This document shows positions 1 to 64,000 of a stretch of DNA of 64,000 bases, piece by piece. The number at the start of each line of letters is the position of its first letter. Position 1 is the stretch's first letter. This DNA is from an uncultured archaeon. Lineage in GTDB: Archaea; Thermoplasmatota; Thermoplasmata; Thermoplasmatales; Thermoplasmataceae. Both the position numbers and the translations under genes were made by a program. The notes under the pieces were generated by a model. It was not told the DNA's origin. It was given only the letters and a program-made list of their open reading frames with translations, and did no database searches. The stretch lies in contig CP009479.1 in NCBI GenBank assembly GCA_000965745.1, positions 192,001 to 256,000 on the forward strand. Direction: 5' to 3'.

Positions 1-1078
1 CATCTCGGAAGTTGACAAGTGCATAAGCCTCATAGATTATGGTGTCAGCAATTACAGAAAGTTTCTGGAGAATGAGGAAGTGGAGACTGAGGCGGAAAAG
101 AGTTACATCAGGTTCGACCCCCTCGGTATTGTCCTGCTGATAATGCCATGGAATTTTCCGCTATGGCAGGTCATGACAGCCGCCGTACCTGCAATGGCAG
201 CCGGGAATGCAGTCATATTGAAGCACGCGTCCATCGTTTCAGGGACGAGCCTGAAGCTCGAGGAAATCTTCAGCTCCGATCTTTTCAAATCGTCAATAGT
301 TCCCGGGTCCAGGGCAATAAAGCTCATCAGGCATGCCGATGCGGTCTCATTCACCGGCTCAACCGGTGTAGGAGCAGCAATTGCTGAGGAAGCAGGCAGG
401 CACATAAGGAAAGTTGTGCTGGAACTCGGCGGGTCTGACCCATTCATAGTCCTCAAGAGCGCTGACATTGACCAGGCCGTTGAAGAAGCCACTTTGGGAA
501 GGCTGAAGAACAGCGGGCAGAGCTGTACGGCTTCCAAGCGGTTCCTTGTCCATGAGGATGTGTTCGAAGAGTTCAGGCGGAAGGTCATGGAAAGGTTCGC
601 CTCCGTAGAGATCGGCGATCCGCTGAAAGACAGGACTTTCCTGGGGCCGTTATCCTCCATGCAACAGACGAGGCTCGTCCTCACCCAGATAGAGCACCTG
701 AAATCGCTCGGGAGAGTGGACATGCTGGGCAAGCCCAGGGGCGGCATAGTGCCTCCCACCATCGCGGTTCCCCGGAGGAGGTTTGATGAGGAGATCTTCG
801 GCCCCGTGGCCATCATGAAGAAGTTCAGGGACAATGACGAGGCGGTGAGGCTTGCCAATGAGACAGACTACGGCCTTGGGGCCTCGATATGGGGAGACCC
901 CCTGGAGGCTGAGATGATGGTTCCACGCATTGAGGCGGGAATGGTATTCATAAACAGGCTCGTAACATCCGATCCGGGACTGCCTTTCGGAGGGGTGAAG
1001 AAGAGCGGAATAGGGAGGGAGCATTCACGATACGGCCTGATCGAGTTTGCCAACATAAAGACCGTGTGGGTACAGTAG
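1..1078 (+). CDS. NAD(P)-dependent aldehyde dehydrogenase (succinate-semialdehyde dehydrogenase-like), 5' truncated by window edge
   Basis: Motifs IMPWNFP, SFTGS, LELGGSD, GQSC (catalytic Cys), EEIFGPV, PFGGVKKSGIGRE; frame is open upstream of 80 to the window start (ISEVDKCISLIDYG...). Confidence 0.93.
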   Translation, partial: ISEVDKCISLIDYGVSNYRKFLENEEVETEAEKSYIRFDPLGIVLLIMPWNFPLWQVMTAAVPAMAAGNAVILKHASIVSGTSLKLEEIFSSDLFKSSIVPGSRAIKLIRHADAVSFTGSTGVGAAIAEEAGRHIRKVVLELGGSDPFIVLKSADIDQAVEEATLGRLKNSGQSCTASKRFLVHEDVFEEFRRKVMERFASVEIGDPLKDRTFLGPLSSMQQTRLVLTQIEHLKSLGRVDMLGKPRGGIVPPTIAVPRRRFDEEIFGPVAIMKKFRDNDEAVRLANETDYGLGASIWGDPLEAEMMVPRIEAGMVFINRLVTSDPGLPFGGVKKSGIGREHSRYGLIEFANIKTVWVQ

Positions 1079-1083
1079 ATCAC

Positions 1084-2253
1084 TCATATGCTGAGCGAAT
1101 CCTTCCTGAAGGTTCCGGAAAACCTCGAGTAGAATATCACTGCACTGAGGAATCCTGGAAGGGTGACCATGAGCCATATCTCATATGGTGAGGCCAGGTA
1201 TCCAAGCGCAAAGCCTCCAAGTGCCGGGCCCATTGACCTGCCAAAGGAGAGGAACGCATTGTATACGCCCATGTAGAAGCCGGTATTCCGGTCTCCATAC
1301 AGTTTCGACACTATCACGTTCCCCATGGGGAAAGCAAAGTCCTCCCCGAGGGATATGAACGCCATGGATAGGAGGAATGCGGGGAGAACCGTGTCGAAAG
1401 ACATAGTGAAGTAGCCGAAAGAGTATATCAGGGAACCAATGACAAAGCTCGTGGTTAGCGAGATTCGGCTGGAAATCCTGTATGCAATTCCCTGGAATGC
1501 CAGCACCGAAAGCCCGTTTGCCATGTAAATGAAGCCAAGCTCCGAGGTGTAAAGGTGGCGTATTGATGATGCGTAATTGGCGAGAGTCACGGATTCCTGT
1601 GCCTGAACCATGAAGAGGAGCATTCCGGACACGCCAATGATGATGAAGGCAATTGGAAGGGAAGACAGTTTCGGGCTCTTCTTTTCAATTACTTCTGGCC
1701 TCCTGTCTTCCAGTTTCAGGACGAATGCCCCGGAAACGAGTGACATTATGGCACCCATTGCATATATTGACGGATAGCCAAGGAAGAATATCACAAAGCC
1801 TCCCGCCGCAGGCCCGATTCCCCAGCCGATGTTGGCCCCCACCCTCAGGAACGAGAAACTCCTCAGGGGCTTGTTGCTGGACAGTGCCAGGAGCGCGTTC
1901 GATGATGGCCTTTGAATTGAGCTGAGCGTCTGGCCGATGATGAAGAGCGATGAAACAAGAACCGGGAAATTCCCGGACGAGGTCACGAAAAAGAGGGAGC
2001 CGTACGAAAAAGTCCCGAGGAAGAACGTGGTGAGAATGATCCTCCTGTATCCGAACCTGTCTCCAAGCCTTCCGCCATACACCTGTGAAGATGCCGCTAT
2101 GACCCCGCTGACCGTGTATATTATTCCCACAAGGTAGAGCGGTATTCCGAGTACCTCATACATGTACACAGAGGTGTAAACCCAAGATGACGCGAGGCCG
2201 AAAACCCTCATGAGGGCGGCTGAAGAAATGATGGAGACATTGGTCAGCTTCAA
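1084..2253 (-). CDS. MFS transporter
   Basis: About 12 hydrophobic segments, MFS motif A GRLGDRFGYR. Confidence 0.9.
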   Translation of the reverse strand: MKLTNVSIISSAALMRVFGLASSWVYTSVYMYEVLGIPLYLVGIIYTVSGVIAASSQVYGGRLGDRFGYRRIILTTFFLGTFSYGSLFFVTSSGNFPVLVSSLFIIGQTLSSIQRPSSNALLALSSNKPLRSFSFLRVGANIGWGIGPAAGGFVIFFLGYPSIYAMGAIMSLVSGAFVLKLEDRRPEVIEKKSPKLSSLPIAFIIIGVSGMLLFMVQAQESVTLANYASSIRHLYTSELGFIYMANGLSVLAFQGIAYRISSRISLTTSFVIGSLIYSFGYFTMSFDTVLPAFLLSMAFISLGEDFAFPMGNVIVSKLYGDRNTGFYMGVYNAFLSFGRSMGPALGGFALGYLASPYEIWLMVTLPGFLSAVIFYSRFSGTFRKDSLSI

Positions 2254-2292
2254 CAGGGAAGGAGAACTGGCAAAATGGTATAAGCAATTGCT

Positions 2293-3492
2293 TCAGGAAG
2301 GCAAATCAACAGTTTCCGAAGCCTGTTTCTCTTCGGCATTTACTATGCGGGAGAGCTTAATCATGTAAATCAGGATGGCTACGACCCCTGAGACAGTTGC
2401 CAGGCTCCAGATCTTTACAGGGCTTGCAAACAGCGTGAGTGCCGTCCCGCCGACCACAGGCCCCATCGACCTGCCCATGGATATGAAGGCATTGAATACG
2501 CCCATATGGTGCCCGATGTTCTCGTTCCTTGAAAGGGTGGTTACAATTGCATTACCAGCAGGAAAGCCAAAGTTCTCCCCTATTGTGGCCACAACCATCG
2601 ATATGACGAATTCAAGAAGGTTGTAGTCGAAAGCCATGGTGAAGAATCCAATCGTGAACAGAGCTATCCCTATTGTATACCCCTTCGAGAGGCCGATCCT
2701 CGATGTTATCCTTGTTATCGGCACCTGCAGCAGGATGACGCAGAGGCCGTTGACAAAGAATATGATGCCAAGCCCGAAGGCGGTGATATCCCTGAATGAT
2801 CCTGCAAAGTTGGGCAGCGTAACCGATTCCTGCCCCTGTATCATGAAGAGCAGTAGCGCAGACATTCCGAGGTAGAAGAAGAGCGGGTTTATGCGCCCTC
2901 TAGCTTTCACCGGATTCCGGGTTGTCCTGCCCCTTACATTCAGTATTGATAATGCGACAAATGCGTTTGCCACGTTCATGGCAACCCCGAAGAGGTAGAG
3001 GTACGGATAGCCGTAAAGTGAAACAATTGTTCCTCCGATCACCGGGCCGAACCCCCACCCGACATTGTTGCCCATCCTGAGGTATGAGAATCCCTTCAGC
3101 GATGAAGAGGAAGATAATGATACAAGCGAGTTCAACGGTGATAATATCGCAGAGTTGATCGAGATGTTTACAACAAATAGGATGGAAAAAACAAGGGGGG
3201 AATGCAGGAAGTATGAGACGTAGAAAATCAGGAAATACGCGACTCCACTGAGGCCAATGAGAGCCAGGAGTACGTTCCTGTGACCAAACCTGTCACCGAG
3301 GCGCCCGGCAAGAACCTGCGACATTGCTGCAGACAGGCCGCTTACAGTGAATACAAGGCCCGCAAACAAATAGCTTATGCTCAGGGCATCGTGCATGTAC
3401 AGCGAGGTGAATACCCATGTGGAAGAAAAGCCCATTCCTGCCAGTGATGACGAGACTGGAAGCAACAGATCATTGGTTTTTCTCAATATCAC
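2293..3492 (-). CDS. MFS transporter, tandem paralog of 1084-2253
   Basis: GRLGDRFGHR; shares NxGWGxGP, QESVTL and GRSMGP blocks with its neighbour. Confidence 0.9.
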   Translation of the reverse strand: MILRKTNDLLLPVSSSLAGMGFSSTWVFTSLYMHDALSISYLFAGLVFTVSGLSAAMSQVLAGRLGDRFGHRNVLLALIGLSGVAYFLIFYVSYFLHSPLVFSILFVVNISINSAILSPLNSLVSLSSSSSLKGFSYLRMGNNVGWGFGPVIGGTIVSLYGYPYLYLFGVAMNVANAFVALSILNVRGRTTRNPVKARGRINPLFFYLGMSALLLFMIQGQESVTLPNFAGSFRDITAFGLGIIFFVNGLCVILLQVPITRITSRIGLSKGYTIGIALFTIGFFTMAFDYNLLEFVISMVVATIGENFGFPAGNAIVTTLSRNENIGHHMGVFNAFISMGRSMGPVVGGTALTLFASPVKIWSLATVSGVVAILIYMIKLSRIVNAEEKQASETVDLPS

Positions 3493-3569
3493 TTGTACTG
3501 CTCCGACACTTGTACGGGAGTTGAAAGTGATAATTATGCATTTTTATTTTCGGCCAGAGAGTATTCCGG

Positions 3570-3794
3570 TCATTCACCCGATCTTCGGAAAAGGACTTTT
3601 GAACCGGAACATTCTGCAAGAATGAGTTCGTACCCGTCCTCGAATCCGGCAGGTGTCACTGTAAGCCTTGTTGAAGCCACCGGAACATTTTCACCAGTGC
3701 TGTATTCGCCGAAGGACTCCCCATGGCAGGATGGGCATACCTTTCTTTTCCCGAATGCTTTCCTTCCGCAGCCGTTGCATCTGTAAAGCATCAT
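3570..3794 (-). CDS. Short DUF35-type Zn-ribbon/OB-fold partner of the thiolase-like protein
   Basis: CNGC...CPSC Zn ribbon, TPAGF motif; overlaps the stop of the thiolase-like gene. Confidence 0.8.
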   Translation of the reverse strand: MMLYRCNGCGRKAFGKRKVCPSCHGESFGEYSTGENVPVASTRLTVTPAGFEDGYELILAECSGSKVLFRRSGE

Positions 3795-4927
3795 GGCGCA
3801 TCACCCAGTACTGCTGCAACAGCAGAGTTTCCAAAACCCGCCATGCCAATCGTGAAACCTGTGGAGTGGTTCTTTATCTGCCTGCTTCCGGCATTGCCGT
3901 TGATCTGCTGGTACGCCTCGAAGATCTGTGACACTCCGGTTGCTCCTATGGGGTGGCCCCTCGATATCAGACCGCCGCTGCTGTTTATGGGAAATTCCCC
4001 GTTTATCTCCGTGATGCCGTTTTCCAGTGCCTTCCACCCTTCGCCTTCCCCGAAGAAACCCAGGGCCTCTGCCTCAACGATCTCAAGTATGCTCGACATG
4101 TCGTGGAGCTCTGCGAAATCAGGCTTACTTGTCCCCGCCTGCTTCAATGCGGACTTTCCGGCGTCCCTGACGGCCTTAAGCGCAAGCAGGTCCTCCCTGT
4201 CAGTCACGTAGGATGTGTCTGATCCCATTCCAATTCCCCTGACATAAACAGGTTTCCCTGAATAGCTGGCTGCATCTTCATCCCTCACCATCAGGAGCGA
4301 TGATGAGCCGTCGCTTACAGGGCAGAATTCGTACAGCCTGAGTGGATCGGCAATAACCCTGGATTCAAGTATCTGCTTAACGGTCACAGCCTTGCTGATG
4401 TGCGAGACCGGATTAAGTGCGCCGTTCCTGTGGTTCTTCTCCGATACCATGGCTATGGATTCCCTAGTTGCAGGGTATTTCTTCATGTAAAGCGCTGCAA
4501 GCAGCCCTGCAAGTGATGGCAGTGAAGGCCCCGCTTCCCGTTCCCTCCTGCCCAGAAGAGTAGCTATTGTTCCTGCCACTTCCCTGGTTGGCTTTCCAGT
4601 CATCTTCTCTGCCCCTATGAGCAGAACTGAGCTTGCAAAACCGGATTCAAGCATCGACGAGGCGGCCAATACCGCTGCCCCTCCTGAGGCGCTTGTCTTG
4701 TCCACCCTGAAGGATGGGGTGTTGTCCAGTGCGAGGTATGTTGTAATAAGTTCATTCAGCCCGGAAATGCTGTTGAATTCACCTGAATAGGCGTTTGATA
4801 CGATCACGAAATCGATCTGGTCCCTGTTTTTCCTCACTATTGGCAGGGCAGACTCCGCGGCAATGTCAAGAATATCCTCTTCGCTCCTCCCGAATTTTGA
4901 GTGTTCAGCGGAGACTATCGCCACCAT
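3791..4927 (-). CDS. Thiolase-superfamily (SCP2/Ltp2-like) protein lacking the catalytic cysteines
   Basis: GAEKM, DPLRLYEFCPVSDG, INSSGGLISRGHPIGATG; TSASG replaces CASG and ELHDMS replaces HDCF. Confidence 0.88.
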   Translation of the reverse strand: MVAIVSAEHSKFGRSEEDILDIAAESALPIVRKNRDQIDFVIVSNAYSGEFNSISGLNELITTYLALDNTPSFRVDKTSASGGAAVLAASSMLESGFASSVLLIGAEKMTGKPTREVAGTIATLLGRREREAGPSLPSLAGLLAALYMKKYPATRESIAMVSEKNHRNGALNPVSHISKAVTVKQILESRVIADPLRLYEFCPVSDGSSSLLMVRDEDAASYSGKPVYVRGIGMGSDTSYVTDREDLLALKAVRDAGKSALKQAGTSKPDFAELHDMSSILEIVEAEALGFFGEGEGWKALENGITEINGEFPINSSGGLISRGHPIGATGVSQIFEAYQQINGNAGSRQIKNHSTGFTIGMAGFGNSAVAAVLGDAP

Positions 4928-5004
4928 GGTTGGTATTGGAGGGGAGAGTATTAAACCCTTTGAGAAAAAGAGGTCCCCCCGTTGCCAGTTCCTGCAACAG
5001 AGGG

Positions 5005-6234
5005 TTAATCTTTCTGTTCCGTGCAGGAAAAAACCACTTTTCCGCGGATCAGGCCCCGGATTTCATGTTCCCCGAATCCCGCATCCAGGAGAATCTCCCC
5101 GGTATGTTCCCCAAGCAGCGGTGGAGGTAGCCTGATGCTGCCAGGTGTCCTGCTCATCCTGAAGGGTGTCCCCAGTGACTTCACCTTGCCGTATCCCGGA
5201 TGGGACACTTCAGTTATCATGTTTCTCGCCGTTACCTGTTCGTTGCGCTCGAGATCGCTTATCCTGTTGATGGGGGACACCGGAATCCCATGGTTTTCAA
5301 GGAGGTTCACCAGCTCGGATGTGGCCTTCGCACTGAAAAGCGGCCCAAGCTTTTTGTTGAGGTAATCCCTGTTTTTCACGCGCTCCCTGTTCCCCATGAG
5401 CAACGGGTCATCCGCCATGGCGGGAGACCCGAGTGCGGTGCAGAACGATTTCCACAGCTTCTCGGTCCCCACCGCCACGGATATGTATCCGTCGCTGGTT
5501 TCATAGACCTGGTATGGAGCTATGCTGGAGTGGGCAGAGCCCATCGGCTCAGGGTCGATTCCGGTGGCAAAGTATGCTGTCGCCTGGTGTGTTAGGGTAA
5601 GCATGCTCGAATCCATCATGGAAGTGTCAATGTACTGGCCTTTCCCGGATACTGACCTGTAATGAAGGGCTGAGAGTATGGAGATTACTGCAAACATACC
5701 TCCTGTAATGTCCGTGACTGGGACTCCGAATTTCACCGGCGGCCTTCCCGGTTCACCAGTGAGGTCCATGAGCCCGCTGCTTGCAAGCACGGTAAGATCG
5801 AAGCCTGATTTCTCTCTGTAAGGCCCGGTCTGGCCAAAGCCTGATATGCTGCAGTATATGAGATCCTCCCGGTACTTCCTCATGGTGTCATAATCGATTC
5901 CCAGCTTCTCAGCAGTCCCTGGCCTGAAATTCTCCACTACTATGTCGCTTCCCTCAACCAGCTTTTTCAATATGGCTCCCGATTCCTCCCTTTTCAGGTC
6001 CATGGATATGCTCTTCTTGTTCCTGTTCGCACTCATAAAATATGATGAGATCCCGTTTACTTCCGGGGGCGCCCAGTTCCTGGTATCATCCCCAGCCGGG
6101 GGCTCCACCTTTATCACTTCTGCACCAAGATCGCCAAGGAGCATTGTGCCAAAAGGGCCCGCCATTGCCCTGGTAAAATCAAGCACCCTTAAGCCTTCGA
6201 GAGGTGAATGCAGTGTTTCTGATGGAATGCCCAT
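5005..6234 (-). CDS. CaiB/BaiF family (class III) CoA-transferase
   Basis: PLEGLRVLDF, AGPFGTMLLGDLGAEVIKVE, NRNKKSI, ENFRPG, PPLLGEHT; start placed at MGIPSE. Confidence 0.93.
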   Translation of the reverse strand: MGIPSETLHSPLEGLRVLDFTRAMAGPFGTMLLGDLGAEVIKVEPPAGDDTRNWAPPEVNGISSYFMSANRNKKSISMDLKREESGAILKKLVEGSDIVVENFRPGTAEKLGIDYDTMRKYREDLIYCSISGFGQTGPYREKSGFDLTVLASSGLMDLTGEPGRPPVKFGVPVTDITGGMFAVISILSALHYRSVSGKGQYIDTSMMDSSMLTLTHQATAYFATGIDPEPMGSAHSSIAPYQVYETSDGYISVAVGTEKLWKSFCTALGSPAMADDPLLMGNRERVKNRDYLNKKLGPLFSAKATSELVNLLENHGIPVSPINRISDLERNEQVTARNMITEVSHPGYGKVKSLGTPFRMSRTPGSIRLPPPLLGEHTGEILLDAGFGEHEIRGLIRGKVVFSCTEQKD

Positions 6235-6394
6235 TTGCCTGATCAGCTTTTCGAAGGTCATAATGATTTTCCAAGGTTTTGCAAAACTCCACATTTCCAA
6301 CTGTTTCCCGCCATCACAGAGTTACATTCGGGAAACTGCTTTCCCGGGAGAAAGCTTATATGTTATATATCTCCCGCCTATGTTATTCCCTGTA

Positions 6395-6763
6395 ATGTCC
6401 ACGCGACCTGGAGACGGGCCTCAATCCATTGAAGGATTGCTGAAGACCATTAACAAGAAATGGACTATCCTAACAGTGATCGCAATTGGGAACTGCAGGA
6501 GGGTCAGGTTCAACGAACTCAGGAGGGAGCTTTCCGGCATAAGCCCCAAGACGCTGATTGAGACTCTGAGGGAGCTTGAGAAGCTTGGCGCGGTCACTTC
6601 AGAGCAGTTTGTCGATTTGCCACCGAAGGTGGAATACTTTCTTACAGAAGATGGAGATCAATTGAGAAAGGCACTCATACCACTGGTAAGATGGATGGCG
6701 TCCAGGTGCGAACCGATGAACTCACGCGTTGTCGGCAATGCGCTGCAAATAAGGGGGAAATGA
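6395..6763 (+). CDS. HxlR-family winged-helix transcriptional regulator
   Basis: KKWTILTV, RFNELRRELSGISPKTLIETLRELE, PPKVEYFLTEDG; divergent from the CoA-transferase; the longer upstream ORF extension is antisense shadow. Confidence 0.88.
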   Translation: MSTRPGDGPQSIEGLLKTINKKWTILTVIAIGNCRRVRFNELRRELSGISPKTLIETLRELEKLGAVTSEQFVDLPPKVEYFLTEDGDQLRKALIPLVRWMASRCEPMNSRVVGNALQIRGK

Positions 6764-6863
6764 TTTTTCCATGCCTCGCAATTCAGTCATTCGGGCATGA
6801 TGAATCAATACCGCACGGGCAGAAAACCGGAATTTATTAGGTACAAAATAATGTTCATTCCGG

Positions 6864-8147
6864 ATGATCCTTGATTCCCTTGAGGACAGAGTCATAAAGT
6901 ATTACAGCGATTCAAAGAAGGTCCTGCCACGCTATGACGGGCATTCCCTCACAAACATCCCGTCAACTGTTTCAGAAATGCTTGCCCCGGGAAGCGGAAC
7001 AGACAGCATAGGAAAGGAGCATTTCAATGATGTCGCCCCGGGTGATGCGTCAAAGGTTGTTCTCTTTTATATTGATGGAATCTCATACGATTTCACCAAG
7101 ACCCTGTCATCCGACATAGGGTTTCTCGGAAGGCTGGTAAGGAAGGGGGCAGTTTCCCCGATCACCGCCGTTTTTCCCACGACTACCGCAGCTTCTTGCA
7201 CTTCGCTCAACACCGGGCTTTCACCAATGGAACATACGCTGCTCGAATGGGAACTGTATTTCCATGAAACCGGCGCACTGATGTACACGCTCCCGTTCCG
7301 CGCAGTGACCAGCAAGTATTCAAGGAGAGCCAGAAAGCTGAGCCCTGATGCGCTTTTCAAAGGGGAAACGATATATTCAAAGATGAAGAGGCAGGGAGTC
7401 AGGAGCTTTGTCCTTGTAAACAGGAACATTTCTAAGGGGGCGTACAGCGACAGGGTTTTCGAAGGCGGTACCGTTGTTCCCTATTCATACATCACTGACT
7501 GCATTATACAGTTGAGAAACATCCTGGAACACGAGGAGGGCCCGCTGTACATCTATGTGTATATTGAGAGCGCAGACAGCGTTGGGCATACCTACGGCCC
7601 CGACACAGAGATGTACAGGGCAGAAGTTCGAAGCATTTCCAGGATCATAAGGTTCGAGCTCCTTGAAAAAATAGATCCGCTTGCTGCAGCAGACGTTTCG
7701 ATAATAATGACATCAGATCATGGGCAGGTCCAGATCGATCCTGCCAGAACTCGCTACCTCAACAGGATAAGCGGGCTGTGGGACAGCTTTGAAACACACC
7801 TCGGAGACCCAATACCTCCTGTTGGCAGCCCCAGGGACCTCTTCCTGCACGTCAGGAGTGACAGCCTTGAGGGTACGAAGGGCATCCTTGAGGATCATCT
7901 TGCCCGGATGGCTGCAATCATGACGGTTGACGATGCCATAAAGTCAGGTATATTCGGGCGCGGAATCCCTTCTGACCTGTTTCACATGCGGGCAGGGAAC
8001 CTGATGATCCTTCCCGACGATGGCAAGACGATCTGGTACCGGATAAAAGGCCAGGTCCCAATGCACCTCAGGGGGCTGCATGGCGGACTGAGCAGGGATG
8101 AAATGGTCATCCCGTTCGGGATTGCCAATCTCAGCCACCTCATCTGA
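6864..8147 (+). CDS. Alkaline-phosphatase-superfamily nucleotide pyrophosphatase/phosphodiesterase
   Basis: IDG, FPTTTA (Thr nucleophile), DSVGHTYGP, TSDHG, GLHGGLS. Confidence 0.88.
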   Translation: MILDSLEDRVIKYYSDSKKVLPRYDGHSLTNIPSTVSEMLAPGSGTDSIGKEHFNDVAPGDASKVVLFYIDGISYDFTKTLSSDIGFLGRLVRKGAVSPITAVFPTTTAASCTSLNTGLSPMEHTLLEWELYFHETGALMYTLPFRAVTSKYSRRARKLSPDALFKGETIYSKMKRQGVRSFVLVNRNISKGAYSDRVFEGGTVVPYSYITDCIIQLRNILEHEEGPLYIYVYIESADSVGHTYGPDTEMYRAEVRSISRIIRFELLEKIDPLAAADVSIIMTSDHGQVQIDPARTRYLNRISGLWDSFETHLGDPIPPVGSPRDLFLHVRSDSLEGTKGILEDHLARMAAIMTVDDAIKSGIFGRGIPSDLFHMRAGNLMILPDDGKTIWYRIKGQVPMHLRGLHGGLSRDEMVIPFGIANLSHLI

Positions 8148-8253
8148 CAGGAAGATGCATGGACAATGTGGCTCAAAACCGGGGGTGAAAGGTCCACTGA
8201 AGGCTTATGTTTTAGTTAGGTTTTTATAATTTTGATATCATTATATCCGTGGA

Positions 8254-9558
8254 GTGATCCATCTGGACAGGAAGGCGTCGATAGCAATGGCATTGGTCTT
8301 GATTGTGGTATTTTCCGGGCTTGCTGCCATCATGCATGCCAATGGGCAGCGAAATGCCGGCGTCAGTTCACCAAAAGTGTCCTACAAACCTTCCACGACA
8401 CACTATTATCCGATCCGCCTTGTTGAGCATGGGCTGCCTGAATACTGGTACTGGTATGCGGAGATAGGGCCTGCCAATGGAACAAACTACGGGTCATACT
8501 CGCCAACAGATGCCAAAACGATGACATACTACGAATCTCCGGGAAACTATTCACTGGAAGTGTGGGCATACGGCTACAACTACCAGACACAAAAGGCGTT
8601 TTACCATGCAAACGTCGTTAACTCCATTGTTGTTGTGAATGTCACGTTCATAGAGCAATACAACGTAACTGTATTCGAGAAGGGGCTGCCGAACGGTACC
8701 GGCTGGGAAATGAACCTTATTCCAGATGTACAGTATCCGCCTACCTACTCTGCCTCAACCCCGCCGTTCAGAAAAAGCCTGTGGACATGGGTGCCTAACG
8801 GGACTTACACACTACAGGTCGGAGAGATGGAAGATTACCAGCTCACACCCTATGCGTTCAGCACACAGGTGAATGTTAACGGAAGCAACCTCAACTATAC
8901 AATTCCATTCAATGGTGTCAAGATTACCGAATCCGGGCTCGATAACAACACTTCGTGGGGCCTGTACAGGTCAAGCGGCTACGGAAGCTATATCGCTGGC
9001 CCAACAACGAACAGGTCGATCAGCCTGTACCTGCCGGCAGGGGGCTTAAAGATGAGGTTTGTTGCGGATGGGTATTACTCAAGCACACTCAATTTCAACA
9101 ACGATGTTCCCAATCGGACAGTAATTGCCCATTTCGAGAAAGGTTACAATGTCACCTTTGTGGAGCACGGGCTGCCGGATATTGCCCATAATTCTTGGTA
9201 CGTGAAAGGATTCGCGGTGGCATTCCACGGCGGAAATTCTTACATATACGGGAAGAACAGTTCCACATTCCTGGTCCCTGATGGAACCTACGGGTACAAT
9301 ATATCTTTTGGCCAGCAAGCTTGGGACGTCAATGGGAACATGTATTTACTCAACATAACAAGAAATGCCACAGGCAGTTCCTTCACGGTGGACGGAAGCA
9401 ATGTTACCGTGAATGTCTACTTCAATGCCGTAGTCGTGAAGAATCTCTCATACCGGCCCCCGGTTACTGCAGGTAAGCTTGTTTTATACGCCTTCATGGG
9501 GTTCATCGCTGCGGGGGTGGCTGTAGAGGCGATCTATTTCAGAAGAAGGAGAATCTGA
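8254..9558 (+). CDS. Membrane-anchored surface glycoprotein with ExGLP (thermopsin C-terminal-like) repeats
   Basis: N-terminal signal/TM, four ExGL(P) repeats, many NxS/T sequons, C-terminal TM followed by YFRRRR. Confidence 0.8.
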   Translation: MIHLDRKASIAMALVLIVVFSGLAAIMHANGQRNAGVSSPKVSYKPSTTHYYPIRLVEHGLPEYWYWYAEIGPANGTNYGSYSPTDAKTMTYYESPGNYSLEVWAYGYNYQTQKAFYHANVVNSIVVVNVTFIEQYNVTVFEKGLPNGTGWEMNLIPDVQYPPTYSASTPPFRKSLWTWVPNGTYTLQVGEMEDYQLTPYAFSTQVNVNGSNLNYTIPFNGVKITESGLDNNTSWGLYRSSGYGSYIAGPTTNRSISLYLPAGGLKMRFVADGYYSSTLNFNNDVPNRTVIAHFEKGYNVTFVEHGLPDIAHNSWYVKGFAVAFHGGNSYIYGKNSSTFLVPDGTYGYNISFGQQAWDVNGNMYLLNITRNATGSSFTVDGSNVTVNVYFNAVVVKNLSYRPPVTAGKLVLYAFMGFIAAGVAVEAIYFRRRRI

Positions 9559-9646
9559 TGCCCGGACCCGTTCGGGAGCCTCCTTCCAGGGTAGTTTCTT
9601 AGAATTATGGTGCATAGCTTATAAAGGAACAACAGGTAATTGGTTT

Positions 9647-10588
9647 GTGCCTTCTGACCGCGTCAAGAGTTTTATCGTAATACTCATACTGGCAACCACT
9701 GCCACAATGGGGTACATCCTGACTGAGCAGTCCCTCTTCCCTGTGTATCTTGCGAAGCCTTTTCAGATGGCCGTGTCGATCTTGATAGGGCTAGTTTTCT
9801 ATTACTTCATATCTGGACTTTCACCCGCCATAAAGGACCGGAGGATGAGGTTCACCCTTCGCAAGATTGCAGCATTTATCGCGGTAAGCGTGATCCTTGT
9901 CGGGTTCCTGGCGACATGGATCCATGAGGTCACCATACTTGCGCTGTCCGCAGGCCTTGTTGCCGCAGGGGTGTCATTCTCGCTGAGGGAGCCTATCACC
10001 AGCCTCGTTGGGTGGTTCATAATAATCTTCAACCGCCCATTTTCTGTGGGTGACCGGATCAACATGAATGCCGTGGAGGGAGATGTTATTGATTACAACC
10101 TCTTCCAGATCAAGCTGATGGAGATCGGCCAGTGGACTGATTCCAATATGTACACCGGAAGAATATTAAGTGCCCCAACAAGCTGGGTTCTGACCCACTC
10201 CATATACAACTATACACAAGATTTCAGCTTCATCTGGGACAGGATCTGGGTTGGCCTGCTTTACGGGGAGAATTACGAGAAGGTGAGCGCGGATTTGAAG
10301 GAAATCACCGAGAAACATGTCCAGGACATTGTTGAAGGGGCAGAGAGATCCTATAAGCGGCTTTCGAAGAAATATTTCTCTCATGTCTCGAATTTTGAGC
10401 CTTCCGTTTATCTAAGCTTCAACAGCAACTGGGTCGAGCTCAACATAAGGTACGTAACTGATGCCAGAACCAGGACCAGAACGAGAAGCATGATATCCAG
10501 AGACATCCTGGACTACATTTCAAAAAACGGCATCAGGGTTGCGTCAACCAGCATGAACATCAACCTGACCGGTGAGGAAAAAAGCTGA
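9647..10588 (+). CDS. mscS: Small-conductance mechanosensitive channel
   Basis: Three N-terminal TMs, RPFSVGDRI..EGDVID, YNYT motif. Confidence 0.88.
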   Translation: MPSDRVKSFIVILILATTATMGYILTEQSLFPVYLAKPFQMAVSILIGLVFYYFISGLSPAIKDRRMRFTLRKIAAFIAVSVILVGFLATWIHEVTILALSAGLVAAGVSFSLREPITSLVGWFIIIFNRPFSVGDRINMNAVEGDVIDYNLFQIKLMEIGQWTDSNMYTGRILSAPTSWVLTHSIYNYTQDFSFIWDRIWVGLLYGENYEKVSADLKEITEKHVQDIVEGAERSYKRLSKKYFSHVSNFEPSVYLSFNSNWVELNIRYVTDARTRTRTRSMISRDILDYISKNGIRVASTSMNINLTGEEKS

Positions 10589-10626
10589 AAGGCCGCCCTC
10601 CCATGCCTTTTATAAAAAGAGGAGGA

Positions 10627-11559
10627 TCAGCCCACGAATATCGGGTTCCTTTCCCTGACAAAGGTTCCCTTCTGGAGGTCAAGCATTGCCTCTCTAATCT
10701 GCTCATCCGAATTCATGACAATGGGGCCGTACCAGTGTACAGGTTCCTTCAAGGGCTTTCCTGAAAGCAGTATGAATCTGGCGGGCGAATCTTCCGTCCT
10801 CACGGATACATATTCGCCGTCTTCTGAAAATACCAGTGCCTGGCCGGGGTTGTACGAGCCTTCCTCGCCGTAGTCGAAGTAAGCCTTGCCTCCGATTATG
10901 TAAAGCAATGATGTATATCCGGGATTGATCCTGTAGTGGAATTCTGACTCGACCGGCATCTTGACGTCGAGATAGGTGGGATCTACCCCGTATGCGCCTT
11001 CAAATGGCCCCTTAACGCCGTTTATCTCTCCCGAAACCACCTTGACGCTGGCGGCGGAGTCTGTTTCCACTACCGGAATGTTATGGCCCTTCATGTCTCT
11101 GTAAGTGGGAGTTGTCATCTTGTGCTTCGCAGGGAGGTTGATCCAGAGCTGGAATCCAGTTACGTTGGTCGGCAGGCCCACTGCCTTCAGCAATTCATCA
11201 GGGTCGTTCTCATCGAGCGGCTTCGGCATTTCCTGGTGGAAAATCCCGCTTCCCGCGGTCATCCACTGCAAGTCCGAGGGGAAGATCACTCCGCTGTTTC
11301 CCTCGCTGTCTTCGTGGTATACCTTTCCCTCAAGGAGATATGTTACAGTCTCTATCCCCCTGTGGGGATGCCAGGGGAATCCTGAAAGATACTCTTCCGG
11401 CTTTGAGGAACCGAAGTGGTCAAAGAGCAGGAAAGGATCGGTTATTGAAGCCGAGTACTGTCCGCCGAGGACCCTTTTTAGTCTCACCCCGGCACCGTCA
11501 ATTGCATCCTTTCCTGTGAATACCTGTGAAATTTTCTTTATCTTCATATTTTCTGCCAT
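10627..11559 (-). CDS. Pirin family protein
   Basis: DPFLLFDHF, GFPWHPHRGIETVTY, QWMTAGSGIFHQEMP, YGPIVMN; start at MAENMK. Confidence 0.93.
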   Translation of the reverse strand: MAENMKIKKISQVFTGKDAIDGAGVRLKRVLGGQYSASITDPFLLFDHFGSSKPEEYLSGFPWHPHRGIETVTYLLEGKVYHEDSEGNSGVIFPSDLQWMTAGSGIFHQEMPKPLDENDPDELLKAVGLPTNVTGFQLWINLPAKHKMTTPTYRDMKGHNIPVVETDSAASVKVVSGEINGVKGPFEGAYGVDPTYLDVKMPVESEFHYRINPGYTSLLYIIGGKAYFDYGEEGSYNPGQALVFSEDGEYVSVRTEDSPARFILLSGKPLKEPVHWYGPIVMNSDEQIREAMLDLQKGTFVRERNPIFVG

Positions 11560-11739
11560 TTTTTGCCCCCTTGTGATTATTGAATTCCAAACTGGTATAT
11601 GTCCGTTAGGCGACCTGAAAACAATCAGGTAGTAGCCATGCAATCAGGTGGCGCATCTGCAATCCTGCCCGGAATGAATGCCGGAAACACAGGTATGAGG
11701 TCGTGATGCCTGCATTGCCAGATTACTGTCTTCCTTGAT

Positions 11740-12309
11740 TCAACTTCCCATGGATTTCAACTTTTCAATCAGTTCGCTTGCCTCTTTCCTGCTCAGATCG
11801 TCCTCTGACAGTTTTCCATGATCCTTCATGTACTTGCTGGCTGCTGCAACACTATCCTCATTCTTCTGAAGGCTCTTAATGAACTTGACCTGCTTCGGCG
11901 TGGCTTTCAGCTGGGTGGGGTCCAGGCGCTCGCCCTTGGGTGTCTGCATAAGCCTGTCTATGAGGTCTGATGCCTCCGGTATTGACAGGACGTTGACAGA
12001 ATCCTTGCCGTGATCCTTGAGGTACTGGCTCACCATCTCTATTCGTTCTTCAGTATCCTGGAGGGATGAGAGGAAATTTATCTGCTTTCCTGTTGCAATT
12101 CCCCCGCCCGACTGTTCCCCTTCCACCTTAATGCTTTTCATTGCATCTATCAGTTCGGATGTCTCGGGAACCGACAGTTCACTTATATCGGACTTTCCTT
12201 TTGAAGAAAGGTATGACTGCAGTTTCTCTTCCCTTTCCTCGGATGCTTCCCTGAGTTTCTTTATAAAATCAAGCTGTTTTCTTGTTGGAGAGGACCTGTT
12301 TTCTTCCAT
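11740..12309 (-). CDS. Hypothetical protein made of three ~60-aa (A/P)TxKQ..F...L...LS..E(A/T)S.LI repeats
   Basis: Three clearly alignable internal repeats; start at MEENRSS. Confidence 0.75.
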   Translation of the reverse strand: MEENRSSPTRKQLDFIKKLREASEEREEKLQSYLSSKGKSDISELSVPETSELIDAMKSIKVEGEQSGGGIATGKQINFLSSLQDTEERIEMVSQYLKDHGKDSVNVLSIPEASDLIDRLMQTPKGERLDPTQLKATPKQVKFIKSLQKNEDSVAAASKYMKDHGKLSEDDLSRKEASELIEKLKSMGS

Positions 12310-12534
12310 GATAATACACACCGGTGAATCGTGGCGGCACCTCTTCTTCAGAAAGATGCCATTAATCGCTATACGAATACTTCCTATAAATGTTAGATCT
12401 AGAGGAGCAAATCCAACCTTTGCCTCCAACCCTGCCTTGATTTTTGCACGTCCCTTGTTTTAGCCGGTTCTGGCTCAATTCCTCATTTCATGGAGTCACA
12501 GGAACCGTTTTTCCCGTAAAGCAATTATAAGAGC

Positions 12535-12708
12535 ATGGTAACAAAGCGCGAGTACGAAAAGATTTACAATGCAGCACGCAAGGAGCAGCTTGAGCAGGAT
12601 ATCGCCATGATAAAGGATATAGTGGAAAGGAGCGAGGATTACATGGATTTCAGGGCCAAGCTTTCTGATGAGCTGAGGAAACTCGACCTGAATGTAATAG
12701 AGGAGTGA
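12535..12708 (+). CDS. Small charged helical hypothetical protein, 57 aa (not in ORF track)
   Basis: Hand translation MVTKREYEKIYNAARKEQLEQDIAMIKDIVERSEDYMDFRAKLSDELRKLDLNVIEE*; fills an intergenic gap with purine-rich, gene-like composition. Confidence 0.7.
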   Translation: MVTKREYEKIYNAARKEQLEQDIAMIKDIVERSEDYMDFRAKLSDELRKLDLNVIEE

Positions 12709-12778
12709 ATTTTAACTCCCCCCGTGAAATCTGAATTCGTTTTAGGCATAACCCTAATAAATCGCAAGCTCCTGATAT

Positions 12779-14143
12779 GTGATTATGCAGAGTGAGGCCG
12801 GCGGCTCGGGCGCGTACCGGAATTCTGTTTCCCTTGGCAGGGATTCCAGGAAAGCTGTTATCTCACAGTTTTTCGGTTTTTTTGCGGATGCGTATGACCT
12901 GACACTTGTTCTTGCTTCCTCACTCATTCTCACTGCAGTCTTCCTGCCTCCGGAAATACCAGAGCTTGTCAGGGCTTTTGAGCTGGTATTCTCGTATTCC
13001 CTTACCATTATCGCCAGGCCCCTTGGGTCAGCAATATTCGGCAACTATGGGGACAGGATAGGCAGGAGGAGGATACTCCTCATTACAGTATACAGCGACA
13101 TAATCTTTGCCGCCGCCATAGCACTTCTCCCGGACTACAGGCAGGCAGGGTACCTGGGCTTCATCCTGTATTCAGTCATCAGGTTCGGCCTTGGCATATT
13201 CCTTGGCGGGGAATATTCTGCCGGGCACCCCTACGCGATGGAGTGGACACCAGAAAGGCTCAGGGGGAGAATGAGCGGCCTGGTCCAGGGAGGCTTCTCG
13301 CTCGGAGCTGCCCTTTCTGCAGGAGTAGTTGCGCTTTTCATAAATTTCTTCGGTTTCGATGCCCTTGCCGGTTATGCGTGGAGACTGCTCATAATAACGA
13401 TCTTCATCCCACTCATCCCTGTCCTCCTGATCAGGTTCTCAATCAGGGAAAGCCCGGTCTTCGAAGCCATACTGAAGGAGGAGAGAAGGGAGAAGTTCCC
13501 AATAATGGCACTGTTCAGAAAGCCCGTTGTAAAGGACCTTCTGCAGGTCATGACCGTGATGACCGGACTTTTTTTCCTTTCCTATGTGCTCTTTGCCTAC
13601 GTCCCCATAATTCTTGGCAGTGCCCCGTCAACACTGAGCTCCGGGCAGGTTTCGATAGTTCTTGTTGCCTCGTACACAGCAGCTTTCTTTGGCGCCTTTG
13701 CCACAGGGTCAGCATCCCAGAAATACGGCCGCAGGACTATGGGGATGGTAATTGCCGCTATCTCCGGCATACTGGCAGTCCCGCTGTACTATCTCCTTTT
13801 CACTCTTCCGTCCTCGGGAGAAATATATCTCACAATCCTAGCAGGAATGGCGACAGGCATAATAACGCAGGCTGCCTGGGGGCTTGTTCCGGTGTACCTC
13901 ACAGAGAGGTTCAGCGCAACCCACCGTGCATCGGGGGCAGGATTCGGATACTCTTCGGGAATATTTGTCGGCGGGTGGTTCAGCGTGTACATTCCACTGA
14001 TGCACACCTACCTGTTCGGAGCGGTTGACACCTCAACGAATGTGTGGTTTTCCACTGCAGTGCTGATGATCATAGGCGCCCTTCTGACCGGCATTGGCTT
14101 CTACAAAGGACCGGAAACCGCAGGCTCAAACCTCGGGAAATGA
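12779..14143 (+). CDS. MFS transporter (metabolite:H+ symporter-like)
   Basis: DAYD, RPLGSAIFGNYGDRIGRR, GGEY, ESPVF, ERF..THRASG, PET. Confidence 0.9.
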   Translation: MIMQSEAGGSGAYRNSVSLGRDSRKAVISQFFGFFADAYDLTLVLASSLILTAVFLPPEIPELVRAFELVFSYSLTIIARPLGSAIFGNYGDRIGRRRILLITVYSDIIFAAAIALLPDYRQAGYLGFILYSVIRFGLGIFLGGEYSAGHPYAMEWTPERLRGRMSGLVQGGFSLGAALSAGVVALFINFFGFDALAGYAWRLLIITIFIPLIPVLLIRFSIRESPVFEAILKEERREKFPIMALFRKPVVKDLLQVMTVMTGLFFLSYVLFAYVPIILGSAPSTLSSGQVSIVLVASYTAAFFGAFATGSASQKYGRRTMGMVIAAISGILAVPLYYLLFTLPSSGEIYLTILAGMATGIITQAAWGLVPVYLTERFSATHRASGAGFGYSSGIFVGGWFSVYIPLMHTYLFGAVDTSTNVWFSTAVLMIIGALLTGIGFYKGPETAGSNLGK

Positions 14144-14426
14144 TGCGGCTCCACTCAGACAGTTCAGGAATGAACTGCGGGAACGAGAACAAAAGTTGCC
14201 GTATACACCATACAGGCACGGCGAATATAAGGAGTCTGAAACTACCCCATGCCGCGGAAGAAAGTGTAATCACCTCTTACTGCGGCAATCGCGTTTTATG
14301 GTTCAGTACACTATTGAAGGAATAGTGTGCCGGATGTCGTTCCAGGGGCCCATATAGAAAACTCTCAACTATAATCCCTCAAGTGTTAGGGTCTATGGTT
14401 TAAAAACACACACAAATATTTTTCAT

Positions 14427-15515
14427 ATGAATGATTCCCGATCGACCGAAAACCTTCCGAGAATGCAGATAAACGACATCTCGAGATATCTGGGGACAGC
14501 CGGCTCCATGATAAGGTCCAGGTTATTCACCCATACGCCGTTCTTTCTTGCCCATGCCGTAACATTCGGTTGCAATTCGAGATGCCAGAGCTGCACCTAC
14601 TGGAAGCTTACTCCCAAGATGAAGTATGACCTGCCTACAGAGGAGGTTTTCCAGCTTCTTGATGAGGCTTACGCCGCTGGAATGCGTGGATACTACATGT
14701 TCGGCGGTGAACCTCTTGTAAGGAGAGATATCGGTGAGATCGTCGATTATGCCAAACACAAGGGCTTCGTTACGGTGATGAACACCAACGGATCATTCCT
14801 AGAAAAAAAATCACGTGAACTCGAAAACCTTGATTTTGCTTTTGTCTCTGTGGACTACTTCAACGATTACGACGACATAATCCGTGGAAGATCAGGCACC
14901 TTCAACGAAGCGATGAGAGGCATCGGAGTAATGAGAAGCACCACTAATGCCAAGATAGCACTCGTTACAACCATAAGCAGGCTGAACTGGACAGCAATCG
15001 AGCCAATGGCGAAGCTTGCCAGGGGAATGGGCATTGGCATATCCTTCAACTCCATCGAGCAGTCAATGGACTTCGGGCTCACCACCAACGAGACAACACC
15101 TAATTTTGATATCGGGCTCAGCAGTGAAAGGCTCCAGGAATTCTACAGAATCCTGCTGAAACTGAAGAGGGAAGGTTATCCCCTGATGGAGACCGAGAAG
15201 GTCCTGAGGGAGTACGTTGAGGGGAAACCCTGGAAGTGCGACTTTCCCAAGATGTTCGTGTATGTAACGCCCGACAAGAAGATCTACAACTGCAACTACG
15301 CCTACCACTATGACCTGAAGGAAGGGAGCTTCAGTGACTACTTCAGTGGGCAGGATTTCACAAATTATGTGAAGGAGGCAGAGTCTTGCAACAGGTGCGT
15401 GAGGACCTGCGTCAGAGGTTACTCCTACACCTACAACATGCTTCCGGCCCAGATTCTTGGGCTTGCAGGGCAGGCAAAGAGCCTCTTCAACACCGAGAAG
15501 CCTGTCAAGCTCTGA
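14427..15515 (+). CDS. Radical SAM protein with SPASM/twitch-like C-terminal cysteines
   Basis: CNSRCQSC, GGEPL, NTNG; C-terminal C...C...CNRCVRTC. Confidence 0.88.
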   Translation: MNDSRSTENLPRMQINDISRYLGTAGSMIRSRLFTHTPFFLAHAVTFGCNSRCQSCTYWKLTPKMKYDLPTEEVFQLLDEAYAAGMRGYYMFGGEPLVRRDIGEIVDYAKHKGFVTVMNTNGSFLEKKSRELENLDFAFVSVDYFNDYDDIIRGRSGTFNEAMRGIGVMRSTTNAKIALVTTISRLNWTAIEPMAKLARGMGIGISFNSIEQSMDFGLTTNETTPNFDIGLSSERLQEFYRILLKLKREGYPLMETEKVLREYVEGKPWKCDFPKMFVYVTPDKKIYNCNYAYHYDLKEGSFSDYFSGQDFTNYVKEAESCNRCVRTCVRGYSYTYNMLPAQILGLAGQAKSLFNTEKPVKL

Positions 15516-15600
15516 GCAGTAACCGCTTAATCAAGAAATCTTAAGTAAGATTCAGGCTTATTTGCATGTACAACACAGAAGTGTTTGGAGATTTGGTAAA

Positions 15601-16173
15601 ATGGCTAAAATATTGATTCTGACCGGCGATGCCGGAGAAGCCCTGGAAGTCATGTACCCGTACCAGCGACTCATGGAGGAGGGCTATGAGGTTCACATAG
15701 CAGCTCCACAGAAGAAGACGATAAGGACAGTAATACACGATTTCGAGCCAGGTTTTGACACCTACACCGAAAAGCCGGGATACAGGGTGGAAGCAAACCT
15801 GTCGTTCAAGGAAGTCGAGCCCTCAGACTACGTTGCCCTGGTAATACCGGGAGGAAGGGCACCTGAATACATCAGAAATGACCCTGATTTTCCACGTATT
15901 GTTCAGTATTTCTTCGACAGGAACCTCCCGGTGGCAGAACTCTGCCACGCGCCACTTGGACTCGCCAGTGCGGGAGTATTGAAAGGAAGGACAACTGCTG
16001 CCTATCCGGCACTGGAACCTGATGTCAAGGCCGCGGGAGGAATATTCAAGGACGGTGCGGCTGTAGTGGATGGCAACCTGGTGTCTGCCAGGGCCTGGCC
16101 TGACCACCCGGAATGGATGAGGGAGTTTATCAAGCTTCTGAAAAAAAAGAGCGCGGCAAAGGCAGTAGCCTGA
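15601..16173 (+). CDS. DJ-1/PfpI family protein (glyoxalase III/deglycase-like)
   Basis: GDAGEALE, PGGRAPEY, ELCHAP, DGNLVSARAWPD. Confidence 0.93.
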   Translation: MAKILILTGDAGEALEVMYPYQRLMEEGYEVHIAAPQKKTIRTVIHDFEPGFDTYTEKPGYRVEANLSFKEVEPSDYVALVIPGGRAPEYIRNDPDFPRIVQYFFDRNLPVAELCHAPLGLASAGVLKGRTTAAYPALEPDVKAAGGIFKDGAAVVDGNLVSARAWPDHPEWMREFIKLLKKKSAAKAVA

Positions 16174-16235
16174 TTCGCCGCAGCTTGCCAATTTTTCCCA
16201 GTGGCTGCCAGCCAGGAGTGCATGTTGACTCTGTG

Positions 16236-17402
16236 CTAACTGGAAAGAAGTTTAAGCGATGTCCTGACGAGTATCTCTGTTCCATATTTCATGGCACTTT
16301 CGTCGACGTCATAGGTAGGGCTGTGCTGTGGGCTTGTTATCCCCTTTTCATCGTTTCTCACGCCAAGGAAGTAAAATGCCCCGGGAACCTCTTTCACATA
16401 ATACGCGAAGTCCTCGCCACCCATATCCGGCTCGGGATGCAGTATTGAGCCTTCGCCTAAAACTTCCTTTGCCACATCCTCTATGACCAGTGCGATGTCA
16501 TTGTTGTTTATGAGTGCAGGGTATCCCTTGGCGTACTCAAACTCATATTCACAGCCTGTTGATTTGCTGATTCCTTCAAGCATCCTTTCGAGTTCATGCC
16601 TGACAGTCTCCCGGGTCTCTTCGTCAAAAGTCCTGACAGTCCCCGTAAGTTCCGCGTAGGGAGCTATTATATTGTACCTGTACCCGGAATTCATTGTGCC
16701 GAATGTCACCACTGCAGATTTGAACGGAGGTATTCTCCGGGAAATTATAGTCTGGGCCTGCACCACATACTGGCAGGCAATTGCCAGTGCATCCACGGCT
16801 TCCTGAGGTGCTGAACCATGCCCGCCGATTCCCTTGATCTTAATGGTGAACTGGTCCGCGTTGGCCATCATCGGGCCATAATTTATGGCAGCTGTTCCGG
16901 CAGGATATCGTGATATTGAATGCTGGCCGATCACGTAGTCCACACCCTTGAGTGCGCCTCCCCTGATCAGCTCTACCGCGCCTCCCGGAGGGCTCTCCTC
17001 GGCTGCCTGAAACAGCATCCTCACGGTACCCCTGAATTCATCCCTTTTTCCGGCAAGGATTTTCGCCGCCCCAAGCGCCATCGCAATATGGGAATCGTGG
17101 CCGCAAGCATGCATCACGCCTTCTGTTCCTGACGCAAAATCGAGATCATTCTCCTCCTTTACGGGGAGGGCATCAATATCTGCCCTGACGGCAACCGTCT
17201 TCCCGCCGGAAGAGCCACTGATGTCTGCAACAACACCAGTTTCCCCTGTCCTTTTTGGCTCCAGGCCGAAAGACTTCAGCTCCTCCTCTATCCTGCCGGC
17301 AGTCCTGAATTCCTTGAAACTGAGTTCAGGGTTTGCATGAAAGTGCCTCCTCATTCTGACAACATAATCCTCTACTTCCAGAGAGTCCATTTTTCCAGCC
17401 AT
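16236..17402 (-). CDS. M20D amidohydrolase / carboxypeptidase
   Basis: RRHFHANPELS, RADIDALP, MHACGHDSH, FQAAEE, GGHGS, GGEDF, QHSP. Confidence 0.93.
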   Translation of the reverse strand: MAGKMDSLEVEDYVVRMRRHFHANPELSFKEFRTAGRIEEELKSFGLEPKRTGETGVVADISGSSGGKTVAVRADIDALPVKEENDLDFASGTEGVMHACGHDSHIAMALGAAKILAGKRDEFRGTVRMLFQAAEESPPGGAVELIRGGALKGVDYVIGQHSISRYPAGTAAINYGPMMANADQFTIKIKGIGGHGSAPQEAVDALAIACQYVVQAQTIISRRIPPFKSAVVTFGTMNSGYRYNIIAPYAELTGTVRTFDEETRETVRHELERMLEGISKSTGCEYEFEYAKGYPALINNNDIALVIEDVAKEVLGEGSILHPEPDMGGEDFAYYVKEVPGAFYFLGVRNDEKGITSPQHSPTYDVDESAMKYGTEILVRTSLKLLSS

Positions 17403-17548
17403 TTAAATACTCCGTATCCACATATGGCGTGCATTAATATTTTTGCCTCAACCGGAAGGCCAGTGTCAACTTATGGATGGGACCAAAACTGGTATGAACG
17501 GAAAGAAGCTATCCTAAATACCTTCAGCGATATGGGAGCAAGCACATC

Positions 17549-17791
17549 ATGATAGGACTGGTTGACGGCCTGGGTTTCTTCGCTGACGCACTAATCCTGG
17601 TTGGAGTGTGGATGGTCGGGGACAGGAGGATAGCAGGCTGGTACATCGGCCTGGCGGGAGTGGTTCTATCCCTCTGGTATGCAGCAATCATAAACTCGTA
17701 TCCCATTGTTTTCATAGAAATTGTCTTCATTGGCATCTACGTGAGGAATATTTTCCTGTGGAGGAAGAAGCCTACTTCCGGTTCTTCATGA
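17549..17791 (+). CDS. Small 3-TM membrane protein (PnuC-half/SemiSWEET-like size and pattern)
   Basis: 80 aa, three hydrophobic helices, GW motif after helix 1, basic WRKK tail. Confidence 0.6.
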   Translation: MIGLVDGLGFFADALILVGVWMVGDRRIAGWYIGLAGVVLSLWYAAIINSYPIVFIEIVFIGIYVRNIFLWRKKPTSGSS

Positions 17792-17875
17792 ACCGATCTG
17801 TTTTCCAATTTTAATCCCTACCATGTAGTAACAGTTTAGAGGTAGAAAGTGATTGCATAAGCCGTAGCAGATTGG

Positions 17876-18253
17876 ATGATTTGTATGGCTAAGGATTTCT
17901 TTTTTGACCTGGAATCGGCGAAGGAAGTGCTCCCCTGGCTCAAAGAGAAGATTGCCAGGCTCGAGGAGCTCGGGATAAGGGGACGGAAGGCCATGGAAGA
18001 GTATGATATTGACTCAGCTGACACATTCACTGTTGAAATCCAGGAAATCCTGGGGCAGATACACGGCAAGGGGATAATTTTGAGAGACCTTTCAGAGATT
18101 CTTGTCGATTTCCCCGCTGTGATAAATAACATGCCCTCCTACCTCTGCTGGCTGCCTGAGGAAGAGGGCATAGAGTACTGGCACTACGCAGACGAGGGTT
18201 TTGCCGGTCGGAAGAGAATTTCTGGAAATGAAAGAATATTGAGTTATCTCTAA
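17876..18253 (+). CDS. DUF2203 family protein
   Basis: FDLESAKEVLP, LVDFPA, YLCW, YWH..EGFAGRK. Confidence 0.85.
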   Translation: MICMAKDFFFDLESAKEVLPWLKEKIARLEELGIRGRKAMEEYDIDSADTFTVEIQEILGQIHGKGIILRDLSEILVDFPAVINNMPSYLCWLPEEEGIEYWHYADEGFAGRKRISGNERILSYL

Positions 18254-18295
18254 ATTCCGTGAGCGATGACCAGAAAGCCGATCTGATGAGGCTAT

Positions 18296-18916
18296 TCACC
18301 TTTGCTTTCCGAGATCTTCCTCGTGTGCAATATTCCTTGATACAGCCATGGCAAGAAGCACCGTACCCACAAGAGCCATGCCAATGCCTGTCCCTCCTAC
18401 GTATCTGGAAGAGTGTTCCACGAGTGTGATGGTGTTGCTTGCCACAATCTGGACATGGACAGGGGAGCCTGAGTTTGCCGTCAAGTTAATTGCGTACTGC
18501 TGGCCCTGAATATTCGGCGTAGGCCCGATACTTATCGTAGAATCGTTGGAGGCGTTGCCCTGGCCCCTGTAGATGTACTGGATCATGTTCAGCAGCTTGT
18601 AGTGCACGTTGTTGTATACGAAAAGCCTGTAGTGCACAGACGACTGCGGCTGTAATTCAAAAGTCACGTTTTCAGTCACGTTGTAGGGCTGGCTTATTAC
18701 AATGGAGGATATGCTCCCGTTTCTCAAAGTTTCGTTAAACCTGCTTACATTTGTTGTTTTCAAGAAATCAGTATAGTTGTAGGATACCTTGATAAGCGAC
18801 AGGCCCAACACTATCAGTACCATGGAAATGACAAAAACCCTGTTTTTCAGAAGCCTCGCCAGAAAAATCCTGGGAGGCGTCATGTGTTTCCTCTTACGTA
18901 TTCTGGTCTTAGGCAA
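18296..18916 (-). CDS. Two-TM membrane protein with glycosylated extracellular loop
   Basis: TTG start, TM near each terminus, NxS/T sequons; paralog of 18995-19615. Confidence 0.75.
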   Translation of the reverse strand: MPKTRIRKRKHMTPPRIFLARLLKNRVFVISMVLIVLGLSLIKVSYNYTDFLKTTNVSRFNETLRNGSISSIVISQPYNVTENVTFELQPQSSVHYRLFVYNNVHYKLLNMIQYIYRGQGNASNDSTISIGPTPNIQGQQYAINLTANSGSPVHVQIVASNTITLVEHSSRYVGGTGIGMALVGTVLLAMAVSRNIAHEEDLGKQR

Positions 18917-18994
18917 CGATATCAGGAACGTTGACTATATTAAAGTATTTAAGTTTTACTATTCATGGCCGAGACTGCATGGATTTCATGGCTG

Positions 18995-19615
18995 TCATTG
19001 ACGACCGGACATCTCCTCTTCAGATCCGATCCTCCTGGAAATCGCATATGCCAGAAGGACTATACCGGATACTGTCAGGCCTATCCCGGTACCCCCGATG
19101 TACCTTGAAGAATCCTTGGTCACGGTGATGTTATAGGCTATGGAAAGCTCAACAAGGGATGAAGAATTGCTGCTTGATGTGAGGTTGAGCATGTACTCTT
19201 GCCCCTGAAGGTTCGGTGTAGGACTGATGCTTATCATGGTGCCGTTTGAGGCGTTGCCCTGCCCTACAGTGTGATAGGTTGAAACTTCATTGGTCCGGGA
19301 CTGAAGGTGATCGTACTGCAAAAGAGTGTAATGCACGGAACTCTCAGACATTCTATCGAAGTTGACGTTTTCAGTAACATTATATGGCTGGGTGAAGCTC
19401 ACGCTTGAGACACTGTCATTCCTGACTGTCGTGTTGAAGGTGTGCACGTTCTTGTTAACAATAACGTCCTTGTAATTGTACGAGAGATTTATCAGGCCAA
19501 CTCCCACAACCATCATTACAATGGAGGCTATGAAAACCCTGTTCTTCAGGACCCGCAAGAGAACTTCCTTAGGCCGGTCCCTGTGTTCCAGCAGCTTGAT
19601 TCTAGTCCTGGGCAA
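18995..19615 (-). CDS. Two-TM membrane protein, tandem paralog
   Basis: Shares LKNRVF, QPYNVTENV, SSVHY, GQGNASN, PTPNxQGQ and SSRYxGGTGIG with 18296-18916. Confidence 0.75.
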   Translation of the reverse strand: MPRTRIKLLEHRDRPKEVLLRVLKNRVFIASIVMMVVGVGLINLSYNYKDVIVNKNVHTFNTTVRNDSVSSVSFTQPYNVTENVNFDRMSESSVHYTLLQYDHLQSRTNEVSTYHTVGQGNASNGTMISISPTPNLQGQEYMLNLTSSSNSSSLVELSIAYNITVTKDSSRYIGGTGIGLTVSGIVLLAYAISRRIGSEEEMSGRQ

Positions 19616-19784
19616 CTAATATCAGGACATGAGAGTATAATAACATTATTAACCGTATTGCCTGATATTTTGCCCCGGACTTCGCATGATTGCGGTTCTC
19701 TAGCTGCCTCACATGAATGTATTGCAGGAAGTTTTGACCTGAGAAATGGTTAAATTGTAGAGATGCTCGTGGTATTGCATACCC

Positions 19785-20600
19785 GTGGAATTCAGGATTG
19801 GATGCTCAGGATGGAGCTACAAGGGATGGAACGGGGCATTCTACCCGAAGGGAACGAAGCCGTCGGACTATCTGGAACTTTATTCAAGAGCCTTCGACAC
19901 GGTAGAGATAGATTCGACCTTCTATGCAATCCCAGATTCCGGTACAGTCAGGAGTTGGAGAGAGCGGACCCCGGATAATTTTCTCTTCACGGCCAAAGTT
20001 CCTAAGATTGTAACTCACGAAAGGAAACTGGAGAATACCGAAGTACACATGGGATATTTCCTTGAATCCATAGGTAAACTTGGCGACAAGCTCGGCATGA
20101 TCCTTGTCCAGTTCCCCCATGGGTTCACCTATGACTCAGGTGCTGAAAAGTTCAGGAAGTTTCTGGAAAGGCTCCCGACGGATGCCAGGTTTGCAGTGGA
20201 GTTCAGGCATGATTCGTGGTTCAACGATGCTGCATATGCCTGTTTGAAGGAAAACAACGTGACACTTGCATGGTCTGAAATGCCAATGACAGGTTCCACC
20301 AACATAACAACATCATCCTCTGCATACGTCAGGCTGGTAGGGGACAGGTCAATAAAAGAGGAGGATTTTGGAACAGTCCGGAGGGACAGGACAGATGTTA
20401 TCAACAGGTGGGCCAGGGAGCTTGAAAACAAGAAGAATGTGATAGACCACACCTTTGTGTTTTCGAACAACCACTTCCAGGGTTTCGGGCCTGCCACTGT
20501 TAACTTTTTCAGGCAGGCAGTGGGCGTTGAGCCTGTTAATTGGGAAATCAGGATGAAGAATACTTCCACTGGCGAGCAGAAGTCCCTTTTCGACTGGTAG
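19785..20600 (+). CDS. DUF72 (YecE-like) family protein
   Basis: IGCSGWSY, VEIDSTFY, KVPKIVTH, LVQFP, AVEFRH, YVRL, FSNNH. Confidence 0.92.
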   Translation: MEFRIGCSGWSYKGWNGAFYPKGTKPSDYLELYSRAFDTVEIDSTFYAIPDSGTVRSWRERTPDNFLFTAKVPKIVTHERKLENTEVHMGYFLESIGKLGDKLGMILVQFPHGFTYDSGAEKFRKFLERLPTDARFAVEFRHDSWFNDAAYACLKENNVTLAWSEMPMTGSTNITTSSSAYVRLVGDRSIKEEDFGTVRRDRTDVINRWARELENKKNVIDHTFVFSNNHFQGFGPATVNFFRQAVGVEPVNWEIRMKNTSTGEQKSLFDW

Positions 20601-20819
20601 GGAGTGTCCTGCCTGCCACACCATTGATAAGCGGAACAGGCCGGAGCGTTCATCATTCAAATGCGTTTCCCGCGGATTCGAGGGAGAAGCGGATTTCGTC
20701 GCTTCCCTCAACATCAGGAACAGGGCTGCCGCTAGCCAGCCTATTGTAGCGGGTGCTATTTTTGATCAGTCTTTGATCCCCCAGCTGCAAGCCCCATCCG
20801 TCAGGGTGGGGTAGTTGAC
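20599..20819 (+). mobile_element. tnpB: IS200/IS605-family (IS1341-like) right-end remnant: TnpB C-terminal fragment plus omega-RNA scaffold
   Basis: Frame 20599-20814 reads RECPACHTIDKRNRPERSSFKCVSRGFEGEADFVASLNIRNRA...QAPSVRVG* (Zn finger + RuvC-III AD..AS.NI); subterminal hairpin GCCCCATCC-GTCA-GGGTGGGGT at 20791-20812 followed by AGTTGAC. Confidence 0.88.
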
Positions 20820-20820
20820 A

Positions 20821-21268
20821 TCAACGCCGATCTTCCTTTCCCTGATCTCCTTCTGATCGGGCTTCCTGATAGGACAACCTTCCTGTCTCTGAGGAGGAGT
20901 TCAGATACACCATATTGGCTGTATTCGCTGTACTTGGAATGGTTGCTGTTGACGGGAATGTACTCGTATTCGTGGGGTTGGAACGTGATCCTGATGAAAC
21001 CGTCCTGAAGCTTGACGAGTTCACTGTCAAGAGGATTGACATGATGCTTCGTATGATCGTATGTGGAGTCAAACCACTGTTTAATCTCCCTTCTTAGGTC
21101 TATGGGTAACGGCATCTTTCCGTTGGTTCTTCTCAGTTCTTCCGCCTTCAGAACGCCGTAATGAACGGCATCACGCATGTCATTCAGGTATGTCACTATA
21201 TGATCAGACGGCTCATAGTACCACCATATGGTGCGTTTCTCACCCGATGAAGACCATGCGTGGCTCAG
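20821..21268 (-). pseudogene. tnpB: IS607-associated tnpB, N-terminal part, internally deleted and frameshifted, cut at RuvC-I
   Basis: Directly downstream of IS607 tnpA; after a frameshift the end reads PDQKEIRERKIGVD(VN), a RuvC-I motif, then runs into the opposite element's end. Confidence 0.72.
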
Positions 21269-21845
21269 GATTTGACAGCCTCCGGTATTCTCCTGGTTTT
21301 GTGTGAGCGGAGACCATACAGGCGTGCAGAAAAGGACGTGATGATCGATATGAGATCACGTGATAGCTCTTCATGTGATGTCAGAATCTCATCGCCATCG
21401 GTTACAATCTCGACGCTGTGCGTTTAACAGATTTTCTCAACAAGATCGTATCCGAATCGTGCAAGACGATCCTTATGGATGATACATATCCTTGAAGCCC
21501 TGTCCGCTTCTATTTCATTCAGCAATCTGACGAACCCCTTGGGATCAAACCTCATGCCGCTTCTGATATCTGAAATAATATCAGGATCCGGCGATATTGA
21601 TTTCAGGCGTTGAACCTGCCTGGCAAGGTCTTCTTTCTGGTCCTGTAATGATACCCGTGCATAGATTATGACCATCTCTCCTTCGCTATGCCTAGCATCC
21701 TGTTGATCTCGCTTTCCGGGACTCTCCTGAAGTTGTTCTGCAGCCTCACGCACTTTATCTTCATCTCTCTGTCCCATTTTCTAAGGGTAGGGGGGTCGAT
21801 CTGCAATATATCACAGACATCTCTGAGGGTGTAGAGTTTCTCCGT
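21265..21845 (-). pseudogene. tnpA: IS607-family serine recombinase TnpA pseudogene
   Basis: MerR-like HTH (EKLYTLRDVCDILQIDPPTLRKWDRE) with ACG in place of the start codon; frameshift; IIYARVS..QKEDLARQ; DRLARFG; in-frame TAA at 21424-21426; then EELSRDLISIITSFSARLYGLRSHK. Confidence 0.92.
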
Positions 21846-21849
21846 AACT

Positions 21850-21869
21850 TATAACAATATATCACAATA
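21850..21869. repeat. Tandem 10-nt motifs at the IS607 left end (putative TnpA-binding repeats)
   Basis: TATAACAATA followed by TATCACAATA, immediately upstream of tnpA. Confidence 0.5.
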
Positions 21870-21912
21870 ATAATTAATGTCTTTTTCCAGCTGTTAGGCC
21901 CCACAACAACTG

Positions 21913-22548
21913 TCAGATCTTTTCCTTGAGACCGCCGTATATATTTTGTCCATGTCCTGACAGAAGAACATCCGCCCCGGACTCCCTGACCACCCTGGCA
22001 AATTCTGTGCGGGCTTTACCATATGGCTTGTGGGGCGGATCGTGTGGGAACCATTCGGGGGCAACCACCAGGTTTCCCGCCGAATCCCCTATGGCAATAT
22101 CCCCGACTATGAGCTCTTCCTCCGGTGTGAGGAATGCGTACTCATCAATACAGGGAACCCCAGATGTCCTTTCAGATGCCACCGTTATCCTGAATGGCTT
22201 CAGCCCGTAGATTTTATCCATGCCGTATCTCTCGAATTCCCTGATTTCTTTCTGCTCCAGTATAGCTTCCGGGTTGACGGAGATTGACTCATGCTGATCC
22301 GGGATGAGCAGCCTTGCGCCGGTTTTCTTCGAGATGTAACGGGCTCCCCGTGTGTGGTCCAGCGTGGTCAGCATTATTGCCTCCAGCTTACCAAGCCTGC
22401 TGATGGAATCAATCAGGCCGGGAACCAATGGCGGATCGATGGCGATGCACTTACTTTCATCGAGAATGAGGTGGCCGTACATGATCCAGTCGCCTTCTGG
22501 GTCTGGCGTCCCCCATCTCAGAATTCTCCTGGTTACTGGGATGAACAT
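21913..22548 (-). CDS. Metallo-beta-lactamase-fold protein with degenerate metal motif
   Basis: IAIDPP, LTTLDHTRG, LIVGD, LLSGHG; start at MFIPVT. Confidence 0.75.
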   Translation of the reverse strand: MFIPVTRRILRWGTPDPEGDWIMYGHLILDESKCIAIDPPLVPGLIDSISRLGKLEAIMLTTLDHTRGARYISKKTGARLLIPDQHESISVNPEAILEQKEIREFERYGMDKIYGLKPFRITVASERTSGVPCIDEYAFLTPEEELIVGDIAIGDSAGNLVVAPEWFPHDPPHKPYGKARTEFARVVRESGADVLLSGHGQNIYGGLKEKI

Positions 22549-23140
22549 GATACATACACCCGGGAGGTGGATATTATGTTTGACCCGCCATATGGCTGCA
22601 TTCAGGCAAGGAAGCGAAAGTGGCTGTGGACGAAGCCTTATACGCCGTGATTCCTGAGCCAACTGAAAACCAGAGTTGAGGTGCAGAATGTGTGCCGCTT
22701 CATTCTAATCATACATTAAGGGCTTGTCCTGCGGCGTGCGTGAATGGCCTCACTATTGTCCCGTTCTACCTGCATTGAACCGGTTCCTGCATTTGTGCTT
22801 GCAGAGTGCAATAGTCTCCAGTCTGCAAAGAATCCGGATATTGCATCACTTTTGAGAAAATGGTGTCCTGGCCCAACAGTTTCAGGGGAGGTATAATGGG
22901 GGAGTTCACTGCCTGTGTGCGGCCCTCCTCCTATCCGTACATCCTGCTTCATCAATGCCCCCTTACGCCTTCTTGATGATCTTGTCCGTGGATGAACTTC
23001 ACGAAATTTGAGGAAGTAGCCTCGATTTCGAGTGGGGAAAGAACTTGCCGTCGCAGGGTAAATCTCGAGAGCAGCAGTGTCCTGATGAAGCCCGTTCAGA
23101 GAAAAACTATTATAGATTCTGATATTAACCGACTTGCACA

Positions 23141-23203
23141 GGAGGAATGGCGTTTCCTCAAGAATGTGAACCGCCGGCGGCAGCTGGCTGATGACGCCTG
23201 AAT
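23141..23203 (+). promoter_or_regulatory. Fluoride (crcB-class) riboswitch
   Basis: GAGGA-ATGGCGTT-TCCTC (P1), AACCGC, stem GCCGGC/GCTGGC, TGATGACGCCT; pseudoknot GGCGT(23149-53) with ACGCC(23194-98); AT-rich BRE/TATA-like AAAAACTATTATA about 25-35 nt upstream. Confidence 0.88.
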
Positions 23204-23234
23204 TAAGCCGTAGGTGATTCGCATTAACTTCGTA

Positions 23235-24167
23235 ATGTTAGGGGAAACGTTGTCGCAGTACCTGTTCGTGGTATTCCTTTCTCCGCTCTTCACGGGAATA
23301 TTCTCAAAGTTCAAAAGCAGGATTGAGTCCAAAAAGGGGCCATCTATTTTTCAGCCGTATTACGATATTTTCAAGTTATTCAGGAAGGAAACGCTTATCC
23401 CTGAAGGTTCAGGAATACTTTTCAGATATGTCCCGTATGCTGCATTTGGCGTATATTCCCTAATATCCCTGATAGTTCCTGTCCTGATACCAGTTCCCGT
23501 ATTTTTTACAGCTTCTGCAGACTTCCTGGGTGGTGCAATACTCTTTTCCCTCGCTGCATTCCTGAAGATGTCCGCAGCCATGAATTCAGGCAGTAACTTC
23601 TCTGCCATGGGAACCTCCAGGATAATTTCCTTCAATTTCCTGGCCGAAGGGGCGCTCATAACAGTATTCTTTGGAGTGTCACTGATTACCGCAACAAACA
23701 ATCCCTATACGACACATTCATTCCTGTCGACAAACCTCCTGCAGAATTTCTCACTTGTTCACATCTTCTCAACACTTGCGTTCTTCATGCTTTTCCTGTA
23801 TGAAACAGGAAAAATACCCCTTCAGAGCGAAGGGCTGCCGGAGCTTGGAATGATCGATTCGGGCCTGAATTTTGAGTACAGCGGGAAACTGCTTGCCATA
23901 AACAGGTGGACGTCCCACATGAAGCAGTATCTTCTGGGGTCAATATTTCTTAATGTGTTCTTTGTCCCTTGGGGGCTCTTCAGCACATACCCGCTATTCC
24001 TTCTGGATTTTCCAGTCATGTTTCTCAAGTGGATGCTTCTGATCTTTATCGTCATCGTAATAGAGACCACCCTTGCCAAACTCAGGCTCTTCAAGGTGCT
24101 TGATTATCTTGCCACTGCTTTCACGTTTTCCGTCCTGTTCCTCATATTCAGCGAGGTGATAGTGTGA
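23235..24167 (+). CDS. Ehr/Hyf complex subunit, HyfC/NuoH-like
   Basis: KSRIESKKGPSIFQPYYDIFKLFRKE, ETGKIP, EYSG, IETTLAKLR; alternative GTG start at 23214. Confidence 0.9.
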   Translation: MLGETLSQYLFVVFLSPLFTGIFSKFKSRIESKKGPSIFQPYYDIFKLFRKETLIPEGSGILFRYVPYAAFGVYSLISLIVPVLIPVPVFFTASADFLGGAILFSLAAFLKMSAAMNSGSNFSAMGTSRIISFNFLAEGALITVFFGVSLITATNNPYTTHSFLSTNLLQNFSLVHIFSTLAFFMLFLYETGKIPLQSEGLPELGMIDSGLNFEYSGKLLAINRWTSHMKQYLLGSIFLNVFFVPWGLFSTYPLFLLDFPVMFLKWMLLIFIVIVIETTLAKLRLFKVLDYLATAFTFSVLFLIFSEVIV

Positions 24168-24811
24168 ACGCGCTGATTGAGGTGCTGATATACCCAATCT
24201 CAAGCTTTATCCTGATATCGGCATTTTACCTTCAGGCCCAGGAGTTTGTCCGCTCAATGGTGATTGGGCAGATGATACAGTCGGCCCTTCTCGGTTTTCT
24301 CTCATTTGTTATAGGATTCGCCGAGTCCGATTACGACTTCTTCATACTTGGAGTGCTGATAGTCGTGCTCAGGGCATTCCTCGTAACTTACATGCTTGAG
24401 AGAAGGGTCCCGAGGGAGAAGATCCATCTCCATGAGAAGAAAGTGGATGTTGCCTTCACATTCCTTGTCAACCTGATCCTCGTCGTCACTGCTGTTTTCC
24501 TCATATATTTCCTGATTTTCAGGTCAATCCACCTCGTCCCTGATATAGGAAGCAGCACCATCTTCATCTTTCCCTTGACACTCTTCTTCCAGGGGCTATT
24601 CCTCATCGCATCCAGGAAGACCACATTTGCCCAGATAATCGGGTATGTGGAGGAGGAGAATGCGCTTGTCCTATTCGCCATGTTTCTTCTCCCGATTCCG
24701 CTGATCATTGAGGCAAGCGTGTTCCTGGATGTCCTCGCGCTCGTAGTGGTGTCGTCAATAGTTGTCATAGAGAAATTCGCCCATGAAAAAATGGAGGATT
24801 TGGTAGGATGA
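24164..24811 (+). CDS. Ehr/Hyf complex subunit, HyfE-like membrane protein
   Basis: Multi-TM, QIIGYVEEENA, IEASVFLDV; overlaps both neighbouring genes. Confidence 0.85.
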   Translation: MNALIEVLIYPISSFILISAFYLQAQEFVRSMVIGQMIQSALLGFLSFVIGFAESDYDFFILGVLIVVLRAFLVTYMLERRVPREKIHLHEKKVDVAFTFLVNLILVVTAVFLIYFLIFRSIHLVPDIGSSTIFIFPLTLFFQGLFLIASRKTTFAQIIGYVEEENALVLFAMFLLPIPLIIEASVFLDVLALVVVSSIVVIEKFAHEKMEDLVG

Positions 24812-26151
24812 TCGCACAGACACTTCTTGCGTTGCTTATCCTTTTCATTCCGGTTGCGTCGTACGCTGCCTATTGCTTCGCGGGAAAGTCCTCTCTTATT
24901 GTGGGCGGGGGACTGAACGTGGCAGTCGCAGGCCTGATGTACTTCGGACCGGACCTGTCGGGAATTTTCTACATAGATTTCACAACCTGGGTCTTCGTTA
25001 TCATGGTTGCTTCTGTCCATTTCCTGTCTGTCACATACGCGACAAAGTATTTTCATGGCACGGATCTCGGAATAAGGGAGAATACCTTCTACCTCCTCAT
25101 GAGCCTGTTCACAACATCGATGTTCTTCAGCCTTGAAATCAACAATTTCGGGTTGATGTGGGTAGGAATAGAGGCAACAACCATCTCATCGTCGCTACTC
25201 CTTATTGCGGAAAAAACAGAAACCTCGCTTGAAGCCACCTGGAGATATCTGGTTCTGGTATCAGCAGGCGTTACGTTTGCATTCCTGTCAATCATACTGA
25301 TATTCTATTCCCTTGGCACTCTCGATGTCTCGTCGATAATTTCCCATGGCCCCGAAGCATCCCCCGTTCTTGCACTTGCTGTTACGATAGCACTGATGGG
25401 CTTTGGAACAAAGGTTGGCATATTCCCAGTTCACACATGGCTGCCGGACGCGCACAGCGAGTCGCCTGCCCCGGTCAGCGCCATGTTCTCCGGAGTCCTG
25501 CTTCCAACTGCCCTGTATGTGCTCTACAGGGTATATGAAATTGATCCACTGACTCCTCTGTACCTGTGGGCAGGAGTCGTGTCAATAGCTGCCGCTTCCA
25601 TCTTTCTCGGGTACCAGACCAGGTACAAGCGCATGTTTGCCTATTCAACCATGGAGAACATGAACCTGGCACTCATAGGGTTTGCAATAGGCGGTACAGC
25701 CGGAATAACAGGCGCGCTACTTCTCCTCATTTCGCACAGTTTTGCGAAAGCAGGGGCTTTTTACACGTCAGGGTCAATTTTCAAGGCCTCCGGCCTCAAG
25801 AAGATCTCCGAGATCAAGGGCCTCTGGAAGTCAATGCCCGCATCCTCGGCATCACTCCTCATGTCCTCCCTTGCAGTTACAGGGGCGCCACCCTTTGGGA
25901 CTTTCTTCGGTGAATTCCTGATATTCTACGGCCTCCTGTCAATGCATTATTACTTTCCGCTGGCAATAATTGCATTCTTTCTAGTAACAGCATTCATAGC
26001 TGTCAACCATAACGTCTCCGGGATGCTGTTCGATGGGGAATCGTCCTACAGTGAGCCTGGAAAGGTGATGCCTTTCCTTGGAATACTGTCTTCTGCCATA
26101 CCTGTTCTGATAGGGTTGGTTTTCGTGGTGGTGTATCTTGAAACATTATAA
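24808..26151 (+). CDS. Ehr/Hyf complex antiporter-like subunit, HyfF-like (NuoL/M/N family)
   Basis: WVGIEATT, EATWRY, GTKVGIFPVHTWLPDAHSESPAPVSAMFSG, KRMFAYST. Confidence 0.92.
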   Translation: MIAQTLLALLILFIPVASYAAYCFAGKSSLIVGGGLNVAVAGLMYFGPDLSGIFYIDFTTWVFVIMVASVHFLSVTYATKYFHGTDLGIRENTFYLLMSLFTTSMFFSLEINNFGLMWVGIEATTISSSLLLIAEKTETSLEATWRYLVLVSAGVTFAFLSIILIFYSLGTLDVSSIISHGPEASPVLALAVTIALMGFGTKVGIFPVHTWLPDAHSESPAPVSAMFSGVLLPTALYVLYRVYEIDPLTPLYLWAGVVSIAAASIFLGYQTRYKRMFAYSTMENMNLALIGFAIGGTAGITGALLLLISHSFAKAGAFYTSGSIFKASGLKKISEIKGLWKSMPASSASLLMSSLAVTGAPPFGTFFGEFLIFYGLLSMHYYFPLAIIAFFLVTAFIAVNHNVSGMLFDGESSYSEPGKVMPFLGILSSAIPVLIGLVFVVVYLETL

Positions 26152-27313
26152 GTTCGGGGAAGCGAGGGGAAGATATATTGGCCCTGCCGGCGACATTCAG
26201 GTCTACTCTGAAGGGCTGGTGAGAGGTGAAAGCGGGTTCAGGAAGGAGCGTCACGACCATGAACACGACGGGCAACTCTGGTTTGATTACGGGCCGTCCA
26301 CAGGAGGAATGCTTGAATCGGTAGGGATAAGCTTTCTTACTCCCGGAGAGCTCATTTCGGAAACCCTGGTTGACCCTTCGTTCAAGAAGAGGACGCTTGT
26401 GGTAAAAGGAAAGAGCGTGGAAGATGCGCTGCTTACTGTGGAAAGGATAAACGGGTTTCATGCAGCCTCACACTCAATAGCTTACTGTTCGGCTGTGGAG
26501 GATGCCCTGGGCATTAATACGGATGCGGGGACGCGCAGCAGCAGGATTGTCATGCTGGAGATGGAGAGGGTGAGGAGCCACCTTGAAGTCATCAAGAGGC
26601 TATGCGAGCCGGCTGGCTTTGGTGTCCCCCACAGCCAGATCGGTTACATCAGAGAGAGGATGTCGAGGCTGATATCATCGGTATCCGGGCACAGATACTT
26701 CTTTTCAGCCAACAGCATTGGATCAGCCGCAATTGACTCCAAGAACCTTCTGGGTGAGACAGAGGCTATTGGGGCAGAGTTTGCCAGGGTTTATGACGGG
26801 CTTCTCCAATCAAAGATCTTTCTAAACAGGCTGCAGAACAATGGAAGGAATGAGGATGGGCAGCATCTCATCGGCCCTGCTGCCAGGGCATGCAACAGGA
26901 GGATAGACGCCAGGCTGGATTCTCCTTCCATGGATTATTCAGGCGCAGAATTTGAGGTGCCAGTTGCAGAAGAGGGAGACTCATTCGCCAGGTTCGCTGT
27001 CAGGAGTGGTGAAATCATGCAGTCCCTGTCAATCATAAGGAATATTGCAGAAGGACCGGAGGAGGAAGGAAGAGAGCACGACACAGGAGGAAGTGGAGAG
27101 GGGGCAGCCAGAGTTGAGAGCCCGCAGGGAGACCTGTTCTATTACGTGAATGTGCGGGATGGGATTCTTGAGGATATCAGGATGCTGTCGCCTTCCATGG
27201 TCAACATCAGTTCCTTTGAAGCCTCAATGAAGGGCAATATATTCACGGATTTCCACTTCAACTGGGAAAGTTACGGCATTTGGATATCTGAGGCGGGGGT
27301 GGAATTTGCATGA
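26138..27313 (+). CDS. Ehr large subunit (HyfG/NuoD-like) without NiFe-binding motifs
   Basis: ERINGFHAASH instead of RxCGxCxxxH; EMERVRSHL; VESPQG; no C-terminal DPCxxC. Confidence 0.88.
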   Translation: MKHYKFGEARGRYIGPAGDIQVYSEGLVRGESGFRKERHDHEHDGQLWFDYGPSTGGMLESVGISFLTPGELISETLVDPSFKKRTLVVKGKSVEDALLTVERINGFHAASHSIAYCSAVEDALGINTDAGTRSSRIVMLEMERVRSHLEVIKRLCEPAGFGVPHSQIGYIRERMSRLISSVSGHRYFFSANSIGSAAIDSKNLLGETEAIGAEFARVYDGLLQSKIFLNRLQNNGRNEDGQHLIGPAARACNRRIDARLDSPSMDYSGAEFEVPVAEEGDSFARFAVRSGEIMQSLSIIRNIAEGPEEEGREHDTGGSGEGAARVESPQGDLFYYVNVRDGILEDIRMLSPSMVNISSFEASMKGNIFTDFHFNWESYGIWISEAGVEFA

Positions 27314-27942
27314 GCAGTTTCTGGTTTTTTGAAGGCTTAAGGAAGGGCAGGAAAACTGAGAAATTTCCCCGTGCACCTCCTGAATCACCGCCCCTAAGGC
27401 CATCAAGAATGAAAGGGGAAGGGTTCCATGAATGCCCTACCGATGCGATTGCGGAGGGCGAATGGGTGCAGGAAAAATGCATCTTCTGCAGAAGGTGTGA
27501 AGAACAGTTCAAGCCGACTGGGGAGCAAGACATATTCGACGTAAAGAGGACTGAAAAAATTCTCATGAGGTCAATACACCTCTACAGGCTGGACAGCGGA
27601 TCATGCGGAGCCTGCAACACGGAATTCTCAGCGATATTTGACCCACAGTATGACGCCCACAGGCTCAGGATATTTGAGACCAACACCCCGAGGCACGCAG
27701 ATGCGATCGTGATAATGGGAATTGCCACCGATGGTATGAAGGAGGCTCTTGACAGGGCATATGAGGCAATGCCTGAACCAAAACTCGTGATCGCGCTTGG
27801 TGCGTGTGCGGTCTCCGGAGGTGTGCTTGGCGACGCCCCGCTGGATCGTGACATGTACGACGTTGAGATAGCAGGGTGCCCGCCTTCACCATACACAATC
27901 CTTGAAGCTATAGACCGGGCAAGGGGCGATTCACATGATTGA
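27310..27942 (+). CDS. Ehr small subunit (HyfI/NuoB-like) with N-terminal ferredoxin-like segment
   Basis: ECPTDAI...CIFCRRC; SGSCGACN, PRHAD, PEPKLVIALGAC, GCPP. Confidence 0.9.
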   Translation: MSSFWFFEGLRKGRKTEKFPRAPPESPPLRPSRMKGEGFHECPTDAIAEGEWVQEKCIFCRRCEEQFKPTGEQDIFDVKRTEKILMRSIHLYRLDSGSCGACNTEFSAIFDPQYDAHRLRIFETNTPRHADAIVIMGIATDGMKEALDRAYEAMPEPKLVIALGACAVSGGVLGDAPLDRDMYDVEIAGCPPSPYTILEAIDRARGDSHD

Positions 27943-29692
27943 TATGGTCCTTGTCCTGCTGTTCGGGCTATCCAGCATTCTGGGTGCAATGCACAGGAGG
28001 CTCGGGTATTATTCCATCATGGCGGTTTCTGCCGCCTTTCTGGTAAACACGGCCCTCGATCTTACCTACACCGGATATTTCTCCATGATTGCATCCACTG
28101 TGTGGATCCTTGTCTCCTTCTTCTCAATTTCCTACGGTGAACGGTACGGAAAATGGCTTTCATCAATGCTTGCCCTGACAATAATGGGCATGTCCCTGAT
28201 TCTTGTCTCTGACAACTACCTTTACCTGATTGTGGGGTGGGAAGTCATGTCAGTTCCTTCATACGTCATAATTGGGCTCAACAAGAGCGATTCAAGGCCC
28301 CCCTTCATATTCATGATGTTCAGCGAGATAAGCACCATTTTCATAATAACAGGGGCAGCCTACGCCTTCGTTGTGACCGGTACACTTGCTTTCCAGTCCG
28401 TAAGCTCATACGTCCCGATGCTCCTGCTTTCGGTCGGAGCACTCGTAAAGATGGGGATGTCACCTTTCATGATCAGCGAATGGCTCCCCATAGCACATGG
28501 AAACGCACCCTCAAATGCTTCGGCAGTTCTAAGTTCTACCATGACACTGATGGGCGTATACCTTATTGTCAGGATGATGCTTATTTCGCCCCACCAGGCA
28601 TATGTCGGGCTGTTCTTTCTGATAGTGGGTGCGATTTCGATCCTGTTTGCAGCCATGTACGCATATGTATCAGAAAACATGAAGATGCTTGCGGGTTTCA
28701 GCACAGTGGACAATAATGCAGCAATTCTCGCAGGCGCAGGGCTGTATCTGGTGGTATCTTCACCAACCTTGCAGGTGTTCATACTCGACACCATCCTCAT
28801 AATGTCCCTCGCCCATTCAGTCGCAAAGTCGGGCCTCTTCATGTCAATCGGGAACACCGATGGGGAATTCTTCTCCCAGATAAGGGCAAAATCGAATTCA
28901 TTGAACAACATTGGAACATTCCTGTCCACCATGTCGCTCTCAGGCCTGCTCCCGACAATAGGGGGACTCGGAGTATGGATGCTGCTTGAGGCATTCTTCA
29001 TGGAAGCATACACAGGCGGATTCACTGGAATAATATCAATTGTGGTGGGATCAGTCATCGCTCTCGGGGAAGGGCTTGCCACCGGGGCAATGCTGAAAGT
29101 GCTTGCTTTCGGAAGCCTTTTTCACAGGCCCCGGGAGATGAGGCATGACACGGGTGCATACGCAGTCCTTGCAACAGGTGCTGTCCTTGTCGCCCTTTTC
29201 GCCGTTTCAACACTCATGGTCAATTCAGCATACATAGGGGGCCTTCCCTCTGTCGCGGTTTTCAACGGCTTCACCATATTGTCGAAATTCACGGGTGTCG
29301 ACTTTGGCCTGATATCCCCCGGATACATCATAGTTCTGGTTGGCATTTTCACAGTCGCTGCATATTATTTGTTTGGCAAGCCCAGGTCACGACCCGCTCC
29401 TGTGTGGAACGGCGGGAGGAAGCTGAATGAGGTGTATACGTCCTATGCCTATTCCAACAACATCAAGCTGATGCTGAGTAAGATTCTCAGGACAAGAGTA
29501 ACAAGATCGGGACAGCACGTAAGCATCGTGGATGTATTCTGGGCAGCAATGACCGGAACAGGGATCGCCTACAGGAAAATGTGCAGGTTCGTGACGCTGA
29601 AAATCATGAACAGTTCCATAGGCTGGTACATGGTATACATGATGGCAGCTTTCCTGGGAACTCTCCTCATCTTCGCCTTTGCATACAGTTGA
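27935..29692 (+). CDS. Ehr/Hyf complex antiporter-like subunit, HyfB-like
   Basis: GWEVMS, KMGMSPF..EWLPIAHGNAPSNASAVLS, AHSVAKSGLF. Confidence 0.9.
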   Translation: MIDMVLVLLFGLSSILGAMHRRLGYYSIMAVSAAFLVNTALDLTYTGYFSMIASTVWILVSFFSISYGERYGKWLSSMLALTIMGMSLILVSDNYLYLIVGWEVMSVPSYVIIGLNKSDSRPPFIFMMFSEISTIFIITGAAYAFVVTGTLAFQSVSSYVPMLLLSVGALVKMGMSPFMISEWLPIAHGNAPSNASAVLSSTMTLMGVYLIVRMMLISPHQAYVGLFFLIVGAISILFAAMYAYVSENMKMLAGFSTVDNNAAILAGAGLYLVVSSPTLQVFILDTILIMSLAHSVAKSGLFMSIGNTDGEFFSQIRAKSNSLNNIGTFLSTMSLSGLLPTIGGLGVWMLLEAFFMEAYTGGFTGIISIVVGSVIALGEGLATGAMLKVLAFGSLFHRPREMRHDTGAYAVLATGAVLVALFAVSTLMVNSAYIGGLPSVAVFNGFTILSKFTGVDFGLISPGYIIVLVGIFTVAAYYLFGKPRSRPAPVWNGGRKLNEVYTSYAYSNNIKLMLSKILRTRVTRSGQHVSIVDVFWAAMTGTGIAYRKMCRFVTLKIMNSSIGWYMVYMMAAFLGTLLIFAFAYS

Positions 29693-29929
29693 GGCGGGCT
29701 GCATATCCAATTGCCTGCTGCATCGTGTTAATCTAGCACTTGCTGCTGGAATAGGTGCCTTTACGTATGTGGCAGGAGGAGGGTGATTAAAACCATCTAC
29801 ACTCCTTGATTTCCCCCGTCAGTTCTGATGGGCTGCAATTTGCTTATGCCATAAATCCACTTGATAGAGTAACTCCATGAAAAGCTGAAGTTGTCAAATT
29901 TCTTATAGTTCCACTAAGTAACCTTACAT

Positions 29930-30310
29930 ATGGAAATCTCCGCTTTTCTGAAGATTGTCGAAAATGAATATATGGAAGCATTGCGAAAGTTCAACTCCAA
30001 ATGGGAAAAAAATGGCAAAAGCCCGCCATCGTTTGTGGATTCGGCAGATTACGGGGATCTGAATCAGTTCAAGCAGTGGTTTGCATACGCTCTGGAAGTA
30101 ACTGAAATCAATTCCTCTGAGCCGACCACTCCTGAAGAGATAATATACAGAGCTGCCCTGCACAAATCCTCTATCAACCCTGAGAAGCCCGTATATCCAA
30201 GGATAATAAGCGCGCTATCCCTCTTCCAGGTGGAAGAGTTGGCAAAAATGTTCGGGCGGGAAAGGGCTGATGAATTGGCATATGCCATAAAAGAGCATCT
30301 GGAAAGCTGA
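29930..30310 (+). CDS. Hypothetical protein, paralog of 31047-31538
   Basis: Shared blocks AFxKxVExEYMxxLR, FxxWxxxAL, PExxxxxAA, PxxISALSLF. Confidence 0.75.
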   Translation: MEISAFLKIVENEYMEALRKFNSKWEKNGKSPPSFVDSADYGDLNQFKQWFAYALEVTEINSSEPTTPEEIIYRAALHKSSINPEKPVYPRIISALSLFQVEELAKMFGRERADELAYAIKEHLES

Positions 30311-31046
30311 AGCTTGCCACGGATGCCTTCAACGTATTGGGAAACTCACCCTACATGCCTGACAGTAAGATACATAACCGGGCAGGATATTGAAGGGTTC
30401 TGTTCCGTGAAAGACACCATGGACAGGATGGGGGGACCATGCTGGACTATTCTGAAAGCAACCCATTTTTGGCATCAAGGCAAGGCCCATTTTTACACAA
30501 ATATCCTGCGCGGCAATACCGGGTGTTTTCTCCTATACAACTTTGTGGACCGTGGGCATCATCCCTGCACTATCTTCACCCTTTGATGGTCATTCATTTT
30601 TAAGGCGAGGACGTTTCCCTCTGGTTTATTCAACAAAACGTTCCTGTCAATTTGTAGTGATATTATTGACAGGTAGCTTGCTTATTCTATAACATGCAAG
30701 AGTGCTAATTTATTGGTTCAGGCACAACCTGCAGTAGTACAGGAAGGCAATGACAGGATGATTGGGAAAGCGGAGAGGATCCATCATAATCCGTTCAGAT
30801 CCATGAGGCGTCTTGCGGGAGTTCCTTTATTTAGCTTGAGTGTCGGCTTCATATGATGTTGTTAGGCGTAAAAAGAGACAGGCTGGTGATTTTCGTCATG
30901 GATATTGGAAAACGCAACAGCGTCAATGATGGCTATTAAGGGTAGGTAAATTTTTGGCCGGAATAAAACAAATGCAGGAGAACTGATATACTATGATTAT
31001 TGGACTGCCCCTATATGGAATTCCGCAATTCTTCCAATATGGCTTT

Positions 31047-31538
31047 TCACGCGTCGTTCACATATTCTGCGTCCGCGTTGCTAGGTCTCCAAAACGATTT
31101 CTTTCTGCCTATCTCCCTCATCACGAGTTCGCAATGTTCAAAACACACCCTGAACTGGCAGACAGAAACGTCCACATCAGTGCCCCTCTCAAACATGGAT
31201 TTCCTGGCAACCCCAAAAATGGCCTCAAAGTCATCCTTGCTGAAAAGGGACAAGGCGCTTATGAGCTTGGGGTGCCGGAGCTCATAAGGTTGAGCAAAGG
31301 ACCTTGAGATGGCTGCGTGTACGAGGACGTCCTCCGGACTTACGCTCACGTCATCTATTATTATATCGGCAGTCCTGAGAGCCATGGTCAACCAATTCCT
31401 GAATTTTTGAACTCCTGAACAAATATATTCCGGAAAATGTCCCTTGGTAAAACCATACTGATTCTTCAGCGAGTTGGATTCCCTCAGCACGTTCATGTAT
31501 TCTTCTTCTACAAGTTTGACGAATGCTGCGCTGTACAT
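31047..31538 (-). CDS. Hypothetical protein, paralog of 29930-30310 with C-terminal extension
   Basis: Same shared blocks; longer Cys-containing tail. Confidence 0.72.
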   Translation of the reverse strand: MYSAAFVKLVEEEYMNVLRESNSLKNQYGFTKGHFPEYICSGVQKFRNWLTMALRTADIIIDDVSVSPEDVLVHAAISRSFAQPYELRHPKLISALSLFSKDDFEAIFGVARKSMFERGTDVDVSVCQFRVCFEHCELVMREIGRKKSFWRPSNADAEYVNDA

Positions 31539-31714
31539 AACGAAAGAAATACATTTATTAAGATAAGACGGGCATATTAATAGTAAGGTTAATCAAATTA
31601 TCTAGATTTATATAAATACTCCTCAGGCTGTGTGCCTGATTAGGAACGGATACTACCCTATACTGTGTTATTCCGACGAAAAACAGATATAGGCAAACTG
31701 ATAACCTGTTATTG

Positions 31715-31921
31715 ATGGACAGTACATACATTGAACTCAAGAAGAACATTCTGATGGGGATCCGGCTCGCCAGGGAGAAAACCAAAGAAATGCTTGCAAA
31801 TGCAATGGACAGCGAACAGTCTGCAATAAAAAAGGTGCTGCTTGAAATCGTGGGGCTGGAAGAGAGCATGAAAGGCTACGATCCGCTTGATGTAGCTGCA
31901 TTGGTTTCAAGGCTGAAATGA
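31715..31921 (+). CDS. Small helical hypothetical protein
   Basis: 68-aa ORF with amphipathic helices, divergent from 31538 across an AT-rich spacer. Confidence 0.65.
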   Translation: MDSTYIELKKNILMGIRLAREKTKEMLANAMDSEQSAIKKVLLEIVGLEESMKGYDPLDVAALVSRLK

Positions 31922-31936
31922 AATTGGATTAAAGGA

Positions 31937-32122
31937 TCGGTTTTGACTGTTCACTAGTCGCAAAAAAAAATTGAGTTTTACTCAATAGAATATGATGAGA
32001 GCCTACTTATGGAAAGAGTGCGGAAGTTAAAGCCTCAATGGCTAAAGGAAATCCATGCTCTTGTAAGGGAAGTTCCTGATTTCGAAGGCATCATTTCAAC
32101 TTTGCAGGAATATTTCACCTGA
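31937..32122 (+). pseudogene. C-terminal remnant of a second AbiEii-like gene
   Basis: FDCSLVAKK / IEFYSIEYDESLLMERVRKLKPQWLKEIHALVREVPDFEGIISTLQEYFT* aligns with the restored C-terminus of 33822-34573. Confidence 0.8.
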
Positions 32123-32271
32123 TATAATTTTGTTTTTGGTGAGACTTGCATCGACAATCACCATTAAGATCGCGTCGAGATGGTTGAATAGAATTTACCT
32201 TGAGAACACGTTAAATTGATCTACCTGAAAATGACATAGGAAAATGGCTTGCTAAAAGAGGAAAACAATGA

Positions 32272-32340
32272 TGGGACCACTGGGGTTTGGACCCAGATCT
32301 GCTTGTTACTCCAGGATTCATAATTCTACTTGACACATCG
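32272..32340 (-). repeat. Decayed direct repeat of the tRNA-Trp 3' exon and part of its intron (att-like site)
   Basis: 32272-32300 matches 35755-35783 at 26 of 29 nt; weaker gapped similarity continues into the intron. Confidence 0.78.
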
Positions 32341-32469
32341 CCATAATGCGTACAGGTTGTCACCATCAGCAGTTCTTGCACATGACCGATACTATTCTAT
32401 TCATCATGATATTTTTATATTTGTGTTCCTGCTTGATATATTATGCCCACCTCAGACTAATACAAGTCA

Positions 32470-32764
32470 CTGGTGTCAAGATCAACTGAAATTTTTGACA
32501 CAGAAGAATTTCAGGTAGGGAAGGATTCTACACTATAGCTGCATTCAGTCTGCACCAGTCACTCGAACTGTTACTGAAGGCCAATCTGTTTTCACCTGTG
32601 GCAAAGGAGCTAAGCAACTCATACCCCATGGAGTATGCGTTGCTGGAAGAGACTACCTAACCGCAAAGTGCTACTCACGTGACTTCTCAGGCGAGGAGGT
32701 GTCCAGGCTTGTGGAAGCAGTCAGAGAGAGTGAAAAGAATTGGAGAAACTTGCTGACCGTATAA
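32470..32764 (+). pseudogene. HEPN-domain gene remnant (partner of the downstream MNT)
   Basis: FQVGKGFYTIAAFSLHQSLELLLKA, an apparent internal deletion and a frameshift before YLTAKCYSRDFSGEEV. Confidence 0.7.
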
Positions 32765-33054
32765 AAAGGAGAAGAGATACATTCGAAAATCTTGAGGCCG
32801 GACTGGGCCTCATAAAAAAGGCAGCAGTTGATCTCGACCCCCATGCAGAGGTTTATCTTTTTGGTTCAACAGCATCAACAGGGAGTAAAATTGCAGGAGA
32901 CATTGACGTTCTCATAGTAACAGAGATGAAACCAGATGTGGTAATAACCCACTTCTGGAAAATGGGATTTTCTGACCCGTTTGAATTCCACGTCAGAACG
33001 GCGGATCAGGCAGCACCATATTTCAGGAGAGACAATCCCAGGAGAATACAATAA
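32740..33054 (+). CDS. Minimal nucleotidyltransferase (MNT)
   Basis: VYLFGS...GDIDVLIV, PFEFHV. Confidence 0.85.
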   Translation: MEKLADRIKRRRDTFENLEAGLGLIKKAAVDLDPHAEVYLFGSTASTGSKIAGDIDVLIVTEMKPDVVITHFWKMGFSDPFEFHVRTADQAAPYFRRDNPRRIQ

Positions 33055-33158
33055 AATGTGATTATTATTTTATTTAACACAACAATAGCTACCCATACAT
33101 TTGTACGTAATCATCCATATTATAGTATGGTTTATAACGTACAGATGTGTATTTCATT

Positions 33159-33832
33159 GTGAAGAGGGAAGACTTCGTGGATTACCTTATCTCAAACAGA
33201 ATACGGGTGTCCATGTTCATGAAGCCGCCAGGATCTTCGGAAAACCGGAAAAATATGTTTCCATGAGACTTTCACAGATGCCAAGGATCAAGCGGGCTAC
33301 GCGCGGAATATATTATCTACAGGACACGGACATTGGTGAGATAGCCACCAGCATTGCTTCACCGTCCTATATAAGTCTTCTATCCGCATTCGCATTGCTT
33401 GTGGCAACTACACAGATTCCCCTGGAAATACAGGTAATCAGTCCTGTGCAGCGTGATTCGCTTTATTTGGAGGGCTACAGAATCAAATTCATAAAACTAG
33501 GCAGGGATCGGATCTTCGGGTACGCCAGAATTAACTCGACCATGATTGCAACACTCGAGAAGGCAATAATCGACTAGCTCTATCTTAACATGTACACGGA
33601 TGAAGCCCTGGAGGTTGCGGTTGAGAACATATCCGGAATCGATGCTGACAAACTCATGGAATACGGCATAAGGATGAAATCCCGGGCTGCTTTGAACAGA
33701 CTAGGCTTCCTTATGGAAAAAGCCGGGATGAATGCAGAAAAGATCATGCCCCTGAAGTCCGAAAGATACGTTAAGTTTGGCCACGAGGGAGATAAAAGGG
33801 ACAGAAAGTGGAGAGTAATACATGCTTACTAG
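33159..33832 (+). pseudogene. AbiEi-like (type IV TA) antitoxin, frameshift plus in-frame TAG
   Basis: GTG start VKREDFVDYL, frameshift near 33210, RGIYY, PSYISLLSA, ATLEKAIID*LYL (TAG 33575-33577), LNRLGFLME, KWRV. Confidence 0.82.
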
Positions 33833-34573
33833 AGAAGAGCTGGCAGAGACGCCCGTTGATTTTAACCTGTACCAGAAGGAAAAGGACTACCTCCAGCATA
33901 TCGTTCTCTCCAGAATATACTCATGGGCTGGCACAGGATTCACTTTCAAAGGTGGTACATCCCTGCAGAAATGCTACGGACTGGACCGGTTTTCAGAAGA
34001 TCTTGACTTTACAGCAGCTGGGGAGTTCAAAAAGGAATCAATTGAAAAGTCCCTGGAGGAAGTCAGAAGATACTACCCGGCTACAATAGAGCAGAAGGAT
34101 AACCCATTTTCAGTCAGCTACAGACTCAAGATTGAGGGTCCTTTGTACCATGGACCCCTCTCACTTCAGACCATAAGGGTGGAGATAAGCATGAGGGAAA
34201 ACGTTTTGCTGGAGACAATAAACCGCACTGTTACACCACTCTACGGCGATCTGAGGCCCTACACAGTTCTGTTCATGAACCCTAGGGAGATACTGGCAGA
34301 AAAGATAATGGCGCTGATGACGCGCACCAAGACAAGGGATCTTTACGACGTAAATTTCCTGATCCGGAAGAAAGTGGAACTCGATGTTTCACTGGTAGAA
34401 AAAAAGCTTGACTATTATTCCATGAAATATGATGAAGAAGCGCTGATGAAGAAGCGCTGATGAAGAGAGTCGGAACTTTGAGATCACAATGGGTGAAGGA
34501 GATTCCCGCCCTTGTGAAAGAGGTACCGGATTTTGACGCCACTGTATCAGTGCTGCGGGAATATTTTGTATGA
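33822..34573 (+). pseudogene. AbiEii-family nucleotidyltransferase toxin, truncated by a 14-nt tandem duplication
   Basis: EKDY, FKGGTSLQKCYGLDRFSEDLDF, AEKI, RDLYD; stops at 34460, but removing one 14-nt repeat unit restores the frame to TGA 34571-34573. Confidence 0.88.
34430..34466. repeat. 14-nt tandem repeat TGATGAAGAAGCGC, about 2.6 copies
   Basis: Read directly from the sequence. Confidence 0.95.
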
Positions 34574-34753
34574 TCTGCATTATGATGCCATCGATAACGC
34601 CATAAGATCAGAAAAGTAATAGTTTCGGAGTTGCATTGTAGTGATTTTGTATGAAAACTGCAAATAAGTCTTCCTTGTTAAAAATAAAAACAATGGTTGG
34701 AGAACTGTGATCTTAACCTTAATTCAAAGGATTGTTATGATTCTGGGAGAGAC

Positions 34754-35191
34754 TCATGAACCTTCCTTGAGGAAGTGCCTGATATGTTCATTGAAAACAC
34801 TGAAGTCATCAAGTCCTTCGTTTAAGAGGTTGTAAGCTACAATGTCGTCTATTTTTCCATATCTGTGTACTACAATATTTCGGAATTTTCTCATAGACAG
34901 GATCTTCAAGGAAAGGCTTGCGTGAAGTATTCCTTTATTCCTCAGGTTTTCAATTACGTCTTCTTCACTCGAAGGAATTCCAAGGGAAAGATCTGCATTA
35001 ATTATATGGCATATATCAAACACGTTTTCTATTGCGAATTCTGCCCGCTTGTATATCCCGTCCTTGATAATGCCAAGTCTGGAGAAATCATCAACATTGG
35101 CAGGGAGGTTCTCCTTTATGATCTCAACACTCTCCTCTATTTCTGTAATCTTTGTATAGATCAGGGTGTCCCTTATTCCGTCTGCCCTCAA
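34754..35191 (-). CDS. HepT-like (DUF86) HEPN ribonuclease toxin
   Basis: FRNIVVHRY (Rx4H) motif; overlaps the MNT gene. Confidence 0.9.
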   Translation of the reverse strand: MRADGIRDTLIYTKITEIEESVEIIKENLPANVDDFSRLGIIKDGIYKRAEFAIENVFDICHIINADLSLGIPSSEEDVIENLRNKGILHASLSLKILSMRKFRNIVVHRYGKIDDIVAYNLLNEGLDDFSVFNEHIRHFLKEGS

Positions 35192-35583
35192 TGAATCGCC
35201 TCTTTCCCTATGTAATCGAAGAACCTTGGCCTGAATTCATCGTAGTCCTCGATTGTTTCGTATGCCACGAGGTAAACCTGCTGCATATCCCTTGAATAAA
35301 GTAGCTTGCCCTTGAAAACTTCTATCTTTATGTAAAGAGGCAGCTGCCTGAATAACTTGATATCGAACAGATCGCTGCTGATCACTGACATAGCCTGCAA
35401 AACAAAATCGAAGGCTTCCTTATCGGTGCCTTTGATCCTTATGCAGAGATCGATATCCGAACCTTTGTGTGCTTTGTCAATAGCTACGGACCCGTAAAGG
35501 AATATGAATTCTATATTTTCGCTTTCATCAAGGGCGAGGATTTTATCCACCGCATCCTTTATCGTTTCCTCTCTGGTCTGCAT
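35188..35583 (-). CDS. MNT (MntA-like) antitoxin
   Basis: IFLYGS...SDIDLC, LPLYIK..VFKGKLLY. Confidence 0.9.
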   Translation of the reverse strand: MQTREETIKDAVDKILALDESENIEFIFLYGSVAIDKAHKGSDIDLCIRIKGTDKEAFDFVLQAMSVISSDLFDIKLFRQLPLYIKIEVFKGKLLYSRDMQQVYLVAYETIEDYDEFRPRFFDYIGKEAIH

Positions 35584-35754
35584 CTTGTATCAACCTGGGT
35601 TGCAGTGTTTACCTGCTTTATTCTAATAATCGGATTCGATAAAAATATATTGCAGGAACAATGGTGCGAGTGTTGACAGGAAAGAATTGAACCTGGCACG
35701 ACATTTGTGCTCAATTGAAGATTTATGAAAAACTGGTACATGACCTACAATATG

Positions 35755-35896
35755 TGGGAGCACTGGGATTTGAACCCAGATCTACGGGTCTCTTCCCGGT
35801 TCATAGTTCCAGTCACTCATCATCAAGATCAGTTGACCCATAGCTAATCATACCCTGACTGGAGCCCGCTAGGATGCCTGACTACCCCATGCTCCC
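35755..35896 (-). tRNA. trnW: tRNA-Trp(CCA) with a 69-nt intron at 37/38
   Basis: Acceptor GGGAGCA/TGCTCCC-A, anticodon stem GCGGG/CCCGT with CTCCAG|A loop, T arm CTGGG-TTCAAAT-CCCAG; exons 35859-35896 and 35755-35789. Confidence 0.95.
35790..35858 (-). ncRNA. Intron-encoded box C/D guide RNA of pre-tRNA-Trp
   Basis: C-like ATGATTA, D' CTGA, C' TGATGA, D-like ATGA; guides CTATGGGTC and TGACTGGA are complementary to the regions around tRNA positions 39 and 34, as established for euryarchaeal tRNA-Trp. Confidence 0.88.
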
Positions 35897-35897
35897 A

Positions 35898-36005
35898 TTA
35901 GGTCTTGTTTGCTCTACGCTGCCTTTTCAGTCTTCTTATTTTCTTCTTTCTCCACTTCCATCGCATTTTTCCGCGCTTTTTCCAGTCGCGTGAGCTTCTT
36001 TTCAA
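35898..36005 (-). CDS. rpl41e: Ribosomal protein eL41 (eS32), 35 aa, not in ORF track
   Basis: Shine-Dalgarno GAGGTGA, TTG start, [35 protein letters not shown]. Confidence 0.92.
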
Positions 36006-36254
36006 CGTTTCACCTCAGTTTTGTAATTCAATTAATATTCAGGGAGAGATATTATTATCTCGTGCTTTTTGTAATCCCTTCTTATTATTTAATCATACTT
36101 CGTATTTCAGCGTCAGGAACAACTTTTGCATTGCTAAGCTGTTAATGCCCATCTCGAAGGTATGCAGTTCTGGGAAATAATCAGCACACTCTTAAGGTTT
36201 GCTCAACCGGAAGTGGTTCAAGAAAATTTATCTACCAGGTGCCATTGTTGATTC

Positions 36255-36596
36255 GTGGAAGACGAGATCAGCCAGTATCTGAAGAACATCTTCAAGACCA
36301 TGCCGTCTGAGGAGCTTTATTTTGAGGCGCTCAGAGACATAATGAAAGATCTGGTTAAGGAGTATCTGAGAAAGAAGATAAATGAAAATCCTGAACTCAA
36401 GAAATCCATTGCCGAAGTTCTCCAGGAATACATGGAAGGAAAGCTCAAGGAATACGATTCAATGGCCAAGATGGCAAAGATCACCGCCAAAATTGGAGTC
36501 CTGACAACACCTCAATCAATCAGGGATGAAGCAATAGGAGATTTCATGAACGTCTTCCAGAAGGAAATTGAGGAAATAATCAGGAAAACCTTCTGA
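36255..36596 (+). CDS. Hypothetical helical protein
   Basis: 113-aa ORF with gene-like composition, abutting the stop of the DP1 gene. Confidence 0.75.
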   Translation: MEDEISQYLKNIFKTMPSEELYFEALRDIMKDLVKEYLRKKINENPELKKSIAEVLQEYMEGKLKEYDSMAKMAKITAKIGVLTTPQSIRDEAIGDFMNVFQKEIEEIIRKTF

Positions 36597-38003
36597 TCAG
36601 TCCCTTGCGAATTTTTTCATTACTGATGTCTGGGAGTTCAGGTCAAACACAGTCATGATAGACGGGTTCGGGCTGAAGTTCATCATCTTCTGGTAATCTG
36701 TCTGGGACTGCCATGTTGATGAGTTCACGTATCTCACTCCCCTGTAGTTTCCGATGTAATGCGAGTGAATGTGCCCCGTGATGAAAATGTCAGGGACTTC
36801 CTCAATCACGTGGTAGTCGTTGGGTGATGGTATCAGAGGGGTCTTCCCGCCGTATTTGGGGGCAAGATGCCTTCTCCTGAGAATCTCTTCCACCGCCTTG
36901 CCGATTGATTCATAATTTGCACCGGGAACAAGCTCCACCATATCGTTCAGGGACATCCCATGATACAGCAGAACCCTCTTCTTCTCCAGGGTGAGTGTGT
37001 ATGGGTTTGGCAACAGTGTGACGTTCCTGTTGAAAGCATTCCTGATCTTCTCGGGGAATGCAGGCTGGGGTTCCGCCAGCCTTACACTGTCGTGATTTCC
37101 GGGCATGACAAAGACGTTGATATCTTCCGGAACTTCAGCAAGGTATTCGCCCAGCTTTTCGTACTGCTCCAGGGGATTGAGTATCTCAAGGTCCTCTTCC
37201 TGTCCCGGATACACGCCTATTCCATCCACAACGTCGCCACTGAGGATGAGGTGCTTGAGGTCAGCAGCCTCCCCTTCCGACCTTTTGAGCCAGTTGATCA
37301 TGCTCTTGAATTCAGCTTCCCTGAAGGTCTTGCTCCCGACATGAATGTCGGATATCGACCCGACATAAACGGGCGGCTTCTTCTGGTCATCAATAACCTT
37401 GTATGGTATATCCGGCCTCACAATCTCATTTGCGAATATGACAGGGTCGCCTGTACCATTGCTTACATTTCCCACAATGCCGATAACCTCGTCCTGCAGG
37501 ATCAGTTCATCGGCAAGGCCCTTGCTCTTCATCAGGATTGCCTGTATCGAGTCCTCGAGGTCTTCTATTACTACCCGCTTGTGGCCATTCCTTGTGGTGG
37601 ATATGTCGGAGACCATCCCGACGACTTTTATTTCGCCGCCCGCCTTTCTGGCGTTCCTGATGTCCTGGGTCCCGCGCATTGTTCCGGACGCGGATATGAT
37701 CTTTGATAACTTCCTGTACCTGGATACAAACATCTGGCGGAAGTCCTCTACTGAACTGTTGACCTTTATGTCGGGGAGATAGACTTCAAAATCCTGGGAT
37801 TCCTGCTTCATCTGCCCCCTTAGAATTGATTTTACAGTTTTCTCGTCAATGTAACCGGCATCACTTATATCGTCTGATACGAGCCTGTGAATCATTGGCC
37901 CCATGCTCCTGTCAAGTATGTAGTTGAGAGCATCGGGCGAAACCAGGAGCCCGTGCTGATGAAAGTATTCGAGTATTGAAACACGATCTTCAAAAAGAGA
38001 CAT
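36597..38003 (-). CDS. polB: DNA polymerase D small (proofreading exonuclease) subunit DP1
   Basis: OB fold plus ISDIHVGS, GDVVDGIGVYPGQ, PGNHD, YHG, RRHLAP, TGHIH; start at MSLFED. Confidence 0.95.
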   Translation of the reverse strand: MSLFEDRVSILEYFHQHGLLVSPDALNYILDRSMGPMIHRLVSDDISDAGYIDEKTVKSILRGQMKQESQDFEVYLPDIKVNSSVEDFRQMFVSRYRKLSKIISASGTMRGTQDIRNARKAGGEIKVVGMVSDISTTRNGHKRVVIEDLEDSIQAILMKSKGLADELILQDEVIGIVGNVSNGTGDPVIFANEIVRPDIPYKVIDDQKKPPVYVGSISDIHVGSKTFREAEFKSMINWLKRSEGEAADLKHLILSGDVVDGIGVYPGQEEDLEILNPLEQYEKLGEYLAEVPEDINVFVMPGNHDSVRLAEPQPAFPEKIRNAFNRNVTLLPNPYTLTLEKKRVLLYHGMSLNDMVELVPGANYESIGKAVEEILRRRHLAPKYGGKTPLIPSPNDYHVIEEVPDIFITGHIHSHYIGNYRGVRYVNSSTWQSQTDYQKMMNFSPNPSIMTVFDLNSQTSVMKKFARD

Positions 38004-38221
38004 ACCGATTGTTTGAAAGATGTGCAAAAAATAAAGAGTTGTCGGTTGGCGGCAAACTACAAGATGTTTATCACGGATTTATCCTCATCAGGCATGATGT
38101 TTAATTAAGAGGGCCGGTGTCCTTTAAATCATCTGAGCCAGAAAGAAATTATGTTGCCAAAGTCCTTATTTTTCTTGGTTTCACGACAACAAATCTTTAT
38201 GACCGGGTTGTATGACCGTGC

Positions 38222-39091
38222 GTGGTGGATTCAAGGGATGTTGCTGCCTTCCTCTCAATGGCCTCATTCTGGGCGTTGAACTACCCACTTGTGAAGTTTG
38301 CCCTCATCTACGAGCCGCCACTCTTCATACTGGTATTCAGGGTGCTTTTCGCGGCAATATTCTCGGTGATCTTCCTTTCAAGAAATTTCAGCATCCCTAA
38401 GGACCTTAAGACCCATCTTTCAATCGCCGTTGTCGGTCTCCTGAACGTTGTCATGTTCATGGGCTTCTGGTTCACAGGAGAGTTGACGGAACCCTCATCC
38501 ATAAGCTCCATAATAGTATACACATACCCCATTTTTGCAATGGCGTTCTCCACTGCATTCCTGGGGGAGAGGCCAAGCAGGTACAAGATCGCCGGAACAG
38601 TGGTCGGTTTTGCCGGCATAGTTTTTGTTTTTGCCGACCAGTTATATATAAAACCCGGGATAGGCCTCGTCTTCCTCATATCGGGAGCGATAAGCTGGGC
38701 CGTCGGGACCATCTACTTCAAGAGGCACCTTTCCTCAGCCAACGTGCTCTCGGTGAATGCCCTCCAGTTTGTGTATGCCTTGCCGATAATCCTGGTATGG
38801 GCATTCATGATGCAGCCCTTCCGCATCAGCGGCTTCACCCCCCAGTTCTTTGTGATCACACTCTTCATGGGATCGCTCGGGTCGGCTGTTGCCTATTACA
38901 TCTACTTCCATCTCTTCAGGAAATATGATGTGTCCTCAATATCGTCCTTTTTTTTCATTGTTCCTGCCCTCTCCATTGTATTCGCATACCTCATACTCGG
39001 AGAAACAAACACTATATTCACCTACATCGGCTTCGCACTTATTTCCCTGGGAATTTACCTCACGTCAAGAAGCTCCAGGCGGTCAGGATGA
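38222..39091 (+). CDS. EamA/DMT family transporter
   Basis: 10 TMs, two EamA repeats, FLGE and ILGE motifs. Confidence 0.9.
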   Translation: MVDSRDVAAFLSMASFWALNYPLVKFALIYEPPLFILVFRVLFAAIFSVIFLSRNFSIPKDLKTHLSIAVVGLLNVVMFMGFWFTGELTEPSSISSIIVYTYPIFAMAFSTAFLGERPSRYKIAGTVVGFAGIVFVFADQLYIKPGIGLVFLISGAISWAVGTIYFKRHLSSANVLSVNALQFVYALPIILVWAFMMQPFRISGFTPQFFVITLFMGSLGSAVAYYIYFHLFRKYDVSSISSFFFIVPALSIVFAYLILGETNTIFTYIGFALISLGIYLTSRSSRRSG

Positions 39092-39133
39092 CCTTTTCAC
39101 AAAGTAATTTATAGACAGAGATACTTTTCAAAT

Positions 39134-39754
39134 TTGCCGATGGATCCCCTTTTGAACCTCTGTACTGATATAAAGAACTGCAAGAAATGTGATCTGCAGT
39201 ACTCTAGGAAAAACCCGGTCTGCGGTTTCGGGCGCCCTTCGCCTAAGATGATGCTGGTAGGTGAGGCTCCGGGATCAAAAGAGGATGATGCGGGAAAGCC
39301 CTTCGTGGGGAGAAGTGGCAAGGTTCTTACACTTGCCCTTGAAAAAGCAGGCGTGAAGAGCCATGAGGTGTACCTTACAAATTCCGTAAGGTGCAGGCCA
39401 AAGGTCGGGAGGACTCCCAAGGTATCCGAGATCAAGACCTGTTCAAGCTTTCTCCGGCTGGAGCTTGAGACGATAAGGCCAAGGCTGGTGGTGCCGATGG
39501 GGAATTCGGCAATACAGTCCATTTCCACCATCCTGAACCGGAAACTGGGGCGCATTTCTGAGGTCAACGACAAGGTTTTCCACTGCGGCAAATACTACAT
39601 AATTCCGCAGTACCACCCTTCAGCGATACTCAGAAACCCTAAGAAAATGGAGATGTTCAAGGACAGCTTTGCCAGAATAGCAGCGTTTCTTGAAGATCTT
39701 GAGACTAAAAAAATGGAGTATATTTTTAATAAATATCTTGTTCAGTCGATCTAG
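39134..39754 (+). CDS. udg: Family 4 uracil-DNA glycosylase
   Basis: CKKC, VGEAPG..E...GKPFVGRSG, TNSVRCRP, YHPSA. Confidence 0.93.
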   Translation: MPMDPLLNLCTDIKNCKKCDLQYSRKNPVCGFGRPSPKMMLVGEAPGSKEDDAGKPFVGRSGKVLTLALEKAGVKSHEVYLTNSVRCRPKVGRTPKVSEIKTCSSFLRLELETIRPRLVVPMGNSAIQSISTILNRKLGRISEVNDKVFHCGKYYIIPQYHPSAILRNPKKMEMFKDSFARIAAFLEDLETKKMEYIFNKYLVQSI

Positions 39755-40614
39755 TTGCGCTTTCTCCTCGCGGAAACCGCAACACCGAGTCCGACAGCAA
39801 TTATTACTACAACAACCGCGTAGTAGAGATATGGTGTAAGGCTGTTGCCTGGCGGATTCTCATAGGTCAGGGTGTTTGCACCGGCGGTTGCATATCCCGG
39901 CGTAACGATCGAGTACGACGGGTCAGACTTCACCGTTACGTTGAGGTATGTCCCCAGCACCGTAAGGTTGCCCGTGTAGTTCAGCGTGTATCCTGCATCC
40001 GTCGTGAACGTCGTGGTGTTTGACGCCTGGTTGTAGTCTCTCGTCCAGTTGCTCAGGGGCTTTGAGAAAGCCGTGAAGTTGAGTGAGTTGTAGTAGCCTA
40101 CGGTCTGGTTGTTAACCTGGAAATGGTTGTAGTTGACCTGGTTTATCACCACTGACTTATTGTCCGAGAACGCCCTCCAAGCTAGATCCAGTGTGCCGTT
40201 GTGATATATGTTCGTGACGTTCATGACGATCTTCATCGTGTGGTTCACCATGAGCTCCTGTGAACTGACCTTTGCAGAGGTTCTGTTTGCTTCAATGTTG
40301 AGGTAGTTTATCTTTGCGGATGTTGAATTGGCGTGTATTGCGTCCTGCATGTCCACGAATATCGGGTCACTTGAATTCAGTGTTATTGAAGTGTTCCTGT
40401 CCGTAAGATTGGCCAGAATGCTCGCAAAAGATATCAGGCCAGTATCGTTCGAGGTTATCGTTGCGGTAGTGTTCACGTATGCAGTCACATTGGCACTGTC
40501 CGTGCCCGGACTGACAACTGTCGTAATGTTTGAAGCGCTTGCCATCGGCACGGCTGCAGTGAGGGTCATCAGCGCGGCCATGAGGACAACAATGCCTCCT
40601 TTCTTTGACAACAT
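39751..40614 (-). CDS. Secreted, C-terminally anchored surface glycoprotein
   Basis: Signal peptide, N/T-rich with many sequons, C-terminal TM followed by RRKRN. Confidence 0.8.
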   Translation of the reverse strand: MLSKKGGIVVLMAALMTLTAAVPMASASNITTVVSPGTDSANVTAYVNTTATITSNDTGLISFASILANLTDRNTSITLNSSDPIFVDMQDAIHANSTSAKINYLNIEANRTSAKVSSQELMVNHTMKIVMNVTNIYHNGTLDLAWRAFSDNKSVVINQVNYNHFQVNNQTVGYYNSLNFTAFSKPLSNWTRDYNQASNTTTFTTDAGYTLNYTGNLTVLGTYLNVTVKSDPSYSIVTPGYATAGANTLTYENPPGNSLTPYLYYAVVVVIIAVGLGVAVSARRKRN

Positions 40615-40679
40615 TGGGTCAAAATCAGGTTGAGGTATAAGAATGAAGTGGTACAATAGTTATAAAATGAGTATCAGGA

Positions 40680-42140
40680 TCAAACCTGATATATCTGGTA
40701 ATTCGGGGGCTCGGTGATTACTTTTATGTCGTGGGGGTGGCTCTCCCTAAGCCCGCTCGCGGTTATCCTGACAAATCTTGCGTTCTTCCTTAGCTCATCG
40801 ATGTTGGCTGCACCGACGTATCCCATTCCCGATTTCAAGCCGCCAAGCATCTGGAAGAGAACTTCGGATACCTTTCCCCTGTATGGGACTGCTCCTTCCA
40901 CACCCTCTGCGACAAACTTTCCTGATCCTGTTTCACCATATCTGTCGGAAATGCCTGTCTGAATGGCGCCGATTGAGCCCATCCCCCTGTATGCCTTGTA
41001 TTTCCTTCCGCTTATGATCATTTCGACTCCCGGGCTCTCCTCTGTTCCTGCAAGCATGGAACCGAGCATGACCGAATTTGCCCCTGCCGCCAGTGCCTTC
41101 ACAATATCTCCTGAGTACCTGATTCCTCCGTCTGCGATGACGGGAATGCCATGCTTCTCGGCAACCTCTGCAGTCTCAGTGATGGCTGTAACCTGAGGAA
41201 CTCCGACACCTGCAACTATCCTTGTTGTGCAGATCGACCCCGGGCCTATGCCGACTCTCAGGCCGTCAACCTCAAGTGCGATCATGTCCTCGGCGGCCTC
41301 GGCTGTTGCTATATTTCCAACTACAAGGTCCACGGAGAGGGCTTTCCTCATCTTCCTTATGGATTCCATTGCTTTGATGTTATGTGCGTGTGCGGTGTCC
41401 ACCACGATCGCGTCCGCGCCTTCCTTTTCAAGGTTTACTGCCCTGTCTATGTCGAACGGCCCCACTGCGGCACCGACAACTAGCTGCCCTTCCTCGTCCC
41501 TTGTGGCATTGGGGAACCTCTGCCTTGTGTAGATATCCTTGGCAGTGATGAGGCCGACAACCCTTCCTGAATCGTCTACGAGCGGAAGTTTCTCGATCCT
41601 GTTCTTGAAAAGTATCTCCTTTGCCTCATCGAGGCTGATGTTGTCCTTTGCGTAAATCACGTCCCTGACCATGACATCTTTCACTTTCAGGCCCTTCTTG
41701 CCGGGAACAAGTTCGAGGTCCCTCCTTGTGATTATCCCGACAAGCTTTTCGCCATGGACAACGGGAAGGCCGCCTATGTTCTTGGTCTTCATTATTGTCC
41801 TTACAACTTCAATGGGGGTGTCTGTGTCCACGGTGTGAACGTTCCTGATAATTATGGATTCTTCCCTCTTCACTTTCCTGATAATCTGCATCTGCTCGTT
41901 TGCGGATATATTCCGGTGGACGATTCCGATTCCGCCGTTCCTTGCCATGGAAACGGCCATTTCCCCTTCCGTGACTGTGTCCATCGGGGAGCTCACAATT
42001 GGGATCTTCAGTTTTATGTTTCTCGTAAAATAAGTCTCTATACCCACATTCTTCGGGTCCACTGCAGTCTTGGCCGGAGACAGGAGGATATCGTCATAGG
42101 TGAACCCTTCCCTGATCTCGAGCAACTTATCCTTAAACAT
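40680..42140 (-). CDS. guaB: IMP dehydrogenase
   Basis: [12 protein letters not shown] pair, [30 protein letters not shown]. Confidence 0.97.
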
Positions 42141-42190
42141 GTTGTCGTTAGTAAAAACCACTACATAAAAATTGCCTGAGTGGTGATTTT

Positions 42191-42916
42191 TCAACTCCTC
42201 CCCAGGTGTTTCCTTACGAATTCCACCGTTCTGTCCAGGTGGGGAGGATAATCATACCTTATGAATGAATAGTATCTCCTCATCAGGCCCGGGTCCAGGC
42301 CAAGCTTTTCCGATGCCTCCCCGACAGAGGACTCAATGTCCTCTCTGGATGGGTGGACTGCTTCATTTACGGCTTCCATGTCATCGGGCTCACTCACTCC
42401 CTTGTACGCCAGTGCCGCATACAACGGCTGGAGATGGTACAACCTTGAAAATTCATAACCCGTGTCGAAGAGTATCCTCAGGCCTGAGCCGTAGACCCTG
42501 AGGGCTTCATCGCCTATCACGAGTGCATAGTCTGCGATCGAGAGTAGATCTTCCGCATACGTCTCATCGGCGTGTATCATTTTATAATTTATGCCGAGCC
42601 CTTTCAGCACCATCTCAGTGTAGAGTTCGGTAGTCCGGGTATGGGACGTCACCGCTATCTCCATGTCCTTACCCATCTGCTTCCCCCTTGAGACAAGGAT
42701 CGTGGACATTGTTGTGGAGATTGAGTGTATATTTGCACCCCTGGAGAGGTTAAGGCCGTTCTCGATCAGTGATACGAGGGAGACCATGCCTCCGTCCAAC
42801 TCATCGTCCAGTATCATCCCGAGAATCTTTGCAGGGGATTCCCTTACAATGATGTCCTTCCTCCTGATTGCAGAATAGAGTGGGTCGCTGTGAGTGAAGT
42901 TGATGATCCCGATCAT
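42191..42916 (-). CDS. mqnA: Chorismate dehydratase (futalosine pathway)
   Basis: IGIINFTHSDPL, ESPA, STILVS, TSHTRTT, ALVIGDEAL. Confidence 0.8.
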   Translation of the reverse strand: MIGIINFTHSDPLYSAIRRKDIIVRESPAKILGMILDDELDGGMVSLVSLIENGLNLSRGANIHSISTTMSTILVSRGKQMGKDMEIAVTSHTRTTELYTEMVLKGLGINYKMIHADETYAEDLLSIADYALVIGDEALRVYGSGLRILFDTGYEFSRLYHLQPLYAALAYKGVSEPDDMEAVNEAVHPSREDIESSVGEASEKLGLDPGLMRRYYSFIRYDYPPHLDRTVEFVRKHLGRS

Positions 42917-43012
42917 CAGACCGAGATGAGGAGAACGCTAAATATATTATGTCCGAATAAAAACTAAAAAATGGTGCTAATAGATGCCTGTTGAATGAAT
43001 CTTGCCTGGAAG

Positions 43013-43633
43013 TCACTTAACCGGCAGCCGTATTATCGTCCTGTATTTCTCAGGCGGAGTCCTGGAAGGGTCTGAAAGGTAGATTTCGTGGAATAGACCG
43101 TTTATCTCCAGCCCCTCTTCACTGATGAACTTCATCAGTTTCCCGTATGTTTCTCCCTCCTTTTCATAGGGGCCTACGTGGAGGATCTGTGCACACTTCC
43201 CCTCGGACATCCTTTCGTGTTCCACAAGTTGAAGAGCAGGCATGCCTTTCTTTTCCATGGACTTATTCCTCGCCTTCTGCACTTCATCCGGAGATACGTA
43301 GTCCGGGACCCTTATCATGACCTTCCAGGTCCACTCCTCCGGCGGCGCCTCTTCCGTTATTTTCCCGGATTTTGCCCACCAGAGTGCCTCAAGGCTGGAC
43401 ATTGAAAAATCATGGCCCATGGCCTTGTATGCATTCTTCAGTTGGTACGCGAGAGTAAACAACACGTTGATGTGGCTCTGGAACAATTCACCCCCGGGCT
43501 CTCCCTTCCCTTCCAGCGTTATGTATGATGCTTCCCCGAACTCAAGTATTTCAGGATCCTTTTCTGCAGTGTAATACTTCCTGTCCTCTTTCTTCAGCAC
43601 AATCTTCCCGTCCTGCATTGCTGTCACAGTCAT
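43013..43633 (-). CDS. GyrI-like small-molecule-binding protein
   Basis: EGKGEPGG, LEALWW, WKVMIRVP, HVGPY, HEIYLSDP. Confidence 0.88.
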   Translation of the reverse strand: MTVTAMQDGKIVLKKEDRKYYTAEKDPEILEFGEASYITLEGKGEPGGELFQSHINVLFTLAYQLKNAYKAMGHDFSMSSLEALWWAKSGKITEEAPPEEWTWKVMIRVPDYVSPDEVQKARNKSMEKKGMPALQLVEHERMSEGKCAQILHVGPYEKEGETYGKLMKFISEEGLEINGLFHEIYLSDPSRTPPEKYRTIIRLPVK

Positions 43634-43681
43634 TACTACGGCGGGATGATATTACTACATTACTTGTTACATATAACAGGA

Positions 43682-44653
43682 TCAGATCTTTCTCAGCAGG
43701 ATCTCGGTTGCCCTGTGGTGCGGACCCTTCCTGAGAATCAGGTCGGCGTGGTACTTGCTGGGCTCGATATTTTCCCTGAGGTTCACCGCGTTGATCTCCT
43801 CCCATATACCGTCAGCCCTGTCTACCGCTTCCTCTTCGCTGAGGTATGAGAACTTGTGGAAGTATGATCTCTCATTCCTGAAGGCGGTCTCCTTCAGCAT
43901 GAGAAACCTCTCGAGGTACCACCTCTTTATGTTTATCTCCTCGGCATCAACGTATAATGAGAAGTCAAAGAAATCAGATACAGAAAGGCCTGGGAATTTG
44001 TCTGAGACGTACCTTCCGCTGGTCTGAAGGACATTAAGCCCCTCGACTATGACAACGTCCGGGCTCACGAGCACGTTCTTCTCACCGGGAATGATGTCGT
44101 ATTCCAGGTGCGAGTAAACTGGCATAGAGACATCCTGCACACCGGACTTGAGCATCAGGAGGAAGTTCAGCAGGCTCTTCACGTCGAAACTCTCCGGGAA
44201 GCCTTTCTTGTTCAGAAGGTTCTTCTCCTCCAGAATCCTGTTGGGGAAGAGGAAACCGTCCGTGGGAACGAGGCTCACCCTGGGCTTTTCGTCCCACTTG
44301 GACACCAGGGACTGCAGTATTCTTGCGGTCGTGCTTTTGCCCACTGCAACACTCCCGGCAATGCCGATGATGTATGGCACCTTCACCCCGGTTTTGCCGA
44401 AGAATCTGTTCCTTGCCCCGTAGAGGCCGAGCGATGCGGTGAAGTGCAGGCTGAGAAGCCTGGAAAGGGGAAGGTATACCTCTTCCACTTCATCGAGGGC
44501 AATTTTCTCATTCAGCCCGAGAAGTTTCTGGAAGTCCTGCTCGGTAAGCGTCATTGGAGTAGAGTTCCTGAGGTCCGCCCATGCTTCCCTGTCGATCGAT
44601 ATGTAGGGGGTAAGATCCACCGGATTCCTTGCTTCCTGAGGCATAACAGTCAC
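43682..44653 (-). CDS. coaA: Type I (bacterial-type) pantothenate kinase
   Basis: IAGSVAVGKSTTAR, TDGFL, KKGFPES, YSHLEYD, IVEGLNVLQ, SDFFDFS. Confidence 0.95.
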   Translation of the reverse strand: MTVMPQEARNPVDLTPYISIDREAWADLRNSTPMTLTEQDFQKLLGLNEKIALDEVEEVYLPLSRLLSLHFTASLGLYGARNRFFGKTGVKVPYIIGIAGSVAVGKSTTARILQSLVSKWDEKPRVSLVPTDGFLFPNRILEEKNLLNKKGFPESFDVKSLLNFLLMLKSGVQDVSMPVYSHLEYDIIPGEKNVLVSPDVVIVEGLNVLQTSGRYVSDKFPGLSVSDFFDFSLYVDAEEINIKRWYLERFLMLKETAFRNERSYFHKFSYLSEEEAVDRADGIWEEINAVNLRENIEPSKYHADLILRKGPHHRATEILLRKI

Positions 44654-44772
44654 TTCACCGGAACAGCACTACTGGAAAATAGGATGTTCCACCCTGGTTC
44701 ATTGCAGCATAGATTATGAATTTTGATTTTGAGAATAATGGCAAAATGGGGAAGAAATGCAAAGCTGCCCGC

Positions 44773-45882
44773 TCAGTACGACTTTATGTTGTAGAATGTG
44801 TCTCTTTGGGCTGGTATTTTACCGATCTGCGACACAAGGTTGTTCAGTTCCTCGATGGTTGCCCCTTCTGTCCTGTCGGTTGCCCCGAAGACCTCCTCGC
44901 TGAAGGCTGTCCCTACAAGGTCGCTGCCTCCGCTGTTCAGTGCAACCTGTGCAGTGAGTTTTCCAAGCGCAACCCAGTAAACACTGACGTTCCTGATCTC
45001 CTTCCCTGCCAGAATCCTTCCCAGGGCTATGACCTTAAGGTCCTTCTCTGCCGATCCCGGCCCTGAGACCTTCTTCATCTTCATCAGGGGAGTGTTCTCG
45101 GGGCTGAACTTCAGTGGTATGAAAGACAGGAATCCGGGAACTTCGATCTGGTTGTCCCTCAGCCTGACTATGTGGTCTACGATGTGGCTCCATTTCTCAA
45201 CGTGCCCGTAGGTCATTGTTGAGTTTCCGGGTATGCCCAGGGAATGGATTATCCTGGCATCTTCCAGCCATTTCTCGCCGCTGATCTTCTGTGGGGTGGT
45301 GATCTGCTTCCTGACTTCCTGGTCGAATATCTCGGCCCCTCCGCCGGTGTGCGCATCCATTCCTGCCGCATGGAACCTCTTCACAACTTCCTGGATCGAG
45401 TTGCCGGTTGTTCTTGCTATGAAGTCTATTTCAGGTATGGTGAGAGTCTTGAGTGTTATGTCGGGCATGTATTTCTTCACGGTGCTGAAAAGTTCCTCAT
45501 AGTATTCCAGGGGAAGATCAGAGTTGAAGCCCCCGACAATGTGGACTTCAGTGACGTTGAGCGCTTTCGCCTTTGCGATTTCATTCCTGGCGTCCTCGAT
45601 CGACAGTTCGTATCCGCGGTCGCTCTTCCCCTTGAGTGACATAGGCACGTAGAAGGCGCAAATTGGGCAGCTGGCTGTGCAGTAATTCGAATAATTCAGG
45701 TTGTAAGATACAGCATACGTAACGGTATCTCCCACCTGCTCTGAAGTCAGGGAATTGGCCAATGACAGTAAAGAATGCGTGTCCAGGTCATCAAGCATGG
45801 CCGTTCCTTCCTTGAAGGAAATGGGCTTGTCGGCCCTTGCCCTTTCAGACCAGTAACTGAGATCATATGTTCCCGTTTGCAT
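44773..45882 (-). CDS. mqnE: Aminofutalosine synthase (CofH-like radical SAM)
   Basis: CTASCPIC, EVHIVGG, GGGAEIF, FIPLKF, VYWVALG; paired with mqnC and mqnA in this window. Confidence 0.8.
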   Translation of the reverse strand: MQTGTYDLSYWSERARADKPISFKEGTAMLDDLDTHSLLSLANSLTSEQVGDTVTYAVSYNLNYSNYCTASCPICAFYVPMSLKGKSDRGYELSIEDARNEIAKAKALNVTEVHIVGGFNSDLPLEYYEELFSTVKKYMPDITLKTLTIPEIDFIARTTGNSIQEVVKRFHAAGMDAHTGGGAEIFDQEVRKQITTPQKISGEKWLEDARIIHSLGIPGNSTMTYGHVEKWSHIVDHIVRLRDNQIEVPGFLSFIPLKFSPENTPLMKMKKVSGPGSAEKDLKVIALGRILAGKEIRNVSVYWVALGKLTAQVALNSGGSDLVGTAFSEEVFGATDRTEGATIEELNNLVSQIGKIPAQRDTFYNIKSY

Positions 45883-46092
45883 TGATTCTGAAATGGATGT
45901 TCAGTTATAACCGTTATGATTTCTATTTTAGGCGCAGATTGCGTTCATTTTTGCTTGAATTCCGAGTTTCGGCGTATTTTAAATATACATACCATAGCGG
46001 TAGAAGTGAAAGAGGAATCATGGCAGGACCTAAGCGCTTCGGGGGACGCTGAGAAATGTTCATGTATTCCATGAATGTAACTTTTCATTGGC

Positions 46093-46618
46093 TTGAAGAG
46101 ATCAAGAAGGTTCCTGATCACTATCGGAGTCAATTTCCTTTTTCTGATACCCGTGATAGCTCTCCCTCATCTGATTAACGCCGGAATCATCAACCTTGCG
46201 GAAGGGTTCCTGACAGTCGAGCTGATAGTATTTTCATTAACATGCCTGCTGGTAAGCTGGTTGCCCCCTATATCGATCTCCTCATCGCCATGCCAATCCT
46301 GAAGGACGTGCTTCCATCCCTTAGTTTGGTATTCCCTGGCGTTGCAATTGCATCGTTTGTTCTGTTCTTGAGCCTTCCCTTCCATATGCTTTCCCTCTTT
46401 TCCCGTGCGGCTATCAGGGCGGATAGGAGCGCGGTTAGGTATTTGGCAACTCTGAAGACCTCATGAACCTGATAAGGAAAACATCTGATCTTCCCCTCCC
46501 TCCATCCACATTTTCTGGACGCCAGTCAGAAAGGTATAACAGAAGAAAGCGCAGAATCATGGATAGGAGAATATATGCCATAGAGAAGGTGGGAAATGGA
46601 GAAGGCATGCTTTCCTGA
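46093..46618 (+). pseudogene. Fragmented membrane-protein gene (possibly M48-peptidase-like C-terminus)
   Basis: Hydrophobic segments spread over shifting frames, SRAAIRADRSAVRY, then a charged tail ending in TGA 46616-46618. Confidence 0.35.
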
Positions 46619-46889
46619 GTTTATCGCGGCCTGCCGACAATAAAGCAGAAACTGCCCAGCTCTCCTATCTGTAAAGTACATTCTCGGTTAAGATGTCAAT
46701 TTCCCTGTGCCGAACCGGACAGGCAATTTCTCGACCCCCTGACATTTTCTCAAGATGGGAGGCAGCAATTACAACGCGTAACATGCAATGCTCTTCGTAG
46801 TAAGCGGTGTCTGGAACCCTGAAATGCCTGCCCGCAGAGCAGTCCCCAAATATTAAGTCTATCCAGTTTTAAGGGGGCCGATCTTTTAA

Positions 46890-48560
46890 ATGTTAATGGA
46901 TCCGGAAAAGAAGAGGAAGAAGCAGGTTGAGCTCAAAAGAGAACTTACGCTTACCCAGCTGGTTGTAATAGGAGTTTCTGGAGCTCTCGGGAATGGAGCG
47001 CTCTTTGGTGCGGTCGGCATGGTTACGACTGCAGGCTCCGGGGCAATAATAGCATTCATTTTTGGCGGTGTTATCTACATCAGCATCGCCCTCACGTACA
47101 TGGAGCTCTCCAGGGTGCATCCGGAAGCGGGTGCCCCATCGAGGTTCACACTGTACTCACACGGGCGTACAACAAGCCTCATAAACGCATTCGCCGATAT
47201 GGTTTGGTATATCTTCATACCGCCACTGGAAGCACTGTCCATCGTGGCAGGGCTGAACTACATAATACCGGGGTCACCGCTGATCATAGCATCGACCGGA
47301 TACCCGACAATCCAGGGTGTGCTTGTCGGTGTCGGGCTTGTTCTCGCATTTACCCCCTTCAACTACTTCGGTGTGGGCATGTTCGGGAAGAGCACCCTTT
47401 ACATTGGTGCAGTCAAACTGTTTTTCTACGTTTCCATGGGACTTGGGCTTATTTTCTTCGTGCACAACTTTGGGAACTTTGCCAACCCTGACTACGGCGG
47501 ATTCCTTCCATATGGAATCTCCGCAATACTGCTGATTATGCCCCTAACAATGTATGACTTCGGAGGTATACGCGTCATACCTGACCTGGCAGGCGAAACC
47601 AAGCTTAGCGAAGTAGAGAAAAAAGATGCCATTGTGAAGGCCGTTGCCTATACTGTCCTGTTTGAAACGCTTATTTACATCTCGATAGCTGTGGCAATTC
47701 TTGCCAGCATAAACTGGAGTGCACTCGGCATAGCACCGGGCGATTTCAGTTCACTGAAAGGGGCTATGGGCGGAAACAACCCATTCTTCATACTGGCAAA
47801 TTCGAACAACCTTGGCATCATATTTGCTTTTGCAGTTGTTGCAGGAATCATGGCGCCTTTCGTGACAGGTTATATATACACAGGCGCCGGGGCGAGAATC
47901 TTCTTCTCAAGCGCCAGATCAGGTTTCCTTGGAGGTGCGTTCAAGGAGCTTCATGCGAGGTATGCTGTCCCGTTCTGGGCACTGATCACCTTCGCTATTG
48001 TTGGCGCCATAACGGTCATGATTTCGGCCCCCGCACCAACTGTTTACAGCGTTATAGTTGATGCGACGGTGGCGGGATACCTCGGTTTCTCCACTCACCC
48101 TGTCGCCATGATCGTTCAGCGCAGGCAGGGAATTACCACAAAGGCTCAGAAATTCAGGGGTGCGTATATCTTCGGCCCGATCGCAATGGGGGTGTCCTCA
48201 CTCGTAGTTTACTGGAGCGGCTGGCCGTCTGATCCATACGCTATGCTCCTGATCCTGTTTGGAATCCTCATTTTCGGCATCCCCATGCGGGCGTTTGAGC
48301 AGATCAGGAACTCGCTCTGGTACATGTTCTACTTCGTGTTCCTGCTGCTCATAGTTGTGTTCTCCCATACAGTTGGTCCGGAACAGCTTTTTGGAATACA
48401 GGTTGGGTACATTCCGTTCGTGTGGGGTACGCTGATCGTGTTCCTGACCACAACCCTGGTGTTCTTTCCGTGGGGAGTACTTTCGGGGCTCAAGGAAGAG
48501 TACTACCATGAAGAATACACAGCACCTTACAGGGCACCGGTAAAGAGAGACCAGGAATGA
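46890..48560 (+). CDS. APC-family amino acid permease
   Basis: LKRELT, ELSRVHPEAG, AGET, ARIFF...RSG, about 14 TMs. Confidence 0.92.
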   Translation: MLMDPEKKRKKQVELKRELTLTQLVVIGVSGALGNGALFGAVGMVTTAGSGAIIAFIFGGVIYISIALTYMELSRVHPEAGAPSRFTLYSHGRTTSLINAFADMVWYIFIPPLEALSIVAGLNYIIPGSPLIIASTGYPTIQGVLVGVGLVLAFTPFNYFGVGMFGKSTLYIGAVKLFFYVSMGLGLIFFVHNFGNFANPDYGGFLPYGISAILLIMPLTMYDFGGIRVIPDLAGETKLSEVEKKDAIVKAVAYTVLFETLIYISIAVAILASINWSALGIAPGDFSSLKGAMGGNNPFFILANSNNLGIIFAFAVVAGIMAPFVTGYIYTGAGARIFFSSARSGFLGGAFKELHARYAVPFWALITFAIVGAITVMISAPAPTVYSVIVDATVAGYLGFSTHPVAMIVQRRQGITTKAQKFRGAYIFGPIAMGVSSLVVYWSGWPSDPYAMLLILFGILIFGIPMRAFEQIRNSLWYMFYFVFLLLIVVFSHTVGPEQLFGIQVGYIPFVWGTLIVFLTTTLVFFPWGVLSGLKEEYYHEEYTAPYRAPVKRDQE

Positions 48561-48778
48561 TTGACCGCCCTTTTGAAGGGAGACAGGGCGCAGGACTCCC
48601 CCGCCCCACCCAACAATTTTTTTATCCTCCATTTCAGTGTGAATCCCCAATTCCTGTATTTGCCCGGGGCCATACTGTTTGCAGCCCCTGACATCCATTG
48701 AAGTTCTCCCGGGAAGAATGTGCCTTTTATGCAAATTTTGATAGAATATCTTATTATATTTTTTCAAGATTAGGAACT

Positions 48779-49882
48779 ATGCTGGGACTTGCAGATCCCC
48801 TTGAGGATCTCTTCCAGAAGATGAATTCGGGTGAGGACCTGGACGAAGACGATATAGTCTACATGTACGACATGGCAGACCTTATGTCGTTAGGCCGCAT
48901 GGCAAGATCTCTTACTGACAGGATCACCGGAAGATATACTTCATTCGTATCAAACATGATTCTGAACTACACCAATATCTGTAATGTCAGATGCAATTTT
49001 TGCGCCTTTTACAGAACCGGCAAGGAAGATGACTCATATTTGCTGTCCGGGGAACAGGTGCTCGAAAAGATCAGGTACCACTACGAGAATTTCGGGATAA
49101 GGCAGCTGCTTATACAGGGTGGAGTGAACCCGTCACTTGGCCTTGATTACTACACAGGCATGTTTTCCGCCATAAGGGATGAGTTTCCTGAGATCGGCAT
49201 ACATGGCCTTTCGACCTCTGAGATCTCCTTCATTTCAAAGAAGGAGAAACTTAGTTTTTACGACACTATCTCGGCACTTGCCGAGAGCGGACTGGAGTCC
49301 ATACCCGGTGCCGGAGGTGAAATACTGTCCTCCGATGTCAGGGTGAAGCTCGGAAGGCCCGCAAACAGCGGCGATGAATGGCTCAAGGTCATGGAGGATG
49401 CACACAGGCAGGGTGTAAGAAGCAGTGCCACCATGATGTTCGGCCACATTGAGCAGAGCAGGGACAAGGCCAGGCACCTGCTTTCGATCCTTGAGCTTCA
49501 GAGAAAGTACAAGGGCTTCATGTCATTCACAGCGTGGAATTTTGAGCCCGGAAGGACAAAGCTTGAGGAAACCGGACAGGTGAAGTACAGGGCCGGCGGT
49601 GCGGATGTTCTCAGAAACATCGCCATTGCGAGGATCGTGTTCAACAAGGACCTTCCCGTCATCCAGAGCTCATGGCTCACAAACGGCCTCGAGATGGGGC
49701 AGCTCGCAGTCCTCTTCGGCGCCAATGACTGGGGTGGAACAATATACGACGAGAAGGTCATTCCTGCAACCGGAAAGCAGGTCGGCAACCTCAGGAAGGA
49801 CTTCATTATAAACAACCTGAAGCAGATCGGCATGTCACCGGTCGAGAGGGACAACCTCTACAGAGTGGTGAAATATTACTGA
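48779..49882 (+). CDS. mqnC: Cyclic dehypoxanthine futalosine synthase (radical SAM)
   Basis: NYTNICNVRCNFCAFYR, LIQGGVNP, PGAGGEIL, ATMMFGH, IQSSWLT, FGANDWG. Confidence 0.85.
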   Translation: MLGLADPLEDLFQKMNSGEDLDEDDIVYMYDMADLMSLGRMARSLTDRITGRYTSFVSNMILNYTNICNVRCNFCAFYRTGKEDDSYLLSGEQVLEKIRYHYENFGIRQLLIQGGVNPSLGLDYYTGMFSAIRDEFPEIGIHGLSTSEISFISKKEKLSFYDTISALAESGLESIPGAGGEILSSDVRVKLGRPANSGDEWLKVMEDAHRQGVRSSATMMFGHIEQSRDKARHLLSILELQRKYKGFMSFTAWNFEPGRTKLEETGQVKYRAGGADVLRNIAIARIVFNKDLPVIQSSWLTNGLEMGQLAVLFGANDWGGTIYDEKVIPATGKQVGNLRKDFIINNLKQIGMSPVERDNLYRVVKYY

Positions 49883-49884
49883 AG

Positions 49885-51129
49885 ATGTCAGACCCTTCAG
49901 AGTTATCCGTCGGTATAGATGGGCGGATTTCTTCAGTGCCGGGATTCCCGGGGAGCATCAAGGATGAGATATCAGATTTTATAGTCGAGGAGATCCCGGA
50001 CCCTTCCATAACAAGGTCGGAGGATGGAAAATACGGGTACCTCATGATAAAACTGACAGACTGGGATACGAACAAGTTTCTTTCCAGGCTGGCAAAGGAG
50101 CTTCATATCAGCAGGAAAAGAATAACCTACGCCGGGACAAAGGACAAGCGGGGAATAACTGTACAGTACTTCTGCGTGAATTCCCGGTTTTCTCCGGATG
50201 AAATAAGAATAAGTGATGCAGAGGTTCTCGAATATTTCCGTTCAGATCACTTCCTTAAGCTCGGTGATCTGGTGGGGAACAGATTCACCATCAGGATATC
50301 ATCGGAAGGGGAGAGGGAGAACGATATCCGGGAAATTTATGCATCGATAATGCGGGCGGGCGGTTTTCCAAACTTCTTCGGGATGCAGAGGTTCGGGTCG
50401 ATGAGGAGAAACACGCACAAGATTGGAAAATACATAGTTCAGGGAGACTACAGGAAAGCCGTTGAAACATACATATACGATCCAGAATTCGACACGGAAG
50501 ATTTCAGGGTGAGGTTTGGAGAAACACATGACGCTGCGGAAGCGCTGAAGGACTTTCCCCTGAGGCTGACTTTTGAGCGCTCAATTCTCGGCTACATACA
50601 GGAGAGCGGAAACTTCGAGGGTGCGTTCAGCGCGTTCCCAAAGAACCTCGGGATGCTGTTTGTCCATGCTTACCAGTCTTACATCTTCAACCGCATCCTT
50701 TCGGAAAGGCACAAGGCCATGGGAGACCTCAACGAGGCGGTCCCGGGGGATATAGCCTACGCGGTTGACCAGTACTTCAACCCCGTGGACAGGGAAGAGA
50801 TAAAAGTAAACAGGTACAACACCGATAAAATAAACCGCCTGATTGGCGAGGACAGACTCAGGCTCACCATCCCGCTGATAGGGTATGAAAGCAGGATGAC
50901 GGATAATTTCCAGGGAGAAATAGAGAGAAAAATAATGGAGGAGGAGAAGGTACTCTTCCCGCAGTTCCGTATAGGCGGTTATCCGGAACTTTCTTCAAAA
51001 GGCGACCGCAGGATAATTTCCGCAAAGCCCCTGGACTTCGAATATACTGGTGACAATACGATGAAGTTCTCCCTTGGGAGAGGTATTTATGCAACCTCTT
51101 TCCTGAGGGAGTTTCTTAAGCAGGATTAG
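49885..51129 (+). CDS. truD: tRNA pseudouridine(13) synthase
   Basis: DFIVEE, YAGTKDKRGIT, GNRFTI, PNFFGMQRFG, HAYQSYIFN, GIYATSFLRE. Confidence 0.95.
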   Translation: MSDPSELSVGIDGRISSVPGFPGSIKDEISDFIVEEIPDPSITRSEDGKYGYLMIKLTDWDTNKFLSRLAKELHISRKRITYAGTKDKRGITVQYFCVNSRFSPDEIRISDAEVLEYFRSDHFLKLGDLVGNRFTIRISSEGERENDIREIYASIMRAGGFPNFFGMQRFGSMRRNTHKIGKYIVQGDYRKAVETYIYDPEFDTEDFRVRFGETHDAAEALKDFPLRLTFERSILGYIQESGNFEGAFSAFPKNLGMLFVHAYQSYIFNRILSERHKAMGDLNEAVPGDIAYAVDQYFNPVDREEIKVNRYNTDKINRLIGEDRLRLTIPLIGYESRMTDNFQGEIERKIMEEEKVLFPQFRIGGYPELSSKGDRRIISAKPLDFEYTGDNTMKFSLGRGIYATSFLREFLKQD

Positions 51130-51680
51130 ATAAGCCCTACTTTCTGGAGTTCTTTCTTTACCTTTATAACTGCCTGCTCTATTTCGCTCTCTTCCTTGGC
51201 GCCCGTGCATACGACCTTTCCGCTTCCGAACAGAAGGAGTACAACCTTTGGTTCCTCCACCCTGTAAACAAGCCCCGGAAACTGCTCAGGCTCATATTCC
51301 ACATTCTCAAGGCCCAGAGACATTGCTATGTCCGTAAGATTGAGATCTGCCTCCAGATCGTACACAGCAACAATGTTCTGCACAACAATCTCCGGAGTAT
51401 CATAAACTTCTATTCCGGCCTTCTTCAGTTTCTGTATAATTGTCTCTATGGTAAGTTTAACATTTGCCAGGTTCTTTGCCCCAGTACAGTTGACTTTCCC
51501 GCTCCTGAAAATAAGCACGGCAGTCTTTGGCTCCTGAAGCCTGTATATAAGGCCCGGGAACTGCTCAGGCTCGTACTCTGACCCATCAAGGGCGAGGGCA
51601 ATTCTGCTCAAATCTAGGTGCTCTGCAAGCGATGTCGAGGCAACTATGTTTTCAATGTTAATCTTTTCCCTTTCACTCAT
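51126..51680 (-). CDS. tbp: TATA-box binding protein
   Basis: Two repeats of NIVA...EYEPEQFPGL.YR..EPK...L.F.SGK..CTGAK. Confidence 0.98.
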   Translation of the reverse strand: MSEREKINIENIVASTSLAEHLDLSRIALALDGSEYEPEQFPGLIYRLQEPKTAVLIFRSGKVNCTGAKNLANVKLTIETIIQKLKKAGIEVYDTPEIVVQNIVAVYDLEADLNLTDIAMSLGLENVEYEPEQFPGLVYRVEEPKVVLLLFGSGKVVCTGAKEESEIEQAVIKVKKELQKVGLI

Positions 51681-52113
51681 GAACAACCCTTCTTGGCTTT
51701 ATAAGTAATGACTATTTAAAGATGTTTTTTGCAGGCATACCCTCCTGCCTGAGAAATGCCATTGAAATATGCCTGTTACATAGGCTACAGGCGTTGCGGA
51801 AAAGAGGGAGAGAAATATGGCACTGATGCATGAAGTTCAGCCCGCCTGTGCAGCCATTTCCTTTTAATCGCTTGCCCACGGACAATATGGTTATCCCGAA
51901 CATTGGCATCCCCTGGAATGCACGCCCTTCCTCTGGCATTCCCCGATAAGCCGGTCCAGTTCTGCCAGATAGGAATCCATTCCTGAAGCCATGAAAAACA
52001 TTAAGCGTCATGGTGGTAAAGGATTGCCTGCCCTCAATATATGCAGGAAACTGAACTTTCGGGTCGACTCTCCGGGAAGGGAGAAACCGGGCATAAAAAA
52101 TAGATTTGGTTTA

Positions 52114-52413
52114 TTACATCATGTTGAGTGCTTCTTTTGCCTCATCGCTCATCAATTCAGGGTTCCACGGAGGTTCCCAGACCAGCTCAACATCTGCTGC
52201 CTCAACTCCTTCCAGGTTCTCGACAACTCTCTGTGCCTCAGAAAGTATCCATGGAGTGACTGGACAGGTTGGAGCAGTCATGGTCATCTTGATGTAAACT
52301 CTGTCATTATCAATTTTAACTTCATAAACGAGGCCCAGGTTAACAACGTCCATACCGATCTCAGGATCGGAAACCTGTTTCATTTCCTCGAGAACTTCTT
52401 CTTCTGTAACCAT
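52114..52413 (-). CDS. Metal-sulfur cluster assembly factor (DUF59/SufT/PaaD-like)
   Basis: VSDPEIGMDVVNLGLVY, TAPTCP, VWEPPWN. Confidence 0.92.
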   Translation of the reverse strand: MVTEEEVLEEMKQVSDPEIGMDVVNLGLVYEVKIDNDRVYIKMTMTAPTCPVTPWILSEAQRVVENLEGVEAADVELVWEPPWNPELMSDEAKEALNMM

Positions 52414-52538
52414 TTCTAGTCCCTCGTAAAAAAGTATTAACAAATACTTAACCGTTGTGTTAGCAAATTGAAAAACATAGGCACGTTTTTGACCGTAGGA
52501 ATTCATATACGAGTAATTGCTAGTTTAGGTGATGGCAA

Positions 52539-53192
52539 ATGTTCATGGACAGAAAGGAAGCAGGAGAAAGGCTTTCTGAGATCCTGAAGGGATTCAGGGG
52601 CAAGAAATGTGTGGTTTATGCACTCCCTAGAGGTGGACTGCCGGTAGCTTTTGAAGTTTCCAGAAACCTCTCACTCCCGCTGGATGTCCTTATTGTGAAG
52701 AAGATAGGAGCACCGTACCAGGAGGAGCTGGCCCTCGGGGCCGTCACAGAGGGAGACCCTCCCATCTTTTACTACAACAAGGATCTCATGTTCCGGATTG
52801 GTTACAGTGAGAAGGAAATTCAGCCGCTTGCCAGGAAAAAAGTAGAAGAGATAGGCCGGCTCAGGGAGTACTACCGGGAAGGTGAAGCCATGAAAATCGA
52901 CCCGGGCAGCATTGCAATAATAGTGGATGACGGAGTTGCAACTGGAGCAACTGTAAAGGCCGCTGTCAATTTCTTCAGGGAGAATGGCTACAGCAAGATC
53001 GTGGTGGCCGTGCCTGTAGCCCATGAAACAGTCCTTAGAGAGATAAAAAAGATGGCGGATGAGGTCTACTGCGTGGATGCAGTCCCGTACATGTCTGCTG
53101 TTGGAGAGTTCTACAGGGATTTCAGGGAAATATCCCATGAGCAGGCCCGCGAAATGCTGCTTGATGCACGCCGCATGATTAGCAGGGCCTGA
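52539..53192 (+). CDS. Phosphoribosyltransferase-family protein
   Basis: DRKEAG, LPRGG, KKIGAP..EELALGAV, IVDDGVATGAT. Confidence 0.9.
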   Translation: MFMDRKEAGERLSEILKGFRGKKCVVYALPRGGLPVAFEVSRNLSLPLDVLIVKKIGAPYQEELALGAVTEGDPPIFYYNKDLMFRIGYSEKEIQPLARKKVEEIGRLREYYREGEAMKIDPGSIAIIVDDGVATGATVKAAVNFFRENGYSKIVVAVPVAHETVLREIKKMADEVYCVDAVPYMSAVGEFYRDFREISHEQAREMLLDARRMISRA

Positions 53193-53202
53193 TCGGCCAC
53201 CT

Positions 53203-54168
53203 TCATGGGAGCAGAGGCTTCATCCTGGGGATCAGTGCGTTTCTTATTGATTCTGCAATCAGGTCAGATCTCAGTACCCTCTCATCCGACAGGAAACCTA
53301 CGAGACCTTCCCTGGCACCGATTCCCGCTGTGCCCTGGTGCTTCTCAAACGCTGAACTCAGGTCAAGCCCGCGCTTGACTTCCCTCACAAGGCTTTCTGG
53401 CACCTGGAAACCGCTGCTGAACCCTGTGGTAAGCTCGCCGTTCCTGTCGATCACAACCGCACAGTGGACGTCGTAGTAAGTGTCATTGAACCTGTTGCGG
53501 AAAAGCCCTGCCTCTATTCCCACGGAATAATCATAATCCTTCAGGCTGAAAATGGCCCTTTCGTATGCGAGTTCTATCACCTGGTCTCCCATGGGCTGGT
53601 TTTCTTCAGTGTTGAACTCACTGTTCTGTTCCACTGAAATGTTTGACATGAATGAAGAGAATACTGTTTTCACTGCCTCAACCTTCAGGCTGTTCCCTGT
53701 CGCGACGGCTATCCTGACGGGCTTTATCCTCCGGCCGTCTTCGTCTATTTCGCCTTCAATAATGCGTGTTGAGCTGATCGGAAACAGGTCCTCGGCAATG
53801 ACGTACGGGACGACCAATATCCTCATCGGCTCAAGCCCGTTCCTCTTCCTTGCCCCGTTTATCTTCTCCGCCCTGGAGTATGTCTCCCTCGATACAACAA
53901 TGCAGTCGTATTCCTTTCCGGTCATGGAGTTCCCCTCCCTTGAGGTGAGCGGGACAATTTCAAATTCTGCACCCAGGGATTCCAGGTATTCGGCTACCCT
54001 CCTTCTCCTCTCCTCGTAAGGGACTTTGCCGTACCTCTTGTTTTCCTCAAGGTATTCATCCGTAGTGAGGCCCACAACCACCCTGTTTCCGGTTTGCACC
54101 GCGGCCTTCAGAAGTTCCTTGTGCCCCGGATGCAGAAATGCAAATGTCCCTCCCAGGATGGTGATCAT
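53203..54168 (-). CDS. coaD: Bifunctional phosphopantetheine adenylyltransferase / YjjX-type ITP/XTP phosphatase
   Basis: GGTFAFLHPGH, GLTTD, VVSRET, ISSTRI fused to ATGNSLKVEAV, QPMG, GIEAG. Confidence 0.92.
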   Translation of the reverse strand: MITILGGTFAFLHPGHKELLKAAVQTGNRVVVGLTTDEYLEENKRYGKVPYEERRRRVAEYLESLGAEFEIVPLTSREGNSMTGKEYDCIVVSRETYSRAEKINGARKRNGLEPMRILVVPYVIAEDLFPISSTRIIEGEIDEDGRRIKPVRIAVATGNSLKVEAVKTVFSSFMSNISVEQNSEFNTEENQPMGDQVIELAYERAIFSLKDYDYSVGIEAGLFRNRFNDTYYDVHCAVVIDRNGELTTGFSSGFQVPESLVREVKRGLDLSSAFEKHQGTAGIGAREGLVGFLSDERVLRSDLIAESIRNALIPRMKPLLP

Positions 54169-54187
54169 GCTCTAGGAATCCCCTGGC

Positions 54188-55417
54188 TTATATTTTATTT
54201 TCAGCCTGGTTGCTGATCTTTGCCTCTTCTGCCTTCACCACTTCCGAAAGCCTCTTTATGCCTTCGATCAACTTTTCATTCTCCGGGAATGTGAAGTTCA
54301 GCCTCATCGACCTTGTGTGGCTGTTGTCGGCTGTGAACGCAGGGCCGCTAACATATATGACTCCTTTCCTGACCGCACTCATGAGCATCTTTGATGTGTT
54401 TATGTCTCCCTTCACGGTAGCCCATACAAACATGCCCCCTTCAGGCTTCGTCCAGGTTCCAACATCCGAAAAGTACTTCTCAAGGGAAGCCAGCATCACG
54501 TCCCTCTTATTCCTGTAGATCTCGATTGATTTCGGGACCTGCCGATCTATTATGTTCCTCTTGAGGTATTCGTAAGCTATGAACTGGGAGAGTGTGTTGG
54601 TCGAAAGGTCAAGTGCCTGCTTCAGAAGGTTGACCGTATTGGTAACCTCTTCCGAACTCACGATGTACCCCAGCCTCAGCCCTGGTGACATTATCTTTGA
54701 GAAGCTCCCCATGTAGATCACGTTCCCGTTCCTGTCGAGGCTCTTGATCGATGGTATCTTGCTGCCGGAATACCGGAGCTCGCCATAGGGGTTGTCTTCA
54801 ACGATCGGTATCTCGTGATTTTCTGAAATCTCAAGAAGATGCTTTCTCCTGTCCAGCGAGAGTGTCACACCAGTGGGATTCTGGAAATTTGGTATCACGT
54901 ATATGAACTTAGGCTTCCTTCCTTTCCCTTCAAGGTCCGTTATTCTCCGTTCGACCTCGTCTGTTACTATCCCGTTTTCATCCATCCTGATCTGGATCAT
55001 GTCCGCTGCATTGGCATTGAATGCAGAAACCGCCCCCACGTACGTCGGGGACTCTGTTATTATGGGATCGCCGGGGTCTGTGAAAATTCTTCCAATTGCA
55101 TAAAGTGCCTGCTGGGAGCCTGCTGTCACAATGATTTTGTCATCGTCGGTCTCTATGCCTTCCTTCCTGCTAACGAATTTCTTCAGCTCAGCCCTCAGGG
55201 TATCAAGGCCGGCGGTATTCCCGTATTGAAGCGCCTGGTCAGAGTTTTTCTCAATCACGTCATCGATAATCTCCCTGATTTCCTTTTTCGGAAATGTACT
55301 CGGGTCCGGCATGCCTCCGCCAAATGATACGATATCATTGCTGGTGGCGTATTTCAGGAGTTCTCGTATTTCGGAAGGCTTCATGTGTCCGACTATTTCT
55401 GATAACTTAAAATTCAT
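54188..55417 (-). CDS. PLP-dependent aminotransferase class I (LysN/Aro8-like)
   Basis: SEIRELL, SFGGGMP, PNFQNPTG, EDNPY, SFSKIMSPGLRLG. Confidence 0.93.
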   Translation of the reverse strand: MNFKLSEIVGHMKPSEIRELLKYATSNDIVSFGGGMPDPSTFPKKEIREIIDDVIEKNSDQALQYGNTAGLDTLRAELKKFVSRKEGIETDDDKIIVTAGSQQALYAIGRIFTDPGDPIITESPTYVGAVSAFNANAADMIQIRMDENGIVTDEVERRITDLEGKGRKPKFIYVIPNFQNPTGVTLSLDRRKHLLEISENHEIPIVEDNPYGELRYSGSKIPSIKSLDRNGNVIYMGSFSKIMSPGLRLGYIVSSEEVTNTVNLLKQALDLSTNTLSQFIAYEYLKRNIIDRQVPKSIEIYRNKRDVMLASLEKYFSDVGTWTKPEGGMFVWATVKGDINTSKMLMSAVRKGVIYVSGPAFTADNSHTRSMRLNFTFPENEKLIEGIKRLSEVVKAEEAKISNQAENKI

Positions 55418-55542
55418 ACAGCATCTCCCAATAAGTCAGGTCTACAGCATATAAAAATAATCCGCCAGTCATAGTATAGCACGCTTTTCTGATGAGCAGG
55501 GAATCCGTAAAATATAATATACAACTACAAATAACTCGGCGG

Positions 55543-56073
55543 ATGGATCAAGAAAGAGTAACCTGGAAGATTACGGTCCTTGGCCAGCCCGATGCGGGCA
55601 AATCATCACTCATATCCAGGATTGTGTATGATTCAGATTCAGGCGTTATAAAGCAGCGTGGGCTCATCAAGAAGAAGATGACCCTCGAGAAGGAAGGGCG
55701 GAAAGTCATAGCGGACCTCCTGTTCCTGGAGCTTAAGGACGAGGAAGGCGTGGAGAAGCTCCTCACCGGTTCAAACTGCGTTCTGGTGGCAGTCGACATC
55801 ACCAAGAATGAAGAGCTTGAGGTTGCCGCCGATATAGTGAGATACCTGTATAGCTTTGAGGAGAGCCCCCTGGTCATCCTCATTGGCACGAAATCCGACC
55901 TCAGGTATGAGGCAGTTGTGTGGGAAAAGGATTTTGACAGAGTCAGGCAGGACCTTGGAGTGGACTACTTCCTTGTCAGCGCGAAGACCGCAGACTCGAT
56001 CCCTGAACTTGTCGATCATATGGCAGAAAAACTCCTTGAAAGGTTCTATGCAAAGAGGAAAGCCAATGCATAG
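55543..56073 (+). CDS. Small Ras/Rab-like GTPase with degenerate G3
   Basis: G1 GQPDAGKSS, G4 GTKSD, G5 VSAK; no canonical DxxG. Confidence 0.82.
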   Translation: MDQERVTWKITVLGQPDAGKSSLISRIVYDSDSGVIKQRGLIKKKMTLEKEGRKVIADLLFLELKDEEGVEKLLTGSNCVLVAVDITKNEELEVAADIVRYLYSFEESPLVILIGTKSDLRYEAVVWEKDFDRVRQDLGVDYFLVSAKTADSIPELVDHMAEKLLERFYAKRKANA

Positions 56074-57007
56074 GGCCATTTGCTCAAATATCCTTTTTTC
56101 AATAACCAATTCCAGGAGCCCTTCCTTTATCATGAACAGGTACAAGCTGGGCCGCCTTGTTGAAGACACCCTTTATGTCACGCCCTTTGAGTCACTGTTC
56201 CTGTTCATTAAAGGGAGGATCAGGCCTGAAAACCCTTTTTACAGCAACAGCCTCACCCTGATGAAGGAGCTCCTGCCCGGGAGCTCAGATCTGATACTCT
56301 ACACAGTCTATGAGCAGATGAAATTGAAGGGGCTGTACGTAAAGAAGGAATCCGACTCCCTGTTTTTCAGGAAAAGCCCCAGAAATGAGTACGACGGGCC
56401 CATGAAAGTGATGAGGGAGAGCAGGGATATTTCTTTTCAGGAACTGGCGAGCCTGTCCGGCTCACTTGTCGCCACAGTGGATGATGAGAACGACACGACG
56501 TTCTTCAGGGTTTATGGCGTTGAGCCGGAAGGGTCTGCAGACCTGGGGCTTCCGGGAGGCATCAGCACAGACAGGATATCTGACAGGCACGTTGCACAAT
56601 CGGAAGGGATGCCCGATTGGATAGGAAACGACTTCAGAGGTGTGAGGTTCCTCACCGAGCTTGAAGAGTGCCTTGTGAAGGAAGGAAAGGAAGGCGGCGT
56701 CGAGTGCTCGGAAAATCCCCTTTTCCGGATATACTCCGATCTCATAGGAAGGCGCCTGATCGTCAAGACGGGATTCAAGTACGGGACAAATTTCAGGGCC
56801 TACACGAAAACAATGGAAGAGCACGCGGATTACCTTATACACTTTCTTTCAGGCAGGGATGAATGGTATAAGATCAGCAGGGCGGTACGTGTTTCCCAGG
56901 GTGTTCACAAAATTATGATTTTCGCGGGATTTCTTGATGAAGAAATAAAATATGTAGCTGTTGAAAGAATAAGAGACCCGTTTTATAAGGGCCAAAAAAA
57001 CGATTGA
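56066..57007 (+). CDS. endA: tRNA-intron endonuclease
   Basis: Two-unit architecture; C-terminal unit IYSDL..R..IVKTGFKYGTNFRAY...HA...RVSQGVHK with Y/H/K triad. Confidence 0.9.
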   Translation: MHRAICSNILFSITNSRSPSFIMNRYKLGRLVEDTLYVTPFESLFLFIKGRIRPENPFYSNSLTLMKELLPGSSDLILYTVYEQMKLKGLYVKKESDSLFFRKSPRNEYDGPMKVMRESRDISFQELASLSGSLVATVDDENDTTFFRVYGVEPEGSADLGLPGGISTDRISDRHVAQSEGMPDWIGNDFRGVRFLTELEECLVKEGKEGGVECSENPLFRIYSDLIGRRLIVKTGFKYGTNFRAYTKTMEEHADYLIHFLSGRDEWYKISRAVRVSQGVHKIMIFAGFLDEEIKYVAVERIRDPFYKGQKND

Positions 57008-57010
57008 AGT

Positions 57011-57613
57011 TCAGAGCTGAACTTCGAAATCATCTATTGTAAAGCTGAACTCTTCGTATGAGGATATGCGTCCCCTGTTCTTGAGTATCTCACGGGCAAG
57101 AAGCCAGTATATTACTGCCAGAGACCTTCTTCCCTTGTTGTTCGTTGGAATGACAAGATCAACGTAGTCGGTCTTGTTGTTTGCATCACAGAGTGCAATT
57201 ATCGGGACTCCCGTCTTCTTTGCCTCCTTCATGACCTGAGTATCTGCAAGCGGGTCTGTTACAACTATTGCCTTTGCCTCCCTGTAGCTGTCAAGCTGTG
57301 GGTTTGTCAGGGTTCCGGGTATGAATCTCCCGACTATTGAATTGGCTCCTACTACTTCGGAAAACTTGTTGACAGGCCTGAATGCGTACTGCCTCTGGGC
57401 GACCACGAGTATGTCGGAAGGCTCTATGCGCGAAAGTGTTCTGCCAGCTGTTACAAGCGCATCGTTTGTCTTTCGCACATCGAGTATGTAAAGACCGTCG
57501 TTTCTTATTTTGAAAATGTAATTCAGCATATCCTTTGATTTCATCTGTGTTCCAATATGAACACCGGATTTCTGATACTCTTCTTCTGTGATTAATAGCT
57601 CCTCATTGGTCAT
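57011..57613 (-). CDS. rps2: 30S ribosomal protein uS2
   Basis: GVHIGTQ, RNDGLYILD, GRFIPGTLTNP, PTNNKGRRSL. Confidence 0.97.
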   Translation of the reverse strand: MTNEELLITEEEYQKSGVHIGTQMKSKDMLNYIFKIRNDGLYILDVRKTNDALVTAGRTLSRIEPSDILVVAQRQYAFRPVNKFSEVVGANSIVGRFIPGTLTNPQLDSYREAKAIVVTDPLADTQVMKEAKKTGVPIIALCDANNKTDYVDLVIPTNNKGRRSLAVIYWLLAREILKNRGRISSYEEFSFTIDDFEVQL

Positions 57614-57844
57614 CAGATCACTCTTTTCTGGGATAATGTTTCCAGATATCCCGTTCTAATATATTTAATATTTTCTTTTGCTTTTTTAAATATAATTACA
57701 GGAATTATTAAAGACCGGCTTATATTGCAGGTCCCAGCAATGTTGAAATGCAATCTCCCACGGGGTGGGGAATATTCCGGGAACCACTGTGCAATGCTAA
57801 TATATGAGGATTCCTCTCTTTATAAACGCAAAGAATAAATTATC

Positions 57845-58135
57845 ATGAATGAGGAAGAGCTCAGGAGAAAGGCGGAGAAAATTGCAAAGGACAAGGTTGG
57901 GTTCCAGGTTCACCTTGGAATATACATTGCAGTCAACGTGTTCCTCATAGCCATCTGGTATTTCACAAGCCTCCCGCATGGGTCCTTCTTCCCATGGTTC
58001 ATATTCCCGCTGTTCGGTTGGGGAATAGGCATAGTTGGCCATTTCCTTGGCGCATACCGCGGAGAAGGGTACATAAGCCAGAAGGCGGAAAAGGAGTACC
58101 AGAGACTGAAGAAGCAGAAAGATATGAAATATTGA
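57845..58135 (+). CDS. 2TM-domain membrane protein
   Basis: GFQVHLGIYIAVN, PWFIFPLFGWGIGIVGH. Confidence 0.85.
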   Translation: MNEEELRRKAEKIAKDKVGFQVHLGIYIAVNVFLIAIWYFTSLPHGSFFPWFIFPLFGWGIGIVGHFLGAYRGEGYISQKAEKEYQRLKKQKDMKY

Positions 58136-58153
58136 GTGTTTTTTTTTCAGTAT

Positions 58154-59095
58154 TTATTCCCACTCAATTGTGCCGGGGGGCTTGTTGGTGACGTCGTAGA
58201 CCACCCTGTTGATCTCCCCGAATTCATTGGTGATTCGCGTTGATATTCTTTCCAGAAGGCCCCACGGCATTTTTGTAAAGGTTCCGCTCATCGCGTCAGA
58301 TGTGTCTATTGACCGTATGGCCACTGTCAGCCCATAGGAACGCTTGTCTCCATGAATTCCGGTAGTCTTGACCGGAAGGAGGACAGCGAAGAACTGCCAC
58401 GGCTTTTCTGCTTCGGATTCATAATGCTTCTGGATCTCCGTCTCCACGATATCCGTGACCCCTCTGAGAAGGTCAAGTTTTTCCCTTGTAACCTCGCCGA
58501 TAATTCTTACCGACAGCCCTGGCCCCGGGAACGGCTGAATGTTTGATGGCAGTTCAAGAAATTCTGACACTTCCCTTATCTCGTCCTTGTAGAGATCTCT
58601 CAAAGGCTCCAGGAGCTTCAGCTTCATGTTTTCCGGAAGGCCTCCCACGTTGTGGTGGCTCTTTATTGTGTCCCTTACTCCCCCTCCACTTTCGATCCAG
58701 TCAGGCGCGATTGTCCCCTGCAGCAGGTACTCTGCCCCGAATTCGTCTGCAACATCGGAAAAAACATCAATGAAAGTCCTTCCAATAATCTTCCTTTTCT
58801 CCTCCGGATCTGCCACCCCCTTGAGGTTTCCTATGAACCTGTCGGATTCGTCAAGTATCATGTAGTTGAGTCTGTATCCCCTGAAGATTTCCTCGACCCT
58901 TTCCTTCTCTCCCTTTCTCAGCAGCCCTGTGTCTATGAAAACTGTCAGGACGGAATCTCCGGCAGCCTCGTTTGAGAGGACAGCAAGCAGGGTGCTGTCC
59001 TGCCCGCCGGAGCATGCGAGGATCCCCTTTGAGGAGCCCAGTGTTCTCGAAATCGCGTCTTTTGCTTCTTTAACAAACTCGGAGGAGTCGAACAT
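58154..59095 (-). CDS. guaAB: GMP synthase, ATP pyrophosphatase subunit B
   Basis: [52 protein letters not shown]. Confidence 0.96.
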
Positions 59096-59211
59096 CTGGC
59101 ACTTAATTTATCTAATGAATAATAACTTATCATTTGTCCCTGGTTTCCCGTACAATAAGGAAATCCCCTGTGTTCGCGATTATTGAAGCTCCGAGCATTT
59201 CAGCTGAAGTG

Positions 59212-59249
59212 GATATATTTTAATACTTGTTATAGTTAAAGTATATCAA
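59212..59249. promoter_or_regulatory. Palindromic operator upstream of the GntR/YtrA gene
   Basis: TTG-T-TATA-N7-TATA-T-CAA at 59227-59249, plus an 11/12 inverted repeat GATATATTTTAA/TTAAAGTATATC, abutting the start codon. Confidence 0.55.
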
Positions 59250-59633
59250 TTGATGCTGATCACAATACAACCTGATTCCCCGGAACCGCTTTACCTGCAG
59301 ATATACAGCTCTGTCATCGAAGCAATTGCCGAAGGGACCATTTCGCCGGGTTCAGCCCTTCCTTCAACGAGAGAACTGGCAAGAGATCTGGGAATAAACT
59401 ACCACACAGTAAACAAGGCATACAACCTGCTCGAAATAGAAGGTTTCGTGCGGGTCAGGAAGAAAAAGGTTGAGGTTGTTGAGGCAAGCGATGAAAATAT
59501 TGAGGAATTCATCAAAAAATGGAGGTACATGATAATGGGGCTGATAAGAGAGGCAAGGGCCATGGGAATTAAAGAGGAAAGGCTATCGGAACAGTTCAGT
59601 GAACTTCTTTCTTCAGGCGCGGAGGCTGATTGA
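59250..59633 (+). CDS. GntR family (YtrA subfamily) regulator
   Basis: PLYLQI, LPSTRELARDLGINYHTVNKAYNLLE; short C-terminal domain. Confidence 0.92.
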   Translation: MMLITIQPDSPEPLYLQIYSSVIEAIAEGTISPGSALPSTRELARDLGINYHTVNKAYNLLEIEGFVRVRKKKVEVVEASDENIEEFIKKWRYMIMGLIREARAMGIKEERLSEQFSELLSSGAEAD

Positions 59634-59634
59634 A

Positions 59635-60744
59635 ATGGACATCCTGCTTCTGACTTCACTGTTCATTTTTTTCCTGATCTCGGGACTGTACTGGTTCCTC
59701 CCCTACATAACCCCGAAGAGTGTGCAGTTTGGTGTAAGGATGCCCAGGTCAAGGGAGGCCGATCCTGCAATTCATGCAGTAAGGAGGCGCTTTCACATGC
59801 TGCTGCTGGCAGTGTCGGTTCCAACATTTGTGCTGCTGATCATCCTGCCGGCAGTATTGAAGCTATACTGGATCACCATGCTCTCCATGGCTGCCGATAT
59901 GGTGCTCACCTATCTGGCATATTTCAGCTCGTTCAGGAAGCTCAGGGCCCTCAAGGAATCCGGGGAATGGTACAGGGATGTCCGGGAAAGCATTGGCGCA
60001 GCCTACCCCGAAGAAGCAGGAGAGGGCAGTAAGGTTCTGACCATCCTGACAATGGTTCCTGCCATAGCGATTGTGGCCCTGACGTTCTACATTGGAATCG
60101 GTGTGTATCCAAACCTCCCCAGTGTTTTTGCCACCCATTTCGGTGCAAACGGCCAGCCAAACGGATACTCGGCCAAGAGCATAGGTACTGTATTCATGGT
60201 CCCGTTCATACAGGCCGGAATAACAGCAATGATGTTTCTGATAGGCTACGCGATCTCAAGAACAAGGCAGGAAATTGATGTTTCCAGGCCAATCACTACC
60301 GCTGACCAGCAGGAAAGGTTCAAGGTTTATGTCAGGGACAGCCTTTTTCTGTTTACGGCACTGATAGACCTGACAATGATGATGACTTCCCTGGCTGTCT
60401 GGGGGATACTTCCTCCGGATAGCGTTCTTGTCCTGACCCTGCTCCCCGTACTGGTTGGAGCCATCGTGCTTTCCGCGGTCCTGATGTCATTCGGGCAGAT
60501 GGGCTCAAGGCTTGATGTTCCGGAGTTGAAGGGGGAAAACACGGGAAAGGTCAACAGGAATGATGACAGGTACTGGAAGGGGGGCGCACTGTACTACACC
60601 CCAAAGGACCCCGCCATACTCGTCGGGAAAAGATTTGGAGTGGGCTGGACATTCAACTTCGGGCACCGTGTAACTTGGGCGGTCTTTGCTGCGATAATAC
60701 TCGTGCCAGTTCTGATCGCCCTGTTCAGCACGCATCTGATTTGA
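59635..60744 (+). CDS. DUF1648/DUF5808 membrane protein (SdpI-like)
   Basis: FGVR, YPNLPSVFATHFGANGQPNG, DDRYWKGG..Y..KDPAILVGKRFGVGWTFNFG. Confidence 0.88.
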   Translation: MDILLLTSLFIFFLISGLYWFLPYITPKSVQFGVRMPRSREADPAIHAVRRRFHMLLLAVSVPTFVLLIILPAVLKLYWITMLSMAADMVLTYLAYFSSFRKLRALKESGEWYRDVRESIGAAYPEEAGEGSKVLTILTMVPAIAIVALTFYIGIGVYPNLPSVFATHFGANGQPNGYSAKSIGTVFMVPFIQAGITAMMFLIGYAISRTRQEIDVSRPITTADQQERFKVYVRDSLFLFTALIDLTMMMTSLAVWGILPPDSVLVLTLLPVLVGAIVLSAVLMSFGQMGSRLDVPELKGENTGKVNRNDDRYWKGGALYYTPKDPAILVGKRFGVGWTFNFGHRVTWAVFAAIILVPVLIALFSTHLI

Positions 60745-60855
60745 AAGACTGTAACGGGCTTCATCGGGACATAAGAATAACATTAAACTTGCTCCGTGCA
60801 AAAAATTGAATGGCGGGGGCAAAGGCCTTTCAAATGAAAGCCGGAAAGGGTATGA

Positions 60856-62184
60856 TTATCGCCTGCGCAGCCTAAAATAGGCAACAGAAGCCGCAACCGA
60901 CGATCCGGTTATGATGGACATTATTGCTATGATGCCATACAAGCTTGAAAGACCGGGGCCATTCCGGTAATTATTAGCTGGCGTTTCTGTGACGTTGAAG
61001 TACAGGTTCACTACAGTGTTGCTCCCATTCACCGTAAATGTGCTGTTTTGATTTTCTAGTGTCGATTTTACAGTATAAATGCTGCCATTTATGGTTGTCT
61101 CATAATCCGAGAGACCGGTTACATTGAATGAGAAGGTTCCGTTCGGGACCGAGAACGTCTCAGCACTGGCTCCCACAATATAGGGTGAGCTCATTCCATA
61201 TGCAGTAGGGAACCCGCCGACTTTCCAATACTCTGCATTTGATCCGGTCAGGTTATGTTCGACAAATGTAACATGGTAAACCTTGTGGAATGTCTCAGTC
61301 AGGTTCAAGAGCTTCCCGTTTAGTCTGAAGTCCAGAGGAGTAGAATAATAGCCGTTGGAAACCGGGTGTATTGAGTACGTGGCATTTGGCAGGTACAGGG
61401 TGATGGGGCCAGTTGAGTTGGGATAAAATCCACTTCTGCTGAATTGGGTTCCATTGCTGTACGTGCCTGAATAGCTGTACGGGAAACCCCAATCAGTGGA
61501 ATTGCCCGGGAGCCCTTCTTCTGTGATGTTCACCTTATAAAATCTTACAGTCTTGTGCACTGGCCCGTCCGTAACAGTTATGTTGCCTGTGTCACCCATA
61601 ATGGAAACACCATTGACCGGATTTGATCCCAACTGCAGCCTGTAAGTTCCTGAAGAAACGTACATCCACTGGGTTGTCCTGAAGGGCGGACCTGATACAC
61701 CACCATTATTGTTGGAGTTGTTCACGTCGGTCAGGTATAGTTCCCAGTTGTACCCATGGGGCACACCCACCTCAGATACGCTCACGTTGTATTGCTCCAC
61801 GAAGTATATATTCACAGTGACCGGTTTGTCCACAACCGTGGCATAGATGTTCAATTCAGTCGGCATATAAGGACCGCTTGCTCCAGTAGAAAAGGAGTAA
61901 TTCCCGGGCGCTTCCTGAAATTCTATAACAGGTGTAGTGCTTCTTTGCGGTGTTTGCGAATAGTACTGCTGGCTTTGTGGCCCTATATAGGCATACCACA
62001 ACATGCCTGCAGGCAAATTGTGCTCGACAAGGTAGATGGGATATAAACCGCCTCCCTGGGAACTTGCAATATTGCCAATTCCCTGTTTCGCAGAATGATG
62101 GGGGACACTTGCCTCTGTGGCCAGGAAAGATAGCGTAATGATAATTATGATGAAGCAACCCAAAACAACGCTGACCCTTCTCAT
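60856..62184 (-). CDS. Surface glycoprotein with ExGLP repeats, paralog of 8254-9558
   Basis: YPIxLVEHxLP, WYAxIGP, PGNYS, EQYNV, PPFR, GYYS, FTVxGSN and YFR+R tail shared with 8254-9558. Confidence 0.82.
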   Translation of the reverse strand: MRRVSVVLGCFIIIIITLSFLATEASVPHHSAKQGIGNIASSQGGGLYPIYLVEHNLPAGMLWYAYIGPQSQQYYSQTPQRSTTPVIEFQEAPGNYSFSTGASGPYMPTELNIYATVVDKPVTVNIYFVEQYNVSVSEVGVPHGYNWELYLTDVNNSNNNGGVSGPPFRTTQWMYVSSGTYRLQLGSNPVNGVSIMGDTGNITVTDGPVHKTVRFYKVNITEEGLPGNSTDWGFPYSYSGTYSNGTQFSRSGFYPNSTGPITLYLPNATYSIHPVSNGYYSTPLDFRLNGKLLNLTETFHKVYHVTFVEHNLTGSNAEYWKVGGFPTAYGMSSPYIVGASAETFSVPNGTFSFNVTGLSDYETTINGSIYTVKSTLENQNSTFTVNGSNTVVNLYFNVTETPANNYRNGPGLSSLYGIIAIMSIITGSSVAASVAYFRLRRR

Positions 62185-62460
62185 TCTCGAGGTATCCTAG
62201 TCGTCAAAGATACTTTAACTTACCTGTGGAAGGCCGTTTGGGAGTAGAAGCCGCGACTCCTTCTTAAATGGTCAACAAACTGGGTATTGGCCATTTTTGA
62301 AACGTTGCTTTCAATTAGGCACAACTCCCAAATTCCCGTGAAAATAAAAATTGAAGAAACTATCTGGCTGACCTGGAAGAAAAATTGAGATCGGATACAA
62401 GAAACATTGATTTTTGATAATTTGCTTATAAATTATGGAAAATAAAAGGTAAGAACCTTT

Positions 62461-62769
62461 CTATGTTTTCATTATGGCGCCAAGGAATACAAGCAGGCCT
62501 ATGGCGGCCCCGATGATTGCTGCAATCACATAGTATATGGTTGCTACAACAACATTCTGGACAAATCCAGCGTGCCAGTAATATTCCGACCCTAGCACGG
62601 TAACTAAGCCAACGACTATTCCAACAATCAGAAGCACAATTCCAACTGCCCTGCTTTTGCCGCTACCGAAATACGAAGTAAGTATTCCCAGTATAATCAA
62701 AGAGAGTGCGAGCAATGCAAGAACTACCAGTAAAAAAATTTCCCAATTCCACGGATTCCAAGGAGTCAA
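62461..62769 (-). CDS. Small 3-TM membrane protein
   Basis: Hydrophobic 102-aa ORF, YFGSGKSR loop, SD-like GAGGTGA upstream. Confidence 0.8.
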   Translation of the reverse strand: MTPWNPWNWEIFLLVVLALLALSLIILGILTSYFGSGKSRAVGIVLLIVGIVVGLVTVLGSEYYWHAGFVQNVVVATIYYVIAAIIGAAIGLLVFLGAIMKT

Positions 62770-62778
62770 TTATTCACC

Positions 62779-63012
62779 TCACAATTTAATGCCAGTCAGT
62801 GTTTTAGTGTCTATTACGCCTTCTATGGTTCGTATCTGCTCGACGACTGTTTTGCCGAGTTCGCTGTAGTCCTTAGCGTCTATTTTCACGATAAGGTCGT
62901 ATTCTCCAAACAACGGGTGTATCTCAACCACGTAGTTGACTTTTGAGATTTTGTTGTAGACCTCGTGTTCCTTTCCAGGTACTGTGCTAACTAATACAAA
63001 CGCTATGGACAC
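62779..63012 (-). CDS. Stand-alone Lrp/AsnC ligand-binding (RAM) domain protein
   Basis: AFVLV...PGKE, FGEYDLIVKI, IRTIEGVIDTKT. Confidence 0.9.
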   Translation of the reverse strand: MSIAFVLVSTVPGKEHEVYNKISKVNYVVEIHPLFGEYDLIVKIDAKDYSELGKTVVEQIRTIEGVIDTKTLTGIKL

Positions 63013-63140
63013 TTTTGATCACTACTACTTTAAGCTGTAGATTGTTAATAAATATTTCTCAATGTGGTATTTCATTGAATTTTTACGGGGTAGAGGTCAC
63101 TCGCCTTTTACTCATGGCATGCTCGGCAGCCGGCCTGAAA

Positions 63141-64000
63141 TCATTGTGGCGATTCCTTTTCGAGGGAGTCAAGAAATTCTTCCCGGTAAAGGGTTTTCTG
63201 CTCCCCTGTGGTCAGGTCCCTCACAGTCACGGTACCAGATTTTGCCTCCTTGTCGCCTATGATCAGCGCATAAGTGCACCCTGTCGATGCCGCAGCCTTC
63301 ATCTGTGACGAGAGCCCCCTTTCAGAAACCTCCACGACAGCCTTCCTGAACCTCCGGATGGAATTTGCAGTTTCAAAGGCATACGCTTTGTCTCCTCTCA
63401 GCAGGCTTGCAACATAATAGGAGTCTCCATAGGATTCAGGATGCCATTTTCCTGCCCTCTTCATGAGCAGCTCAATCACGACGTCGCCCATTCCAAACCC
63501 TACTGCCGGGATGTCCTGGTCCGAAAGGAGGGCGGCGAGGTTGTTGTACCTTCCCCCTCCCAGAATGGACCTGAATTCCCCCATTATGTCAAAGGCCTCG
63601 AAAACGATGCCCGTGTAGTATGAAAGGCCCCGCACTATTGAAAAGTCATATTTTACGCTGGATTCCGTGTATGTTCCGATCAGCTTTCCCGTGTACATCA
63701 TCCTTTCCATGATATCCTGCCCGATGTCCTCTTCGGGTATGCTGCCCGTAATTTTCTTCTTCAGTTCCCCGACACCGAATGGCTTCGATATCATTTCATG
63801 GAGCTTTTGCGCCTGCTCCCTTGAAGCCCCGGTTTCCATTATTCCTGAAACAAAGGATTCTTCATCTGTCTTCCGGAACCTGTCTATAACAGCAAAGGCC
63901 GCCTGTATATCCGTAATACCCAGGGATTTCAGCAGCTTCTCCGTGATCTCCCGGTTGCTTATCCTTATCTCATACTCCCCGTTCAGTTCAAGTGAGTCCA
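63141..64000 (-). CDS. hisS: Histidyl-tRNA synthetase, 3' part (gene starts beyond window)
   Basis: IVRGLSYYTGIVFE, GGGRYNNL, PAVGFGMG, anticodon-binding IIGDKE..SGTVTVRDL; frame is open to the window end. Confidence 0.95.
   Translation of the reverse strand, partial: DSLELNGEYEIRISNREITEKLLKSLGITDIQAAFAVIDRFRKTDEESFVSGIMETGASREQAQKLHEMISKPFGVGELKKKITGSIPEEDIGQDIMERMMYTGKLIGTYTESSVKYDFSIVRGLSYYTGIVFEAFDIMGEFRSILGGGRYNNLAALLSDQDIPAVGFGMGDVVIELLMKRAGKWHPESYGDSYYVASLLRGDKAYAFETANSIRRFRKAVVEVSERGLSSQMKAAASTGCTYALIIGDKEAKSGTVTVRDLTTGEQKTLYREEFLDSLEKESPQ

Follow-up and report, generated by a model that had tools for sequence, protein, structure and literature searches.

The locus described here is most probably neutral debris of a nested transposon insertion that does nothing now. 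It lies in a window of 64,000 nt, corresponding to C1:192001-256000 of a single-contig archaeal genome (2.23 Mb, 46% GC), and it was present in soil metagenomes from 2016-2023. The preliminary description had presented it as an orphan TnpB omega-RNA whose guide would direct one transposon against another. Judged from its sequence, the remnant may be transcribed, yet it was without a found target or sign of selection. Set against the reading as debris are the conserved helices of the predicted RNA, which can all form, the 96% identity of the scaffold to that of the cognate element, and the presence of an intact cognate TnpB gene, which together leave a working trans-acting RNP conceivable.

The IS1341-type remnant, its junctions and the broken IS607

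The remnant occupies 221 nt (20599-20819, plus strand) and was identified from a family alignment as the 3' end of an IS1341-type (tnpB-only) IS200/IS605 element; it aligned without gaps to C1:2092083-2091863 with 198 of 221 positions identical (89.6%). Its translation is that of a TnpB C terminus (RECPAC..CVSR..ADFVASLNI..) with a stop codon at 20812-20814, and it gave a weak match to Pfam PF07282 (E 2.5e-5). The RuvC-III Asp is kept, and the zinc finger carries a Cys-to-Arg change at 20671. The right end (20788-20819, plus strand) comprises the DNA guide CAAG (20788-20791), a hairpin with a GTCA loop (20791-20812), and the cleavage motif TGAC (20816-20819), the terminus reading GTTGAC (20814-20819). 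This hairpin and the TTGAC end were common to about 30 copies with unrelated flanks, and no target duplication was present at the right end of the remnant, as expected of IS200/IS605. The remnant is a single copy in the genome from which 82% of the element and the left end are gone; a left end preceded by a TAM was absent from the window, though it is present in the cognate copy. The initial statement that only the last ~220 nt of an IS605/IS1341-type element are left was thus borne out by the translation, the hairpin, and the 221-nt match to a full-length copy. A right-end-like motif at C1:876852 was rejected; it is located inside an ordinary gene and has no hairpin.

The left junction falls on the stop codon of an intact 271-aa DUF72 gene (19785-20600, plus strand; Pfam PF01904, E 1.8e-57). 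Two nucleotides of microhomology, AG at 20599-20600 on the plus strand, belong both to the DUF72 stop TAG (20598-20600) and to the IS1341-type element, at nt 995-996 of its 1215. The stop is native, as a same-genus genome (G002) has an identical QKSLFDW* C terminus, and the co-oriented fusion that had been described is therefore real. DNA contigs from independent studies spanned both junctions with 0-1 differences, X3 record 7 covering 20033-20751 and thereby the left junction, and X8 record 25 covering 20773-21583 (run X10 was left out of the contig comparison because its coverage was too low). Because both junctions are bridged by independent DNA runs, an assembly artefact is ruled out. The IS607 transposase was considered as the maker of the deletion and was dropped, its crossover dinucleotide being CC on the plus strand and the junction AG. 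In G002 the site is empty: the metallo-beta-lactamase (MBL)-fold gene, convergent with DUF72 and found at 21913-22662 (minus strand) in the window, ends 30 nt beyond the DUF72 stop with no insertion. At position 20280, the window has A and three DNA runs have G; the change, Met to Val in DUF72, may reflect an assembly error or strain variation. Upstream of DUF72, the minus strand encodes tandem paralogous 206-aa membrane proteins (18296-18916 and 18995-19615) with hydrophobic segments at their N and C termini.

To its right, the remnant adjoins an IS607 element in which both genes are pseudogenes. We confirmed that the reverse complement of the flank at 20820-20839 spells the (R)KIGVD codons of the IS607 tnpB; the would-be guide (20820-20835, plus strand) is the insertion flank, antisense to the RuvC-I codons KIGVD. 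Alignment to an intact relative (L077, itself recognized by NF040570) indicated that the tnpB pseudogene (20820-21268, minus strand) retains its 5' part only, cut after the RuvC-I Asp codon, with a 90-nt deletion at 21033/21032 and a 4-nt frameshift deletion at 20871/20870. The tnpA pseudogene for the serine transposase (21266-21845, minus strand; NF033518, partial, and PF00239) has its start changed from ATG to ACG, a 1-nt deletion near 21689, and a stop at 21426-21424. The IS607 left end (21846-21901, minus strand; boundary approximate), at a GG/CC dinucleotide, was placed by alignment to L077 and to a second relic (C1:1936203-1936281). Membership in IS607 follows from the order tnpA then tnpB, the GG-dinucleotide ends, and 74-80% identity to intact relatives, the right ends of which finish in GAACGG. 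The second relic of the same family extends over C1:1935900-1936290 (minus strand), where the left end and the start of tnpA run directly into the final ~290 nt of tnpB and the right end is intact; this gene-less relic may keep an IS607-type omega-RNA.

At the position of the junction, most IS607 relatives read D-V-N, with TT-N-AC on the plus strand right before the guide-equivalent bases; the sequences are TTTAC, TTAAC or, in two copies with GTG AAC, TTCAC. Going by these codons, the uninterrupted IS607 probably had TTCAC ahead of the site, and a TAM would accordingly have been available 5' of the target, a point that the preliminary description had asked to be checked. The junction GTTGAC could also reflect a GTC AAC codon pair that microhomology joined to the right end, a route no less ordinary than insertion at TTCAC.

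We propose that the locus was assembled in three steps. First, as the empty site in G002 shows, IS607 entered the gap that separates the convergent DUF72 and MBL-fold genes. An IS1341-type element would then have inserted in antisense, just 3' of TTCAC in the D-V-N codons of the RuvC-I region of the IS607 tnpB. Lastly, a microhomology deletion of about 1.7 kb (the junction is observed, and the size is estimated from relatives) would have brought nt 995 of the element up against the DUF72 stop, with the loss of 994 nt from the IS1341-type element, about 710 nt from IS607 (its 3' half), and a few host nucleotides. Insertion of IS200/IS605 elements takes place immediately 3' of the TAM, creates no duplication, and makes the 3' flank the guide (PMC10055086, PMC10691335); given insertion at its own TAM and use of the 3' flank, the guide had to be IS607 antisense. 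While intact, the inserted element would for a time have targeted uninterrupted copies of that IS607, as the known mechanism implies and as plasmid-borne IS605 has demonstrated (10.1101/2025.02.20.638934). The left breakpoint requires no RNA explanation, since a deletion into DUF72 would damage the gene. The right limit of the deletion requires none either, because other relics of both families in the genome (a 79-nt copy and an internally deleted IS607) break at other places, and the scaffold survived because it is located at the right end of the element. Without a left end there is no excision, and the donor joint, which is the normal target (the empty donor site), therefore cannot form.

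The cognate TnpB and the predicted omega-RNA scaffold

BLAST with the remnant located a full-length cognate, 90% identical, at C1:2093077-2091863 (L047; 1215 nt, tnpB only). Its 375-aa ORF (C1:2092995-2091871) keeps three RuvC motifs (GVDLG, LEEL, and ADFVAS) and four zinc-finger Cys residues, passes NF040570 (169.8 bits versus a cut-off of 100), and aligns with solved Cas12f/TnpB chains. The intact cognate TnpB that had been sought is therefore present, and the same genome encodes what is by these features a predicted nuclease compatible with the remnant scaffold, its catalytic triad intact. The right flank of L047 lies inside a methyltransferase-like open frame.

The IS1341-type family was present in 24 of 169 genomes of the order. 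Of 23 family copies, about 16 carried TTCAC as the five bases before the left end, the minor variants being ATCAC, TTCAT, and GTCAC; TTCAC stands directly before the left end of the cognate, and the family right end reads T[TC]GAC. In the guide pairing rule of IS608 and ISDra2, the left DNA guide GAAG calls TC-C and the right guide CAAG calls TG-C, and the TTCAC flank and T[TC]GAC end of the family agree with it. Because the left-flank motif is the TAM for insertion and TnpB cleavage alike (PMC10055086), we infer that the TAM of the family is TTCAC.

Several other elements were noted. A third family copy in the genome (C1:1280618-1281006) is internally deleted, with both ends kept and only the last 79 nt present; it is without the 5' pseudoknot strand, and its left flank is TTCTC, not TTCAC. 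A family copy in genome G123 (L065:1192-1473) has an IS110 transposase coding sequence in sense as its right flank (PF02371, E 8e-25) and is a second nested insertion of the family; the right-flank screen covered about 28 family copies with open frames judged by eye, and its two nested cases are a minimum, not a rate. At window position 20789, a loose end in X3 joins TTCAC and the start of the left end straight to the right-end hairpin, and this contig has the form of a PATE-like mini-element of the same family from the same habitat. Two IS605 elements of another family, with Y1 tnpA and tnpB (L001, C1:1393272-1394860, and L002, C1:1576664-1578250), hold the only Y1 transposases of the genome. 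Their left flank is TTTAA and their end TGTCAC, and the hairpin at their right end is very similar to the one at the left end of the IS1341-type element.

Alignment and covariation placed the predicted omega-RNA scaffold core at 20723-20819 (plus strand). It is composed of a stem (20723-20728/20737-20742), a long stem (20744-20753/20780-20790), the right-end hairpin, and a pseudoknot that pairs 20731-20736 with 20814-20819. In the alignment of 19 family copies, 94-99% of cells were paired in these four helices, and compensatory changes were found in three of them (pseudoknot, long stem, and right-end hairpin); kinship among the 19 copies inflates the pairing counts, and slid controls were far lower. 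All four helices can still form in the remnant, which carries the complete predicted scaffold, and the omega-RNA layout has the guide contiguous with the right end from 20820 onward. Compared with shuffles, the 5' 117 nt of the remnant folded no better (z -0.36), and the 3' part gave z -2.6. The covarying core thus amounts to ~100 nt, not 220, and the first 117 nt are unstructured coding sequence. The remnant had been called about one omega-RNA long: its 221 nt fit the average of 218 nt for archaeal sotRNAs, flank included (PMC4615843), yet the covarying core is confined to about 20723-20819. The length is compatible with an omega-RNA and does not show selection for one. Rfam returned no relevant family for the remnant, with one chance match to SNORD62 (E 0.67), and a sigma-70 promoter scan of the locus was set aside because the host is an archaeon.

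The pseudoknot of the remnant is weakened. A private C-to-T change at 20733 turns a C-G pair found in all 18 other rows into U-G, and the pseudoknot duplex, at -0.5 kcal/mol, was less stable than any other in the comparison (cognate, -2.6; family consensus, -5.7; duplex and hairpin energies are nearest-neighbor estimates without protein). The cognate pseudoknot has one C-A mismatch relative to the family consensus. Nucleotides 3-6 of the guide are complementary to the terminal GUUG of the scaffold, and the predicted 4-bp hairpin competes with the pseudoknot; an equally stable hairpin is expected at about 11% of the TTCAC sites of the genome, and the cognate's own guide is likewise predicted to be paired. 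In these models, the weakened pseudoknot and competing hairpin lean against a maintained RNA, without showing that the RNA is dead.

Comparison of decay gave a similar picture. Five inactivating lesions were counted over about 1080 nt of the IS607, equivalent to about one expected per 221 nt, and the remnant has one clear coding lesion and one weakened pseudoknot pair, so that its decay appears to match that of the dead IS607. Substitutions of the remnant at otherwise conserved columns are found at 20671 and 20673 (zinc-finger Cys to Arg) and at 20733; private changes at conserved columns numbered 2 of 59 in coding sequence versus 1 of 70 in the scaffold (Fisher p 0.59, with few mutations and low power). 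The last 111 nt differ from the cognate at 4 positions (96% identity). Because most remnant-cognate differences are synonymous or found in other active copies, they predate inactivation. The preliminary description had named stems decaying at the rate of the dead coding sequence as evidence against its reading, and, within the low power of this comparison, the scaffold was indeed not better preserved than its dead surroundings.

It is conceivable, though we judge it improbable, that the locus makes an expressed but aimless orphan omega-RNA, in which DUF72 read-through would be processed and loaded by the cognate TnpB with no present target; its effect would at most be competition for the TnpB protein. 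The DUF72 gene is a possible source of read-through transcription across the remnant, being co-oriented, with no intergenic gap and no terminator-like site on the plus strand at the junction, and the intact cognate gene would supply the protein. TnpB is known to trim the 5' end of longer transcripts (PMC10278001), and a probable sotRNA has been described from a 120-bp truncated IS1341 pseudogene of Halobacterium (PMC4615843). Against such an RNA speak its pseudoknot, the weakest of those compared, and the predicted pairing of guide nt 3-6 with GUUG.

Search for a target of the would-be guide

Elsewhere in its own genome, the IS607 RuvC-I region does not occur, and the sole other relic of that IS607 family is without it. 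The best of 5572 TTCAC sites differed from the 12-nt seed at 3 positions, and relaxing the TAM brought in only the locus itself. Four identical transposase copies (C1:543467, 699173, 1287157, and 1654697), which we take from their translations, by eye, to be ISL3-like, have IIGVDD codons that match the first 9 guide nucleotides (16/20 overall), and they were rejected as targets because their flank is TTGTC, not a TAM. Three copies named IS630-like on the same by-eye basis have an 11-nt seed run and were likewise rejected, the flank GCAGA being no TAM.

Among 13 distinct IS607 relatives, none paired TTCAC with a usable seed. Those with TTCAC had at least 3 seed mismatches, those with TTTAC or TTAAC had 2 or 3, and the relative with a single seed mismatch has TTGGT at the TAM position. 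Double mismatches within positions 1-12 abolish cleavage by ISDra2 TnpB (PMC10097598), and an archaeal TnpB accepts single mismatches when the TAM is its cognate one (PMC11043419). The seed spans four wobble positions, and synonymous drift alone therefore removes the target. An order-wide search for TAM plus guide with 1 mismatch allowed returned the locus itself and two non-IS607 matches, and a control pattern gave one match.

In metagenome contigs, the guide 22-mer had 0 matches and the TAM plus 15 guide nucleotides had 4, none of them IS607: one is RecA-like, two are the end of one unrelated ORF, and in the fourth no long ORF crosses the site. This number is about the level expected from chance and codon bias. 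The TAM plus 13 nt gave 9 matches in viral contigs, none of them IS607; most belong to a single large family of phage genes that read the site in frame. No IS607 relative was found in the viral contigs. IS607 relatives at about 80-85% identity co-occur in the same soil metagenomes, where the contigs showed them over stretches other than 20820-20835; the TAM-plus-guide negatives in metagenome and viral contigs come from exact searches. The proposal that the guide would hit intact IS607 copies was thus not supported, as no match to TAM and seed emerged from the own genome, the 13 relatives, or the metagenome and viral contigs.

These results bear directly on a selected transposon-versus-transposon guide, in which the orphan RNA would be kept by the host or by the IS1341 family and the cognate TnpB would cut incoming or resident intact IS607. 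We regard this as very unlikely, and no better odds attach to its sharpest form, an immobile, host-transcribed omega-RNA loaded in trans as a single-spacer, CRISPR-like memory of the interrupted IS607 variant. An uninterrupted copy of the same variant would probably have both TAM and target, related IS607 elements are found in the same metagenomes, and TnpB-bearing IS605 elements cut IS-free copies of their host mobile element in a plasmid gene drive (10.1101/2025.02.20.638934). However, the genome holds no target copy, the relatives diverge at seed wobble positions or at the TAM, the exact TAM-plus-guide matches in metagenome and viral contigs contain no IS607, and the scaffold showed no excess conservation in the low-powered decay comparison. 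Nor was the locus found in the three same-genus genomes searched, G002 having the empty site and G001 and G003 being 95% and 88% complete.

That the remnant is instead a mobile unit (PATE/MITE), or was copied from RNA, and settled between DUF72 and IS607 in that form can scarcely be credited: left-end/right-end fused mini-elements do occur in the same habitat (X3, 20789) and BLAST matches in many other genomes begin at the same position, near query position 900, but this shared start is an artefact of where the window's truncated copy, and with it the query, begins, the other copies running on upstream as tnpB, while the remnant has neither a left-end hairpin nor a TAM on its 5' side, and the missing 3' half of IS607 calls for a deletion.

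Meaning and relation to known systems

As neutral debris, the locus is of little weight as it stands, being one more orphan omega-RNA-bearing IS end. What is gained is a TAM (TTCAC), an end motif (TTGAC), and a pseudoknotted scaffold of ~100 nt, all for a family of compact 375-aa TnpB proteins in Thermoplasmata-related archaea. The two cases, with IS607 and IS110, further suggest that nested insertion routinely yields TnpB guides matching other transposons. If the selected guide were real, the locus would be a natural example of a fixed, host-expressed anti-mobile-element guide arising from transposon debris, a transition that has often been suggested to lie between TnpB and Cas12 immunity.

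Precedents exist: a probable sotRNA has been described for truncated tnpB pseudogenes (PMC4615843), and both stand-alone omega-RNAs (PMC10691335) and PATEs (PMC10055086) are on record. From its features, the remnant appears to be neither a mobilised stand-alone omega-RNA, as it has no left end, nor a domesticated guide, as no target and no cross-species conservation were found. Like the guides of TldR and domesticated TnpB, its guide matches another gene; the guides of those systems are conserved across genomes with targets elsewhere (PMC10705468), whereas that of the remnant is a contiguous flank at one locus in one species with no separate target found. The nesting resembles the plasmid IS605 gene drive, or anti-self defence, in which an IS605 inside a mobile element is auto-reprogrammed against IS-free copies (10.1101/2025.02.20.638934). 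In that system the element is intact and the targets are identical multi-copy plasmids; here, in contrast, the IS607 is dead and single-copy, the nuclease gene is gone, and no identical target was found.

The remnant shares with stand-alone omega-RNAs and PATEs a scaffold without a nuclease gene and a compatible nuclease elsewhere in the genome (PMC10691335; PMC10055086). Unlike PATE-like elements, which are mobilised and have both ends, it is a one-ended, immobile deletion product. Its closest counterparts are IS1341-type elements with an omega-RNA or sotRNA (ISDra2 reRNA; Halobacterium, PMC4615843), in which the 3' end of tnpB overlaps the scaffold, a pseudoknot is terminal, and the 3' flank is the guide. 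It differs from intact members in having lost the left end and 82% of the element and in its fusion to a host stop codon, with TTCAC as TAM and TTGAC as end. Truncated pseudogenes in which the RNA region is retained were also described in that work, and the GUCA tetraloop of the right-end hairpin of the remnant is a variant listed there (PMC4615843). The predicted core of ~100 nt shares its architecture with the 116-nt scaffold of ISDra2, which has a terminal pseudoknot (PMC10097598), and with the 106-nt scaffold of AmaTnpB (PMC10278001).

Follow-up and report, generated by a model that had tools for sequence, protein, structure and literature searches.

What does the fluoride riboswitch of this locus control, and how might the encoded complex serve an acidophile exposed to fluoride? 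The pairing of fluoride riboswitches with "formate hydrogen lyase" genes was published in 2010-2012 (Weinberg 2010, PMC2864571; Baker 2012 likewise, as cited in PMC11139923), and reviews read it as a shift to fermentation under fluoride. Complexes of the "energy-converting hydrogenase-related" (Ehr) type resemble complex I and group 4 hydrogenases and have no nickel-iron site (PMC6349859, PMC10432482). The locus was analysed in a window of 64,000 nt (the whole stretch of DNA under study; CP009479.1:192001-256000), and all coordinates are window-based. The source is an uncultured archaeon (GCA_000965745.1), an acidophile of a Thermoplasmatales-like order, with a complete genome of 2.23 Mb (completeness 99.4 %). 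For comparison, 61 Thermoplasmatales-like genomes were scanned for the riboswitch, EhrL (orthologue threshold E < 1e-30) and CrcB; residue conservation was checked in 21 EhrL/EhrS orthologues, and gene order in 20 fetched operons.

By sequence and covariation, the aptamer is a genuine crcB-class fluoride riboswitch that heads the operon, and fluoride binding is predicted. The original prediction had described a complete aptamer, every listed element of which is in the sequence, and had proposed an Infernal comparison with Rfam. Scanning of the window with cmscan gave RF01734 (Rfam Fluoride) as the sole Rfam match, with 38.4 bits and E 4.3e-7 (gathering score 34 bits), and RF01734 matched the whole genome only once (E 3.6e-9). 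P1 is formed by GAGGA (23142-23146) and UCCUC (23155-23159), which enclose the loop AUGGCGUU and are followed by AACCGC; P3 is formed by GCCGGC (23173-23178) and GCUGGC (23183-23188), and the pseudoknot by GGCGU (23149-23153) and ACGCC (23194-23198). Across 27 related aptamers, pairing reaches 95.6 % in the three helices and 100 % in the pseudoknot, with both-sided changes in 12 of 14 pairs; none of 500 shuffles reached as high a covariation, and slid controls reached 33-53 %. The aptamer is sense-oriented in the 5' leader, with 15 nt between the end of its pseudoknot and GTG 23214, and 36 nt between that end and ATG 23235.

The link between riboswitch and Ehr genes is conserved across the order, in other archaeal phyla and in some bacteria. 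EhrL orthologues were found in 36 of the 61 genomes. A count of riboswitch-headed operons, which had been suggested as a check, showed that 34 of these have a clear aptamer that shares the strand of EhrL and lies ca. 2.9-3.2 kb upstream of it; the other two have degenerate aptamer matches at the equivalent position. Gene order is the same in all 20 fetched operons. In Acidianus and Metallosphaera (Sulfolobales) it is permuted to F-L-S-B-H-E, with the aptamer ahead of the new first gene. The pairing also occurs in Bacteroidetes and Spirochaetales MAG loci and in acid-peat Methanobacteriaceae, so the proposal of a system dedicated to acidophiles was too narrow. Among the best 30 riboswitch loci of relatives, the ehrH-like gene is the first past the aptamer in 17. 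Other riboswitch-linked genes in relatives encode CrcB, DUF190, an MFS transporter, a coiled-coil pair and a MutS-like protein, none of which has a homologue in the host genome; the Ehr operon is the only target of the single host aptamer.

Table 1. Features of the riboswitch-Ehr locus, in window coordinates.
Feature	Position	Strand	Basis
TATA-like promoter element CTATTATAGA	23107..23116	+	read from sequence; 26 nt upstream of P1
Fluoride riboswitch aptamer (crcB motif)	23134..23207	+	RF01734, covariation
Candidate expression platform	23163..23225	+	minimum-free-energy fold of 23138-23245
AT-rich GAATTAAG, putative driver of a leaderless mRNA	23200-23207		
ehrH-like, NuoH/HycD-type membrane subunit	23214..24167	+	PF00146, E 2.6e-29
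Small hydrophobic HyfE-like subunit	24164..24811	+	weak NF008556 match, E 1.3e-4
Antiporter-like EhrF (HyfF/NuoN-M/MbsH-like)	24808..26151	+	PF00361, E 3.3e-49; NF005042
EhrL, NuoD/[NiFe]-large-subunit homologue	26138..27313	+	PF00346 + PF00374
EhrS, NuoB/MbhJ/HycG-like small subunit	27310..27942	+	PF01058
Antiporter-like EhrB (HyfB/NuoL-like)	27935..29692	+	PF00361; NF005046

Directly downstream of the aptamer lie six ORFs that overlap by 4-14 nt (Table 1). The six overlapping genes had been correctly read from the sequence; the start of the first had been placed at ATG 23235, and GTG 23214 is the first in-frame start; either codon may serve. A NuoH-like protein, two PF00361 proteins and a NuoD/NuoB-like pair without Ni-Fe ligands in one operon place the complex in the Ehr type. 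The HyfE-like subunit, matched by NF008556 ("hydrogenase 4 membrane subunit"), keeps its position in 20 of 20 operons, and no seventh gene is conserved across 21 operons. NuoC is absent from the six-gene set, and NuoI is present only as a remnant. EhrF scored 565 bits against NF005042 (cut-off 437), with 6U8Y_H and 6CFW_H as best solved relatives; it has the TM5 Glu, the TM7 Lys and a TM12 Glu and lacks the TM8 Lys. EhrB scored 646 bits against NF005046 (cut-off 460) and has the TM5 Glu (GWE) and TM7 Lys, without the TM8 His. The best solved relatives of EhrL are 7Z0S_E, 2FUG_4 and 6CFW_L (E ca. 1e-14), and those of EhrS are 6CFW_J (E 5.9e-24) and 7Z0S_G; EhrS was aligned also with MbhJ and HycG.

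The large subunit had been predicted to have neither NiFe CxxC motif, and the complex not to be a hydrogenase. EhrL indeed has RINGFH in place of RxCGxC and no C-terminal CxxC, and all 21 orthologues likewise lack the Ni-Fe ligands. Neither HypD (PF01924) nor HypC (PF01455) was found in the complete host genome (controls were positive in 4 of 14 reference genomes), and EhrL is the sole PF00374 match there. Because ligands and HypC/HypD are missing, this Ehr-type complex, as judged from its genes, cannot be a [NiFe] hydrogenase. At the site of the complex I NuoD motif GPQHPxxHG, which includes the quinone-ligating His, EhrL has GPSTGG, and the His appears to be replaced by Gly. A separate NuoD paralogue is encoded elsewhere in the host genome.

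The most likely reading, held with about even confidence, is that the operon encodes a translationally switched, fluoride-induced, Fe-S-containing ion pump that would offset the proton load of HF and the loss of proton-motive force. Control by the riboswitch is probably translational, since the leader has no U-tract terminator. In the minimum-free-energy fold an alternative helix (23163-23181 with 23207-23225), mutually exclusive with P3, covers the SD-like AGGUGAU (23212-23218) and the in-frame GUG (23214-23216). When the orthologous leaders are folded, ca. 12 of 21 show the SD/start region paired either to the aptamer core or to the 3' strand of the pseudoknot. Sequestration of the SD element in the window leader was equalled by 67 of 200 shuffled linkers and is not significant; over 21 leaders the mean of 7.4 paired nt, against 5.1 in shuffles, is likewise statistically indistinguishable from shuffled linkers. 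In the absence of fluoride, the aptamer core (AACCGCC together with the 5' strand of P3), the unpaired 3' strand of the pseudoknot, or both would pair with AGGUGAU and the GUG, and translation would be blocked; once a Mg-fluoride complex was bound, P3 and the pseudoknot would form and the start region would be freed.

Fluoride induction, redox drive and ion movement are inferred from homology, the latter two because the [4Fe-4S] cysteines of EhrS and the TM5 Glu and TM7 Lys of the antiporter-like subunits are conserved. In an acidophile, HF would diffuse in and dissociate, and the cytoplasm would gain protons and fluoride. The complex would take electrons from a low-potential donor, for example ferredoxin, and pass them through the iron-sulfur clusters of EhrS to some acceptor, and the redox energy would drive H+ (or Na+) out of the cell by way of the NuoH-like subunit and the two antiporter-like ones. 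Such a redox pump, independent of fluoride-sensitive phosphoryl-transfer enzymes, could restore pH and proton-motive force. It would still need an exporter, because a proton pump leaves fluoride inside and a higher internal pH traps more of it; a recognisable one is not found in the host genome. Also against the pump are the lack of a recognisable electron donor or acceptor, the variable residues of the former Ni-Fe/quinone pocket and the missing TM8 residues (Lys in EhrF, His in EhrB). On the pump reading Ehr, an orphan enzyme class, would gain a testable role in fluoride survival.

The missing exporter leads to the alternative that the Ehr complex itself removes fluoride, or is an obligatory part of the remover, and replaces Fluc/CLC-F where archaea lack CrcB. 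The original prediction had found no Fluc/CrcB or CLC-F gene in the window and had advised a search of the genome: none is present in the window or in the complete host genome, in the case of CrcB even with a congener's CrcB as query. The two full-length host CLCs match CLC-ec1 at 1e-19 to 1e-34, as opposed to 2.6e-15 or no match with 6D0J, the fluoride CLC used for comparison, and have no GNNLI/GMGLI, GREGT/V or GEVTP signatures; by sequence they are far closer to Cl-/H+ exchangers than to 6D0J. Genome-wide absence of the known fluoride exporters, with nearly all of the order lacking a CrcB match (any match in 4 of 61 genomes, the riboswitch in 51 of 61), is new here. Intact crcB occurs in two genomes of the order (G002, G030), both without Ehr, and in their Ehr-bearing congeners crcB is absent (G000, G012) or broken (G003). 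Fluoride removal would also fit with a host in which no gene set other than the Ehr operon is controlled by this riboswitch.

Such removal is nevertheless improbable. The complementary distribution of crcB and Ehr rests on two genomes and has a chance expectation of ca. 15 %; none of the six proteins matches the CRCB domain or CLC-F signatures, and by family profiles none of the subunits is akin to a known anion channel or transporter. Antiporter-like subunits of the Mrp/Nuo kind are known as cation movers, and an exporter of an unrecognised family may be encoded elsewhere in the genome. Equally speculative is a wider proposal, that in CrcB-less Thermoplasmatales-type acidophiles Ehr might be the primary fluoride-resistance machine, either expelling fluoride with redox energy or enabling life with HF at pH 1-2, where a passive fluoride channel would make HF/F- cycling a protonophore. 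If true, fluoride defence would have, next to Fluc and CLC-F, a third form that is coupled to energy, and the Ehr class would have its first assigned function.

A redox-independent, Mrp-like cation/proton antiporter, in which EhrL and EhrS are structural or regulatory and which is induced by fluoride for pH or Na+ homeostasis, would account for other features. Residues of the former Ni-Fe/quinone pocket of EhrL are variable even within the order, and neither the operon nor its flanking ORFs encode a module that could donate or accept electrons. The N-terminus of EhrS is a one-cluster ferredoxin-like remnant (CP...CxxCxxC), kept in the host's family and degenerate in a sister family. Na+/H+ antiporters are, moreover, frequent targets of fluoride riboswitches (PMC11139923). 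However, none of the 21 orthologues, even at ca. 35 % identity, has lost any of the four cysteines of the proximal [4Fe-4S] cluster of EhrS, and numerous charged positions in EhrL are invariant too; both observations speak for a complex that still performs chemistry or electron transfer, and the antiporter is regarded as improbable.

Very unlikely is a relic or bypassed aptamer, with transcription starting inside or after it, for instance on a leaderless mRNA that begins at ATG 23235 and is driven by GAATTAAG, and with no fluoride control at this locus. Many mRNAs in the host's group are leaderless, and in the host genus 16 nt separate the SD-like element from the canonical ATG, an unusually long spacing; degenerate aptamers at the equivalent position in one genus of the order point the same way. 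Against this stand the aptamer's score above the Rfam cut-off, its three intact helices and the same-genus orthologue, whose aptamer is kept (43 bits). The TATA-like element that had been noted ahead of the aptamer was located as CTATTATAGA, is properly spaced upstream of P1 and puts the predicted start of transcription a few nt ahead of the aptamer; AT-rich, TATA-like boxes lie at a comparable distance in most of 20 orthologous leaders. Finally, transcriptomes of acid-mine Thermoplasmatales related to the host contained RNA of the crcB motif (bioRxiv 10.1101/538918).

A true formate hydrogenlyase or hydrogenase-4, turned on to move metabolism towards fermentation under fluoride, can be practically dismissed: NCBIfam names two subunits "hydrogenase 4 subunit F/B" above the cut-offs and the label is used in the literature (PMC2864571, PMC11139923), but this identity was rejected on the loss of both CxxC motifs in 21 of 21 orthologues, the lack of HypC and HypD and the lack of any formate dehydrogenase domain in the operon or flanking ORFs, and the published label and its fermentation reading are unfit because Ni-Fe site and maturation genes are missing.

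The preferred reading, a fluoride-induced Fe-S ion pump, can be set beside known systems. As in the RF01734 regulon, an aptamer of the consensus type with its pseudoknot sits in the 5' leader and would act by ON-switch logic, and the genes behind it are of the class in the "formate hydrogen lyase" lists; the locus differs in that the genes lack a Ni-Fe site, that the genome lacks maturation genes, CrcB and CLC-F, and that control is probably translational, in an archaeon. Complex I (Nuo) has 11-14 subunits including NuoC and NuoI, whereas the host operon has six genes. The best solved relatives, E. coli formate hydrogenlyase (FHL, 7Z0S), Pyrococcus MBH (6CFW) and the sulfane reductase MBS (6U8Y), are likewise built from a NuoH-like subunit that bears a peripheral pair of NuoD and NuoB type, together with an antiporter-like membrane arm. 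FHL and MBH have a Ni-Fe site, which the host complex lacks, and MBS has a substitute catalytic site; the host complex also differs from all three in having no NuoC-like and no full NuoI/HycF-like subunit. Described Ehr complexes (PMC6349859, PMC10432482) share the NuoB-like small subunit and the NuoH-like and Mrp antiporter-like subunits; the host operon, in contrast, has next to it neither a formate dehydrogenase nor NuoE/F, the partners that have been suggested for certain bacterial Ehr, its small subunit is fused to the ferredoxin-like remnant, and it stands under a fluoride riboswitch, a feature absent from the Ehr descriptions consulted. Fluc (CrcB) and CLC-F have no sequence or family relation to the Ehr proteins and are single small proteins, as against a predicted six-subunit Fe-S membrane complex; all of them nevertheless belong to the fluoride-riboswitch regulon and presumably help the cell to tolerate fluoride.

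The window was searched with Rfam models, and a single match was obtained, to the fluoride riboswitch aptamer (crcB motif, RF01734; gathering score 34 bits), which was also the only Fluoride match in the whole genome (a single 2,226,687-base contig, 99.4% complete, 46.4% G+C). The coordinates of this and all other features are collected in the table. All elements of the aptamer named in the original prediction were present at 23100-23240, and the model score lay above the gathering score. The window sequence was aligned with 26 aptamers of related genomes, and base pairs in P1, P3 and the pseudoknot were tallied. Standard pairs occupied 95.6% of cells across the three helices, changes on both sides were seen at 12 of 14 pairs, and the pseudoknot was paired in all 27 sequences. 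None of 500 shuffles matched the observed covariation, and pairing fell to 33-53% when the 3′ partners were slid. On the strength of the Rfam match, the pairing and covariation, and the shuffle and slide controls, the aptamer is real.

Transcription probably starts just 5′ of P1, as indicated by a TATA-like CTATTATAGA 26 nt 5′ of this helix and by comparable AT-rich boxes at a comparable distance in most orthologous leaders. No U-tract terminator was found 3′ of the aptamer. In the predicted minimum-free-energy fold of the leader, P1 is kept and P3 is replaced by a long helix, which would hide an SD-like AGGUGAU and an in-frame GUG; its energy is ∼9 kcal/mol below that of the aptamer fold computed without the pseudoknot. 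Among 21 orthologous leaders, about 12 show comparable pairing of the start region, either with the aptamer core, whose AACCGCC is the complement of GGUGGUU, or with the 3′ pseudoknot strand when this is free. When the linkers of the 21 leaders were shuffled, the mean number of paired nucleotides was 5.1 against 7.4 in the native sequences, a modest, suggestive effect; for the window leader alone, 67 of 200 shuffled linkers did as well, which is not significant. As the effect is modest, a translational ON switch is regarded only as likely from these models. A hairpin of the 3′ pseudoknot strand with AGGUG was also considered and counts for little alone, being partly inherent to an aptamer combined with an archaeal SD.

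The six-gene overlapping operon proposed 3′ of the aptamer was confirmed, with successive overlaps of 4-14 nt and with families assigned by PF00146, PF00361 and NCBIfam. The nearest solved relatives of the subunits, by clear sequence matches, were chains of E. coli formate hydrogenlyase, Pyrococcus MBH and MBS, and complex I. As first read, the large subunit (EhrL) lacks the NiFe CxxC motifs: RINGFH stands at the site of RxCGxC, and the C-terminal CxxC is missing. The small subunit (EhrS) retains all four proximal-cluster [4Fe-4S] cysteines, and its N-terminus carries CP...CxxCxxC, a remnant of a ferredoxin-like subunit; TM5 Glu and TM7 Lys are retained in both antiporter-like subunits. HypD and HypC were not found in the genome, in which EhrL is the sole match to the [NiFe] large-subunit family. 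Because the Ni-Fe cysteines are lost, HypC and HypD are absent and no other large subunit matched, the operon is classed by sequence as an energy-converting hydrogenase-related (Ehr) complex as defined in PMC6349859 and PMC10432482, and neither as a hydrogenase, in keeping with the original prediction, nor as a formate hydrogenlyase.

Coordinates and assignments of features in the window, its genome and related loci (bare positions are window coordinates)
Feature	Position (strand)	Remarks
Fluoride aptamer, RF01734	23134-23207 (+)	full model length; 38.4 bits; E 4.3e-7
Alternative leader helix	23163-23181/23207-23225	predicted
Gene 1, NuoH/HycD-like subunit	(+)	PF00146
Gene 2, small hydrophobic HyfE-like protein	(+)	
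Gene 3, antiporter-like subunit	(+)	PF00361; NCBIfam 'hydrogenase 4 subunit F', over cut-off
Gene 4, NuoD/[NiFe]-large-subunit homologue (EhrL)	(+)	
Gene 5, NuoB-like small subunit (EhrS)	(+)	
Gene 6, second antiporter-like subunit	(+)	NCBIfam 'hydrogenase 4 subunit B', over cut-off
Resolvase N-terminal domain ORF	21424-21777 (-)	just 5′ of riboswitch, opposite strand
Weak metallo-beta-lactamase-fold ORF	21913-22662 (-)	just 5′ of riboswitch, opposite strand
DUF72 gene	19785-20600	
CLC fragment, own genome outside window	C1:867030-867407 (L004)	124-188 residues; in-frame TGA
Degenerate aptamer-like sequence 5′ of Ehr operon	L135:4826-4899 (-)	15 bits
Degenerate aptamer-like sequence 5′ of Ehr operon	L136:4704-4777 (-)	11 bits
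Second Ehr-like operon	G006:C3:127500-134000 (L137)	one relative; upstream aptamer undetected even with filters off
Permuted operon, Acidianus copahuensis	L083	circular permutation, aptamer relocated
Permuted operon, Metallosphaera yellowstonensis	L085	circular permutation, aptamer relocated
Permuted operon, Sulfolobales MAG	L082	circular permutation, aptamer relocated
Tandem aptamer matches, Bacteroidetes MAG	L107:1516-2182	first ahead of DUF190 gene; second, weaker, ahead of Ehr operon; another DUF190 gene after operon
Second conserved riboswitch operon	L013:1553-3059 (+); L006, L011, L012, L015, L016, L024, L026	two sister families; two small coiled-coil proteins of no clear family, then MFS_1 transporter
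Riboswitch ahead of MutS domain V protein	L018:1609-3066 (+); L029, L032	three relatives
Riboswitch-preceded crcB split by TAG	G003:C161:1696-2159	same genus; riboswitch-Ehr operon also present

Fluoride matches were obtained in 51 of 61 genomes of the same order, and a homologue of the first Ehr gene (43-80% identity) lies directly 3′ of the riboswitch in 17 of the best 30 loci. Counting how often ehr operons carry the riboswitch, a check proposed at the outset, gave a clear same-strand aptamer ∼2.9-3.2 kb 5′ of EhrL in 34 of the 36 genomes with an EhrL orthologue (E < 1e-30), some of these aptamers being under the Rfam cut-off but at the orthologous position. The other two genomes (G043 and G055, of one genus) have weak, degenerate matches at exactly the orthologous place, which may represent a decaying or variant riboswitch. 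Ehr copies on three short contigs (G020:C86, G035:C23 and G057:C3), which end before the expected aptamer position, were left unscored. All 20 fetched operons share the six genes and their order, lack Ni-Fe cysteines and have the four Fe-S cysteines; no conserved seventh gene followed among 21 operons compared. Among the named records recovered are Oxyplasma meridianum, Cuniculiplasmataceae and numerous Thermoplasmata MAGs; cultured carriers of the operon include Oxyplasma meridianum M1 and Cuniculiplasma.

A scan of one genome per species yielded 80 further loci, and a model built from the order's aptamers matched ∼3 kb 5′ of EhrL in the majority of the closer loci, among them Sulfolobales, acid-peat Methanobacteriaceae, Micrarchaeota, Nitrososphaeria, and Bacteroidetes and Spirochaetales MAGs. 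The operons of Acidianus and Metallosphaera have the permuted order F-L-S-B-H-E (F and B, antiporter-like; L and S, EhrL and EhrS; H, NuoH-like; E, HyfE-like), with the aptamer ahead of the new first gene. Because the aptamer stays at the head of the permuted operon, this arrangement is independent evidence, at the level of gene order, that the riboswitch serves the whole operon. Several out-of-phylum EhrL proteins are 42-46% identical to that of the window, compared with 35-39% in some genomes of its own family, and those of the three permuted operons (42-45%) are likewise nearer than some own-family EhrL. These values suggest horizontal transfer of Ehr between phyla, largely among organisms of acidic habitats, to which sampling bias may contribute.

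The absence of a fluoride exporter noted for the window was borne out and extends to the whole genome. A six-frame search gave no CRCB domain, and CrcB and DUF190 proteins of a congener gave a best E value of 0.33 by tblastn. Two full-length CLC homologues carry none of the three CLC-F signatures in PMC11139923, a check applied to the window's genome among the 61, and resemble Cl−/H+ exchangers much more closely than they do the fluoride CLC 6D0J; a third match is a fragment and probably a pseudogene. Across the order, any CrcB match was found in four of 61 genomes, and was intact in two of these. Other genes preceded by the riboswitch in relatives are crcB-DUF190, a MutS-like gene, which matches the 'mutS' association reported in 2010, and a coiled-coil pair with an MFS transporter behind it. 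The window's genome has homologues of none of them, and the Ehr operon is, as judged by sequence, its only recognisable fluoride-regulon member. In genomes with neither CrcB nor Ehr, the MFS_1 transporter is a candidate for a fluoride-related exporter. Another congener, G002, carries crcB-DUF190 intact and lacks Ehr; that crcB and Ehr complement each other in two genera is seen in two genomes, too few to call them mutually exclusive, and was not taken as evidence.

Many charged residues of EhrL are invariant. These residues, the invariant [4Fe-4S] cysteines and the antiporter-like modules are consistent with a redox-driven ion pump. When the external pH is low, most fluoride is present as HF, which passes through membranes and dissociates inside into H+ and F−. 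Entry of HF would thus load the cytoplasm with both ions, and a fluoride-induced pump, independent of fluoride-sensitive phosphoryl-transfer enzymes, could restore pH and proton-motive force. Weak-acid accumulation has been described, and a like interpretation has been given for Na+/H+ antiporters, which rank second in frequency among riboswitch-linked classes (PMC11139923). The pump reading has three weak points: an electron donor and acceptor cannot be named for Ehr, its former active-site pocket is variable, and proton pumping by itself would leave the fluoride in the cell. For the last reason, participation of Ehr itself in fluoride removal in CrcB-less archaea is kept as a rival, albeit an unlikely one. 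A redox-independent, Mrp-like role of the complex is a further rival, about equally unlikely. In practice, the absence of the Ni-Fe cysteines, HypC and HypD rules out a true formate hydrogenlyase.

Ehr complexes form a widespread group related to complex I and to energy-converting hydrogenases, and reviews still assign them no function (PMC10432482, PMC6349859). Riboswitch-linked 'formate hydrogen lyase' genes were read in a 2024 review as a metabolic shift to fermentation (PMC11139923); in acid-mine Thermoplasmatales, 'putative group 4 hydrogenases' without Ni-binding motifs were thought possibly to have a different function (PMC3750248), and crcB RNA was detected in the transcriptomes of these archaea (bioRxiv 10.1101/538918). 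No paper joining fluoride and Ehr was found in a literature search whose coverage left out most subscription journals. New here are a complete genome with Ehr as sole riboswitch target and no known exporter, the order-wide tally (riboswitch 51/61, CrcB 4/61, Ehr with aptamer 34/36) and the permuted Sulfolobales operon retaining the aptamer at its head. The lineage is a natural experiment, in which fluoride sensing is near-universal and known exporters are nearly absent; since Ehr is the sole riboswitch target in the window's genome, the function of Ehr and the HF tolerance of extreme acidophiles become directly testable, with fluoride as the predicted, defined inducer. The locus joins two literatures, in that the riboswitch-linked genes encode Ehr complexes incapable of making hydrogen: RxCGxC and the C-terminal CxxC belong to the [NiFe] hydrogenases, whereas the window's EhrL has dispensed with both.
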